Positions 1 to 64,000 of a stretch of DNA of 64,000 nucleotides are shown piece by piece; positions within the stretch are counted from its first letter, which is position 1; each line of letters starts with the position of its first letter. Made by a program: the position numbers and the translations under genes. The DNA comes from Blepharisma stoltei ATCC 30299 (Eukaryota > Protista > Ciliophora): NCBI GenBank assembly GCA_965603825.1, contig CBFDEM010000036.1, positions 620,001 to 684,000 of the forward strand. Direction: 5' to 3'. A model generated the notes under the pieces. It saw only the letters and a program-made list of their open reading frames with translations. It did not search any database and was not told the origin of the DNA.

Positions 1-1028
1 CACTCTCCAAGCTGCTAGGGAACTTTTTCGCTTTGTTCGTTCTGTTCGTCATATCATTCATTTACTACAACGTAGTTCATACATTTCATGACAGATATAG
101 AGGTAATTTTTATTTAGAACCCAAAATCTTTTTATTTTTGTTCATTTTCCACTACTTATTATTTATGCTGCTTTGATGCTTCTTCAGAGCAATGCTAACT
201 GACCCAGGAGTTGTCCCACCGCTATGAGGGTTCTACATGGGTGACTCAGAGCAAAAAAGAAGACGCTACTGTTTAATGTGCCATGTTTTCAAGCCAGAAA
301 GATCTCATCACTGTTCAGCCTGCAACCGCTGTGTATTGAACATGGATCACCACTGCCGTAATGTTTAGTCAGCTTGGATCAATAACTGTGTGGGATTTTA
401 CAATCGCAAATTTTTCATTTTGCTGTTGGTCTATGTTTTGATTTCAACGACCCTAATCACTATTACTCTCTTTCCAACAGTATATGCAAGCGTAAAACAA
501 ATCATTGAAAAAAGAGATATTTATGCGTATAAAGAGGCGGCCTTGTTCTCAGCTTACCTATTGAATTGCTTGCTGAATGGGGTTATGTTCATGTTTCTCA
601 AGTTTCATATCAAACTGATTTTTACAAACATCACCACTATTGAGAACATGGATAAGCAAAATCTTCCGAATTTAATCGTATATAACAAAGGCTACAAGAG
701 AAACTGGATTCAAGTCTTTGGAAGAAATCCTTGACTTTGGCCATTCCCGATGACTGGGAGATCAGGGAAGCCAGTCGGCGACGGAGTTATATGGAATGAC
801 GAAGTAGTACAGAACTTTGATGAAGAGATCCCTGCAAATGAAAATGAAGCAAGAAGGAGCTCAAGGCTCACCGGATCTGGAGTGGCGGCTAGCCGTGAGA
901 GATTAGCTTCACCAGTTAGGCAGGGAAATAGTTTAGAAGGAACTCGCAAAGAATTTGAAAGCACTTTGGATTCTTCGTCAAGGGTCAAAGCTGACTCGCA
1001 TCATGTAGGATTACTCGTAAGTCCATAG
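1..1028 (+). CDS. DHHC palmitoyltransferase (5' partial)
   Basis: Motifs TDPG, Cxx[31 protein letters not shown] and TTIE. 15-nt introns at 103-117 and 358-372; the second restores DHHC-P-W. In-frame TGAs read as W. Stop TAG at 1026-1028. Confidence 0.95.
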
Positions 1029-1034
1029 AATTAA

Positions 1035-1862
1035 TTAAGGATTAAGGGTAGCTAGCTCTACATCTTTTGCTTCTTTTTCTTCAGATCTCGATCTTCCAGA
1101 GCTCACCGCGAAACTTAGCATAAACCCTCTGAAAAACTGGCAAAAGATCGGCGGTAAAAAGATCGAAATTGTGACTAAAATCCATTCACATATGGCTTCA
1201 GCGTTTTCGTTTATAAACGCATTGGAGCTGGTTGAGTATGCCCAATTCCATTCAATAAGAGTTATTAGCGATAAAAATGCAAAGAGTCCTAAAAACAGAG
1301 TCAAAATGAAGAACCAGCGCCTCTCTTGGACATTGAAAGTGCTGCGTGATTTCAATATCAAAGAGTAAACCAGAGATCCCCAAGCGAGATTGACAAGCAC
1401 AAAGCAGACTGATAAAAAGCTATAAACCGGCTCAAAGGGAATTATGTGTACACTGTTAACTTCATCTGTGAGGCTGATAAAAGGTAATGTAATGCACGAA
1501 ATCACTCCTAAATACAGAAGAGCAAGTCTTTTTCAATCTGGTAAGGATGATCCAAAATGGTAATAAGCTCCTGTATACATTAGAACAAGGACAAGTGCAA
1601 AAAATGTGCAAGAAACAATGAAGATCCTGTCATGTCCTCTAAAGCAGCCAATATAAGTCAGTGTAGGTAAAAAAGTGGAGCAAGAAAAATTAGTCAAGCA
1701 AGCTAGAAGCAAATTTGCATAAACCAAAATCGTCATGAGACCGGAAAACCAAAACATAATTTTGGGGATATTCATTGAGTATATTGATCTTCCTTCTTTT
1801 TGTCTGTAGATGAATACTGGAAGTGAAAATGATTGTCGAAATTCTTTATCGTTGCCTTCCAT
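1035..1862 (-). CDS. Multi-pass membrane protein, probably Frag1/DRAM/Sfk1 family
   Basis: ORFs 1533-1862 and 1035-1505 are in one frame joined by TGA (PD-W-KRLALL). About 6 TM segments; LPTLTYIGC after TM1 and CEW in the last TM resemble the family. Confidence 0.65.
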
Positions 1863-2323
1863 AATTTTATAAGTTTAAAAGAATTTCTGAGAGATAGATA
1901 TATAAATAAAGAGAATTTAAAAATAAAAGAAATTAATCCAGTCTTTTTCTACCTTCTGGCAAAAAGGGTTTCTAGATTAATAAAAATCTTTTCCAATTTC
2001 TGAGTTATGCATTGCCATGACAAAATTAAAAACATATATATTTTTTATTGTTGAAAATTGGATCATCAGTCATTCAGCAAGATTTTCAGGCTATATGATA
2101 GAAATATAATTATAAACTATTTTTCAAGTTTAATTAATTGTTTAAAGTTTAAAATATTTAAAAAAAATTAAAGTGAGCGTTTCTGATTATTTGTATTTTT
2201 ATTAATTCAATTTAAAGTTGTTTCATGATCATTTTTCTTGGATAAGAAAGTTTATTTCCTATTATACTTTTGTCTCAAGTCAAATTAAAAGCTCCATTAT
2301 TTTACAATTAGAACTTGTATTAA

Positions 2324-4519
2324 ATGGGTTGTGGAATCTCAAAAAAAGCTTTGAAAGACGTAAGCCCTGCAAAGCCTCATCAAGAAGAAGTCAAATTATC
2401 ACATAATACAGGCTCCTCTAACACTCCCGCAAACAAAAAGACTGAACCTTCTGCAGCTGGACCTCAAAACAAGACAACCCCATCTGTAACTTCCTCAAAA
2501 TCAAACCCTATCAGTCCTCAAGTAAAAGCTCAAGAACCTCAGCAAAAATCTGCGAAAGAAGAAAAACCGCTGGAACCAGCTAAAAAGGCTGATCCTTCCC
2601 CTTCCCCTCAAAAAGCCCGTGAAAATCCCAAAGTACCACTCCCAGAAAATAGCCCAGAACCACAAAAAAAAACTCAAGAAATTCCAAAACCTGAATCCAA
2701 AGAACCCCATAATGAACCTGAAAAGCAAATCAAAGAGCCTGAGTTAGCTGCACAACCAGTTTCAAAGCACTCAAAAAATAAAGAAGAAAATAAGCTTCCT
2801 GCAGAAGGCCAAGCTGGAGGCCACGCAGGAACACTTATTTTTGAAGGTAATAAGCTACTAAAGAAGGCTAAAAAAGGAGAATTTGACTTCTTTGAATGAC
2901 TTTACAGCGCGTCTCAAAACGATCCTTTAATGATTGAGATGAGAAAGTATGCGCCTCAGTATTATGGAGCAGAGGAAAGGAACGGAGAAAGATATATCTC
3001 AATGGAAAACCTATTAACAGACTATCTAAATCCAAGTATCATGGATTGCAAGCTGGGAAGAATTACATGGACTCCTCACCATACAGAAGAGACCAAAAAG
3101 AACCAAGAAGCTAAAAATAAAGGGACAACGACAGGATCTTTGGGGTTCAGGATTTCTGGAGTTGTAGTAAAAGATGAAGAAGGCAAGAAAGTTGAATCCT
3201 GGGCCAAAAATGAAGGGTTTTTTGGAATCAATGAAAATAACATCCATGAACAATTCGCTAAAATAGTGACTAGCAAGGGAGAAGTTAATAAGGACGCAAT
3301 TGAAGCATTTATTGAGGGGACCAAAAGAATTTTGGATTGGTTTCAAAGACAAAAAGTAAAGCACTTTGTGGCAAGCTCAGTGTTTTATGTATGCGGTAAA
3401 AACAAAAAATACCAGGTAAGATATATTGATTTTGCTCATGCTATGGATGCGAATGGAGTAGAAGATGCCAATGTAATCGAAGGCTTACAAAATGTGATCA
3501 AAATATGGGAAAGATTAAGAGGACCGGCTGCTCAAGAGGCAACCGATATAGTTGCTGGGCACAAAGATAGGTTTATTTTTAGAGGTGATAAATTATTAAA
3601 AGCAACAAGCAAAAATGAAATTGACTTTTACAAAGAAGTCTATAACGAGAATTGCCATGATCAACAATTGATTGAGCTGAGAAAATTCCTTCCGAAGTTC
3701 TATGGAGTGGAAGCTATTTCAAACAAAAATTATATTGTCATCGAAAATTTGTTATTCCAGTGCCACAATCCAAGCATTTTAGATTGCAAAATCGGGAAAA
3801 TCACATGGGCACCGACACATAGTATTGAAAAGCAGCGAAGGAAGCAAAATAAAGCTGTAACTTCTACCTCTGGCACGCTTAGCTGGAAGATTTCAGGGAT
3901 TTTGGTTAGGAATGGAGAAGCGATTGCAGAAGCCTGAAATAAAGACCAAGGATATTCTCACGTAAATCAAGATAATGCATTTGAGCAGCTTGCCAAATTA
4001 GCTAGAAAAGAGGATTCTTACTGCAAGGAAATCTTAAATTCTCTTCTTTCTGAAACTCAGAGCCTCAGAGATTGATTCAAAGCTCAACACTCAAAACTAT
4101 TCTTCACAAGCTCAGTGCTTTATGTTGTGAGTCCTCACAAAATCCAAGTGAAATTAATTGATTTTGAGTACATTTTCAATTCTTCAGGAAAGCCAGATAA
4201 CAGTAATTTTTATTTAGATTGCATCAAAGGATTAACAAATCTCGCAGAAAGCTGAAATAGAGCCATCCTTTTTCATCAGCCAAGACTAAGGCCATGCCGA
4301 AGCCCTTATGAAGTAAATCTCGAGCAATCAAGGCCATATTATTACTGTGACTGTGGAAGATCTAAAAAGCAGCCATTCTGCGATGGTTCACACCAAGGCA
4401 CTCAATTTCTGCCTGTCGGTTTTATGGCAGCAGAAACGAAAACCTACTATTTGTGTGGGTGCAAGCATACTAAGAATAAGCCATTCTGTGATGGAACTCA
4501 CAACACTATAGAGTGGTAA
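2324..4519 (+). CDS. N-acylated tandem inositol polyphosphate kinase (2x IPK) with C-terminal double CDGSH Fe-S domain
   Basis: Single frame through TGAs at 2897, 3935 and two more. MGCG N-terminus. IPK motifs occur twice (GGH/AGH; PSIMDCKLG/PSILDCKIG; SSV; IDF). 15-nt intron at 4203-4217. CDCGRSKKQPFCDGSH and CGCKHTKNKPFCDGTH precede TAA at 4517-4519. Confidence 0.85.
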
Positions 4520-4595
4520 TTAAGACCGACTTTTATAATTTAATCAAAATTCTTTTACACTAATTCCCCAAGCAATTTAGAAATAATTATTTCTG

Positions 4596-6059
4596 TTATT
4601 CTTGCATCTTTTTTAGGTCAGATGCAATAAAGAAGGTAGCTCCAGTGATCTCCTTAAGCTTATCTAAAGTGATATCTGAAGCGATCTCTACCAGAGTCAT
4701 CCCAGTATCTCTTCTGAACTCAAACACTCCGCACTCAGTAACGAGCATCCTTACAACTTTTTTGCCTGTGAGTGGTAGAGAGCACTTTTTGAGAATCTTA
4801 GGAGCGCCTTTTGATGTATGCTCCATGCAAACGATGCATTTTGAGTGGCTGTCAACGAGGTCCATGGCACCTCCCATGCCCTTGACCATTTTGCCAGGGA
4901 CAATCCAGTTAGCAAGATCACCATCTTGCGAAACTTGAAGTCCACCAAGGATGGTTAGATCAAGATGGTCACCTCGAACTATGGCAAAGCTCATGCTACT
5001 GTGGAAAACAGAAGAGCCTGTTGCCATTGTAATGGTTTCTTTGCCAGCATTGATTACGTCAGGGTCCTGCTCGCCTGATTTAGGATATGGCCCAATCCCT
5101 AAAAGTCCGTTTTCTCCATGCAAGACGATTTTAATGTCTTTTGGCAAATAGTTTGGAACCATTGTCGGCATGCCAATACCTAGATTTACATACATCCCAT
5201 CCTTTATTTCTTTGGAAACTCTTTTAGCAATCCTTTCTCTCTTCCTAATCTGCTCTGGAGTTCCAGGAAGCTGTATTTTATCACCAGTATTAAGGGCAAG
5301 CCTTTCAATTGGTTTTTCGAAATATTCTCCTTTTACAAGCCTCTGAACAAAAATCCCAGGAGTGTGAATCTGGTCTGGGTCAAGAGAGCCAGCTGGGACT
5401 ATTTCTTCCACTTCTGCAATAGTTATTTTGGAAGCCCCTGCAATATCAGGGTTGAAATTTCTTGCTGTTTTTCTATAGATTAGGTTTCCTTCAGTATCTG
5501 CTTTCCATGCCTTGATGAGCCCAACATCTCCTTTGAGAGCTCTCTCAAGCAAGTATTTTTTACCTCCCCAAATCCTTACTTCTCTTGGGGCAGATACTTT
5601 TTCGACTGTTTTTCCGCCTGGGCCGAATTTCATTGGGAATCCGCCTTCTTCAACGAGACTGCCAGCTCCAGTGTGGGTATAAAATGCAGAAATTCCGCAA
5701 GCTCCTGCTCTTAGCCTTTCGGCTAAGGACCCTTGAGGAATTAAATCAAGCTCAATTTCACCATTTAAATACTGATTTTCCAATGTTTCATTTCCCCCTA
5801 AATATGAACAATGGATACTCGATGCCATTTTGTCCTTGATCAGAAGTCCAGGTCCAAATTCATTGGTCCCTGAAGTGTTAGTGATTAGTTTAAGGTTATT
5901 GATTTTCAAGTGATGGATCGCCCTCAGTAAATTTTCAGGAACTCCGCATAATCCGAACCCAGAAATCATTAAGGCCATCCCACTTTTGAGATCAGCCACG
6001 GCCTCAGCAGACGAGTTAAATATCTTAGTAGCAAAGAATCTCCTTGATGTTGTGAACAT
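4596..6059 (-). CDS. OXCT1: Succinyl-CoA:3-oxoacid CoA-transferase (SCOT), mitochondrial
   Basis: GFGLCGVPENL, QGSLAERLRAG, YVNLGIGMP, GENG and KGMGGAMDLV. Likely start MFTTSRRFF resembles a mitochondrial presequence. Confidence 0.93.
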   Translation of the reverse strand: MFTTSRRFFATKIFNSSAEAVADLKSGMALMISGFGLCGVPENLLRAIHHLKINNLKLITNTSGTNEFGPGLLIKDKMASSIHCSYLGGNETLENQYLNGEIELDLIPQGSLAERLRAGACGISAFYTHTGAGSLVEEGGFPMKFGPGGKTVEKVSAPREVRIWGGKKYLLERALKGDVGLIKAWKADTEGNLIYRKTARNFNPDIAGASKITIAEVEEIVPAGSLDPDQIHTPGIFVQRLVKGEYFEKPIERLALNTGDKIQLPGTPEQIRKRERIAKRVSKEIKDGMYVNLGIGMPTMVPNYLPKDIKIVLHGENGLLGIGPYPKSGEQDPDVINAGKETITMATGSSVFHSSMSFAIVRGDHLDLTILGGLQVSQDGDLANWIVPGKMVKGMGGAMDLVDSHSKCIVCMEHTSKGAPKILKKCSLPLTGKKVVRMLVTECGVFEFRRDTGMTLVEIASDITLDKLKEITGATFFIASDLKKMQE

Positions 6060-6362
6060 TAGCTTAATAAATTTATATCTAAACAATTGTGGATTGTAAA
6101 ATGTGGGTAATTTAAAGCCATTAAATAATTCCACATCATTTTTCAAAGATATAGCTAGCTAAATTATCAACTAAAATCTTGTAGTTTCACCAAAGGCAAT
6201 TTTAAAATTTTACTGACTGCTATTTAATAAATATGAAATAAAATTTGACTTTTAGCATGCTTAATTGTAATAAGAAGAAAAATAGTATTAAATTGAACGA
6301 CAGCAATAAAAACTTGCAGAGATAAGGGATTTATTTAAATTAGTTTATAATTCTGATATAGG

Positions 6363-6719
6363 ATGATGGCGTTTAAAGAGGAGCTACCTCAATTTGAAGC
6401 TCGAAGACTAGAGGCTAACCATTTACTAGAGACTCACCCAACCAAGTTGCCAGTAATAGTTGAGCCAATTCTATCAAAAAAGAACTCTTATGGAGCGATT
6501 CAAAACAGATTCCTTGTTCCTCAAAGTTATACTTTTCATGAGTTCATCTTCCACCTGAGACGAAGATTGGAGCTCGACAGAACTGACGCACTCTACGTTT
6601 TAATTTCAAAAAAGCACCTTCCTGTGTTGGACAGAAACATGATCAGCATCTACGAAGAGTTTCAGGACCCAGATGGGTTTTTATACGTTAACTACTCCTC
6701 TGAAGCCATTTTAGGTTAA
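6363..6719 (+). CDS. ATG8: Autophagy protein ATG8 family
   Basis: HPTKLPVIVE, FLVP, DPDGFLYVNYSSE and a C-terminal Gly. Confidence 0.93.
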   Translation: MMAFKEELPQFEARRLEANHLLETHPTKLPVIVEPILSKKNSYGAIQNRFLVPQSYTFHEFIFHLRRRLELDRTDALYVLISKKHLPVLDRNMISIYEEFQDPDGFLYVNYSSEAILG

Positions 6720-6786
6720 GTCTTAGAACTTAGCTTTAATATAAAGTGTTATTTTTCCAATTGCAGAAATTATATTAAATTTGTAG

Positions 6787-7530
6787 TTATCTGTGGAGAT
6801 TGTCCATCAAATCAGTCCTGACTCCAGTTTGGGCTGGTACATGCTGTTTCACTTCATTTAGTCTAAAAATGTTTTCGATGACTGATATTTCCGTTGACGT
6901 CGTATCTAGCCCACAAAACGCACTCCAGTCATTTGCGCACAGCCCTGCAGCCAGAACATCACTTCCTCTGTTAACTGTTCCTGCACAAAGTGGCACTTGA
7001 AGCAGCGAACTAAGCTCGTCAAGTTCTTCCACTGCAATCATGGGATGAATCAGTCCTCCAAGATTAGTTAAAACGCAATAGCTTCCTACCAGCACATTCC
7101 CTGCCACCATGGTCCTGAACACCTCAACTCCGAGTGTGTCAGCTACGATATCTTCCGTTTCTTTGTCCAAATCTGGGTGAATTATAGCGACATAGTCATT
7201 GCAAGCAATACAATTTCCCAAGGCTGACAGACGCTCATCAATTCTTTCCACCTTGACCTTATCTGGGAGCGAATTTCTGATTGTCTGCAGCTCCAAATCA
7301 GTTGTGATGCTTGGGACCAATAGCCCGTTTGAGTTTCCACAAGTGACCCTTCCTACAATGCGAGTTCCAGCAATTGAGGAGTGAATGACTGGGATGTGGC
7401 CTCCAAGCTCGCTTTCGAAGACACTGTAAAAGTTCTCGTTACCTCCAATTGGGACAATGCAGTAGGCGTTCGTGAGCTTGCAAAAAACCCCGATTTCGTT
7501 GGAATTTTCGAACTGAGTTCTGGTTGCCAT
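6787..7530 (-). CDS. EIF6: Eukaryotic translation initiation factor 6
   Basis: [24 protein letters not shown] and AGTVNRGS. Confidence 0.97.
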
Positions 7531-7572
7531 TGTGTTAAAATTATAAGCAGGTAGGCAATAGAAGAGTTAAAA

Positions 7573-7869
7573 TTACTTCTTGACGTGCTTAGTTCTTGCA
7601 GCTGGAGTCGTCCCTTCTCTGAATGAGTTCTTGGCTCTTCTTGGGATGGATTTAAGATATCTCATCCTTCCAGTTCCTTCACCTCTTCTCCTGTGAGTCT
7701 TGAGGGCCCAGTTGTAGTGTCTCATCTTAGCGCTTGGATAGCCACAGGATGCACATTCTAAGGTTTGCTTGTGAAGTGATCGTTTTCCACAGCGTCTGCA
7801 AACTGTGTGGGTGTGGCTGTTTCTCTTTCCTGCGCTCGGAGTTCCTTTTGTCTAAATAGCGATTACCAT
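7573..7869 (-). CDS. RPL37: 60S ribosomal protein L37 (eL37)
   Basis: Absent from the ORF track. ATG, then a 15-nt intron (7852-7866), then [22 protein letters not shown]...CASCGYP...[12 protein letters not shown] at 7573-7575. Confidence 0.95.
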
Positions 7870-8610
7870 TCTCTAAAAAGAAATTAATGCCATTAATCAC
7901 ACAAAACTAATTTTTAGGCAATGGCATTTTATATCCTAGCCGTCTCTATGCCTCTCCTAGCTAGGATTCACTAGACTTTGATTTGAATTTTTAGTAGCTA
8001 ATGCAAAAAATTTTACCATAAAGTGAAATCCGAAAGAACGAACGCTTGGGCAATAATTAGAGGACTCTTTTGTTTTTTCTTCATCATGAAATGCACCAGA
8101 CCAATAGCTCTATAAAGTATGATTGATTATGCTTACAGTCAAGTTTTAACAGACAAATGATTTTAACAAATCATCTTAAGAAATCAAATTCGGGGATCTG
8201 ATGAAAGAAGTTGTGATGAGTATAGCTCAAGATCATTTATGCTTATGGGTCTATCTTGGCATCCATCTCTAATTCGGGAATATTATTATATTTGTGATCC
8301 TTTTATGGAGCTACAGGTTTTAAAAATTTTTGCTTGAATAATTTGTTTAGTAAGACAGTGATACTTTGAAAATTTGCCCTCCAAATACTTGAAAAAGATT
8401 ATTTAGAAAATTGATTGCTAAATATTTAATGGTATACGTTTTACTTTTGCGCACTCATTTAAATTATAAAGTTTGATTAGGATCCTGTGAGTTCGATAAG
8501 TTCTAGCAGATGGAGGCTGAAAAATAATATCTCTTATTATAAATTTAATTGAGAATACTTGCTTAATATGCTTAATTATAAGTAATTCTTAATTTTATAC
8601 TAGTAAATTA

Positions 8611-11382
8611 TTATTTCGCTATTTCTCTATATTCTTTGAAACTCAATGGTTTTTGAGTTCCTTGGGTAAGTTTAACATGCAATTTGTATCATTTCTCAAA
8701 TAAATCGTTTTTAAAATAGTTCAAGTTTTCTAAAAGTCTAGAAGCTATATCTTTTTTAGCCCACCCATCCCTCCAGGCATATGCATCAAAATTCTCAAGA
8801 AATTCCAAAATATTAAGAAAATCTTGTGGAAAATCTGTCCATTCAAAGGTTGAATTCGCGGAGCCAGAGTTGATTGCCTGCAAAAGCTCTTTCACTTTTT
8901 TAGCATTTTCGCCAGCTAATCTGAATTTATCTTTGTTATCATTGATTGAGTCAATAATGTTTCTAACTTGCTTGTAGTGAGTATCAGTTTTATCTAATGA
9001 GAAGCAAGTTATTGTCACAACATGGCCCATTGTTTCAATTGCACGGCTGTGCTCTGCTAACTCTAAATCGCTGATTATTTGAGAGAGTAATCGCAAGATC
9101 ATTACTTTTTGAGCATCCTTGAGTATTTCCTGGTAAAAAGTCCTTTCGTTTGAAGGAAACTGCGCTTCATACACAAATGATTTCATTGCATTAATATATT
9201 CGCCTTCAATCAAACTTTGTAGCGCAAAGCCAGCAACATAGGCCTGCTTTATAATATTTTTATATTGATTTTTATATTTTTCAAGGTTTTTCAAATAGCT
9301 AGAACTCAATTCAATAAAGCTGGGAGCATCCTTATTTGATTTAATGAAGAACTGGCTCAATTTTGCATATATAGGGTCGTTTCTATCATAATCCTTGAGC
9401 GATCCTTTTTCTGGATAGATTGCTTGGAGGCAAGAATCCAGGATATATCACTTGCATAGAGGAATTTCTCCTTTAATTCTCAAATACACAGAAAAATTAA
9501 TTAGCTCATGACGAATACTTCCAGAAGATTTGTCTTTCAAAGAGTCATAGCTCATATATTGGCTTTCACAAGCAGTGTATCTCGTATCATACCAATTTTT
9601 TATCTCTTTCAAAGCTAAGGTTGCTCTGGATTCGGCCAATTTCTCGTTTTCTAAGAGATTGTGAACTTTCACTTCTTCGATTAATTCAGCTGAGAGATAA
9701 GAAGAGTAATCATCGTCTGCTGGGGCATCAGAGAGGACTGTATAAGAGCAATATAAAGAATCCTTGGGCTGAGGCTTCAATGATGAGTCTATATAAACTA
9801 AAGAATAAGCAGAACTGCTACCATTGCCTCCATAACTGATTTCAAAGACCTCCTCTTCTGATATGTTTGTCACATTAATATCGTTGTATTTTCTCCATAA
9901 GTCCTTTTCTGAATCATAAATAAAGGTAAAATAATGTCCCCCTTCAGCACTTCCTTCGTGCACAAGTATTGAATGAAGGTAGTAAGGAGTTTTCATTAGT
10001 TCTGGCACGTTGAATTTCTCCTCCAGCTCTTTCTTCAGCCCTTCAAGCTCATACTTTTTGTGCTCCATTGACTCTTGGCATTGCTTTCCTAAGTACTCAA
10101 GCCAACTGGGGAGAACTTCTAGAACTTGGCTATCACTTTTATTTTTGGTCAGAATTCCTTCTTTTTGAGGTCCATCTTCTTGCAACTCCTCTTTTACAAA
10201 AGTGCTTGCAAGCTGCAATATATTTGGCAGACTCAAGCCAGAATTCTTGTATTTCGAAATTGAGTCAATAGTTTCTTCTAAACTTTTTATCTGTTTTCTG
10301 AGTCTCTTAAAAACGGTATGCTGCTTCTTGGCTGCCTTTTTATTCTTGCTTAAAAACCGATCTACAAATAAAACTTTAGGGAAATCAAATCGCTTATTGA
10401 TTTTCATAAGTTCTTTCTTTTCTTTGTCGTAAGCTGCTCTTTGGATTTGGAATAGCAAAATTGAAGGCAGTTTATCGACCCACACTCTTTGAGTTGCAGT
10501 GGTTTCGGTGCCGGATGGAGTTGTGAAGTTTTCTATCCTTGCACTCTTTGAGCATTCCCATGCTGTAAGTAAATCTCCGTAATCGACATCTAGATTAATT
10601 TGTCCAAAAATCACAGTATTCTTCTGAGTATTCCTCGTTCCGTCATCTTCGTTAAAAAGAATTGCCTCAGTCTGTTTTCCATAAAACATATCAGACAGAG
10701 ACCCATCCACACTTACCATTATGCCGGTGCTTGTTCTGAATGTCTCAATTCCCTCGACCTCATCCCTCCTTCTCATGGCCTCAGCAATTCTCGATACTAA
10801 GATCATATTGAATTCTCCTACATCCCTTTGCCCTCCAATTTCTACTTTATTGCCAAAGTCGTCTGTAATAGAGCTTAAGACAGGAGTTGGGTCAATATAC
10901 TTGCGATTGCTTCCTATCATTAGTGCAAATAGTTTCTGAAGCTGAGAAAGAAGCTTATAGCTGTTGCTTTTGGCTTCATTTTCTTCTTTCACTTCTTCAG
11001 GCACCCTAAATTTCATGATTTCTTTGACAAATGTTGGAATCATAAAATAAGTTTGAATGAGAGAATTGAAGTAGCAAGTGTTGCCGATGTTTTTCAATCC
11101 CACTGGGGTCCCTTCAACTCTTCTTCGCTCTTCTGGATTTAGAGGCTCAAATGCGTTCAAGTCGTATTGAGCCGGTCTCTGAAATTGCAAATTATTATCA
11201 TGGCTTGTAGAATTTGTAGTGTTTTGGTCATAATTATTATGGCTTTGACTGTCTTTTGAAAGAAGTCAGTTTAATGCAGAGTCAGAGCCACTTCCACATA
11301 TCCTGATTGCTTGCTCAACATCAGGATAAGCAAAGCCCATCATTATCAACTCCTCAGCTTTTGAACTATTATAGCTTTCCAT
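8611..11382 (-). CDS. Ubiquitin-specific protease with N-terminal UBA domain (USP25/28-like)
   Basis: UBA motif (LIMMGF...ALN-W(TGA)-LL), Cys box GLKNIGNTCYFNS and His box LVHEGSAEGGHY. One frame through TGAs at 9448 and 8689 to TAA at 8611. Confidence 0.9.
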
Positions 11383-11814
11383 ATTTATTATTATAGAATG
11401 ATTATTTAGCTTCTTCAAAATCGGAGATATGGCTTATTTTCGTTTCTTATACTCAAATTCGGCCAGATAATATAACGAATGAAATTATTAAAAAACAATA
11501 TTAGTTCTGTATATTATTGCGAGATAATTTAAGAACTAAAGCAATTATTAGAGCGTGTCCTTAATATTTTATTTTTAATAAGAAATTAATTTTTTACTCG
11601 TATTATATTTGAAGAGCATTAATGGTTGTATGCTTTATTAGCAATTTACAAGTAAAATTTTAAAAATTAAATTATTTTTGAAATTTATCCAAGCCATATT
11701 TACTTTTTGTGTTATATTCAGAAATGATCGGAGAATTTATAATTTTTTAACTGAATAGAAACTTTTGGCTTGAGGATCTTCAAATCCATTGTTTTTATTA
11801 TATTCATTAAAATA

Positions 11815-12714
11815 ATGCTGATGATAAAGCATTTTTCAATAATCTCAAAGCGAAATTTTGCAATATTAATGGACAAATTCGTTGTAAGAAAGCGCTCTAA
11901 AGCTAGCACTGAATCAAAACAGTCAGACGAAGCTCCAATAGAAGAAGAAGAAAAAAAATCTCCTAAAAAAGTCCCTCCTACGATCCAGCCAAACCAGGAA
12001 GAAGTTAAAGAAGGATTTCCATCTTATGATGAGTTCGAGTCTCAAATGCATCCATCTTGGATAAATGTCTTAAGACCTTGGCTCGATACAGGTAAGTTGC
12101 GGAAACTTCACACATGGCTTACAACTGAATATGCCACGACTGCTTGCCGCCCACCTCCACATGAGATTTTTACCGCATTTCGGCTCACTCCATTCGACAG
12201 CATAAAAGTTGTGGTTGTTGGCCAAGACCCTTATCCAGCTCCAAATGATGCTATGGGCCTTAGTTTTTCAGTTCACCGTGGAATAAAGGTTCCTGGCAGT
12301 TTAAGAAACATTTATAAGTGCTTGCAAACAGACTCTTCATTGAACTTTAAACCTCCAAAACATGGTGACTTAACCAGATGGGCTGAGCAAGGTGTTTTTA
12401 TGCTAAACGCAGTTTTAACAGTTAGACAAGGAGCTCCTAATTCTCATGCCAAAAAAGGATGGGAAGAGTTCACTGATGAGGTGATCAAAGCAATCAATAA
12501 AGAAAGATCAGGAGTAGTCTTCATGCTTTGGGGCGCTTTTGCCCAAGCCAAAGCTCAAGGCGTCAATCGAAGTAAGCACTTTATTTTGGAAGCCTGCCAC
12601 CCATCTCCACTTTCAGCTTCTAAAGGTGGCTTCTTTACTTGCAGACATTTTTCAAGGGCAAATGAATATCTAAGATCAAATGGAGCCAGTGAAATCGACT
12701 GGAATTTGGAGTAA
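11815..12714 (+). CDS. UNG: Uracil-DNA glycosylase family 1
   Basis: GQDPY, HPSPLS and GVFMLN. First ATG at 11815; alternative ATG at 11869. Confidence 0.95.
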   Translation: MLMIKHFSIISKRNFAILMDKFVVRKRSKASTESKQSDEAPIEEEEKKSPKKVPPTIQPNQEEVKEGFPSYDEFESQMHPSWINVLRPWLDTGKLRKLHTWLTTEYATTACRPPPHEIFTAFRLTPFDSIKVVVVGQDPYPAPNDAMGLSFSVHRGIKVPGSLRNIYKCLQTDSSLNFKPPKHGDLTRWAEQGVFMLNAVLTVRQGAPNSHAKKGWEEFTDEVIKAINKERSGVVFMLWGAFAQAKAQGVNRSKHFILEACHPSPLSASKGGFFTCRHFSRANEYLRSNGASEIDWNLE

Positions 12715-12770
12715 AATTGAAAATTAATTCTAATTATTTTATTTGTGACATTTTAATATAAAAATAGCCA

Positions 12771-13052
12771 ATGGAACAGGAATTCAGAAAGGCTCTTAAT
12801 TACATCAAAGATACAAGCAACCCACCTCTAGATACTAATAATGAGCAGAAACTAGATTTCTACGCCTTGTTCAAACAAGCAACAGATGGAGCACCTAAAG
12901 GCTCAGCACCTTCTAGGCTAAAAGTTGTTGAAAGAGCTAAATTCATGGCATGGAAAGCGAGAGAAAAACTGACAAAGGAAGAAGCGATGAGAGAGTATGT
13001 TGCATTACTGACTAAGCTTGCACCTAAATGGAGAGAAAGAGCTAAGCTTTAA
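12771..13052 (+). CDS. ACBP: Acyl-CoA-binding protein with C-terminal AKL
   Basis: KLDFYALFKQATDG...AKFMAW...EEAMREYV. Confidence 0.92.
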   Translation: MEQEFRKALNYIKDTSNPPLDTNNEQKLDFYALFKQATDGAPKGSAPSRLKVVERAKFMAWKAREKLTKEEAMREYVALLTKLAPKWRERAKL

Positions 13053-13309
13053 TTATTCTTATCTTAAATAAGTATAGTATCAATAATTCGTCTGTAAGGC
13101 TTAACGAATGAAGTGAGGAATTCATGCTCTAATTTCAATTTGATATAGCTAACAATCGATCACAATAATTGCTAATGATTTTCTTTTAGAAGAATTAAAC
13201 TTATTAAGATGAAAAAAAAAACTTAATATCAACCTAAGCTGATGATTTAAAATTGCTGCTATTCAAAAGAATCACAGAATAGTCAACTAAATCAACACTA
13301 TATATAAAA

Positions 13310-14458
13310 ATGGAAGATCTGCTTAGCAGCCTCTCAATTTATAATAAAGTTGGATATGTTTATAACCCAGCACTACTTCAGCATAGAGACAATCGTAACT
13401 TCTAAAAAGCATATGAAGAGCATGTCGAGAAGCCTGATCGCATTGAAGCCGTGCATTCAAATTTAGATGCTGAAGGAGTGTTGCCAAAATTAATAAGCAT
13501 TCCTGCTACTGAAGCTCCGCAAGAAGAAATCAACAAAGTCCACTCAAGTGTTCACTGCGAAAAAATGCAAAGCATCATCTTGCAGCCTGGGAAGGAAAAC
13601 AAAAAAGCAAAATATTCTCTTAATCCTGACTGTTACAATAACTTTTATACATATGAGTGCGCTCATTTGGCTTGTGGAGGCATGCTTAACGCAGTTAAAG
13701 AAGTCGCCAGTGGAAACATTAGCTCAGCTTTTGCAAACATCAGACCCCCAGGACACCATGCAAAAATTGATGATGTAGGTGGCTTTTGCTTTATCAACAA
13801 TGTGGCTGTTGCAGCTAAGCACGCTATTTCAAGTTTGGGTATTAGAAAAGTATTTATCTTGGACTGGGATGTACACCATGGAAATGGAACACAAGATATT
13901 TTTAAAGCAGACCCGAATGTGCTTGCAGTCAGTCTTCATCGCTACGACAATGGAGACTTCTGGCCTGTAAATTTTATTTAGAATGAAGCAACTTCTGCAG
14001 AGACATTTATTGGGGTTGAAGAAGGAAGAGGATTTAATATCAATGTCGCATGAAATACAGAAAATGGCGCTAAGAAATCACAGTTTGGAGATAATGAATA
14101 TAAGTATGCGTTTGATAATTTGATATTCCCTGTTGCAAAAGAGTTTGATCCTGACTTAGTTCTAATAGCGTGTGGATTTGATGCAATGAGGAATGATCCA
14201 TTAGGTAAAATGGCATTGTCACCAGAAATCTATGGCTATATGACAAATAAAGTCATGGAACTAGCAGGAGGAAAAGTAGTTGCTGCGTTGGAAGGGGGAT
14301 ATAACTTAAAAAATCTTAGGGCTGGTAGCAAAGCTGTTGTTTCTGCTTTGCTTGGTGAAGAAGTGAAGTCTTCAGGATATGATGAGTGCTGTGATTTGGC
14401 TAAGCAATGTGTAGAAGCATCTATGAAATCCGTTAACGAGTACTGGACATTAAACTAG
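13310..14458 (+). CDS. Class II histone deacetylase (single catalytic domain)
   Basis: HVEKPDRI, RPPGHHA, GFCFINNVA, DWDVHHGNGTQ, NINVA-W(TGA), GFDAMRNDPLG and LEGGY. 15-nt introns at 13395-13409 and 13967-13981. Confidence 0.93.
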
Positions 14459-14663
14459 CTTCCCTTAATTTTCTTTATCCTTAAGTATCTGAATCATGCA
14501 CTTATAAGATATATCATCGATATCTATTTTTCTTTGTTTTTGAGGGCCTTTGGACTTGATTTGGCTATTGATTTGTGCTTAGAACCAGTACAATAAGTTC
14601 TAAAGCAATCCAATCAATTTTCTTAACGTAAAGACATAAGAGGCATTGTGTTTAGAATATAAA

Positions 14664-16784
14664 ATGGATTTAAGATCAATTTTAAATAAACATCAGGGGC
14701 CTGCACAATCATCCCCATGAAGCTCCCACATCTCCCTTTCAACAGGAAACTCATCTGCTGTAGCAAGACTACTTGATTCTCTTTCAATGAGAGCTCTTCT
14801 TTTAATTCGGAGTTTACATTTAGAGCTGGTAATTGATGCTCCCTCTATGCCTCTTAACGAAAATCTTCTCTTAAATCATATAGACGCCTCAATTGAATTT
14901 GTAACAGGCAGATCGTATTCTGCTTTAAAGTATGACAGAAACATGGAATTAGGATTCAGCAAACAAAAGAAAATGAAAGGTTTATTTGAGTAAGCGATAT
15001 ATAGAATCCTCAAATGAAAAATTGACGAAGATATTTCTAGCGAAGAATTTTCTTGCCTTTATTCGCAATGGCTGGAAACATATAACATCCCAGATATTCT
15101 GAGTGCTCAAAGTTCGCAAGAAATTAACGAGGTTTTCACATTTTTTTTAATTTTGGAAGAAGGTCAAGGGTTTCAAGTGAAGCTTATAGAGAAAGTAAAA
15201 GCTACTCAGATTGAAATGATGATTTTTCTGGTTACTAATGAGTACAACAAAGCATTGCTTTCAAGATGGTCGATTAGTTCTGAATGGATTCAGCTGTCAG
15301 AGTCATTATTTAGGGCATTAGATGAGGAGGAAAATGGCCATATAGATGCTGAATCAGTTCAATTTCTAGTTTTAGCCCTGCTGCTCCCTGAATCGAAAAT
15401 CGACCCAGTTTTGGCAAGAAAACAAGTTTATCAAATGCTCCAAGATATGAGCCACTGCAATGGTCTTATCACTCTCCGTTGCTGAAAATCTTATTTGCTT
15501 AGTAAAAAAATGAACTCTCCTGATGACCTTCGACTGCTGCAGAACAGACTTCACTCTATAGTTGAAATATGGAGAGAAGTAAGAAATAAAATTTTTACGA
15601 AAGAAATACCTGCTTTGTCAAAATGCACGTACTTAGCAACTAGCAAGCAAGAGCTTCCTTCAATTTGGAATCAAGCCATAATGTTATCACTCTCAAGCTC
15701 TTTAAGAAGTATTTTCTAATTAGACTGGGAACGATTATATAAATTCCTGCGATTCTCAGGCTGGCTTTTAGGAAGCACCCCAACTTTATCAACAAAAGGC
15801 CAATGCTTCATCCAGGGCACTTATATTCAGGATTCATCAGAACTTTCATTGTATCTAATATCAAATTACCTAGAACTCGAAGGCCAGTTTCACACAAGTG
15901 TTGCAATAAATTGTTTAACTCAGGAATCTCTTACTCAGGTGGCTGGAGATCCAAGATTTCAAGCAATTCTTAAGACAATACAAACTTATGATAAATTAAT
16001 TGGAGCAGTTCTCTCAGAAATTATCTCAGCATATAAGGCTACCATTAGTAATAATGAGCCTGCAGGTCCTCCAACAATACCAATAAGCATAGGCAATATT
16101 GGGAAATGCTTGGAGCTCAAACCTAAGCCATCTGAAACATCGGAAAATACACCAGCAGCTTCAAGAAAGAATTCTGAAGTCGCCCCTCCAGTAAGGCTAA
16201 AAACTGTCAGAACCAGTCCAACTTTGATTCCAAGTCGCAAAATTTTGATGAAGAATAGTGATAAAACAGATAGAGGCGAAAGATCAGCAGCTACTCCAAA
16301 CCGTCTCGAAAGAAATAGAACAGAGGTCACAGTGCAGCGTATATCAACTACTCCAAATCGACTTGAAAGAAATAAAACAGAGATTGCCGTTCAACGATCG
16401 CATGCACAAATTACTCCAACTCGGCAAGTAAAAGCTTCATCTATAACAGCTAGAACTAAGAGATCAGCTACTGTTACTGAAAGTCCTGATTTTCTCAAAA
16501 AGCAGCCAACTACTCCTATACTTGAAACTCCTGTGTCAATTGATTCGAAAGCCCTTCAAGGAGCTTTCACTGATAGAAATACAGTGACTCCAACTAAAGG
16601 ATCAAGGCAAGCTGTTTCTGGAACACCAGCTACATCAAAATCTGCAAAGAGTTCAAGTATTAATATTCGCAGCGTCACTCCTACTAAATCATCAATAAGT
16701 TTAAACATTTATCCATCATCCAAAACTCCTATTAAGAAAGTTGAGAAATACGATGATGTTATGAAAAGGCTGTCCAAAAAATAA
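14664..16784 (+). CDS. Uncharacterised protein with EF-hand-like motif and S/T-P-rich disordered tail
   Basis: One frame after TGA=W and removal of 15-nt introns 14990-15004 and 15709-15723. LFRALDEEENGHIDAE is EF-hand-like. Confidence 0.75.
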
Positions 16785-16841
16785 TATTGTAACTTTATTT
16801 TCTTATATTTGCTAAAAAAGGTACTGGAAGAGAATATTAAT

Positions 16842-18266
16842 TTAAAAATCAAATTTATCTCTGTACGTCTCATTATCTTCGAAATTAATTGCAGACTTCC
16901 TAAAATTAATTGGCATGCGAGGGTTATTACGAAGTACTGGCGTGGTGTCACCGCTGGAGATGGCACCATGCCGATGATGAGGCTCTTCTTCATTTTCCTC
17001 TTCCTTTATTTCTTGAAATGGGTTTTGAAGAGCGATCGGAATGAATTTTGATTTATTATGGTTTTTGCGTCTTTCATGTCTCTTTAATATCAGAAATCAT
17101 GAAGACTTTAAAGCTTCTTTTGCAGTTGGCCTTAAATCTGGGTTAGACTCTGTCAATGTTAGCACGAATTTTATAGCTTGGGCAGATACTGCACTTCAGT
17201 AAGAATCTTCAAAATGCAATCGGCAATCTCTATTTCTAGCTAAGACTTCCCCATTATTTCTACCTGGAAAGGGAGATCTCCCAGATAATAAAATATATAG
17301 GATCACTCCAGCACTAAACACATCTGCTTTTGTGCTATAAGGGTATTTTTTTAAAATCTCAGGCGCAATATATCCAGGAGAGCCGCATCTTAAGGTGAGA
17401 TTCTCTTCACAGTAGCATGCAAGTCCAAAATCTATCAGTTTAAAACTCGTGTTTTTATCTTTAGACTTTAACATGATATTTTCAAGCTTAACGTCTCTGT
17501 GAATAATTTGATTCGAATCCAAATATTTAAGCACTTTTAGTAACTTCCATATTAATCTTGCTGCCTCTTTTTCTGTATAAGAGCCTTTACTCAAAACTCG
17601 AGTAAAAAGTTCTCCACCTTCTAAAAAGTCCAAAACCAAGCTAATGTGGTGTTCGCTTTCATAAATTTTATAAAATTTTATGATGTTCGGATGATCAAGC
17701 TTTCTCATGATTTCAATTTCATTTACAAGAGAACTCAGTCCGTTTGGGCTTTTCAAACACACAATCTTATGGATAGCTTTTATGGCAACATTTTCCGAAG
17801 TTATTAAATCCTTTGCTAAATAAACATCAGCAAAACTTCCTTTTCCTATTTTTTTGACAAACTTGTAATCATTTTCAATGCTTGTCATTATGCAAATGCT
17901 TGACAGTTTATCAATTCAGATATCCAAACTCTCATTGGAGTCTGTATAAAAATCTTTTTGGCATGCTCCTTGCTTAAGTCTAAACCCATACTTTGTGTCT
18001 TCGCCTAGTGTTTCGATAAAAGGTTCCATAATCATTCATCTTATCGATGATTCTTTTCTAGCCAGACTGTAATCTTCTTCGGCAAAAAAAAGACTTGTAT
18101 TAGTTAGAAGGTAGTTTCTTTTTTTTAGAAGTTGTTTTGATTCGTTGGTTTCAAATAATGTTCCTCTATGCAACTCTTGCTGAGGTGTAATTGCAACAGG
18201 AGGCTCAAGCCGAGTTCAGAATTTCCCTTCTAGGTGCGCATTAATATTTTCAAATATAGATTCCAT
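16842..18266 (-). CDS. CAMK-group Ser/Thr kinase with N-terminal PH-like region
   Basis: GKGSFA, HRDVKLEN, DFG and CGSPGYIAPE. Extends upstream and downstream of the track ORF through TGA=W. Confidence 0.9.
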
Positions 18267-18763
18267 TTAATAGTTTTATATGAACTGGATATGATCTTTA
18301 CAATTGTATTTAAATTCAATAGCAATCTGAAAGATTAAAAAAATATTTTTATCGAAGTTTATATTGTCTAAATTCTTTAAGGAAAATGAATTGTGAATAC
18401 AATTTTCTTACTTCTGTTTAATATTTAATATTTCTTAAAATTAGGATATCTCATTTGCCTTTTTTATAATTATATTTATATCGCTATACCTTTTGGATCA
18501 ATTTTTCCCAATACGAGCTTATAATGAAAATTTCTTATTAGAATCATCATATAATTTAATTTTGATCTTTTATACTCTTTTAACTTTATAATAGCATCAC
18601 ATAATGGAATAATGATTAATTTTATAATAATTGCATATTAATTTAAATTTGAATGCTATATTGACTTGATCACTTGCTAAATTAATTTTTTCCATTCGCG
18701 TTTTATTCACATTACTACATACTAAATTGCAATGAATTTAAAGTAAACTGAATTACTTTTATT

Positions 18764-20254
18764 TTAATTATTGCTAACGCTATGAACTAATTCTTCGAAT
18801 TCTGATAGATCGATACATCCATCAGAATTTTTATCGAACTCCTTCATTAGTTCTTTTATTATATTTTCATCTATATGTGCATCTCCTACTAGCCACTCCT
18901 TTAATTCGTTAATTTCAATTACCCCAGATTCATCTTTATCGAACATAACAAAAGCCTTATGCAAATTTTCTTTTGTAAGCATTTTTCTTTTTTCAACTGT
19001 CGCTCTTAAGAATTCTGTATAGTCAATAACTCCGTTATTGTTAGAATCCACAAGCCTCATGATTCTGTCCGATTCCATATGCGCTTCATTTTCGGTCATT
19101 GAAGTTTTCAGCTGGTTAAAGAGCTCTTCTCTTGAAATTACCCCATCTCCATTGGCATCCATAGCATTAAATGCGTTTTTGTATTTATCGAGTTCAGATG
19201 GAGACATAACTTGGCTCAAGATAAAGGTCTGGACTGCTTGCTTTAGTTTTGAAGAGTCTCTGAAGGCTTTTATACGACCTAATGAATATGTGATATCTAC
19301 AGATTTGATATTTTCTGCGTGGAATTTTTGGCATCAGTGATGATTATAAGCTTCAGCTGCACTTAACCGCTTAGCTTTATTTTTTACAAGAAGCTTGGAT
19401 ATTAAATCCTTTGCGTCATCAGATATGGCATTTCAGATTTCGCCAGACATTTCATATCTTCCCAATTTGATTTCTTTCATTATAGTATCGTCATCATTTC
19501 CATTAAATGGAGCACTGCCTGACAATAAAATATATAAAATAACCCCACAACTTCATAAGTCACACTTCTCATTATACTTTCCTTTGAAAACTTCAGGAGC
19601 CATATAGCATGGAGTCCCAAAATAGCCTTGTATCTGCCCATTCACGGTGAAAAATGTTGCTGTGTCAAAATCAATGATTTTTATATTTAACTCTTCATCA
19701 GAATTCGTATCCATAATCACAATATTTTCTGGCTTCATATCTCTATGAGTAACTCCATTATTGTGCAAATATTGCAGCCCAGAAAAAATCTGCTCCATAA
19801 TCCTTGCTGCTTGTTTTTCCGTAAATTTCGTCAAACTAACCACTTTATCAAATAAATCCCCTCCTTTGCAGTATTCCATAACCAAATAGTAGTTGCTTTT
19901 ATCCTCGAAATATTCAAAAATTCGCAAAATGTTTGGATGATCTAGAGTTTTCATGATATTAACTTCATTTAAAACACTGCGGTTTTCTATAACAGATTGA
20001 GGTAGCCCTGCCTTTGTAATGATTTTTACAGCTCTAACGTCGCCAGTTCTGAGATGCTCGCAAAGACGGATCTCTCCATACATTCCAGATCCAATTGGAT
20101 TTGATTGTAATCGATAGATTGAAAAGAAAGACAGAGGATTTTCTTGAACAAAATTCATAGGAGAAGGGATGATGTCAGCGGCTGATAAAATCCTTCGATG
20201 TACTGTTATAGTTGGCTGTGGAGCTACAGGAGCTTGGCTGCATATGTTACCCAT
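18764..20254 (-). CDS. CDPK: Calcium-dependent protein kinase (kinase + 4 EF-hands)
   Basis: MGNIC acylation start, [13 protein letters not shown](TGA)-SCG and four DxDxDG-type EF-hands in the same frame. The DFG motif reads DFD here. Confidence 0.92.
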
Positions 20255-21309
20255 TTATTTCAACAGAGACCTATTATAAGAAATTACCTTACTCATCAAA
20301 ATCTGAAAGTAATCATGCAAGTTACACTAGAAGTATAAAATTAAATAGATGATAATTTCTTGGAATGAAAACTAATACATTTAGAATATATATAACCCCA
20401 GTTAGTGAGTTCAATTTCTATAACGCATCAGATAGCTGAACAGAAGATTGACCTAAATCCTTTGAAAGGCAGTAATTGATGAATAAAATTTTCATTTATA
20501 TAATTTGAGATTACTCTTAAGCTCTGATATACAGCTCTTTTTTAAAGTTAATTTATATATATTTATGAAAAGCAACATTTTAGATATTTGATATTCAAGT
20601 ATTTAATTTATTAATAAGATCAGGAAATGATTACTTTTTCAGACCTAATGAATTGAACAGTTTAAAAGCTATTACATCCAAAATAAAAATTTTAGGCTTG
20701 TGAAATAATTTTGCTTTATATTTAAGCTATTCTAAAAATCACTCATAATATTATAGCCTGAGCATCTCGGGCCATACAATTTAAGATAATTTCAAAATAA
20801 GGTCCGCTTTAGAGAAGCGATCCAAGGTAAGAAGGATATTACAAGTTTATTGATGTGACATTTATATCAATTTTTGGAGCATAAGCCAGATTTAAAATTC
20901 CCATATTTATTGCTAGAAATGTCAGGGTTTGAAAAAGTTTTAATGAAACATTTGAGTAGGCAATTAAGTAGATAAGGATTTCTTTAAAGGACAATTCTTG
21001 AATTTTTTCTCTATGATTGCATAAATATTTCTTAAGGGTAATAAAAAATATAATTCAAACAATCCTTTGCTATTATTTAGCTTTTTTACATATAATAATT
21101 AAAACTATAATATAATTTGCTTAATTAATTAAAAATTTTATTGGGCAGCAATTTATAAGCTGATTCTTTAATTAAAGCCCTTCTATCGAGTGATCTTTTT
21201 AAGGCAATCAATTAATATAAAGCAATAAATTTTAGGAACTTGCAATCTAACAAAATTGATTTCTTCAGATAGGGGAAAAACAAATAAAGATGCTGCAAAT
21301 TAAATTATC

Positions 21310-22446
21310 ATGACTAATCTACCTTATAAAAATATGAATGCCGATCCTGCTTATATTTATCCCTCATCTAAAACGAAAAATTCTGTCCTTTTATACTTAA
21401 ATTCTTCTGTCCTGAGCATAGAAGCAATGAAAGATGAATTAATCCAAGACTTTAATGCAAAGCTAAAATCCCTGACTTCAAAATTTAGCGCAGAATATAA
21501 TGAAATTTCTAGAATTCGACTTAAATACATAGAATTGATAAAAAAAATTATAGAAACGTCCCAAATCATTGCTAATTCTACGAGTCTTGCTGATAAAATC
21601 TTATGTTTGTCTACAGACCCTGCCTTAGAAAGCTTATTGCAAATTCCTTTCATAACTCAAGGAATTGAACTCGGACTCAGTCGCCCTGAATCTTCTCAAA
21701 ATCAAATAGCAGCTTTTCAGCATAATACAAAAAACCTCTTGAAAATCAATCTAAGCAATTTTAAAGAAACAAAAATCGAATTAAATACAAAAAGTAAAGC
21801 CAATGAGCACATCATAATGTGCGAACTTCCAGATAATCAAATATTCTGCTATGGAAATTGAGAACCTGTAGGAACCACATTTATAATTGATGCTGAGAAC
21901 AATATAATAGAACTAGATGATGGAAAACCTTGCTGCTCAACATATGCGACATTATTTGAAGATTCAATCTATGTATTTGGTGGTTGAAAGACTAAAGGGG
22001 AGAGATCTAATTTTGCAGTAAAATTCAGTTTACAGACTGCAGAGTGAAAAGATTTGGCCCCTCTTCCAATATCTTCAACAGCAGTTTGCTCTTTAGCTGC
22101 TGACAATGAAATATGGCTTTCAGGTTACAATCATCAGAAGCTATATTCTTACAGCATAGAAAAAAATAATTATCAAGAATATATAGATCTTGCACTCAAT
22201 TGTAATAAAATTATATGCAGAGGAGATTCATTGTCAATATATGTAATTGAGTCAGGAGGAAAAATAATCAAAAGCGAATTTGATGGGTACAATTGACAGC
22301 TAGTCGGCAATATATTACAATTCAACGATGTTATATCTTACTATAAATTGTATATGGGATCCGTTTACTTCTTAGATTATGATTATGTTTTATATGCATT
22401 TAATCTAGGTGAAAAGCATTTAGATATGATTAAACAATTTAATTAA
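21310..22446 (+). CDS. Kelch-like beta-propeller protein (expanded family)
   Basis: IYVFGG and W..LAPLP. Continuous through TGAs to TAA at 22444-22446. Paralogous to the next gene. Confidence 0.75.
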
Positions 22447-22448
22447 AT

Positions 22449-23741
22449 ATGGATTGCTGGAAGTGTAAAAAACAGTCTGATTTCTATTGCCAACATCAGC
22501 TTGGCGTTTTTTCATGTAAAGTTCATATTGGCGAGCATTTATTAGAAGATTCTGAAGAAGGTCACAATCATAAGTCTATCTTTTCAAAAATAAGAGCAGA
22601 CCTGATTTGCAGCTTGGATGATTCATTAAATAATCTTGAAATCGAAAAGCAAAACGTTTTAAACGAATTTAGGGAAGCTTATAATTTATTGGAAGCAAAT
22701 TTATCTCAAAAATTGAGCGAGTGCAAAAAGAGACGCTTAGAAATTACCAACCTTACAAAAAAGTTGAAAAAAATCAAAGGAATCTCAGAGTTGGGCACTC
22801 GTGAAAAAGAAAAGCTGATATCTTTAGTCCCAGAAAATGCACTAAAAGACGTATTAAAATTTGAAGAGATCGCGAAAGAGATTCAGTCTAGCTTTGACTC
22901 TAGCCAAGCTCCTGAGATTGCGAAAGAGATTCAGTCTAGCTTTGACTCTAGCCAAGTTCCTGAAATTTTAGGATTTAATAAAGAATCACAAAGATTATTG
23001 TGCACAAACTTAAAAGATTTTACAATAGTTCGAACACAGATGCCAGTGATATCTGATTCTCTTATATCAATGTGTAAAATTCCAGATTGTGGAGTGTTTT
23101 GCTATGGAGACTGGCCACCATCCGGCAAAACTTTAATCATCACTAACGATAAGCTAATAATGCAACTTCCAACAGGCCGTCCATGTTGCAATACAAAAGC
23201 TCTCATGTATAAGAACTCTATCTATGTTTTTGGAGGCTATAAAAACAGAATAGAAGAATCAGAGTTTGCTTCAGAGTTTAACTTGTTAACTTCAAACTGA
23301 AAAGTATTAACTTCGATGCCAAAACCCTCCACTGGAGTGTACTCATTGCCTTATGACGAAGAAATACTATTATTGGGATGCAATCATGATAAGCTGTATA
23401 GCTATAATATTCAAAAAAATAGTTATAGAGAGGTTACTGCAATGGTCAAGGGTAAAAGAAGAGTTCTGTTTGGGATTGGTAAATTAGTCTATGTAATTGA
23501 AAGTGAGGGAAATATTCTGAAAAGTGAAGGAAACCTGATAGAATGAAGCATTATTGGATCTGGGAGCGCATTTCAGCCGCAAATATCGTATATCGAGCTT
23601 TATAACGAATCATTCTATTTTATGGATCAAACGTGTTTGTTGTATCAGTTTAAGCTCAGTGAAGAAAGGCTAAGAATAGTTGATTTAATTGAAAAAGAAG
23701 GAGAAAATGCTTCAACAGAATTTCATTATTTGACTCTTTAA
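22449..23741 (+). CDS. Zn-finger (B-box-like) + coiled-coil + kelch-like beta-propeller protein
   Basis: CWKC..C..H..C..H..H N-terminus, IYVFGGY and W(TGA)KVLTSMP. TAA at 23739-23741. Confidence 0.78.
22866..22961 (+). repeat. In-frame 48-bp tandem duplication (2 copies)
   Basis: EIAKEIQSSFDSSQAP / EIAKEIQSSFDSSQVP; the copies differ by 2 nt. Confidence 0.9.
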
Positions 23742-24066
23742 ATAATAAATAAAGTTTTTAGGATCTATTATTATCAAGAATAGTAACGATGTATCAGTAA
23801 AAAATACTGATCATAATGAGATGTTCGAATTAAATTAAATCAATAATAGCTTCCATTAATGAACTATTTATATAATTTAAACTAATGTACTGAAATCAGA
23901 CTACCATCGGAAACAACGATCAATTTTGAATTATCGAAAGTATCTTAAACTCCCATTTTTATTTATATTTAAAATTTAACCCTGTAAATTATTTTATATA
24001 AGTTTGGTAAGACAGATATTTTATAAAAATAATTTATTAAAATAAAAGATAAGATTAACAGAGCTT

Positions 24067-25656
24067 TTAATCTTCTTGCTTTTTCGTGTTAAGCTTATCA
24101 AAATTGATTAAAGCTTTTATATGTTTTCCTGAAAATTTAATTTTTGCGTCAATTTTATTGTATCCTCTTGCGTCATGCAATTGCTCATATCTCAGCGAGG
24201 CTTTATAAGATCTAATAGAGTGAATATAGGCATTATAAATATGTCTTGGCCTGATTCTTTTAAATGCATCATAAATATATTCAATCAATGCCTCATCATT
24301 GCTCATAGGCATCCTTCTCAAATTTCATTTAAACATAGAAAAGATATATTCTATAGGATTCAGTTGCGGAGTCATTGGGGCATTGCAAAGTACTGTAATT
24401 CCTTGAGTTTCTATGTAATCCTTCACAAGTTTTGTTTTATGTGCTGATGCATTGTCCATAAATAAAAAGAATCTGTCTTTATAATTCACAGGATCAATTT
24501 CTTTTAGCTTTCCAAAAATTAATCCCAGAAAATGTTTATAGCCAAATTGATCAATTTTTTTGGGCCGAATTATATATCCAAGCAATCCGCACGACCTCAC
24601 TGCTGTAATAATTTGTAGTGGTTTTCCTTTAAATCCATTAATATTTAGAGCTTTTTGACCTTTTTTCGCCCACCCATAATGCGCTGTTTCTCCTCTATTT
24701 ACTTGACATTCATCAATGCTGACTAATTCTTTTCCACTCTGTTGAAGAAGGATTAATTGCTGAGCAACTCTGCATCTGGCATTTTTATGAGAAACTCTGT
24801 CAGCTTCTGGGACAAAAGTTCTAATTCTTTTAATAGAATAGCCCATTTCTTTTAAAGCTTGCCTTACGTGATCTGTTCCAATTCTTATTCCAAAATGATT
24901 GCACAATAGCAACTTCCTTTCTCTTCCTGATAAAACTGTGTTCCTTGGATCTTCAGATATTTCTTTGAGAAATTGTAAATGTTCAGGCTTTAACGCAGGA
25001 GTCAGTTTCCTTTTGACTTTTCTGACATATTTTTCTCCATAGATTTTGTAGTTTTTAAAAATGTCTTTGACTTTCTCATAGGAGACTCGGCCTTTCATTT
25101 CGTTAGTAGTCTCTTTGAGTGATAAGCCTCTTTTCAAATGATCAATAGTTTCAATAATAAGGTCTTCTTCCTTGGGCTTGATTTTTATAGTGTTAATCGT
25201 GTTTCATTGGTTTTGTTCAAGGTAAGTTTGGAACTCGTATTGATATGGTGAAATTTTTATTGCGTCTAACATTTGGCCGATTGTGACTTCTTTATCAAGT
25301 TTGTAATTCAAGAGGCTGTCGTTGAGGTCATACTCTGGGGCTTTTGAAGAAAATTCTGTTAACAGTTCATCAGCTTTGATAGCGAATTCTTCTGCTTCAC
25401 TTACTGGGAGAGGGTTTTCAACGGTATCAGACTCACCTGCAATGAAATCTAAGATATATTCATAGGGATATCCTTCTGGGTAACTTGTTTTATCTTCTTC
25501 AGAAGTGCTAATACGTATTTGGCGTCATTTAGAGACATGCAAAATTTGATCGCGAGTTCTTTCAATCCAGGGATCAATGAGATCTGTTGTTTCAATGTAG
25601 TTGGAAGCAACTTGAACTTCTTTGAAGGATTTTTTGCTCTTTCGTTTCTTAACCAT
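24067..25656 (-). CDS. IS630/Tc1/mariner-superfamily transposase (DD34E, DDE_3 type), intact 529 aa
   Basis: ATG at 25656 and one frame through three TGAs to TAA at 24067. HTH-like region, SIDE, FMDNASAH and PQLNPIE, with 34 residues between the second D and E. Confidence 0.9.
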
Positions 25657-25866
25657 TTTTATTATAATTATTTTGGCTGATTGAAATATGGGGGATCATT
25701 TAATTAATTTTAATTTTAAATTAAAAAGAAATAAATAAATTAGAATTAAAATTTTTTAAAAATATAATGCTTCTTATCATATTATAATTCTCCAATTTTT
25801 GCCATATAGAATTATATCTGGTACAAAAATAGTTAAATAGATGTAAATTATTTGTAAAAAATATTA

Positions 25867-26739
25867 ATGATTGTAAAATGCGAAGAAGGAGAAGACAATC
25901 AGAAATCTCATTTTGACTTAAAATATCTATATAACATATTCCCTAAGCATGGAGTATCAAAGTTCCAAATTTATAACATCGAAACAAAATCAAAAAAGCA
26001 GATCTTAATTGAAACTTTAACTCCAATGAGCCTAGTTCCATGCATAGTTCTTCTCCCACACTCTGAACTATTTTGCTTTGGGAAATATATAGAAAATAAA
26101 GAAATTGGCGCTTTTACCTATCCAAGAAGACAAACAGAGATAAATTCTTCTGGGATGATTTGCATAATTGATCTAAAAACTTATAAAATAAAAAGAAAAT
26201 TGCCAAACAACAGTATACACAACTCTAATATCGGTGCTATGTACCACAACAATTGTGTCTTTGCATTTGGAGGATATAATGGGAATGATTTTTTGGCTAA
26301 TGCAGAGAAATTTGATTTGCTTAAAAATAGATGAATTAAGCTTCCTCAAATTCCAGAAAAATCAACATTTTGTTCATGCATAGCTTTAAAAGATTCTGCT
26401 TTAATTTGTGGGAAAGAACATGAAAATCTATTTAAATACGATTTTTTTACTAATAGCTATTCAGAAATTCCTGGTATGAGGCTAAATCGATATGAAGCAA
26501 AGATGCTGGTTTCATCAGGATTAAGATTATACATAATTGAGTCAGTTGGAAGAATTTGACAAAGCGAAGAAGGGAATGAATACAGCTGAAATGTTGTTTG
26601 TCTAACAATTTTAAAATTGCATTTTAATTATTACTTTTACACATATTATGAAGGCTCGTTTTTTATTAGCACAAATTATCAAGATGATGCTATGTATTAC
26701 AAGTTTGATTTAAATGAAAAAAAGTTTGGATTACTATAA
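25867..26739 (+). CDS. Kelch-like beta-propeller protein
   Basis: VFAFGGYNG..AEKFDLLKNR-W(TGA)-IKLP. TAA at 26737-26739. Confidence 0.78.
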
Positions 26740-26871
26740 TAAAATAAATTCTATCGACTATTTAAATAACACCTAGGCCAAAATTTAATTAGCCAAACAT
26801 AATATCCCTAAAATTTTGCAACGATAGATATCCTATCATATTATATTTTCAATATTGTACAATAAAATAAA

Positions 26872-29800
26872 TTAATTAGCCAGTATATGTATTGAGAAGT
26901 TTATCCTCGTCATTGGATCGTTCAAGCTTTTCTTAATTAAGCTTCGGAAGTGTTTTTCTGCTTTGTCATCAGATATGTCTATCAGCGTCTTATTGAGATA
27001 CTCCAAATCTTTACGACTTAATTCTTGAATGCCAGAGCAAAGCATCAAGGAAAATAAACTGATCAACAAATTTCTGTTTCTTCGAAGAATATTATAAGCA
27101 TGCACGCATTTCTTTCTAAAACTTTCAAAGCCAGGACTTTTTTTCCCTCCCATGGCGTATCTCATATCTGGAGTAAATGCAAATGGAGCCGTTTCTCTTT
27201 TGATCCCTAGCTTTTTCTTAAAATGTCCAAGGAAATGCCCAAAATCAATATGAAAGAAATGCCCAGTATTTCTCACCATAATATTGTCATTATGCCTATC
27301 TGCAATTCCGAGCACATAAGTAGCAACACAATATCCAGCACAGCTTTTTATAAAATTTTCTTGAAAATTAGGGTAGTCATGGGTCTTTAGTCATTGGAAC
27401 AAAATTTTTTCATATAATGCACCAATGTTTCCTCCTCCCCATTTTTGGATTCCAGCTAATGTTTCTGAATTTCTGACAACTTCCATAATTCCTACATTAT
27501 TTCCTAGAGCCAATGTAGTATACAAGCTCATCCCTAAATCGAGCCCTTCCTTAAGTCATAAGTTTTCCATAACTCTGAGTACTTGCAGAGTCAGCATATC
27601 CTGCCTCATATCATCTCCAACCTTAAATAAAAGATGATATGTGTCATTCAATGGATCTGCATTTTCAAATACAATATAAAGTGGCTTTTTCTTGGATTTC
27701 ATGAATTTGCATTCTTCCCATTTTATTTTTTTCACAATTATTTTTGAGTTGTAGGGTATCGAGTAAAATTCTGGAAGTTCATGGTTTAGCATACTTAATT
27801 GGTCTTGCAGATAGACTAAGACTTCTTGTCTCTTGCACTGGCTCCCTTGGACATACCATGCGATTTGCTCAAGACTCTTGATTAGGTGATTTTCTCAAAT
27901 CAGCGAGTTTCTGTGACCTCCGCATTTTCTTAAATATTGCTCAAGCAGCAGCCCAAATCTTTCCTTATAATAAGGGTCGCTCATTTCACTTCTTAGAAGT
28001 CAGAAAAAGGTATGCCCAATGCTTTCTGGGCATTTAAGAGCTCTCGATAGCAGAAACCTAGACAGTGCTGAGTCGTGGAATGCTTCAAACTTCAAAGCTT
28101 GAACCAATTGGATCAAAATTTGATGCAGCTCACTATTAGTCAGCCTCTCCAAAGCATTCACAGCGAATTCCCTTAGCTTAGAATCTGCATATTTCCCATC
28201 CAGCAATTCCATTGCAATCACAGAATCAGGTTTTTCACATAGATCTAATATATGATAAACATCTCTGACTGCTTGAGAATCACATCACTTCACACTAAGC
28301 AGAAGTTTAGGAAGCGCATTTTTGTTCCTCGATAAATATGCTCGATATTTCCAGACAAGCTCTTTTTCAGCTTCACTCATTTTATAAAGTGGTGACTCTT
28401 GCAAGATCCTAAGTAGCTCACTTTCGTCTGAAGGGTGAATCCCCAATTGTTGATCAGCAAGAAAATCATCGAGACAGAAGACAGAATCTGAGTCTTCTCC
28501 GAATACCACAGGCACTATGAAATGGTCGAGTTCAATAAACAATTGAGACGCATCAGCGTCTTTATTTTGAATAGTTGAGCCAGTAGGATCTGCAACGCTG
28601 TAATAAGGAAATAGGCCAAGTCGATGGATCCCAGTCTGAAGCCCTCGGTCATATCCAAAAATTCTGAAATTCACTCAGCCTAGAATGCACTCTTTTGGCC
28701 CTTTCCCTTCTTTGAAAGTGACTCAGCACTTGACAACAAATTTTATACATGTCGCAAGAGGCAGCTGCGAATATGCAAGCGAAAAATAAGACCACTCTCC
28801 TCATCTGATGTTTTCGTTAAAATGATGATTAATGTCTTTACAAGATAGACCTATAGATGTAATTATCATTTCTGAATCCAGCGGGGAGCATCCTGTATAA
28901 AGAGAAGCCTCAACTCTGATGCAAGTTGGGTGAAGTCTGACAAGTGGCAGCTGACTATCTTCATCTAGGCTGTACATTTTCAAGTTCTGAATTCCAAGTA
29001 TTTTCACTCGAAACTTAGTTTGAAGATGTCTTACATCAATAATGTTAAGCGGCCCTAGTGCTCGATTTTGGGACGAACTAAGCGTTTGTAATATTGAAAA
29101 TCTCTTTTCTCTTCTGCTTATTCTTGCAACAGGAAGTGTTTGCGGTCTTTTTGCGCCTTTCTCCACAGAGTTTTTATTCCCCATGATTTGAAAAGTCAGG
29201 GCTCTTCTTTGGAACTGGCTCTTATCAAGAACTTGTTTGATTTCCTTTTCTGAAATTTCTTCTTTTTTCAGGTCATCCTCACAGTTAGTGGAGCTCGAAA
29301 AAGTTGGTGTTGGAGGAGACTCAACTGAAGTTTCATCTAAGCTCAGATCGTCTGGCTTGACTTTTAGCTCCAATTCTGGAATTGTGTTTTTTTGAGAAGC
29401 CTCCCTGATCCCATCAATATCATATAACCTCACATTTCTGTCATATATGTATTCATTCGTTCCTCTGAATTTCAAAATAAGCGAATTTATATCTATTGAG
29501 ACCTTTTGCAGCATAAAGTATTTTTGTTGAACTTCTTCCAAAAGGTTTTCCAGCTTCATGGTGTGATTAAGCTCTATTATTGTGTTAGATAAAGGATGAC
29601 CTGGGTAAGATATGCTTATCATCATTTTCTTGCTATATATTTTGGCATCGTAAGCAGTGTCTATAAACTGAGGATATTTGCCTAAAGCATTTTTTGAGCT
29701 GATTTCTTTGAATGCAGGATTTTCAGTATATTTTGCCCTGAATGCGCTAACTTCATCACTGTGGCTGCATCAATCAGAATTGTTTCCTATAAGAGGATCA

Positions 29801-30318
29801 TTGTACCCTGTAAGTAGCTCAGGGATTTTTAGGATTTTTGAGGGTGCTTCTGATTTTTTTTGCAAAATCAGCAAAGGATATTGTGAATAGCAATCTGGTT
29901 TAGTCCAGAATCCTATTTTGCATAAAGTATAAATTTGATAATACCCAGGCAGAGGCTCAGCTGTTTTTGTTGCTGCAAGTATCAATTCAAAATTGTCAGG
30001 TTTGGCATTAGGGTGCATGATTCTGACCTGGATTTTCCTTAAGGCAGTGGCAATTACAAATCTTACAGTACTTTTTTTCCCAATTCTAATAACAATTCTA
30101 TCACGGTTCATCAGCATTATACAAAGAAAGAGAGTTTTCTCCTCTTTCTTTTCTTGCTCATTGTAGTCAACTGGATTCGCTCACACAAATGATTTGCTCC
30201 GGGCTTTATGAGCTTTTATTTGAGTTTTATACTCTTTATTTGTGTGGATACTCGCCATTGGTTTGGCCCTTCTTCGTGTGTTGAACATCTCTTCATACTC
30301 ATTATTGTCAGCATTCAT
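26872..30318 (-). CDS. Class I-like phosphoinositide 3-kinase catalytic subunit (RBD-like, C2, helical, kinase)
   Basis: Six track ORFs lie in one frame joined by about ten TGA=W codons (1148 aa). MKSKKKP, KVGDDMRQDMLTLQ, DRHNDN and HIDFGHFLG. Confidence 0.93.
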
Positions 30319-31070
30319 ATTAATATGATTCTCAACATGAGTGAGCTAAAATTAAATTAATCAGCTCACTTATATAGCTTGCTACTGGGTTTTCTCATAT
30401 GAAAAAAAGCTAGTTACTTATAGTATTTTTTTCTGGAATTAATAGCCTATCTTAATATAAGAAACAGCAGAGGAGATTAATGCTCCTTCTACTTTTCTAT
30501 TAAGGTCTTTGCTTTAGATGAGAGCGTCCTAAAAGCCATAAACTTTTTTTGTTTTTTAAATATTTTAAATCTCCATGAATTAAATGAAAATATAAGAACA
30601 CTTAAAAAAATATTATCTCCAATATGATAATTTATATAAACTTTCACCTGTAATTTGCACACACTTTTGAATAGACTTTTAACTGAAGTTAAGATAATAT
30701 AAATAATATATAGATTATATTCTATACCTAACAGCTTTGCAAAGAGATTTTTTTGAATCTCATTTATATCTCTTTATTAACCAAAGTTGATTTTTTAGGC
30801 CTGGTATAAATCTATTATCTTAAATAAATTAGGAAACAATTAATTTTTAAGTATATATAAAAACTATGATGAAAAGAGCTAAGGCAAAAAACAATTTACT
30901 TGCGGACTAATATCATATCAATTAATAAATATTGACATAATTAACCTAAATTAAATTCAAATCAGCAAAGTAATATCAAATAAACATTTAAAACTCAAAT
31001 TAATATACAAAAGAGATTGAAACTGGATTTCATCTAAGTTAAATTACTCCTATTTTTAATTAAGCTGAAA

Positions 31071-32285
31071 ATGAGGAGTTCTTTAAAAGTACATGAGGAG
31101 CCAATAAACTCAACCTCATGGCAAATACCTCATGGCACACCATGGTAAATTCAATTCAGGGAAAACTTGTTGAGAGCTGGAACTGCACCCCAAGATGAAA
31201 CTCACGGTTTGAAGAAAAAATCAATTGCAAGCCACGCTGAAATTCAAGGAAGGAAATCAAAAAATACAAAACCAATTAGCCATAATAATAGGCCAGCAAG
31301 GCAGAGTTTTCCTGAATATTCATCAACGATGAATGGAAGACCAACCACATCGAGAAAAAAGAGGATTCCTTTAAAAAAAGGAGTTCCTCAGCCAAGCATC
31401 CCTACAGAGCCTTCCTTAGAATTCTATAAAAACCCTTCAGGGGCTAAAGTTATATCCCTTGATGATGATTCTCTAGAGGAGAACGAAGCACTAGAAATCA
31501 GGAAACGCCCACCCTGTCGCCAAAATGCAAATATTTGTGATTTGGAGGACAAAGTTTTCACAGTAAGTGCTATATAGAAGTTGAATGGACTTATGGAGCC
31601 TAAAAGCCGAGAAAGACAGCCTATAAAGATACTGCCAAGCAAATTGAGGCCACCTTCAAGACATAAAACTCCCCCTAAAGCAATTGGATTGGAGTATATC
31701 CCAAAAAAGCATCAGCTTGAATATCCAGAACTTGATAATATGTTCGATACTTTACTTCCTTCCCCTACTTCATCAGACCATCCTGAAGAAGATCCATTTT
31801 CCAGCACAATGCCTGTAAATTTAAATGATAGAAAGGAAACCCGCAAAGAAAGAACTCATTCCATGATTGATCCTGCAGAAATCAAAAACTTGGAGGCTGG
31901 AATTGCAAGAGAACAAAGATCTGCATCGACAAAGGGAAAGATTAAATCTCGAGAGGAAAAAGAGTCAAATTCGAATGCTCGAGCTTGGTCTGCCAAAAGG
32001 CAGCAAAAGTTTATCGATATACCATTGATAGTAAACAAAAGGCAAAAAAATCTTTATACTGCAACTCCAACTAGAAGGGGAAAGTCCAACACCACTGAAA
32101 TTGAAGATGAAAACTGTAGATTTTTTGAGAAAAGGAATATAAGGATCAATAAGATGAGCAAGCAAAAAACTATCAGGGCAAAGAGTTCTGTCAGCAAATC
32201 AAAAATCAGCCAGACTTTGCCATTTCTAAGTTCTCTTGAGCCAGAATTTTTGAATCTTTTTGCCAAGAGTGATATCAATTTTTAA
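31071..32285 (+). CDS. Uncharacterised basic, disordered protein
   Basis: Open after removal of 15-nt introns 31145-31159 and 31563-31577. Confidence 0.7.
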
Positions 32286-32448
32286 TTTAATTGTTTAGAA
32301 CTATTTTGGTTCACTAATAATGCCTTTATCTATTAAAGCACCCTTTACTTTCTCATATTAATAAATGTTCATTAAACATCTTGAATATAAGCTATATTTA
32401 AAAAAAGATAAATTCCATGCTTATGGCAATTATTATAGCTAGGCATTA

Positions 32449-33660
32449 ATGTCTTTAACGAATAGGCAAATTACCGGCAAACTATCAAGAAAATCAGATG
32501 AATTTTATTTGAAGTTTCAAATCGCAAAAGCTGAAGTCAACGAACTGAAAGAAAGTCTAAGATTTGTTGAATACAGATTGGCTAAAACAGAGTCAGAGAA
32601 TAAAACTATTAAAGATGCGATGGAGTCTCTATTAGAAGAAATCTCAGAAAAATCCTCAAAACTCGAACAAGAGCACGAGAAAACTTTAGCTTTAGAAAAA
32701 GAAATCAAAAATCTTGAGTGTGAGCTTGGAAAAGCTAGAGAAACCAAGCTCAACGAAAACAAAGAATGAAGCAAAAAGATTTTAAACCTAAATGTTGAAG
32801 AAAACAAGCTCTGCCAAGAAATATCGTCTCTCAAAGAGTGCTTAGAGATGGCAAATGAAGAAATCGCAGCTTTAAAAGACGCAAAAGAAAAAACAAAGGA
32901 AAAACTGAAATCAATTTTGAAAAGTCAGAGCGACCAAAGCTTTGTTGAGAAAGAAATCGAAGACACAGAAAGAGAGCCAGTTCAAACCTATGAGTATGTT
33001 AAGCAAATCCCAATTCTCCAACAAGAAATAAAAAGACTTTATAAGGACAATTGCAAGCTCTTTGAGATCATAAAGTCAGGCAAATCCTTAGCACATATAA
33101 ATAGTCTTGTGCAGGATTCTAACGGAATTACTTATCATCAAGACAAAGGAAACTGTGGGAAAAAAAGATGTGCAGCGAATAACTCAAACGAAGACTCAGA
33201 CTGAATCCCAATCTCTGTCTATAATGTGATGAAAGAGTTCAAAGACGGGAAAAATCTCACTGCCTCTGTCATAAGTCAGCTGCTCACGAAAGTTTGCCAT
33301 TTGTGGAGTGAAAGGGAATGCAACAGGATAAAAAGACTGAAGCAGAAGTATGAACACAAGTTAGAAGAAATGAAAGCCAAACTAATGGCTTCACAACCGC
33401 AATCTCCAGCCTCACATCGGTCTTCAGGACACAAGAGATCGTATTCGTATAAAGACAGCAACAGCGAAATTAGAATTGAGATACAAGAATTAATCAGAAA
33501 AGCATATGGGAACTTGAGCAACAATGTAATGCTGGCTATCAGACAAGCTTTTGGGTTAAGTCCATCTCTCAAGAATAAACAAAGAGAAGAAGAACTAAGC
33601 GATGTTGTTTTAAAGATGGTTGGAGACTACACAGAAGTCATTGTGTCGTATTTTTTTTAA
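32449..33660 (+). CDS. Coiled-coil protein
   Basis: Three track ORFs in one frame joined at TGAs 32767 and 33202; heptad-rich. Confidence 0.75.
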
Positions 33661-33721
33661 ATTAGCTTAATAATTCGGATTTTATTTCTGCTGATCAGAA
33701 AAAAGATACATCCACATTTAT

Positions 33722-34588
33722 ATGGTTCAGGGTAGGAGTGAAAACACTTGTCAGTATATTTTCAACCTTATGCAGAACTTTCCTAGACGGTGGGTTGTTT
33801 TTGATTTGAGGACTCCTGAAGAGTATTCGCATATGAGACTACTAAGGTCAATTAATGTTCCTTATTCTGACAATTATTCAGAGTCCCCCACAATAGATGA
33901 AGTTAGAGCTCATGCTAGAGGAAGTCGCGATTTATTTGATCACAGAAAGAGATTTCTAAATATTATTGTTTATTGTGCGGAAGGTGTAGCTTTTGCTAGA
34001 GAAATAGAGCATCTGCTGACTGCAGACAAATGCAAGGAAGTCCATTTACTTCAGAAAAACTTTAGTGATTTTGCTTTAAACTATTATTTTCTTTGCACTT
34101 ATGGAATTAATGATCCATATATTCCAAAATGAGGTTATCCAAGTGAAATTATTTCCCTTAAGCTATATATTGGAGATAGGCATCATGCGAAAGATCCTTT
34201 AATCATAGAGAACTTAAAAATAACGCACATTCTTGATGCTACAATATCCTCAGAAATGCCATTTGCTAGCAAAGGGGTGATTTATCTCAGACTTCAAGTG
34301 AAGGACTGCAATTATGAAGATATATCAAGGTATTTCAGCATTGCTTTTGATTTCATAAGTACAGCTTTAAGTAAATGCAGCAATAGAGTATTAGTACATT
34401 GTGCCCAAGGAATAAGCAGATCTTCAACACTTGTCATTATGTATCTAATGAAGTCTAGAAAGATAGGGTTCGAGGAAGCCTTCGAGATTGTAAAAACTCA
34501 AAGGGAGTCTGCCTCTCCGAATGAGGGGTTCATAAGCCAGCTAAAATCATTTGAAAAGAGCCTAATGAAAGAATATAAAGGCACTTAG
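33722..34588 (+). CDS. Rhodanese + dual-specificity phosphatase (MAPK phosphatase-like)
   Basis: DLRTPEEY...SINVP rhodanese motif; YPSEII..LYIGD, VHCAQGISRS and PNEGFISQL. TGA at 34130 reads as W. Confidence 0.9.
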
Positions 34589-34691
34589 AATGAGCTATAC
34601 TTAGCTAAGCTAAAGTGAAAATAGTCTCAAACTAGAACCCTATCAAGAATTAACCCAAATATATTTTGAATAGAAGTTTTAATATTTTAAG

Positions 34692-35567
34692 ATGGATAGT
34701 GTAGAAACTAGATTAGAAAGTTTGATACGGCCGATTCCTATCGAAAACTGAAGGAGGCTTGAAGATTACATCCAGCAAGCTCATCAACTAAAAGCAAGAG
34801 GAGACTCCATGTACAACCATGGTAAATATATAGAAGTAAGATCTAAATAGGCACACACAGCGTTTAAAATGTTCCTTAATTTAATGCGAGACATTAGAAG
34901 CCATAATTCCTGCAACAGTATAGGGTACAAAAAGCAGCTTTTTCAATTAAACCAGGATATTCCTTTGATTAGAAATTTAGTATCTGACTGCTCTAGATCA
35001 GTTATAAATGCTGACAAAAATGTTCCAAGCCTAATTAGCTCTGCAGAAATTCCTAAGAGAGTAATTATTCCTCAAGAAATCATTGACCACTTCATCGCTC
35101 TTTCCTTTTCAAATACCGAGCGCAATGTTGAAACTTTAGGCATACTTGCAGGTATCCCATCCAACACAGAATTAGCAATTAAAGCCTTAATTTTACCAAA
35201 TCAACGCGGTGCATCAGATACTTGTGAATGCTTAGACGATGAGACCCTATTTACTGCACTAGAGCAGCATAAGTGGCAAGTGTTAGGCTGGATCCACACG
35301 CATCCTCAGCATGATTTATTTTTGTCTTCAGTTGACATGCACACTCATTCAAGCTACCAATGACTTCTCCCAGAAGCGATTGCAATTGTTTATGCTCCGC
35401 TTCATCCACAACAAATTGGAGTTTTCAAGCTAACAGAGAGAGGAATGCAAGAAATCAGGGCATGCAGAGAGCGAGGCTTCCACCCACACTCTGAAGGACT
35501 GTTTGAGGAGAGCAGAAATGTGAGCATAGAAAGCGGAGTGAGGTTTGAAGTTGTAGATTTAAGATAA
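34692..35567 (+). CDS. AMSH/STAMBP-like JAMM deubiquitinase
   Basis: NTERNVETLGIL, GWIHTHP..FLSSVDMHTH, LPEAIAIV, GFHPH and C-terminal DLR. 15-nt intron at 34836-34850. Confidence 0.92.
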
Positions 35568-35590
35568 TTATGAATTATTAGAATTATTTA

Positions 35591-38500
35591 TTACCGTTTC
35601 TTTGCCGGAACTGCTGCCTTACCAGTTGCACCTTTGGCTGGCTGGGCTGGCGCAGGTGGTTGCACGCTTTTTCCTTTATTCTTTTTGTTATTGGAATTTG
35701 ATCGAGATCTCGAGGAACTCGAGCTTCTGTGCTTGACTTTTTTGTCTTCACTTGAGCTTCGGCTGCTGGAGCGCTTATCTCTACCTTTTCTTCCTCTATC
35801 AGAATCTGAGTCTGAGTCACTGTATTTTTTGGCGTCTTTCTTTGGATCTAGCTTAGCTTGAGACCCTTTCTTTTCTTCATGCTTTCCTTTTGCATCTTCT
35901 TGCTTCTTCCCTTTCTTCTCTTCTGGCTTAATTTGTTGCTTTGCTTCCCCTTTCTTGCTGCTTTCTACCCCCTTGAGCTCTGCATTGCTTTGAATCTTCT
36001 TGTCACCTTTGGCTTGAGTATCATGCTTCTTTTGAACAGTTTCATGCCTTTCTCCTTTTTCTCTCTCATGTCTTTCTTCTCTGTCAATGTCATATTTATC
36101 TCCCTTATGGATTGTGTCATGCCTTTGATCTCTTTCTAGAGATTCATTCCTTTTCTCATAGCGACGTTCATAGCTTTCTTCTCTTCCATAACTATCATGT
36201 CTCTCAGGCTTTCTTTCACGTTCATACCTTTCTGAATCATAAGTATTATGCTTGCTTGGATGCCTCTCGTGCTCTTCTTGGTATTCGTGCTTTTTCCTGT
36301 ACTCATACTCAGAGTTATCAGAAGGGTATCGCTGGTGCTCTTTCTTCATTCGTTCATACTCAGCGTGTCTTTCTTTTTCTTCTTCATAGGCTGCTCTTCT
36401 TTCGTACTCGTCGTACTTTGCATGGCCTTTTACGTACTCACTGCGAATGCTTGGATGAAGATTATAGTCTTCTGGGACGTCTTTGTATTTGGCCTTCTTC
36501 GACTCTCTGAAGCTTGCGCTCTCATACTCTTCGTATTCATCATGGACAATTGGCTTCGCATATTTCTTTCCTTTGCTGTGCATTTTTGGACTTGTGAAGT
36601 CTTCAATTGCATAGTCTGAATGGTGAGAGCTGGAGTTGTAGCCTTTCTTTTCAAGCTTCTTAGACCAGGAGCGGGTGCTACCTCCTTCTACACTATTGGC
36701 AAGACTGCTTGCTCCTCTCACTGACGGAAGCTTGTGCTGGGATTTAGTTGAGTATGGCTCTGGGGATCTAGAGTCGTGCTTCCATTTGGAAATAACTTCT
36801 TTGAGCATTGATATCTCGTGGTTCTTAGCAATGATTTGTTTATGCAAATCTTGAAGGTTGTCGCTTTGCTTTAAGATGACTTCGTCTGCATCTTGATAAG
36901 GTCTGAGGCCTTTTAGCTCGGATTCCAAAGTTGATAGTGCTGCTTGTTTCTTTTTCACTTCTGACTTCAAGGTCATTATTTCATGCTCTTGGGCTTTTAC
37001 TTTTCCTATTAAAATATTTAATTGGGACTCTCTCTTTTCTAAAAGCACTTCGCTACTTTCTACATCAATTTTGAGCCTATTTGCCTTAGCTGTCTGCTCT
37101 TTTAGTTTCTTATCACTCTCAGCAACTAAAGCTTCCAGCCTTATTTTGTCACTAAGGAGTTCGTTAACTCTTGAATGCAGTTTTTCAACTGGGGTGTCTT
37201 TATAATCTGCAAGTTTCGCTCTTAGCTTCGCTATTAGTGCATCTTTTTCACTCAGGGCTTGTCTCTGATCTTTGACAACTTCGCTAATCCTATCATAGTC
37301 TTTCACTTGATACTGGAGCTGCCTATTTAGCTCTTCTTGATTTTGTAGAGATCTGTTTAATAAGTCCACCCTTCGGCCATGATCAGTCTCATTACTTAGC
37401 TCATTGGACATGCCCAACAGTTGACCTCCCAAATCAAAGCCATATTTTGCTTCATTACGGTAAGAACTTTGATGTGCCATTGGCTGAGGAGAAGGTCTTT
37501 GTCGCTCTGGAGAGATTTTTTGATTTTTATTAAGGCTTTGTTGAGACCCCTGTCCTGGTGGAGGAAGTCTAAAAGTAAATTGGTTGCCAGTCACTCCTGT
37601 TTCGACATGCCTAAAGAGGCATCTCAAGTTTGGCAATTTTTTCTCAAGTGTATTGAAAAGTCTTACGGCAAGATCTTTTTGCCGATCATTGCTTATGCTG
37701 GCAGCGATATATGATTTATACCTTTCTGCTGACCTGGCTTGGCAGAAAACATCAGTCTGCACATGGAAATTAATTTGAGGAGCACTTGCTTTGTCACTTG
37801 AATAGACATCAGTAAGTGCTTTAAGAGCAGTTTCTTTTAGTTTTTTCCAGGCATCTCTTAAAATCGGCACTGGCTCGTCTGGGGCTTTATTCTTTTTCAA
37901 GTTATCAATGAGTTTAACGAAATCAACAAATTGTCGGTTTCCTTTCCAAATGATTCTTCCGTTGTCTATTACAAATGTACATGGCAATTCAAAAATCTGA
38001 AGCTTTTTAGCTGTGGGGTGATCAAGACCTAAATGTTTGAGTCTGAAGCCAGTTTTCAAGGTCTGCTTGGCTGAGCCTGCGTAAACTTGGACGAATCTCA
38101 TTCTCTGCAAATGTTTTGATCCCTGAATTAGCTGATCTTTATCGTGCAGGACATCTTGGCAGGTGTCGTCCCAGAACTCAAGGACAACTTCGCCTTCTAG
38201 CATGACATTCACATCTTTTTTCTGCTGAGAATCCCACACCTCACAGCCTCGCAAGTTAGGGAGGGCGATTAAATTTACTGCTTCAAACATATTCAACTTA
38301 TTAAGGTGCTGGAGTGCTTTTTCTATATCTCCAATATTTAGTACTCCTTTAGAGACAATTCTTTTATTGTAGAAAAGAATTCCATAAGGATACTTCTCAA
38401 TTCCAAACTGGGTAGCTATAGCTTTTTCTGGCTTCTGTCCTCCAGATCTGCAAAGTCTGAATTTTGCCCATTTGTTTTTATTGGCTTTTTTCTTGACCTT

Positions 38501-41500
38501 TTCCATATCCATCCCAAACACACAGAGGTGCAGTTCTATTTTTAGTTCTTCTAATTGGTTAAGCTGGGCTAAAAGTTGCTTGTTTTCTTTGACTTGATTG
38601 AGAATCATTAAGACATGTAGCTTCCCATCGACATCGTCTAAAATGTTATTGTTTGTCTTATCATCAACCATTGATAAAGTCAAAGGTATTTGTGGCAAGT
38701 CTTGGTATACACGAAGAGCTATGTCATTTCTGCGTTTGGCAGCTAGGGATTTTCGAATCTTTTCCTCTTCTTGTTGAGATGCAGCAGTTACAAGAATGCT
38801 TGTCGCGTCTTTTTCTTTGCCTTTATCGCTAGTGCAGTAGCGGAAGTTAAGCCTTGCAAATGGTGAAAGACCTCCAAGTTGTTCGCTTTCTCTTAAAATT
38901 ACTTGAAGAGGCTCTACATGCTTATCAAGAATTCGGGTATTTGGTTCTGTAGGTTTTGCTCCTGGTTTAGTGGCTTCTTTAGGCTTTTCTTTTGTCGGGG
39001 ATATATTAGAACCTTTTTGTGGGACTTGTTTCTGCTGAGGGGCTTGTCCAGGTGGAGGAAGCCTAAAAGTAATGTGATTGCCCATAATTCCTGTTTCAAC
39101 GTGCCTAAAGAGACATCTCAAGTTTGGCAACTTTTTCTCAAGTGTATTGAAAAGCCTAATTGCGAGATCTTTTTGTCGGTCATTAGCAATATTCGCTGCT
39201 ATATATGCTTTATATCTTTCTGCTGACCTGGTTTGGCAGAAGACGTCAGTTTGGGCATGGAAATGAATTTGAGGAGCACTTGCTTTGTCGCTCGCATAGA
39301 CATCGGTTAGAGCTTTGTGCGTAGTTTCTTTTAGTTTTTTCCAAGCATCTTTATAAAGTGGAACTGGCTCGTCTGGGGCTTTATTCTTTTTCAAGTTGTC
39401 TACAAGTTTGACGAAATCGTGGTATTGTCTATTTCCTTTCCAAATGATCCTTCCATTGTCTAATACAAATGTGCATGGCAATTCAAAAATCTGAAGCTTT
39501 TTAGCTGTGGGGTGCTCAAGTCCCAGATGCTTAAGTCTGAAGCCAGTTTTCAATGTCTGCTTGGTTGAGCCTGCGTAAACTTGGATGAATCTCATCCTCT
39601 GCAAATGTTTTGATCCTTGAATTAGCTGATCTTTATCGTGAAGAACATCTTGGCAAGTATCGTCCCAGAACTCAAGGACAACTTCGCCTTCTAGCATGAC
39701 ATTTACGTCTCTTTTCTGCTGAGAGTCCCAAACTTCACAGCCTTGCAAATTAGGAAGAGCCATTAAGTTCACTGCCTCAAACATGTTTAATTTATTCAAG
39801 TGCTGTAAAGCTTTTTGAATGTCAGCAACATTAAGCATTCCTTTTGAAACTATTCTTTTATTATAGAAAAACACTGCATATGGGAATCTATCAATCCCTA
39901 GCACTCTTGCAGTTTCTTTTTCTTGTTTTTGGCCTCCAGACCTGCAAAGTCTGAATTTAGACCACTTGTTTTTATTTGCTTTGTCTTTTACCTTTTGCAT
40001 GTCCATTCCAAACACACATAAATGGAGATCTATTTTTAGTTCTTCTAATTGGTTGAGCTGGGCCAAGACTTCTTTATTTTCTTTAATATCATTTAAGAGC
40101 ATCAAGACGTGCAACTTCCCATCAACGTCATCTAAAATGTTATTGTTTGTCTTGTCATCAACGACTGAGATGGTCAAAGGTATTTGTGGCAAGTCTTGGT
40201 AGACACGAAGGGCAATGTCATTTCTGCGCTTGGCAGCAAGCGATTTACGGATCTTTTCTTCTTCCTGAGGCGACGCAGCAGTTACAAGGATGCTTGAAGC
40301 ATCTTTCTCTTTTCCGTTATCACTTGTACAATAATGGAAGTTAAGTCTTGCGAATGGTGAAAGACCTCCAAGCTGCTCGCCCTCTCTTAAAATTACTTGA
40401 AGAGGATCCACATGTTTATCAAGGATTCGGGTATTAGGATCTTCAGGCTTTGCTGCTGGCTTCGCATCTTGAACTTTGCCTTTAGAAGGAGATTGATTTA
40501 AGCTCCTTTGAGCATTTGGATTAGAAGCTTGCCCAGGAGGAGGGATTCTGAAAGTAAATTGATTGCCAGTGACCCCTGATTCTACGTGTCTAAATAGACA
40601 TCTCAAATTTGGCAATTTTTTCTCAAGTGCATTGAAGAGCCTGATAGCAAGGTCTTTTTGCCGATCATTAGCAATGTTAGCAGCAATGTAAGATTTGTAC
40701 CTTTCTGCCGATCTTGCTTGGCAAAAAACATCTGTTTGTGCATGGAATTGGATTGTAGGAGTGTTTGCTTTGTCACCCGCGTAAACTTCGTTAAGTGCTT
40801 TTAGCGCTGTTTCTTTTAGTTTTTTCCAAGCATCTTTAAAGATTGGGGAGGCTTCTTCTAAAGGTCTATTTCTCTTAAGGTTTTCTATAACTTTTGGAAA
40901 ATTTGCAAACTGGCGGTTGCCTTTCCAAATAATTCTTCCTCCACTAAGCACAAAGGTGCAAGGCAATTCGAAAATTTGGAGCTTTTTAGCTGTGGGGTGC
41001 TCAAGCCCAAGATGCTTAAGTCTAAATCCAGTCTTCAAAGTCTGTTTGGATGAGCCCGCATAAACTTGAATGAATCTCATCCCCCTCAAATATTGAGAGT
41101 TTTGTATTAACTGATCTTTATCATGAAGAACATCCTCACAAGTGTGATCCCAGAACTCAAGCACAACTTCGCCTTCCAGCATAACATTTACATCTCTTTT
41201 CTGCTGGGAGTCCCACACTTCGCATCCTTGCAGGTTCGGTAGTGAAATCAAGTTCACAGCTTCGAACATATTCAGCTTATTCAAGTGCTGCAAAGCCTTT
41301 TCAATGTCAGCTATGTTCAGCGCACCTTTGGAGACGATTCTTTTATTATAAAATAGAAGTCCATAGGGAAACCTGTCAATCCCCAGCTCCTTTGCCATCT
41401 CTTTTTCTTGCTTCTGGCCTCCCGTCCTACAAATCCTGAACTTGGACCATTTGTTTTTATTTGTCTGATCTCTGACCTTCTGTATGTCGATTCCAAAGAC

Positions 41501-41911
41501 ACACAGGTGCAGCTCAATTTTTAGTTCTTGTAAGTCGTTGAGCTGGGCCAAGAGCTGCTTATTTTCTTTGACATCGTTCATGAACATCAAGACGTGCAGT
41601 TTTCCATCGACGTCGTCCAAAATGTTGTTATTCGTTCTGTCATCAACACATGACAGGAACGAAGGAATCTGTGGCAAGTCTGGGTAAACGTGAAGGGAAA
41701 TATCGTTTCTGCGCTTTGCTGCAAGAGCTCTGCGTAACTGCTCTGCACCCTGTTGAGAAGCGGCAGTTACAAGTATGGATGTTGCGTCTTTTTCTTTGCC
41801 TTTGTCACTAGTGGAATAGCGATAGTTAAGCCTCGCGAATGGAGAGAGAGCTCCCAGCTGCTCGCTTTCTCGCAAAATTACTTGAAGAGGTTCGATATGG
41901 CTATCAAGCAT
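35591..41911 (-). CDS. 2106-aa protein: three ~495-aa repeats of degenerate thioredoxin-like folds, coiled coil and charged tail
   Basis: Uninterrupted ORF. Repeats start at 41911, 40426 and 38932. Confidence 0.85.
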   Translation of the reverse strand: MLDSHIEPLQVILRESEQLGALSPFARLNYRYSTSDKGKEKDATSILVTAASQQGAEQLRRALAAKRRNDISLHVYPDLPQIPSFLSCVDDRTNNNILDDVDGKLHVLMFMNDVKENKQLLAQLNDLQELKIELHLCVFGIDIQKVRDQTNKNKWSKFRICRTGGQKQEKEMAKELGIDRFPYGLLFYNKRIVSKGALNIADIEKALQHLNKLNMFEAVNLISLPNLQGCEVWDSQQKRDVNVMLEGEVVLEFWDHTCEDVLHDKDQLIQNSQYLRGMRFIQVYAGSSKQTLKTGFRLKHLGLEHPTAKKLQIFELPCTFVLSGGRIIWKGNRQFANFPKVIENLKRNRPLEEASPIFKDAWKKLKETALKALNEVYAGDKANTPTIQFHAQTDVFCQARSAERYKSYIAANIANDRQKDLAIRLFNALEKKLPNLRCLFRHVESGVTGNQFTFRIPPPGQASNPNAQRSLNQSPSKGKVQDAKPAAKPEDPNTRILDKHVDPLQVILREGEQLGGLSPFARLNFHYCTSDNGKEKDASSILVTAASPQEEEKIRKSLAAKRRNDIALRVYQDLPQIPLTISVVDDKTNNNILDDVDGKLHVLMLLNDIKENKEVLAQLNQLEELKIDLHLCVFGMDMQKVKDKANKNKWSKFRLCRSGGQKQEKETARVLGIDRFPYAVFFYNKRIVSKGMLNVADIQKALQHLNKLNMFEAVNLMALPNLQGCEVWDSQQKRDVNVMLEGEVVLEFWDDTCQDVLHDKDQLIQGSKHLQRMRFIQVYAGSTKQTLKTGFRLKHLGLEHPTAKKLQIFELPCTFVLDNGRIIWKGNRQYHDFVKLVDNLKKNKAPDEPVPLYKDAWKKLKETTHKALTDVYASDKASAPQIHFHAQTDVFCQTRSAERYKAYIAANIANDRQKDLAIRLFNTLEKKLPNLRCLFRHVETGIMGNHITFRLPPPGQAPQQKQVPQKGSNISPTKEKPKEATKPGAKPTEPNTRILDKHVEPLQVILRESEQLGGLSPFARLNFRYCTSDKGKEKDATSILVTAASQQEEEKIRKSLAAKRRNDIALRVYQDLPQIPLTLSMVDDKTNNNILDDVDGKLHVLMILNQVKENKQLLAQLNQLEELKIELHLCVFGMDMEKVKKKANKNKWAKFRLCRSGGQKPEKAIATQFGIEKYPYGILFYNKRIVSKGVLNIGDIEKALQHLNKLNMFEAVNLIALPNLRGCEVWDSQQKKDVNVMLEGEVVLEFWDDTCQDVLHDKDQLIQGSKHLQRMRFVQVYAGSAKQTLKTGFRLKHLGLDHPTAKKLQIFELPCTFVIDNGRIIWKGNRQFVDFVKLIDNLKKNKAPDEPVPILRDAWKKLKETALKALTDVYSSDKASAPQINFHVQTDVFCQARSAERYKSYIAASISNDRQKDLAVRLFNTLEKKLPNLRCLFRHVETGVTGNQFTFRLPPPGQGSQQSLNKNQKISPERQRPSPQPMAHQSSYRNEAKYGFDLGGQLLGMSNELSNETDHGRRVDLLNRSLQNQEELNRQLQYQVKDYDRISEVVKDQRQALSEKDALIAKLRAKLADYKDTPVEKLHSRVNELLSDKIRLEALVAESDKKLKEQTAKANRLKIDVESSEVLLEKRESQLNILIGKVKAQEHEIMTLKSEVKKKQAALSTLESELKGLRPYQDADEVILKQSDNLQDLHKQIIAKNHEISMLKEVISKWKHDSRSPEPYSTKSQHKLPSVRGASSLANSVEGGSTRSWSKKLEKKGYNSSSHHSDYAIEDFTSPKMHSKGKKYAKPIVHDEYEEYESASFRESKKAKYKDVPEDYNLHPSIRSEYVKGHAKYDEYERRAAYEEEKERHAEYERMKKEHQRYPSDNSEYEYRKKHEYQEEHERHPSKHNTYDSERYERERKPERHDSYGREESYERRYEKRNESLERDQRHDTIHKGDKYDIDREERHEREKGERHETVQKKHDTQAKGDKKIQSNAELKGVESSKKGEAKQQIKPEEKKGKKQEDAKGKHEEKKGSQAKLDPKKDAKKYSDSDSDSDRGRKGRDKRSSSRSSSEDKKVKHRSSSSSRSRSNSNNKKNKGKSVQPPAPAQPAKGATGKAAVPAKKR
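37550..41911 (-). repeat. Three intragenic ~1.49-kb tandem repeats
   Basis: LD(S/K)H(I/V)(E/D)PLQVILRE...FR(I/L)PPPGQ recurs with periods of 1485 and 1494 nt. Confidence 0.92.
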
Positions 41912-42119
41912 TTTTATTTTATCTGTATGGTGGAGTAATGGAAATAAACTTAATTAACGAATTTGCAGGTGATAACTTAATAAATAGAAAACTATTTACT
42001 AAAGCTTTTTAGATCTTATAACTTTTGCATGGTTGGATAGATATTATCTATGAATAATTTTATTTTTACGCTTTTTCTCCTATGATAAACACTTATATGA
42101 TTTTTTGAAATTATAATAA

Positions 42120-43272
42120 TTATTCACTACGTTTCGGTCTGTAGTCAGCATCAAAAAACCTATGCCGAAGTGCATCTTTTGCTCTCAATCTTCGATTTGG
42201 GTTGAATTCTAGGAGATCGTAAATAAGGTGCCGAAACTCCCGATACTTTGAAGGTATCAATTCCTAATTTTGACTTACTTCTAAACAAAGTAGGTGTCTT
42301 ACATTTCTTCTGGTTTCATGATCTGCCCTTTCTGGATAATTCAAAAAGTAATCTCGGTCGAAGTACTTTTTATAGCTGTACGAGCAGCGCTTCCCCATCC
42401 AAGCTGGCATATGCCCAAGCACCTTTTCTAGCATTGCCAAATGCTCAAAGTTCTTGTGTGTTGGGAAGAGCAGTTCTCCTGTATAAAGCTCGACCAAAAT
42501 GCATCCCAAGGACCAGAGATCTGACATAGTATCCCAGCCAAGTTCTAAGTAAAAACTACCTAAAATGACTTCAGGTGCGCGGTACTGCCTTGTATTGATA
42601 ATAACTGAATGATGGTCCTCTCTAAATGTGGCACCACCGAAATCAATAACCCGAATTGTGCAGTCAACGGGGAGGTTTATTTTCTTTATCACTCATTACT
42701 TTTTCTTCATCAAATCTCAGTTCATCATTCACCAAGAGGATGTTTTCAGGCTTAAGATCGGTATGCGTGAGACCCAGAGTGTGCATGAAGTCAATCGCTT
42801 TAAAAAGCTGTTCAGCAATTTCCTGAACCTGCCACATTCTGAAGCCTACATCTTTATTACCTTTGTACTCATTCAATTTGATGATATCGAACAGGCTTCT
42901 TCCCAGTTTTTCAAAGACGAGACAATAGTTGCCGCCTAGGGGGAAATCTTCGTATAACTGGACAATGTTAGATTGGTGGGTTGGGTCTGCTCGGTTTATT
43001 CTGTGCAGTATCTCAACTTCGATCTTGGCAGCTTCTACGTAGCGCTTGACTGCTCGAATGACCTTTAGAGCTTTAAAAGAGCCATCTTGGTCCTCAACTT
43101 CTAGGACTCGTCCGAAGGTTCCATCCCCTAGGAGCCCTTTGACTTTGTAGCGATCGTTAATCATTTGCCCTTCCTGCCACTCAAAGTGCCCTGCATCTTG
43201 ATTGTAAGTGGAATGAGACCTTGCTTCAGATGTTGATGAACATGAGGATCGACTTCTTTTGCCTGATTCCAT
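42120..43272 (-). CDS. CLK/LAMMER dual-specificity kinase
   Basis: [19 protein letters not shown]|ELGW and [11 protein letters not shown]. Introns at 42846-42860, 42684-42699 (16 nt, restores frame), 42545-42559 and 42264-42278. Confidence 0.92.
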
Positions 43273-43296
43273 TTAAGTTATAATTATATATAAAAA

Positions 43297-44394
43297 TTAA
43301 GCCGTGTTTACTATATTTGCACGATTGGCCATGAGAGCTTTTTCTTCTTCATTGTAGGAAGTTGCCGAAATGTTGATGATTTCCCTTCTCTCCTTTTCCT
43401 CATAAATAAATAAGGCAAACGGGTAGAAATAGAACAGCGCAAAGCCATTGTTTCCTTTAGAAGGATATCGATCAGTGAACTCAAAATCTTGATCCAAAGG
43501 GGTTCTTTCGTGTGTTTCTGTGCTTAATTCAGCTAAAAATACTTTTCTGCTGAACTTCATCTTTTTGTCATCTTTATAATATCCTCCCAAAATCAAAATA
43601 AACCCGTCATAAATGCAAGCAACTTTTGGCTCAGTTACCCCACCAGTAAACTTACAGTTAGCAGCAGACACCATTCGTAGATCAATATCAAAAATCAGAA
43701 TGCTTTCATTAGGAGGACCATCTTCCACGTCAATCTTTCCTCCAATAAAGTAAATTTTATTTTTCTTTTTGCAGGTTCCAGGCAAAAAAATGTTATCTGG
43801 AGGATAAGGAACGCCTTCCTTGATCATGTTCTTTTTAAAGGTAAGTTCCTCCCACTTTTTTGTCCTGAAACTAAATTGCAAAAACGGATATCGCTTTAAC
43901 TTGCAGTGAAGAATCGGGGCACTTGCCCCAACAAAGGGATATGGAACGTAATTTGCTTCTTCTATGTATTCTTCGTCTTCTGCAGTCGCAGCGCCAACTA
44001 TATAGGCTCGGTCACGATGATAATACATCATTCCTCCATGCAGAGGCACTGGCAAAGGATTTCTCTCTTCTCTTTTTTTGTCTTTGATGTAGACTTGAAA
44101 ACACCTATTAGAGTGGCAGTCTTTAACAAGGTCAAAACCTCCAGCTAAAAAGAACCTCCCAACACCAATTTTTACTGTAAACGCATAAGTTGGAGTTCGA
44201 TCGTCAGTATAAGGAAGCCCATAAGCTTCTTTTGCCATAGGGTTTTTGTACTTTATCATAACTGATGATTCAGGAGAAAAAAACACAAATGGGAGATAAG
44301 CTTTCATCATTTTTAGCTCCTTCTTATCGGGCTTTGTTTTGTCAATTTTTTTAGCAATTGTAACTTCATTCTTTTTACTCTGCAGACATCCCAT
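43297..44394 (-). CDS. N-acylated kelch-like beta-propeller protein
   Basis: MGCL start; FLAGG, IYFIGG and ILILGG blades. Confidence 0.7.
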   Translation of the reverse strand: MGCLQSKKNEVTIAKKIDKTKPDKKELKMMKAYLPFVFFSPESSVMIKYKNPMAKEAYGLPYTDDRTPTYAFTVKIGVGRFFLAGGFDLVKDCHSNRCFQVYIKDKKREERNPLPVPLHGGMMYYHRDRAYIVGAATAEDEEYIEEANYVPYPFVGASAPILHCKLKRYPFLQFSFRTKKWEELTFKKNMIKEGVPYPPDNIFLPGTCKKKNKIYFIGGKIDVEDGPPNESILIFDIDLRMVSAANCKFTGGVTEPKVACIYDGFILILGGYYKDDKKMKFSRKVFLAELSTETHERTPLDQDFEFTDRYPSKGNNGFALFYFYPFALFIYEEKERREIINISATSYNEEEKALMANRANIVNTA

Positions 44395-44575
44395 AGTAAA
44401 AACAATTAATTATATATTTTTTTAATTTTAGTGCATTAACTATGAGCAAAGATTAACCTCTTTTTATATTAAAAAGTTCTTCTAAATATCAGAATTTGCT
44501 TTAGATTATTAAGTTTCATATTAATTTATAAGTATAAATACTTTTCGTTTAATGATTTTGAAATTAATTATTTAA

Positions 44576-46555
44576 ATGTTCAGCATTGATTCAGTCTCAT
44601 GGGGAAGAGGCATGAAATTCGCAAGCATAGGAGTCAAAACTAGTGTAAGAGTTGATAATGTGTCGCTCCCGTTAGAGCCGTCTGAAAAAGTTGACACAAG
44701 GACTAATGTCCCTCTATCTCATTGCCGGCCTCTTTCAGTCAGTGGCTCCATTGAAGCTCTTCCGCCAGCTGGAGAAAGCGCAGCAAGAGAAGAGCATAAT
44801 GCATGGCAAAGGCAGCAAGAAAAAGAAGAGAAGCTCAAAAATTTCCAGCTGAGGACCCAAGAAATCGTAAAGCAAAGATTGAAATGCGAAAAAGAAGAAC
44901 TCAAGCAGGAACTTGAATGGAAAGCAAAAAAATTCAATGCAATTAGGGCTTACTGCGTTGAAAAGAAAGTTGGAGTTTCAGCTGACCACCTACAAAAGAA
45001 ATCCAAACCAACTGAATCAAAAACCAAACAAAAAACTGAGAAAAGTATGGAAAAAAGGGAAAAAAGGGAAAAGCAAGCTAGAGAGGAAGAAAAAGTGCCT
45101 GAGTATGAAATATATGAGGAAGTAAGAGAGGATGAAAAACCCGCAGAACAAGAGATTGAGCAGGTTGAAATGGAAATCGCTCTGGACCAAGAAAAATATG
45201 AAGCAGAGCCACCAAGGTCATTCAAAAGTGATTTTTCAGGCTACAAAAAGCAGCCCTTAAACATCCAGCAGATGGGGGTTGAAGAAAATTTTGACATCGT
45301 CCAAGACAATCCTCCACAAATTCATTATGACGAAGGGGTTGAGCAAGCTCCATTCCTCAATGAATACAAGCAGCTGCAGTTTAATATGTTCTCAATTCCA
45401 GAAGAAGAAGTCGAAAAAGTCCAGGACGAAGAAGAATATAGAAATGCAAAAAAAGGAAGATTCGATAAAGTGTTCCAAAAGCTAGAAAGTGAGTATGAGA
45501 ATCCTAAAGAATACTTAAAAAATGAAGTCTACGCACAAGAAATTGAAGAAAGAAATGATCAAATCGAAGAAGATAGAGAAGAAGAGTATGAAAATCACTC
45601 TTTAGAAAAAAAGCAAACAAGGCTCTGTTTTAGTGATGAGCCGCTTCCACAAATGGTTAGTTTGGTATTACAAAACTCGCGAGCAGCACTAAAAGCAATG
45701 GGTGCTCACATCATTCACTCACTTAAAGACCATGAAACTGCCCAAGTTCAAGCAAAAGTTACTGCCAAGTCAAGGTCATCAAAAGATGAAATGCTGAGAA
45801 AGACCTGGGATCAGCCACTTTTTGACGACCATGCCTTGGAAGTAGCATTGGTTAGAAAAATTGCAGAAATCCAAGAGCATCATGCTGCCAGTATGATGAA
45901 GCCAAGAGCCAAATCAGCTGGGCCAAGAGTGGCTTGGGGAACACCTTTGGTATCTGAATTATCTAAAAAAGTCCAGTTCGCGAGAAGCTTTGCATTAAAT
46001 AAAGAAAGAAATCGAGAAAAAAAGTCTGAAACTTCTCCTGATATTGGCAGAAGAAGTCAAACTCCAAGCAAAGAAGAAAGAACAAGGTATATGAGAGTTG
46101 ATGACCGGAAAAAGAGCTTTGGACCCAAGCTGCCTGCTGAAGACAGGCCTAGATCTAGGTCTCCGCTCAGAGCCAAAAGCACTCCAGGAATTTCTCCAGG
46201 AAGAAGCAAGAGCAACTTAAGAAATCAAAAACTCGCCGAAAAAGTAGAACAGCTAGCAGCTGATGTAAAAGAAGGTGCCAAGCTCGAGCCACCTCCTATA
46301 AACTACTCAAAGCGGCACTTGGACTCAATAAAATACATCACAGCCCTTAAAAGAGTGGTAAGAGATCAATTAAAAGAAAAGTTCTCAGAGTTAATCCCAG
46401 CAGTTTGTACCTGCGGGTCTATGAATCGAGTAAAAAATTTGAACCACCCAGTGATGTGTGCGAACAACTGTCCATTCTACAAGCGTCAGCAAGAATTCCA
46501 GCGTGCCTCGACTGAGATGATCCAGAGTTTCAAACAGTCTCAGTGGGGGAAATAA
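44576..46555 (+). CDS. CCDC15: CCDC15-like coiled-coil (centriolar) protein
   Basis: C-terminal YITALK...PAVCTCG...CANNCPFYK and N-terminal KEEKLKNFQ..V..R match my recollection of the CCDC15 conserved blocks. Confidence 0.7.
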   Translation: MFSIDSVSWGRGMKFASIGVKTSVRVDNVSLPLEPSEKVDTRTNVPLSHCRPLSVSGSIEALPPAGESAAREEHNAWQRQQEKEEKLKNFQLRTQEIVKQRLKCEKEELKQELEWKAKKFNAIRAYCVEKKVGVSADHLQKKSKPTESKTKQKTEKSMEKREKREKQAREEEKVPEYEIYEEVREDEKPAEQEIEQVEMEIALDQEKYEAEPPRSFKSDFSGYKKQPLNIQQMGVEENFDIVQDNPPQIHYDEGVEQAPFLNEYKQLQFNMFSIPEEEVEKVQDEEEYRNAKKGRFDKVFQKLESEYENPKEYLKNEVYAQEIEERNDQIEEDREEEYENHSLEKKQTRLCFSDEPLPQMVSLVLQNSRAALKAMGAHIIHSLKDHETAQVQAKVTAKSRSSKDEMLRKTWDQPLFDDHALEVALVRKIAEIQEHHAASMMKPRAKSAGPRVAWGTPLVSELSKKVQFARSFALNKERNREKKSETSPDIGRRSQTPSKEERTRYMRVDDRKKSFGPKLPAEDRPRSRSPLRAKSTPGISPGRSKSNLRNQKLAEKVEQLAADVKEGAKLEPPPINYSKRHLDSIKYITALKRVVRDQLKEKFSELIPAVCTCGSMNRVKNLNHPVMCANNCPFYKRQQEFQRASTEMIQSFKQSQWGK

Positions 46556-46653
46556 TATTAACACTAAATAGCTTTGCGCGTTATTGGAAATCCATTACTA
46601 ATACCCAAATAGACAATAAGAATAAACATTTAAACATAATTGTGCTTTGTACA

Positions 46654-49377
46654 CTAAAAATCTTCATCCCAGTTTTGAATTTGATTTCGCTCACGAAGTC
46701 GAATGTTTGGTAGAACATCTTGGTCTTCTTCAATCTGAAGAAATAGCTCCAGCTCATTACTATTAGAGAAAGCTGCTTCTATTTCATCATGCAAAGACTT
46801 CAGCTTAGGGAGATAAGGCATTTTTAGCTGTCTCGATAAAAGACGATCCTACGTAAAAATTACCCAATTGAAGTTGGCGAATCACTTGTGATTCTTTAAG
46901 TTCTCTATGCTTCCACCAGTCCTTGCTGCTGGGTTTTTATTAAGCAGCTGGAATATCAAAGGCTTGGCTTGGGATGTTGGGTCTGCTTGGCCTTGCCAGG
47001 TGATTTTATGCTCCAGGATCTTTTGGTAGACTTTTTGGGTGTCGTCCTCGTCTTCACCGAATGGGACTCCTCCATATAGGAATTCATAAATCATGATTCC
47101 TAAGCTCCACCAGTCAGCAGCAAAATTATATCCGCTGCCCAGGATGATTTCTGGGGCCATGTAATGTGGAGTTCCTACAGTAGTATACGTCCTTCCGTGT
47201 ACTATTTTGGCTGTCCCAAAATCAATTAATTTTGGGTAGCCTTCTTCATCAATCATGATGTTTTCTGGCTTAAGGTCTCTATATATAATGTCTCTTTCAT
47301 GAAGATGCTCGAGCATTACAACAATTGAAGCAGCATAGTATTTGGCGTCGGCATCTTTCACTAACTGCATGTCTCGAAGGACGTCAAATAAATCATTCCC
47401 CATTACATACTCCATTAGAAAGTAAACTCTTTTAGGGTCTTTGTACGTTTTTATCAATTTAGCAATCATTGTATGGTCAAGCTGCAGAGAAATTGTCCTT
47501 TCTAGTCTCAAATTCTCATATAGCCCAAAAACGTCGATTTTTTCTCGTGTTACAGTTTTCAAAGCGTACATATTTCTATTGGTTTTATTTGCAACTAAAA
47601 TCACATTTCCAAACATTCCTTTGCCAATAGTTTTGATAGGAATTAGATCCTTTAATGCTATTGAGTCATCTTGAAGGTCAATTCTTCTTACCAGCTGTTT
47701 TCTGATCTCTTCATCTATGATATTTAGAAAATCCTCTTTTTCTAATAGCCAGCAACTTACTGGGCCATCAGCAAAAACAGTTGCAGTACGAAAGTCATTA
47801 AAAAGCACTGATCTTTCTCCAAAATAGTCATGCTTTGTGATTGTTCTTATTTTTGCATCATTTTTGAAGACGTTTACTTTGCCTGTTTTGATGATGTAGA
47901 ATGAGTCGCCTGGATTGCTTTGAAGGACGATAGTATCTCCGTCAGAGAAATGAACAACTTTTAAGGCTCTCATAAGAGAAACGAATTTATCTTGTGTAAG
48001 CCCACGCAATAGATGAACTTTTTTCAAGACAGCTAAAGCTTCGTTATGAATGGTAACTTGAAGGAAATTTCCACCAATGCACTCTTCAAGCTTTTCCTTG
48101 GTGATTTCGCTGACATCAGTTTCTAACTCTGCTATATAGTCCACGAGATACTCATCAGGAATGCTTTTATCTAATCCCTCATCTCCAATACAAGAAAATA
48201 CCTCAATGCTTCCTTGTGGTCCTCTTACCCTTCCTTTCAAAATAATTCAAATTTTTTCTCCGATTTTCCCTCCTCTTGGAACAATAACTTCTCCAGGCTG
48301 ATATTTGACGACCTCAACCTTTTCAAGGACTTTTTCTCTTTGATCAATCGATAGAGCTTTTAAATTTTGGCTTTTTTCACAAGCTATTCTCTGTGTGTTT
48401 TTATATAAAATCTGTTCTAAGGAGTTTCCCAACACATCAATCAAGGAATCACTGCTAATTGACACTACTTTGACGTCTCCAATTGCAGTCACAGTAGCTG
48501 TTCTCGGAGTATTATAGAGCAAGGCCTGCTCTCCAAAGAAATCGCCTTTTTGCATCTGTCGAATTTCAATGTCATTTTGAGTGCAAGTGACAATTCCCTC
48601 TTTAATTATATAAAATAAATTTCCTACATCGCCTTCTTTGACTATTTTTTGGCCACTGGTTCATCTCTGTGTGGTTAACACTGATAATAAAGAGTCTTTT
48701 TGCTGAGGAGTTAGTGCTTGGAATAATGGAACGCTGTCTATAAACACTTTGTTTTCTTCATGGTTCATCACATTGACTTTTTTTACAGCTTCTTTGAAAG
48801 CAAATCTGTCAACTCCTCATAAAGTGCATTTATCGTAAGTCTTTACAGTTGCAGTTCTTGGACGATTGTCAAGTAAGGCTAACTCTCCAAAACCATTTCC
48901 TGGACCTAATAAGTTTTTTCTGGCTCCATTCACAATTACTTCAAGCCTTCCACTAGCTACTACAAAAAAGCACACCCCTGGCTGGCCTTGTTCGAAAATA
49001 ATTTCTTTAGGACCGATGATATAAAATTTCATGTCCTCAACTATCATATTTCGGCTGTCTTCATCTAAGCTTCTAAGAATAAAATGATTATTCAAAGCAG
49101 CCATGATCATTTTAACGTCTTCTTCTGTTTTAGGCTTATCCATTATTTCTGCAGCCGATGCTTCCATGGCATTATCTTCAACAAGTCTTTCATCGACAGC
49201 AGCTTTATGCCTTGGCTTCTTTTGGTTTTTTCCTTCTTCTTTCAGTTGTCTTGAATTTGGCTTGCTAAGGTTTGTTGACGAAGCTTTGAAAGTGAGCCCA
49301 CTTTCATGTTGGTTCTTCCGATCACTTTCGATTTTTACTTCTTTTGGTGTCTTTATTGATGTGCAAACGCTTCCCAT
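46654..49377 (-). CDS. PKG: cGMP-dependent protein kinase, alveolate type (4 CNB domains, third degenerate)
   Basis: MGSVC start. FGE..RTAT in three CNB domains; YRDLKPEN, GTPHYMAPE and C-terminal WDEDF. 15-nt intron at 46849-46863; TGA=W joins. Confidence 0.93.
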
Positions 49378-49612
49378 TTAATTACACATACTTAATTTTA
49401 AAACATATTAGGAATTCCATGAAAAATATCAGACTCGCAACATTAGGACACGAAGAATTTTCTGCTGATAATTTATAGCCAAAAATCAAAATTTACCATT
49501 AATTGAATTTTATGTCAACTTTCCTTATAAATATGATTTAAAATACTAAGCTAAATAAAAAATAAGAAAAACTTATATAAAAACCTAGTAAATTAAATAA
49601 ATTTTGTATTTT

Positions 49613-50035
49613 CTATTCAATAATTAAGCTGGAGATCGGCCAGTCCTCATAGCTTCCATCTGGCAAGTATCTTCTTATTATGAATGGAATTTTCTTTTCC
49701 CTTAGTTCTTTCTCAGCAATTATTAGTGGATCTGTCTCATGTGGGTCAAGCTCAACGAAAACTGGAGCGTTTCTGCTGATCTGCATAGCTCTGGTTCCTA
49801 GAATTCTCGCTCTTTCATATTTGGTCATGTAAGGCGTTGTTATCTTTTCGACTCTCTCTTTGGTGATGATGTCTTCTTCCTGCTCAATTTCTTCGATATA
49901 TTCATCGCCTTCTGGACGGACGTGTAGAATGGGTTTTTCGCCTGGCCTTTCTGTGAAATCTTCGTCTTGGTCCATTTCCTCTTCTTCGTCTTCGGTCAGG
50001 TTTGGAGATTCAGGTATGTCTTCGTCGCTAGACAT
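49613..50035 (-). CDS. RPB6: RNA polymerase I/II/III subunit RPB6
   Basis: [21 protein letters not shown] and [13 protein letters not shown]. Confidence 0.97.
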
Positions 50036-50093
50036 TTTTATAATAATTAGGGCGAATGGGCTCTTATCAAACGCACATTACACTTATTTAAAT

Positions 50094-50576
50094 ATGTTCC
50101 TTGGCCGCAAATCCCCGCGACGTCTTTATAGGCACAACACAATGCCTACTTCTGGACTGACTTTCAATGAAAATTTATTAAGAGAAGCGAGAGACTTAAA
50201 GAGATCCCAAACAAATTCAGAAGGAAATTGTTGGCCCAACAGTAAAAATCCGCCAATTTTTAAAAAAGAACTAGAAGTAATAATAGAAAGTGGCAGATCT
50301 TCCCTAAATACCCAGGACAGTCCTGGCTATAGAGAAATTGATATTTTAAAGACACATACTCCAGAAAACCTCAAGGCGGATAAAGAAAATGAGGTAGAGT
50401 TCGATATGTCTGCAGCAAGAGGCTTCTGCCTTAAATGTAAAAAACAAGTGACTATTATAACAACTGAGAAGAAAAAAGGCTGGAGGGCTTACTGCTGTCT
50501 AGCAAGCTCAGATAAAAATAGAACTGCTAAAATCTGTAGTCGGTGTATGAGTGATATTAATCAAACTAATGCTTAA
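50094..50576 (+). CDS. Small protein with C-terminal LITAF-like CxxC...CxxC zinc ribbon
   Basis: First ATG outside RPB6 is at 50094. CLKC...CC...CSRC. Confidence 0.6.
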   Translation: MFLGRKSPRRLYRHNTMPTSGLTFNENLLREARDLKRSQTNSEGNCWPNSKNPPIFKKELEVIIESGRSSLNTQDSPGYREIDILKTHTPENLKADKENEVEFDMSAARGFCLKCKKQVTIITTEKKKGWRAYCCLASSDKNRTAKICSRCMSDINQTNA

Positions 50577-50578
50577 TT

Positions 50579-50905
50579 TTAAACTCTTTGTAAAAACTCA
50601 AGTAGTTTGTCCACTTCTGAAATATTTGACTCCACAACTCTTCTCTTGCAAGATTCTTTGTCTTCTGAATTCAAACATGAGCTTAGCATATCTTTCTTAA
50701 TTTTATCTAAGAGCTCATTTCGCTTTGACTCGTATTGCAGCTTGAATTCTCTACATGGTGCCATATGCTCGTCAACACATGTATCTAAGTTTTCAGGATT
50801 ACACTTTTTAACGATATTTTCTGTGCATTTTAAGAGTTTTTGCCTAACAATTTGATGTATTTCAGGTGATTTATAGAGGATTTCTGTTCTTAGAATTAAT
50901 TCCAT
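50579..50905 (-). CDS. Small helical Cys-spaced protein, unknown
   Basis: 108-aa ATG..TAA ORF with AT-rich flanks and Cys spaced about 8 residues apart. Confidence 0.6.
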   Translation of the reverse strand: MELILRTEILYKSPEIHQIVRQKLLKCTENIVKKCNPENLDTCVDEHMAPCREFKLQYESKRNELLDKIKKDMLSSCLNSEDKESCKRRVVESNISEVDKLLEFLQRV

Positions 50906-50969
50906 AATTTAACTATGCAATAAAAATCCACTTATCCTCGAAATATCCTTATCAAAATGACAGTTTACT

Positions 50970-51290
50970 TTATAAATTCGAATATCTAGGACAAAAACAT
51001 GCTCCTGGTATATTAAATAGCCAGGTTTCTTGGTCCAGCGCCTTGATTTTCTGCAAGATTTCTTGCTTCATTTCTCTTTCTCTTTCAGCTTTTCTTTGCA
51101 TTTCAAGTCTTGCCGCCACTTCTTTGTTAAACGAAAAAACGTCTTCACAGTCTTCAAAAGGCCTGATTCTTAAAGGAGAATTTGAATCTTCGAATTTTCT
51201 CCTTCTTGGGTGGCCTCTGGATTCTGCGTATTCTCTTGAAGGCGTTGAGTATCCTGGAGTTGCTAGTTGATTATTTCTGTGAGAAGCCAT
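50970..51290 (-). CDS. Hypothetical protein
   Basis: 106-aa ATG..TAA ORF with AT-rich flanks. Confidence 0.55.
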   Translation of the reverse strand: MASHRNNQLATPGYSTPSREYAESRGHPRRRKFEDSNSPLRIRPFEDCEDVFSFNKEVAARLEMQRKAEREREMKQEILQKIKALDQETWLFNIPGACFCPRYSNL

Positions 51291-51307
51291 TTATAAATTA
51301 GTTACAA

Positions 51308-52582
51308 TTATAAAGAAAAGTCTCTATCAGGACAACATGCAGGAGCGTACATACTCCATATGAATAATGAAATAAGAGCAAAGGTTTGACTGGCTCTCAC
51401 TATAAAGCTCAAATAAGTCCTAAATAGAAGTTACGAGAACCCAGAAACTAGACCCCAATTAGTAAGTATCATGCCAAGGGTTAAAGAGTAGCAGGCCATT
51501 AGAAGATGGAAATACGCTGAATCCTGTTGAGCAGATTCAGAAATTTCTTTGGTATCTTCTTCGATGTCTGAGCTGGTGTCTTCATTAATTGCATGCATTT
51601 CCATCATTGTCGCAGCTGACTGATGTGCAGCTTCTGGATTGTGTTTGAAAGCATAAAAAATCATTGATGCCAAGCATAGGAGCAAATCACAGAAAAGAAG
51701 CAAAAAGTTGTAGTCATCTGGCTCCCATACATTGCAATCTGAATCTGGATTCGCTGACAAAGCGCTGAAGTTTAAATAATTAAACAGTAGTGATATAATT
51801 GAGCTAGTTAATAAAGCTAAATAACACTTACACCCGTGCTCAATCAAATTAGAGCTATTGATTGCAGTTATAGCAATCCCTAAAACAGCGCAAGCACTTG
51901 TTGATATGATAGCCAAAGTGCATTGGAAATAAAAAAAGCTGCAAATCGCCATAGTAGTGATTAACGCCCAGCTTAACCCTGTGAAGAAAAACATTCAAAA
52001 TAGTCAGAACTTTGATTCGTTCCCTGTATCGTAATTCTCTACCCAAGTCTGATTCCAAGTATAAGCAAAGTCAATCAATAAAATCAACTGAACTGCGAGG
52101 AAAATGATACTGAAAATTATACTAAGTGCAAGGATCCAATTCTAAATAGCAATTACAAACGCACTATTTGGTATCAAAAAACTGAGAACAAGCAAGCTTA
52201 CAAATAAGCCAAATTTAAGTGGCCAGCATCCGTATTCAAACAAGACATAAATTTCTCCACCAATTAAAGTTATCAAAGTTGTTATACAAAAGAAAATTCC
52301 CATAGAGAAGCCTATTCTGTATGCAGTGCTCGTCCCTAAACATTTTAAATCATCATTGTTGCAATCTACAATCCCATATTCATCTAATTTGTCAGAAAAT
52401 GAAGGCCCAACAAAAATTACAATAAGTGATAAAAGGCACCCAAGAAATGATAAAGTGATGTACCCGAATCTCGCATGATGAACTGATTTCGTTTTGCATT
52501 TTCTCATGCATGCTCCACACATAAATGCACAGCACACTTTTCCTGAACAGCAGAGAGCTTGGTTCCCTAGAATACTCCACAT
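51308..52582 (-). CDS. Serine incorporator (Serinc/TDE) family membrane protein
   Basis: AYRIGF, LIDFAYTWNQTW, YFHL..MILTNW and WSMYAP..PDRDF. 15-nt introns at 52142-52156 and 51420-51434. Confidence 0.88.
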
Positions 52583-52648
52583 AGATTAATATTAATTTCT
52601 TGATAAACGATTTGGCTTATAAAATCATTAGAGACTTGATATATATAA

Positions 52649-53248
52649 ATGGCTGAGGGAGCATTCGGTAATTTTCGCTTTATGAACAAAGGAAAAGAAA
52701 AGAAAGATAAAGCAAGCAGTCTGCATCACGAGCTCCAAATTGATATAATGAAAAGTGAGTGCAAGCTGTTTGATCAGTTTCTATTGGTATATTCCTGTGC
52801 ATCCTTAGTAATTTCAGTTCTCGCACTTGTTCTCGAGTCTTTCCCGGAGTGAAACGCAGCTGTTTGCCTTATAATTTCCATCTTAATAGATGCAGTGGGG
52901 ATTTTCGCTTCTATCAAGAATATTTATTCTCTGAAAGAAATGAACAACATGAAGATTCGCAAGACTTTGATTTATCTCCTTGGCTATTGTATTGCCCAGG
53001 TATTTCACGCAGTGCTGTACTTTTCTCTGAACTCTGCTGATATTGTGGATGATTTCCATACAAATTATGGAATTGGATATACTTATGTTATTGGCGGAAT
53101 GATATTAGTCGTTTTTATTATTGCAGCATTTGGGCTCTACTTTTTACAACAGATCAAAATCCTGGCTGATACCATTGCTGCTATTAATGGACTTACTAAG
53201 AATAAAGAAGCCACTTATAGGTCAAGGGTTGGAGTTCTAGATAACTAA
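52649..53248 (+). CDS. Hypothetical 4-TM membrane protein
   Basis: ORFs 52649-52852 and 52895-53248 are joined in frame by TGA. Confidence 0.7.
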
Positions 53249-53560
53249 GAAAATAATTAAATGAATAGACTTATTAAAATAGCTTAAGAGATCCATAACG
53301 CTTTTACCTTTTTTGTCACAAGCATAACGCAGAAGAGTCTTGATTTCATGAACGTCTAACATTTTTATATAATTAGGCAGTTTTTGAATTATTTTGAAGT
53401 GGCTTAGAAGAGAACAAATTTCAGCTAAGCTTGAAATTATACATTAATCTCTACTTATCATTTAAATAGTGAATTAAAGATTTGAATAATTAAATCCATT
53501 GCAATTCATTTTTCGCATTATTTTAATTAATAATATCAACCATCAAAACTTTGTAAAACA

Positions 53561-55144
53561 TTAAAGTTTTTGCTTATTTCTCCTGATATCAACACCTGAA
53601 GTTGCTCGTCTACTAATTAGTAGTGATCTTTTATTCGCATCACCTTTAATTCAATCATGAAGCAGTCCTTCTTCAGCTGTGATTCGGTTTTTCGGATCCC
53701 AGGTAAGGCATCTTTCAAGAAAAGTAATAAATTTATAGTCGCAGCCTTCAAAGATTTCAGCTAGAGGCCTTGAACCTGGAATGAAAGTTTCACGATTACT
53801 GTTTTCTTTAATTATCGGAAGATTATTTTGGTCAAAATAATCAGATTTTGCATACGCTTTTTCTATGAGATTAATAGGAGGAGTTCCGAGCGTTGCCATT
53901 ATTCTTACAAAGCACTCATATTGATTTTCACCTGGAAAAAGAGGTATGCCCAGGCATAATTCTGCTAAAACGCACCCTAAAGACCAAATATCGATTTGGT
54001 GGTTATATCTATTTCCCAACAAAATTTCTGGGGCTCGGTAAAATCTGCTTTGCAGATATGTACAAAGATTGCCACCTTCTCTACTTGAAGACCCAAAATC
54101 AATGATTTTTATGCTTGATTTATTTTCTGACCTTAGTACAATATTTTCTGGTTTAATGTCACAATGAATGTATCCTTTGGAGTGAACATATTTTATTCCT
54201 ATTAGCAACTGCACTGCAATTCTTCTAATCAGATTCATATCGATTCCTCTAAAATCATTTTTCTTTAAAAATTCATATAGATTTAAGCTCATCAATTCCA
54301 TCGAAATGCATAAGTGTCCTCGAAATAAAAAGCTTTCTTTGGATTTTAATATGCATTTGCTGTCATCAATATCATCTTTTCCAAGATCTTTGAGAATCGA
54401 TTTTTCGATCTCCCCAATTTTTCTGAAGGCATAAGGCTTTTTGTATATTTTGATTGCTGCGTATTCGCATTCTTTGTGATCAAAGCATTTGACAACCAAC
54501 CCAAAAGTCCCTTCTCCTAGGATCTCATGGATTTCATATCGATAAGCTATATGCTCTCCTTTTTCAGCTTTGTAGCATCCTTTTTCATCTGTGTAGCTTT
54601 CCATTCTTTTCTGGTTTTCAGTATTTAAATAGTAAATTAACTCATATTTTTTAATTTCGGCACGTTCATTTTCTGTCAAGATTTGCTGATATAACGATAT
54701 CGCTGTGTCTTTACCCATTGGAAATAAGCTATTTTTGGGCTTTTCAGCATCGAATCTGAATTGCAAGCTTCTCGTTGGAGAATGCGAACTTGCTCTTGTT
54801 GACATTGGCTTTGAAGGTGACTTAAGGCGTATTCCAAATCTTGCTTTAGGTGTGATAGGTAATTTTAACCATATAGCTTCATTATCAGGAATTGGCGACT
54901 CTTCTGTCGTTGTTGTGCTGGTAGGAAGAGTTGACCTTGTGTAGTCCAACGCTGAAAAGTTATCAGACTTCCCATTAATCTTTATCCCTCACATGCGCTC
55001 AGATGGGGTCTCAAAAATTGTGCATAAGTTTGCACTGCTTTGGTTTGCCCTGCGCCTTAAGGGGATAGGGTTCTGGTCTTCAGCTTCGTTAAGTGTGATG
55101 CCAAAGGATCTTCTTGGCGCTGGAAGTAATTTGGCTTTGCTCAT
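53561..55144 (-). CDS. DYRK-family kinase (class 2-like)
   Basis: DH box-like EHIAYRYEI, HCDIKPEN, TYLQSRFYRAPE and HD-W(TGA)-I. ATG at 55144, TAA at 53561. Confidence 0.92.
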
Positions 55145-55722
55145 GAATTATTATTAACAGATCATTATTTTTGGACTGTTTTTTTTAGTTTTAGGTTATT
55201 TATTGGCTTTAAATCGCATAATTAAACAGAAAATTAAGATGCTTTTATATGGCATTTGTATTAATTAACATCAATGCAGTTAAGAAAGGAATTTGATTGA
55301 AGTAAAAAATACGCTTTAAAAATAAGATGGAATTTATATTTTGTATTGATTCGTGAAAAGTAGAGGATTTTGAATTTAATTTAATGATTATATATAGGTA
55401 AACGACAAGCAGAATTAGGAGCAATAATCATCAATTTTATAAGAATCTTTTCAAAGTTGTATAGCCGTTGAATTATAATTCCGTAACCCATTTTAGGTCT
55501 CGAAAAAAACGGCCAATTTAATATGGATAAAAGAATTAAGTTTCTAAAGCTGGCTAATAATGTTTTTAGTTTAAGACTTTCTATAATATTGCAAGGCTTT
55601 TTTCAATAAACTTCTGATCTCCTTTCCGAATAAGTTTAATAAATTAGGTTTAAATCAGATTATAGCAATTCCATCTATTTATATTCAGCAATGTTTTGTA
55701 TTGAAAACTAATTATTTTAGAC

Positions 55723-56664
55723 TTAAGAACCCCATTTTTTCCATTCTTGTCCTTTTGGTGGATCAGGCCTGTCTTTTCCTTCATAATCTTTACTTCTGAC
55801 CTCCCCCCAATTTGTCGAGAGCACTGTCCCTCCAGACGTCTGAAAAGATTTAATCATTGCCCTTCTGGTATCTTCATCTCCATTTTCATAAATTTGTTTA
55901 AACAGTTCATTTAATGCTTCATCTCCTTCAGGCTTGGTTTTTTTCAACTCCTGATCTAATTCTTTATCAATTTTATTCCAATCTCTTTTGAATTTATTTG
56001 AGGATGGATAGCTTGGCCTCACTTCCGCAATTTTTTGAGGCTCTAAGTCTATCCAGTTTGAATTTTCTCGTTTTTTCAAAGAAATCTCAATTTTAGTTGG
56101 AAGAATTTTGTAGCTTGATTCTTCTTTGACCACTGGACGGGCAAGGTTTATGTGTACTGTGAATTCAGCTGAATTAGTATTTATGACTGAAGCTTCTAAT
56201 GAGTTTTCTGCTATTTCAATTTTTGTTTCTTCACTGCTTCTTGCTTTTACGTTTAACACTATAAATACGTGGCTGTCACTTTGATACCAAGTATATGGAT
56301 CTCGGCCAGGCGGCAAAACTAAATTACTTATCTCTACCTTGCATTTTCTTATCCAAATTCCTGCAGCATTTACATTGAGCTTTTCAGCTGCTTCGAAATC
56401 TTGTAACGCAAGCTGTAATTGCTGTTGGAAAAATAAAGATTGGGCTCGCCTGAAAAATCCAATAAAATTGTCTGGATTAATCTCGATTGCAGCACTTGCA
56501 GCTTCTTCAGCTCTTTTATACTGCCCAGTTTTCAATAAAGCTGAGGATAACCCAATAAGTCCTTCAAAGCTTTTTTCTGTGTTAATAGCCTGCTCATATA
56601 ACTCTACAGCTTCTGCAAACTCATCATGCATGTAAAGGGAATTTGCCCTGTGCAAAGCTTCCAT
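55723..56664 (-). CDS. SGT1: SGT1 co-chaperone (TPR-CS-SGS)
   Basis: TPRs, WYQS, YPSS and RRAMIKSFQTSGGTVLSTNW. Confidence 0.95.
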   Translation of the reverse strand: MEALHRANSLYMHDEFAEAVELYEQAINTEKSFEGLIGLSSALLKTGQYKRAEEAASAAIEINPDNFIGFFRRAQSLFFQQQLQLALQDFEAAEKLNVNAAGIWIRKCKVEISNLVLPPGRDPYTWYQSDSHVFIVLNVKARSSEETKIEIAENSLEASVINTNSAEFTVHINLARPVVKEESSYKILPTKIEISLKKRENSNWIDLEPQKIAEVRPSYPSSNKFKRDWNKIDKELDQELKKTKPEGDEALNELFKQIYENGDEDTRRAMIKSFQTSGGTVLSTNWGEVRSKDYEGKDRPDPPKGQEWKKWGS

Positions 56665-56825
56665 TTTATATTATTTTATAAAAATTCTGATATCTCCTTT
56701 TCTTTTCTTCCTCCAATATCAATTAAAAATAATCTCAAATGGTTTATATCTTTGTTTATATAGCTAATATTCGCTTGCACTTCTTAATATACAAGTCCAG
56801 AATAAATGGTAGTAATAAAGTAAAA

Positions 56826-58696
56826 ATGCAAAAAGAGCCATCTATTTCTGAGCTAGAAAACAAGCTGAAAGATATGGTAGGACCGAGTGGGGGCTTACAA
56901 GAAGTTCGCTGGGTTAATCCTTATGTAAATTTGCTCAATGAAACTAAATATCCAGAAGGGCATGATTTTTTGCTTCAGGCACTAATGAGGTCGACAGTAA
57001 ACTCAAAGATTGTGTACGATAAGTTTGCAAATATCGGAGGTTTGGAGTTTTTAGGAAAATTAATAAAAGACTACGACAAAAGCGAAGAACCTGAAGCGAA
57101 ATCCCTACTTCACACAATCATTGCTTGCCTAAACAAGTTCACAATATCCGTAGAATTATTAGAAACGACGAAAATTGGCAAGGCCCTAGGTGGTCTACTA
57201 AAACACCCTGATGTCAGCATTCAAAATAAATCTGGAGCTTTGATAAAGAATTGGAAAGACATTTTATTGGCGCCAAGTGAGTCAGCACGTCCGCCCAAAC
57301 CCAACTACAATGAGACCAAGATAGAGATCCCTAAACGGTAGTTTTTATTTAGACAAAAAGTTGAGGAGGACATTAAGCAAGAAGAATCTGCTGAATATAT
57401 TATTGAACAATATAATGAAATTGATGATTATTCTAACAAACATGTGAGGTATGTTAATATTTTAAGTGAACTAAGCCTAATTGTAATAGATGGGTGGATG
57501 CGGACCATATGGAAAACGTAAAGTATTTCTGGAGAGGTGACGAGCCAACTGCCCAGTGTGCAACCTCAAGGCCATATGATGTCCCACCCACAGAACCCCA
57601 CGAGAACATCAGCGTTGAAGATTTCCGAAAAAGAGAAGTCCAGATGGAAAAAGAACTAAATCATAAGGTAAAATTAAGACAGGAAAAAGAGAAGGACGAA
57701 ATGACCAAAAAATCGCTAGAAAATATGTCGTCTAAGGTGCCATATTACACCCCAAACAGTAAAAATTACATAGAAATATTAATTAGTGTTTCACAAAGAT
57801 CAAAAATTGAGAGCGCTGAGCAGCTGGAAGAAAATAAAAGAGAGAATGGAGTTTTAAGAACTATTTATCAGAGAGAAACTGAAATCCCAACCGCTCCGAT
57901 AGAAACAGCCACTGCTAAGCCAGGACAGGTAGGCAACATTCAATTTATCCCAGCATCAAAAGTAATTTTTATTTAGTATGGACATTTTCCAACAGTGATA
58001 AAGTTGTCTGATGAAGATGAAACCAAAGATGAGGAAGAAAAAGAGCTGGAGTCTTATACTCAGCAAGCATCTTCATATCAACCTCAGAGCGTTCCTCAAT
58101 TCCATAGTATGACCCCTCCAGATATGAGCCAGACTTCCCAAATGATGCCACCAACGAATCACATGTCAATGCCACCTCCACCTCCTAGCATGTCCCAGCC
58201 TTTAATTTCTCATATGCCACAGCAGATGATGGGAATGCCTCAAAATATCCCTATGATGCCTATGAACCAAATGTACATGCCTTATCCTCCTAATCAAAAC
58301 TACCAAATGCCACAAATGGGGCCTTATGGGCCTATGATGAACCAGCCTCAACCTCAGCCTCACAGAATGCAGCCCTCTTACCAGCCACAGACCATGCAGT
58401 TCCCTACAAATGACCTAAATCGTCGACAAGTAATCTATAATCCCATCACAAAAAAACCTTTAAACTATAAGACAATGCCATGCAGAAAATTCCACTCCAA
58501 CGAAGGCTGCGAAAGAGGTGACAATTGTCATTTTATCCATGATTTTCAATACCAAGGACGCCCAATTCCAAATTTTCAAGAATGGAAAAACTCGAACCAG
58601 GAAAGACTACAAAACCTCATGGCCAGCAAGCAAGATGAATCAGCTCCGAGCTATTACCCGCCTATGAATTATCCTCCAGACTATAATAAGTATTAG
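56826..58696 (+). CDS. PNUTS/PPP1R10-like protein (TFIIS N-terminal domain, PP1 RVxF motif, CCCH zinc finger)
   Basis: LETTKIGKAL...LIKNWK; KHVR|WVDADHMENVKYF; YKTMPC..C..C...H. Introns at 57338-57352, 57449-57489 (41 nt), 57759-57773 and 57962-57976. Confidence 0.75.
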
Positions 58697-58761
58697 AAAT
58701 AATTAGAAATTAACTAAACTAAGCTTAATTGTAATAGTTACATATGCATATTAATCTAATC

Positions 58762-59415
58762 CTATTTGCAGCACCCGCCTGATTTGGGTTGATTTTTTCG
58801 CCTCTCGGAAGTTGCTAATAAAAAGCTTTTTCTTGACTTTTGTATAAAATTCGGGATGATATCCATGCTTTCAATAACTTTTGTGGAAATATAATCAAAC
58901 ATCTGGGCAACCCCATCTCCGGTTTTAGCAGAAATTTCAAAATATCTTACTCCAAATTTGGCTGCATACTCTAAACCTTCTTCTTCACTTACGACTCTTA
59001 AGTTTGTCATATCAATTTTGTTGCCTCCTATAGCTATCACGGTATTTGGTGAGGCATATTGGCAGACGTCTTCTAGCCATCCTGTTACTTTCTCAAAAGA
59101 ATCACGGTTTGTAACATCATACACTAATGCTACACCATGGGCGCCTTTAAAATAGTTCCTGGAAAGCTTCCTGAACCGTTCCTGCCCTGCTGTATCCCAC
59201 AAGTTCACACGTATTTGTTTGTTGTTGATGTTCAGAACCTTGGCTTTGCATTCAACTCCGATAGTGCTGATGTATTTGTGAGAAAAACAATTGACCTAAG
59301 TAAAGGATACGGAATAGCGGAGTATCACACTGGTCTTACCTGCACCAGATTCACCGATAGTAAGGATTTTTATAAAGTATTCTCTATTTAGAGCTTACAT
59401 CTCATTGTCTTCCAT
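58762..59415 (-). CDS. Rab GTPase
   Basis: GESGAGKT, STIGVE, WDTAGQERF, GNKID, EISAK and C-terminal GGCCK. 15-nt introns at 59384-59398 and 59296-59310. Confidence 0.93.
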
Positions 59416-59504
59416 GTTATCTAAATATACATTTTAAATTTTTACTCTAACTAAAGATTTGAGGCAATAAAAGTGATTGTTTATTATAAAATCTATAACA
59501 GTTA

Positions 59505-60782
59505 TTAGGTGTTAAGCTCGTCCTCATCAGGGAACTCATCACCAAATGTATCATTGCTTGAAGATTTATCTAGGGTTATGGTGAAATTTGGCACAATTTG
59601 CTTCTCGATGCTACTTTGTTTGTTTTTTAAGATCCCAGGACTTCCAAAAATGCTAGTTTTTGGCGAGGAACTTTGTGATGAGTTTTGGTTTCTCTTCAAT
59701 GTAGAAAAATCATTTTTGGTATTATTTACCACAACATCAGGGAATTTTACTGTCTTTTTATTTTGGATTGATTTAGTGCTACTTGTTAAGGGTTTAGGAA
59801 TTTGATTGAAAACGCTTAAGCCTTTATGAATGGCTTGAGCATAGATAGAAGAAGTTTTTGGTGGCTCTGAATTAGGTTGGTTAGTTTGATGGTGACTAGC
59901 TTCTCTTCTATCTTTTATAGTTTTAATTGGTCTAGCAAAAGCCATTTCCTTTGTGTTTTTAATTAAATTTATTGTTTTCTGAGGTGCAGATGATAAAACT
60001 GTTTTTGGGAGGACAATTTTGGGAGTTTTTTTCAGCATAGTTTCTTCCTGCATAAAAGTGTTGATCTTTAGGTCAACATTTTTAGCTTGTGAGTCCTCTT
60101 CAACTTGCTGGCTATTTTCTAGAGAAGTCCTGCTTTCTAGATCTCTGATTTTCAATAAAGAGGTTATATATTTTCTATTTAATTCTGCATTGGTTTTATC
60201 TAGCTCTTCAACTTTTTTATGCAATTTTTTATTTTCTTCATCAGTTAAACTTGCATGCCTCTGTGCTTTCTCTTTTTCCTTATGAGCATTTTCCAACTCT
60301 TGCTGAAGATCGAAAAGCTGGCTTTTATTTAAACTCGAACGTGGCTCTTGGCTTTGAGTTTCTCTTTTCATATCAGCTCTGAGCTGCAGTGATTTCGCTT
60401 CACGGTATTTTTCTTCGAAAATTTGTTTCATCCTAAGTGCATATTCCAGCTCAATTTTGATATCAGATTGATCTTGATTGTGATTGACTTGAAGTTTCAG
60501 CTGCCGATTTTCTTCTTCTAATATAGCAATTTTTGTTTCCAGCTCCTTTACTGTTCGGTTTGACGCTGAAATTTCTTCTTTCAAACGCATTTGGGCATGC
60601 TCTTCTGCTCTTTCTAACTTATTTGTGAGATATTGAATTTCCTTATTTTTAGCTTCAAGCTGAGCTTTAAGTTCACTGATTTTGATTTCCATTTGATTTA
60701 CCTGGGCGATGTAGTATTGATTTGTGCGTGATAAAATTTCTTTTTGAATTCGAGGTGGGTCTTCTTTTCTTAGGTGATACAT
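59505..60782 (-). CDS. Coiled-coil protein
   Basis: 425-aa ORF with a heptad-rich N-terminal half. Confidence 0.75.
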   Translation of the reverse strand: MYHLRKEDPPRIQKEILSRTNQYYIAQVNQMEIKISELKAQLEAKNKEIQYLTNKLERAEEHAQMRLKEEISASNRTVKELETKIAILEEENRQLKLQVNHNQDQSDIKIELEYALRMKQIFEEKYREAKSLQLRADMKRETQSQEPRSSLNKSQLFDLQQELENAHKEKEKAQRHASLTDEENKKLHKKVEELDKTNAELNRKYITSLLKIRDLESRTSLENSQQVEEDSQAKNVDLKINTFMQEETMLKKTPKIVLPKTVLSSAPQKTINLIKNTKEMAFARPIKTIKDRREASHHQTNQPNSEPPKTSSIYAQAIHKGLSVFNQIPKPLTSSTKSIQNKKTVKFPDVVVNNTKNDFSTLKRNQNSSQSSSPKTSIFGSPGILKNKQSSIEKQIVPNFTITLDKSSSNDTFGDEFPDEDELNT

Positions 60783-61395
60783 TTAGTAAAATTTGATTTT
60801 ATTTATTTCATTTGCTATTTTTTGCCATTTAATCTATATGATATATTTAATTAAAGTAGGCAATAAATTTGATAAAATTGCATTGAATGCAAGGTTTTGA
60901 GATATGTTTAATTTTTGCATTTCTCTTTGCTACTTTCCTTGAGCACCCTAAATTATAAAAAAATTAGAGAAAATATTTTATGAGCAGTGATTAGACCAAA
61001 ATGAAATTTTAACAAATTCTAGCCCCTCCATTAGCATTTATAAAAAGTTAATACTACCATAAAGAGTTATTTAGGGAATAGCTATTAATTTCATTAAAGA
61101 ATGAGAAAATTAATTCCATTTCGGAAAACTAACAAAAATGAGGTCATTATCTGTGCAATATATGTTAAATTAAGAGTATATGGAATTTCCAGCATTAATA
61201 GCGAATCTTAAGCATTACTTAATTTAATTCAAGGCATCAATAGTGATGATTGCTTAGCACTCAGGTATCGCGGAAATCGAAAACCACTAATTAGAGAATT
61301 TAATATTGAATAGGAAATAATTAATGATTTAAATGATATTAAAAGCATGAAAAATTTTTATAAGAACTTATGTGAAACTTTAAGATAAAATTCAT

Positions 61396-62718
61396 TTAGT
61401 ACTCTTCTTCACTGGAGCTTCCTGCAATTAGTTCATCTAAATTTTCAGTGTTTTCAATATCTTGATATGATAGATTGTTAATATCTTTCATGCTCAGCAC
61501 ATCCTGCTTTCTCCTTTGTGGCTCTTCTATTAAGCTTCTTTCTACTGGTGCTTGTGGAGGTTTTCTTTTCACAATCTTTGTGACTCTTTCTGGACTTTCT
61601 TTTTCTTTGCTGGCTTTTTCTTTCATTTCTTTTTCTTTTCTATACAAAGTTAGTTTTTCTTTAACTTCTTCACTTGGTTTAAATTTATATTTTCTACTAG
61701 GGTCATCAATCGGAATTCTAGGGCCATCGTCTAGGGAGTTGCAAAATGTTTTGCCTATGGGCTTACAATTTTGATGGACATACTTTGAATCCCCACATTT
61801 TATGTATTCATAAAGCATTATTCTTTTTTCGTCTAATCCCAGCCCAGAGCATGGCACCGATAGCAATTTATCATATTCTTTATTAAACAATAATTTTGCA
61901 ATTTCATCCAAAGCAAGCTTAAACCCTTCGAAATTCATATTTTTTTGCAGTTGAGCACAACTTTTGAATATATCAAGCACCAATTTCCTTGTCAAAAACC
62001 TTTTTCCCTCTACTTTTTTATCACTAAACAACCCAAAGCATTTAGCGAAATATAAAAAACTGCCTGAGTCAATAATATCAATACTTTCCCCAATATAATC
62101 AAATGTGGCTGATCTCCCAACCATAAGATGCTGCTTTGAATAAAAGTCAAAAAGATCTTGGATTCCTTTTGCCTCCTGAGGACTAATTTCTTTACGGAAG
62201 CTAAAAGAAATATTGTCATTTGGGTTTCCTTTTATTGTTTCTCTACGCTTATTTAAGATTTCTAAAATATTTTTAATTGTTGCAGCTTCTTCAGGCTCTT
62301 TGAATTGATGAGATAGTTTTTTGAACTCTTTTATTGACTTTAAGATGGTTTCAGCGAAAACTCGCTGGATTTGGATAGATTTGTAGGATTTTAGGCTGTT
62401 AGAAACTGCTAAAACGGCAAAGAGGTTTAGGAATTCTTGGTAGGTTTGGTATTGACTTTCTGGGTGCTGGGCATGGATTAGATTAATAAATGAATTCAAA
62501 AGTGAAGGAAAATCTCCAGAAAAAAGTTCTAAGGCGTCAATGGTTTGCTGGAGTATCTGTTCAGCGTTATCTATTAAATTAACTTGATCTTCGTGGCTTT
62601 GAAAAGATTTGTATATTTTAAACAGTTCTGAATTGTGCTCTTGCATATGAAGAACTAATGGACTTTGTTTTTCAGGTTCTTTTGGTTTTTGCTTTAACTT
62701 CTTCTTTGTTTTTCCCAT
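61396..62718 (-). CDS. Protein with p25-alpha(TPPP)/EF-hand-like segment
   Basis: IDSGSFLYFAKCFGL...LTRKLVLDIFK...MNFEGFKLALDEIA resembles the p25-alpha pattern. Confidence 0.55.
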   Translation of the reverse strand: MGKTKKKLKQKPKEPEKQSPLVLHMQEHNSELFKIYKSFQSHEDQVNLIDNAEQILQQTIDALELFSGDFPSLLNSFINLIHAQHPESQYQTYQEFLNLFAVLAVSNSLKSYKSIQIQRVFAETILKSIKEFKKLSHQFKEPEEAATIKNILEILNKRRETIKGNPNDNISFSFRKEISPQEAKGIQDLFDFYSKQHLMVGRSATFDYIGESIDIIDSGSFLYFAKCFGLFSDKKVEGKRFLTRKLVLDIFKSCAQLQKNMNFEGFKLALDEIAKLLFNKEYDKLLSVPCSGLGLDEKRIMLYEYIKCGDSKYVHQNCKPIGKTFCNSLDDGPRIPIDDPSRKYKFKPSEEVKEKLTLYRKEKEMKEKASKEKESPERVTKIVKRKPPQAPVERSLIEEPQRRKQDVLSMKDINNLSYQDIENTENLDELIAGSSSEEEY

Positions 62719-62902
62719 ATTAAATTTGATAAATTTATTAGGAAAAGCTCATATATTTTAGACATATGAAGAAATATTTTTGATAGCATGCAAAAGTAGC
62801 TTCATTATTAAAGAAAATTAATAAATATTTATAATTTTCCCTCTTATTTATCAATGCATATTATATTTATTTACTTTCTTCTTTTGAAGTATCAGAAATG
62901 TT

Positions 62903-64000
62903 CTAAATAATTCTTACCAAAGTCATAAGCTTCGAGATTTTCGCGATTACTTCTGAAGCAATACTGGAGCTCTCAGTTTCATATAGTTTGGTTTTCCTAT
63001 CATTACCTTCTGTGTACTCGATATAAAAGCAGCTCAGGTTTTTCTCATCTTGCGCCACTTTATGTATGTTTGCAATGGGAATTTCTGGGTGATGTGTAAC
63101 TTGCCTAAACAGCCCGACAAGCTTATTTCTCATAACCGATTTTTCAGCGTTAGTAGCAGCTTTTTGTTTCAAGTTTTTCTTTGCTTCAGATTGTGTCATG
63201 TTGTATAGTCTAAGCTGGTCAATTCCGAGGACTCGAATTTGTCGCTTTCCTCTCTTATTGGTTTTTATGACTGCGTACTCGTGGTAAGCGCAAGCTTGAG
63301 CTTTTGACATAAAATTCATTTCAGGGTCAAATTTCGATTCTTCTTTCAAGCTAGGTGTCATTCTTCTTGCTGTTTGTCTATGCTCATGTGTTGGAGAGTC
63401 CGCAAAACTCTTTTTCCTTAATTTTAGCTCTGTCGTCCCTATTGTCTTGATTTGTAAATTTATATCCACAATGCAATCTTCTTGCTGAAGGGCTTCTTCT
63501 AAGTTCACCCAAATTTTAAACTGATAATCATCAGGGTTCAGATAGCCTGATCCTGGAGTTTTTTCTTGTACCACCTTTAATGCATCTTTTAATGTACTTT
63601 CTGGGTTAGTCAGAATCTTTATAACTTGTCCATCAAAGTCAATTTTCAAATTTATCCCATCGCCTTCTTCAACCGCTTCAGGCTCTTTTACCTCAACTTT
63701 TTTATCCACTACTAAATAGTTTTCTATTGCACAAAACGCTAGTGTCTCTACCCCTAAATCCCTTATTTTTTTCTTTCTATCAATCAGTAAATCAAATTCT
63801 GGCAAATTTGTGTCATCATCCACCATATACAATTCATACGCTTCAGGTACATTTCCATTGGGTAATGGAAACTCGATTTGTTTTCCACATCGGCTGTAGA
63901 GTGAAATAATTTTTGCAATTAATTGTTCACCAGTGGCATTTTTAGGCAAAGTTACTCAGAGATTAGTCTTTGTTGAAAACAAGAAAATATTCATTTGAGT
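62903..64000 (-). CDS. SIN1: SIN1/MAPKAP1-like TORC2 subunit (CRIM, RBD-like, PH); 5' partial
   Basis: CRIM-like YELYMVDDDTNLPEFD; SIN1-PH-like YHEYAVIKTNKRGKRQIRVLGID...SEVIAKI. The frame stays open to the window end through a TGA. Confidence 0.7.

Follow-up and report, generated by a model that had tools for sequence, protein, structure and literature searches.

Tandem inositol-polyphosphate kinase domains fused to a double-CDGSH module in one gene of the ciliate Blepharisma stoltei

A single gene read with UGA as tryptophan

The window analysed here is a 64,000-nucleotide stretch of the Blepharisma stoltei ATCC 30299 genome (contig CBFDEM010000036.1, positions 620,001 to 684,000 of the forward strand), and all coordinates count from its first nucleotide. 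Between positions 2324 and 4519 it carries one protein-coding gene, which encodes one 726-aa protein. The first-pass annotation had assembled this protein from three open reading frame fragments and an unannotated tail, by reading TGA as tryptophan and removing a 15-nt intron. Our analysis upheld that proposal, as the parts lie in a single frame and the TGA codons fall at tryptophan columns of the alignment. The comparison drew on the B. stoltei paralogue C9 (CAG9313049.1 / A0AAU9IPF9, also P0159; 618 aa), on L015, a syntenic orthologue from another species that reads TGA as tryptophan (Logan assembly), and on L016 / P0151, a JGI transcript contig from a sister Blepharisma. The gene model has the following features.

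2324–4519, forward strand: whole gene, 726-aa protein, single frame (TGA as Trp, one 15-nt intron), from alignment with orthologue and paralogue
2897–2899, forward strand: in-frame TGA read as Trp (FFE-W-LYS); W in L015 at the aligned column
3935–3937, forward strand: in-frame TGA read as Trp; W at the aligned column in domain 1, the C9 paralogue and L015
4073–4075, forward strand: in-frame TGA read as Trp; W in 4/4 compared proteins
4203–4217, forward strand: 15-nt intron GTAATTTTTATTTAG, phase 1, in frame and stop-free; position shared by relatives, spliced in L016
4253–4255, forward strand: in-frame TGA read as Trp, the final break ahead of the CDGSH tail; W (TGG) in C9, L015 and C3

The start is fixed at the ATG at 2324 by an in-frame TAA directly upstream, at 2321, and the gene stops at a TAA (4517–4519). 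In-frame TAA and TAG are absent over 726 codons of AT-rich DNA, for which we roughly estimate a chance of ~1e-15. UGA encodes tryptophan in B. stoltei (PMC9942806), and the genome combines this code with introns of 15/16 bp. The GTAA..TAG 15-mer at 4203–4217 occupies an identical column in genomic DNA of C9, L015 and Stentor and is cleanly missing from the transcript contig L016; its removal lets domains 1 and 2 align without gaps. In L015 the intron lies at the matching place and contains a TAA. No in-frame start precedes the first CDGSH motif and, in the alignment, the relatives share no conserved methionine there; the nearby ATG noted in the first-pass annotation is indeed out of frame, but lies at 4294 rather than 4293. 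We infer transcript continuity across 2324–4519 from the paralogue's spliced transcript, from conservation and from selection.

The expectation that the fusion would escape a standard-code annotation proved true of standard-code ORF callers, which cut the MMETSP ORF P0002 at a TGA and the Logan ORF P0001 within the intron, but not of the public B. stoltei annotation, which fuses the C9 paralogue. ORF callers that apply the wrong code, or ignore 15-nt introns, conceal such fusions in heterotrich data.

Domains of the predicted protein

The encoded protein runs from an acylation-type start through a low-complexity linker into two inositol-polyphosphate kinase (IPK) domains and a double-CDGSH tail.

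2324–2347, forward strand: MGCGISKK, a start of the N-myristoylation (Gly2)/S-palmitoylation (Cys3) type with basic residues after it; start fixed by the TAA at 2321, MGC conserved
2348–2806, forward strand: low-complexity linker rich in P, K, E and S, about 155 aa; from composition, no Pfam match
2807–3532, forward strand: IPK domain 1 (QAGGH, LLK, ENLL, PSIMDCKLG, ASSVFYV, IDFAH); PF03770 profile positions 1–189/190, human IPMK in the PDB at 8.6e-27
2810–2824, 3032–3058, 3371–3391 and 3425–3439, forward strand: domain 1 motifs QAGGH, PSIMDCKLG, ASSVFYV and IDFAH, in that order
3533–4279, forward strand: IPK domain 2 (VAGH, LLK, ENLL, PSILDCKIG, TSSVLYV, IDFEY); second Pfam stretch plus the piece 4076–4252, contains the intron
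3551–3562, 3770–3796, 4106–4126 and 4157–4171, forward strand: domain 2 motifs VAGH, PSILDCKIG, TSSVLYV and IDFEY, in that order
4280–4345, forward strand: junction from the last IPK2 helix to the CDGSH module, stop-free, no conserved start codon
4292–4510, forward strand: double-CDGSH (CISD3/MiNT-type) module; PDB 3TBN at 9.2e-24, human CISD3 6AVJ at 1.4e-17, and Pfam
4346–4393, forward strand: CDGSH motif 1, CxCxxSxxxPxCDGSH (3 Cys + 1 His), from sequence
4454–4501, forward strand: CDGSH motif 2, CxCxxTxxxPxCDGTH (3 Cys + 1 His), from sequence

N-myristoylation follows the pattern G-{EDRKHPFYW}-x(2)-[STAGCN]-{P} (PROSITE PS00008). The GCGISK of the 726-aa protein fits it, with Cys3 for palmitate, and the MGC start is kept in relatives (GCGGSK in C9, GCGISS in L015, GCCSGR / GCGGSK in Stentor-type homologues), in line with the earlier reading of the MGCG start as a lipid signal. 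An N-myristoyltransferase gene is also present in the genome (PF01233, 1.9e-69, contig C26:67397–67873). We strongly expect myristate and palmitate to anchor the protein to a membrane on its cytosolic side. The linker, earlier put at ~160 aa of P, E and K, is there, but measures about 155 aa and is rich in serine as well (P 17%, K 16%, E 12%, S 11%). Its length varies among relatives, its identity to the orthologue is 36%, and the equivalent region of an AlphaFold model of the C9 paralogue has pLDDT <50.

Pfam and PDB searches were run on stop-free pieces, while the joined, spliced model was used for alignment, trees, substitution counts and an in-house HMM. Both profiles proposed for checking the architecture scored above their gathering thresholds on these pieces, and all the motifs earlier assigned to two IPK domains are present. 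PF03770 (IPK) matched at 4.8e-50, with 170.6 bits against a gathering score of 22.2, in two stretches within 2900–3934. The C-terminal fragment 4076–4252 on its own reached 15.2 bits, domain 2 being cut by a UGA, and with the joined model the in-house HMM gave 1.4e-86 for domain 1 and 5e-73 for domain 2. The PDB matches of the IPK part were human IPMK (8.6e-27), EhIP6KA (5.7e-23) and IP3K (3e-10 or weaker), and in a domain tree the heterotrich IPKs form a clade separate from the named IPMK, IP6K and IP3K enzymes. Domain 2 is 38% identical to domain 1, and LLK, ENLL, SS(V) and IDF are retained in both; where domain 1 has IDFAH, domain 2 has IDFEY, so that the Asp is kept and the His lost. Both domains very probably retain IPMK/IP6K-like catalytic motifs. 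IPK2 of this lineage may not be a conventional kinase, given its faster evolution, IDFEY for IDFAH and SWK for GFR. A profile search of the genome for IP5 2-kinase (PF06090) gave no match, and neither did its control; this blank, weak as a sign of absence, agrees with the reported loss of IPPK in alveolates (PMC8024741).

The tail had been described as two CISD3/MiNT-type CDGSH motifs at 4346–4501, and both are found there: PF09360 (zf-CDGSH) matched at 1.2e-20, with 73.9 bits against a gathering score of 29.5, in two stretches within 4256–4516, and both motifs fit C-X-C-X2-(S/T)-X3-P-X-C-D-G-(S/A/T)-H at every position. The phmmer matches to 6AVJ (1.4e-17) and 3TBN (9.2e-24) span the whole module, and 8/8 cluster ligands are conserved in the aligned C9 paralogue and L015. 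With motif starts 36 residues apart, two motifs in one chain and no transmembrane helix, the tail has the hallmarks of a class II NEET protein, a type in which the paired motifs make up a pseudo-dimer. It does not share the free-standing, mitochondrial matrix character of CISD3/MiNT, as the module is C-terminal in a 726-aa protein that has an acylation signal instead of a presequence. The module is a relative of CISD3, probably similar to it in its working, and not its orthologue. Its likeness in sequence strongly suggests a CISD3/MiNT-like fold, predicted to carry two 3Cys-1His [2Fe-2S] clusters.

The AlphaFold model of the C9 paralogue P0159 also served as a stand-in for the structure of the 726-aa protein. 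In Foldseek comparisons its IPK domains gave TMt values of 0.85–0.88 to human IPMK (0.87 among them), with pLDDT >=90 for IPK2, and its tail 0.59–0.63 to CISD3/3TBN-type structures (0.63 to 3TBN). The pTM of 0.54 and the pLDDT <50 of the second CDGSH motif mean that no interface between IPK2 and the CDGSH module can be claimed from this model.

Conservation and spread of the fusion

The C9 paralogue has the same architecture and both Pfam families; A0AAU9IPF9 is annotated only as 'Kinase'. It shares the MGCG start, the linker, the two IPK domains, the intron at the same codon and a double-CDGSH end in (L/I)(D/E)W, with identities of 74% in IPK1, 63% in the CDGSH part and 44% in IPK2. The 726-aa gene differs from it in its four UGA-Trp codons, its longer linker (about 155 aa against about 45 aa) and a far more diverged IPK2 with IDFEY in place of IDFAH. 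In the domain tree this IPK2 pairs only with that of the orthologue L015, which likewise has an equal architecture. In transcripts, L016 carries IPK2 and both CDGSH motifs in one ORF with the 15-nt intron cleanly deleted, showing that in the sister-species counterpart of the C9 paralogue a single spliced mRNA carries the architecture, while MMETSP Transcript_17512 (P0002) is 93% identical to the 726-aa protein across the IPK1–IPK2 boundary.

Substitution counts against the orthologue showed saturated synonymous sites (pS 0.8–0.97) and pN values of 0.16 for the CDGSH part, 0.14 for IPK1 (76% aa identity) and 0.33 for IPK2, whose rate of evolution is two to three times that of IPK1. Across the junction at 4280–4345, pN/pS is about 0.5 and dN/dS about 0.3. 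By these counts, purifying selection acts on the CDGSH tail as read in this frame. The fusion is both real and conserved.

The architecture is rare, and our searches met with it in Blepharisma alone: database searches returned no protein outside the genus that combines IPK and CDGSH, and the literature searched contained no description of the combination. The full-length 726-aa protein was itself not among the database matches; it may be missing there, withheld, or grouped under a short representative. A look for orthologues in Stentor had been suggested, and homologues do exist there, but with neither a second IPK domain nor a CDGSH tail. The closest matches outside Blepharisma are Stentor coeruleus SteCoe_15110 and its relatives, at 55–61% identity. 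Like the 726-aa protein, the Stentor MGC-IPK has an MGC start, a charged linker and a 15-nt intron at the same position; it differs in having a single IPK domain, ending in KRLL right after the kinase, with no CDGSH within 2.5 kb. Stentor thus has the anchor and one kinase, Blepharisma C3 two kinases, and C9 and the present gene (C36) the anchor, two kinases and the Fe-S tail, a series that shows the route by which the architecture was assembled.

The history of the tail is less clear. In a CDGSH tree the fused tails fall with Blepharisma's own CDGSH genes into one weakly supported clade (support 84/92); the sequence is too short for the tree to decide their origin. A search with the tail among proteins of 48–152 aa, a size range that excludes fusions, found free 78–80-aa CDGSH proteins to form a very large family. 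A metagenome scan with the tail gave matches of up to 66% identity, all of them to CDGSH genes that were free or bacterial; a transcript of the gene's orthologue was not among them. The Blepharisma genome also encodes stand-alone MGC-CDGSHx2 proteins of ~110 aa, C20 (= P0237) and C56, so the tail may serve a purpose separate from kinase control.

Possible working of the fusion and its precedents

NEET clusters are labile, being sensitive to oxidation, acid pH, NO and the supply of iron. We consider the best explanation of the protein as a whole to be a membrane-anchored tandem IPK whose CISD3/MiNT-like tail acts as a sensor in cis, and we give this reading a probability of about 0.6. The predicted clusters of the tail would report on redox state, pH, NO and iron; whether they are holo, oxidised or apo would affect the conformation of the neighbouring IPK2 or its stability, and hence the tandem kinase; and redox or iron state would thereby tune the conversion of membrane-proximal InsP3/InsPn to higher inositol (pyro)phosphates. 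Both the control by redox, iron or pH and the earlier idea of a two-step inositol (pyro)phosphate or phosphoinositide kinase are hypotheses.

Several other readings of the same protein have to be set against this one. Only IPK1 might work as a kinase, with IPK2 a pseudo-kinase or ligand-binding regulatory domain that forms a sensor unit with the tail. The higher pN of IPK2 (0.33 against 0.14) and its long branches in the domain tree would suit such a role, as would the loss in L015 of the GH of the N-terminal AGH motif and the lineage's replacement of IDFAH by IDFEY and of GFR by SWK/SYR. Against this, IPK2 keeps the N-lobe Lys (LLK), the ENLL hinge, PxxxDxKxG, SS(V/L) and the Asp of IDF, and is still under purifying selection, and the alignment of PDB matches shows the GFR arginine to be missing in human IPMK too; we regard a single working kinase as a tentative possibility. 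Alternatively, the tail might be an electron- or cluster-transfer or docking module at the kinase's membrane patch that does not regulate the kinase or, in reverse, locally made iron-chelating inositol polyphosphates might serve the Fe-S module. C20 and C56, whose very similar modules share the weakly supported clade with the fused tails, and the tailless Stentor MGC-IPK together indicate that kinase and CDGSH functions can exist apart at membranes, a Rosetta-stone pattern. But the CDGSH module is tethered just ~10–25 residues from the last IPK2 helix, and this very short, length-conserved linker fits direct coupling more readily than a passive tether; we consider mere co-localisation unlikely.

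It might also be argued that the region yields two products, with translation ending at UGA 4253 (or the mRNA earlier) and the CDGSH part a small independent gene or untranslated remnant, as its splitting in the standard-code ORF track would suggest. That UGA aligns with a TGG-Trp codon in the paralogues and the orthologue, however, and UGA is a tryptophan codon in B. stoltei (PMC9942806). Moreover, motif 1 has neither an upstream in-frame start nor a conserved Met in relatives, purifying selection acts on the tail in this frame, the transcript of the paralogue runs on without a break and public annotation fuses that paralogue, all of which makes two products very improbable. An assembly or annotation artefact joining unrelated neighbours can be practically dismissed, since the parts follow in identical order in three independent sequences (two loci here and the Logan assembly of another species) and in the transcript contig; we found no support for it.

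A more specific extension of the in-cis sensor would make the fusion a cortical transducer from light or oxidants to inositol phosphates in the pigmented, photophobic Blepharisma. Light on blepharismin would generate reactive oxygen and acidify the cytosol, the 3Cys-1His clusters of the anchored tail, labile to pH and oxidants, would be lost or oxidised and the tandem kinase switched, and the InsP3/InsPn pools feeding the photophobic Ca2+ response would be reshaped. Fabczak and colleagues have reportedly linked light, pH and InsP3 in Blepharisma; the literature searched contained nothing relevant on Blepharisma and InsP3. We consider this transducer a long shot.

To our knowledge, the IPMK, IP6K and IP3K enzymes are soluble proteins with a single catalytic domain, and carry no such lipid anchor, no Fe-S domain and no metal-cluster cofactor. 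Human IPMK (PDB 5W2G/6M88) and Entamoeba IP6KA (4O4D) share with the 726-aa protein PF03770, PxxxDxKxG, SSLL-type and IDFAH-type motifs and a catalytic core of ~240 aa, while the tandem IPK domains and CDGSH tail set it apart from the IPMK/IP6K/IP3K enzymes. NEET/CDGSH modules are small iron and redox proteins, either free or tethered to a membrane. CISD3/MiNT (6AVJ) and the type-6 CDGSH protein 3TBN share with the tail two motifs in a ~75-aa chain, eight ligands and the full 16-residue consensus, with ~55% identity to 3TBN. But CISD3 occurs free in the mitochondrial matrix and 3TBN is likewise a free protein, of bacterial origin, whereas the module described here forms the C-terminal domain of a predicted cytosolic, membrane-anchored kinase. 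A bacterial CDGSHx2-Fer2-cyclase-Rieske fusion also came to light, another Fe-S precedent on a signalling enzyme.

Fe-S control of InsP turnover has a functional precedent in S. pombe Asp1 (PPIP5K/Vip1 family), an enzyme that acts in inositol pyrophosphate metabolism and carries a [2Fe-2S] cluster (PMC8038993). Asp1 has an unrelated fold, an ATP-grasp kinase with a histidine-acid-phosphatase-like domain, and its cluster lies in the phosphatase domain, with no CDGSH. This unrelated cluster was the sole partial precedent found for Fe-S/InsP coupling. As the parts are all small and expressible, the hypothesis is easily testable. A selected, conserved fusion of this kind predicts a direct physical coupling of redox, iron or pH state with inositol-phosphate signalling in Blepharisma.

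One conserved, selected ORF carries both kinase domains and the CDGSH pair

The window gene, on contig C36 (window C36:620001-684000), occupies 2324-4519 (+) as one frame of 732 codons closed by a TAA stop at 4517, its sole interruptions being four TGA codons at 2897, 3935, 4073 and 4253. Since an in-frame TAA lies at 2321, ATG 2324 is its earliest possible start. In B. stoltei ATCC 30299, whose macronuclear genome comprises 41 Mbp in 64 telomere-to-telomere contigs, UGA is reassigned to Trp and introns are mostly 15 and 16 bp (PMC9942806). When aligned, all four TGAs fall at Trp columns of a paralogue, orthologue or sister domain; the gene uses 7 TGG and 4 TGA Trp codons. The frame also contains the following element:

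4203-4217, + strand, 15-nt GT..AG element GTAATTTTTATTTAG, phase 1 intron of the window gene

Its removal leaves 726 aa, and the two inositol-polyphosphate kinase domains (IPK1 and IPK2) then align gap-free. A GTAA..TAG 15-mer occupies one common alignment column in a paralogue on contig C9, in a syntenic orthologue (L015) and in a Stentor coeruleus homologue; because the C9 and L015 versions contain an in-frame TAA, they must be spliced out. Exactly these 15 nt are missing from a transcript-type contig. The intron is thus backed by homology, and we regard the gene model as very probably correct. Every motif named in the first-pass annotation was found where it had been placed. The convergent neighbour at 4596-6146 (-) encodes a CoA-transferase (PF01144, 7.5e-108), whose stop is just 76 nt from that of the fusion gene.

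The C9 gene (465.6-467.5 kb, same genome) has the same layout of MGCG start, IPK, IPK, intron and double CDGSH; its genomic model equals public B. stoltei CAG9313049.1 in length and sequence, and both Pfam families are detected in it. This protein (618 aa) is already in UniProt as A0AAU9IPF9, though under the automatic name 'Kinase' alone. In another species that uses in-frame TGA in neighbouring ORFs, L015 (a Logan contig of run SRR24908292) shares upstream synteny with the window (66-83% identity of neighbour genes to window 3-1865) and encodes the same domain layout at 55-60% identity. When the window gene is compared with this orthologue, synonymous change has reached saturation (pS 0.8-0.97); the values for non-synonymous differences are 0.14 for IPK1, 0.33 for IPK2, 0.27 for the junction and 0.16 for the CDGSH module.

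At the RNA level, protein P0151 (JGI contig L016, sample 3300016922) holds IPK2 and both CDGSH motifs within one ORF, with the junction HEDI|NTREG of the spliced C9 gene. P0151-type proteins occur both in JGI and in MMETSP data, where MMETSP1395 corresponds to Blepharisma japonicum; we therefore take L016 to be a transcript from a sister species of B. stoltei. Compared with the genomic C9 gene, L016:1-1845 changes frame between IPK1 and IPK2, probably through an assembly error; a second ORF on its opposite strand (1864-2889) suggests a merger of overlapping transcripts from convergent genes. P0002 (MMETSP Transcript_17512) ends exactly at the UGA; over the stretch from where IPK1 ends into IPK2 it has 93% identity to the window protein, so the window gene's own counterpart is expressed there. 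That the kinase and CDGSH parts are two separate products is very improbable: the window gene has no in-frame start codon before CDGSH motif 1, nor is a Met conserved there among its aligned relatives. An artefact, to be set against a paralogue, an orthologue and a transcript contig with the same order of parts, has a practically negligible probability.

Kinase domains, CDGSH tail and N-terminus

Searches used stop-free pieces of the window gene and folding used the public C9 paralogue; the joined, UGA-read-through, spliced model was handled by scripts only. The two families that the first-pass annotation had named were both matched: PF03770 (IPK) in two stretches within 2900-3934 (E 4.8e-50), with a C-terminal portion of the second domain at 4076-4252, and PF09360 (zf-CDGSH) in two stretches within 4256-4516 (E 1.2e-20). 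IPK1 and IPK2 are 38% identical, and both retain the N-lobe LLK lysine, the ENLL hinge, PxxxDxKxG, SS(V) and the IDF aspartate. The closest solved structures are human IPMK (8.6e-27) and Entamoeba IP6KA (5.7e-23), with IP3K far weaker, matches from which subfamily and substrate are not assignable.

In a domain tree, IPK1 of the window, L015 and C9 formed a starred clade (100/99), and the IPK2 domains of the window and L015 paired (100/99) on longer branches. IPK2 of this lineage has IDFEY and SWK/SYR, with the GH motif gone in L015, and is diverging. A third tandem-IPK gene, on contig C3 (P0160, 495 aa; 300.4-301.7 kb; L014, minus strand), is without MGC start, linker, intron or CDGSH; its two domains lie nearest to one another, a sign of recent duplication or gene conversion. 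In Nyctotherus ovalis the tandem IPK (P0008, transcript, 506 aa) groups as an independent duplication; another independent tandem protein from ciliate-like sources is P0022 (ENA, 508 aa). From these groupings, the tandem arrangement is older than the C36/C9 split, and ciliates have evolved tandem IPKs more than once.

The tail matches the complete 16-residue CDGSH consensus twice and aligns end to end with bacterial 3TBN, also a double-CDGSH protein (9.2e-24, about 55% identity), as well as with human CISD3/MiNT (1.4e-17). At the other end, the N-terminal 191 aa (P 17%, K 16%, E 12%, S 11%) matched no Pfam family. The MGC start, a predicted acylation site, fits the N-myristoylation pattern, plus a Cys suited to palmitate; it is kept in both fusions, L015 and the Stentor homologues, and an N-myristoyltransferase gene is present in the B. 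stoltei genome. The AlphaFold model of the C9 paralogue (P0159; mean pLDDT 76.8, pTM 0.54, domain-domain geometry unreliable) has 54 disordered initial residues and IPK2 at pLDDT above 90; it can be overlaid on human IPMK with TMt 0.87 and on 3TBN with TMt 0.63.

Distribution and assembly of the architecture

The first-pass annotation had considered the combination novel, and in a full-length paralogue query of 5.8 billion clustered proteins PF03770 and PF09360 occurred together in the Blepharisma cluster only. A CDGSH motif was absent from all 150 top-ranked IPK representatives (0/150), our literature search found no paper that relevantly joins these domains, and neither a phylogenetic paper on CDGSH proteins nor a review of the IPK landscape mentions the fusion. 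What is new is the architecture, its component kinds being already known; the window gene is a second, more diverged fusion member beside the C9 paralogue.

The orthologues to be looked for in Stentor exist, with part of the layout: S. coeruleus SteCoe_15110 and related environmental proteins have MGC, a charged linker and the window gene's intron, but a single IPK, ending at KRLL, and no CDGSH; no CDGSH-like sequence lies within 2.5 kb of Stentor-type MGC-IPK genes. The intron occurs at the same codon in L038:2501-3442 (S. coeruleus MPUH01000288.1) and L039:2215-3534 (ENA metagenome scaffold); in L039 the gene caller translated it in frame, adding SKSYL.

At least nine Blepharisma genes encode a double CDGSH, a large family for a ciliate. 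Two encode free proteins of ~110 aa with acylation-type starts (MGCC or MGCF), a charged linker and a module very like the fused tail:

B. stoltei C20:~394.9-395.2 kb (L002:1369-1698), + strand, free MGCC/MGCF double-CDGSH protein
B. stoltei C56:~31.2-31.6 kb (L003:1357-1698), + strand, free MGCC/MGCF double-CDGSH protein

One such free protein has a public but unnamed B. stoltei entry (P0237). About 199 kb past the window, a 181-aa ORF (C36:881.7-884.8 kb; L007:1381-1923, minus strand) weakly matches the RIIa docking domain (PF02197, E 0.0023, under cut-off), with a double CDGSH after it (5.9e-18). The fused tails cluster with Blepharisma's own double-CDGSH genes with moderate support (84/92). 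The simplest history starts from an anchored kinase with one domain, which duplicated internally and afterwards captured a cytosolic double-CDGSH gene; every step would fall after the Stentor split and before the C36/C9 duplication.

A possible in-cis cluster sensor

The protein is strongly predicted to carry two [2Fe-2S] clusters and two cores competent as kinases, and to be anchored to a membrane. NEET clusters are labile to oxidation and acid owing to their His ligand. A double CDGSH is likewise joined to a signalling enzyme in a bacterial-type ORF (L019:3971-5524, metagenome contig LULJ01001959.1; L020 near-identical), a precedent for fusion with the order CDGSHx2-Fer2 (2Fe-2S ferredoxin)-adenylate/guanylate cyclase-Rieske. 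S. pombe Asp1, unrelated to the window protein, is a precedent for a [2Fe-2S] cluster on an inositol pyrophosphate enzyme (PMC8038993).

IPK2 might be a non-catalytic regulatory domain, a rather doubtful idea to be weighed with its divergence and its retained kinase motifs, and one compatible with the other readings. Less likely still, the Fe-S function may be co-localised with the kinase yet independent of it; free acylation-type double-CDGSH proteins exist in the same genome. We tentatively favour, at a probability of about 0.35-0.4, the hypothesis that the clusters of the tail would act in cis as a sensor to the tandem kinase.
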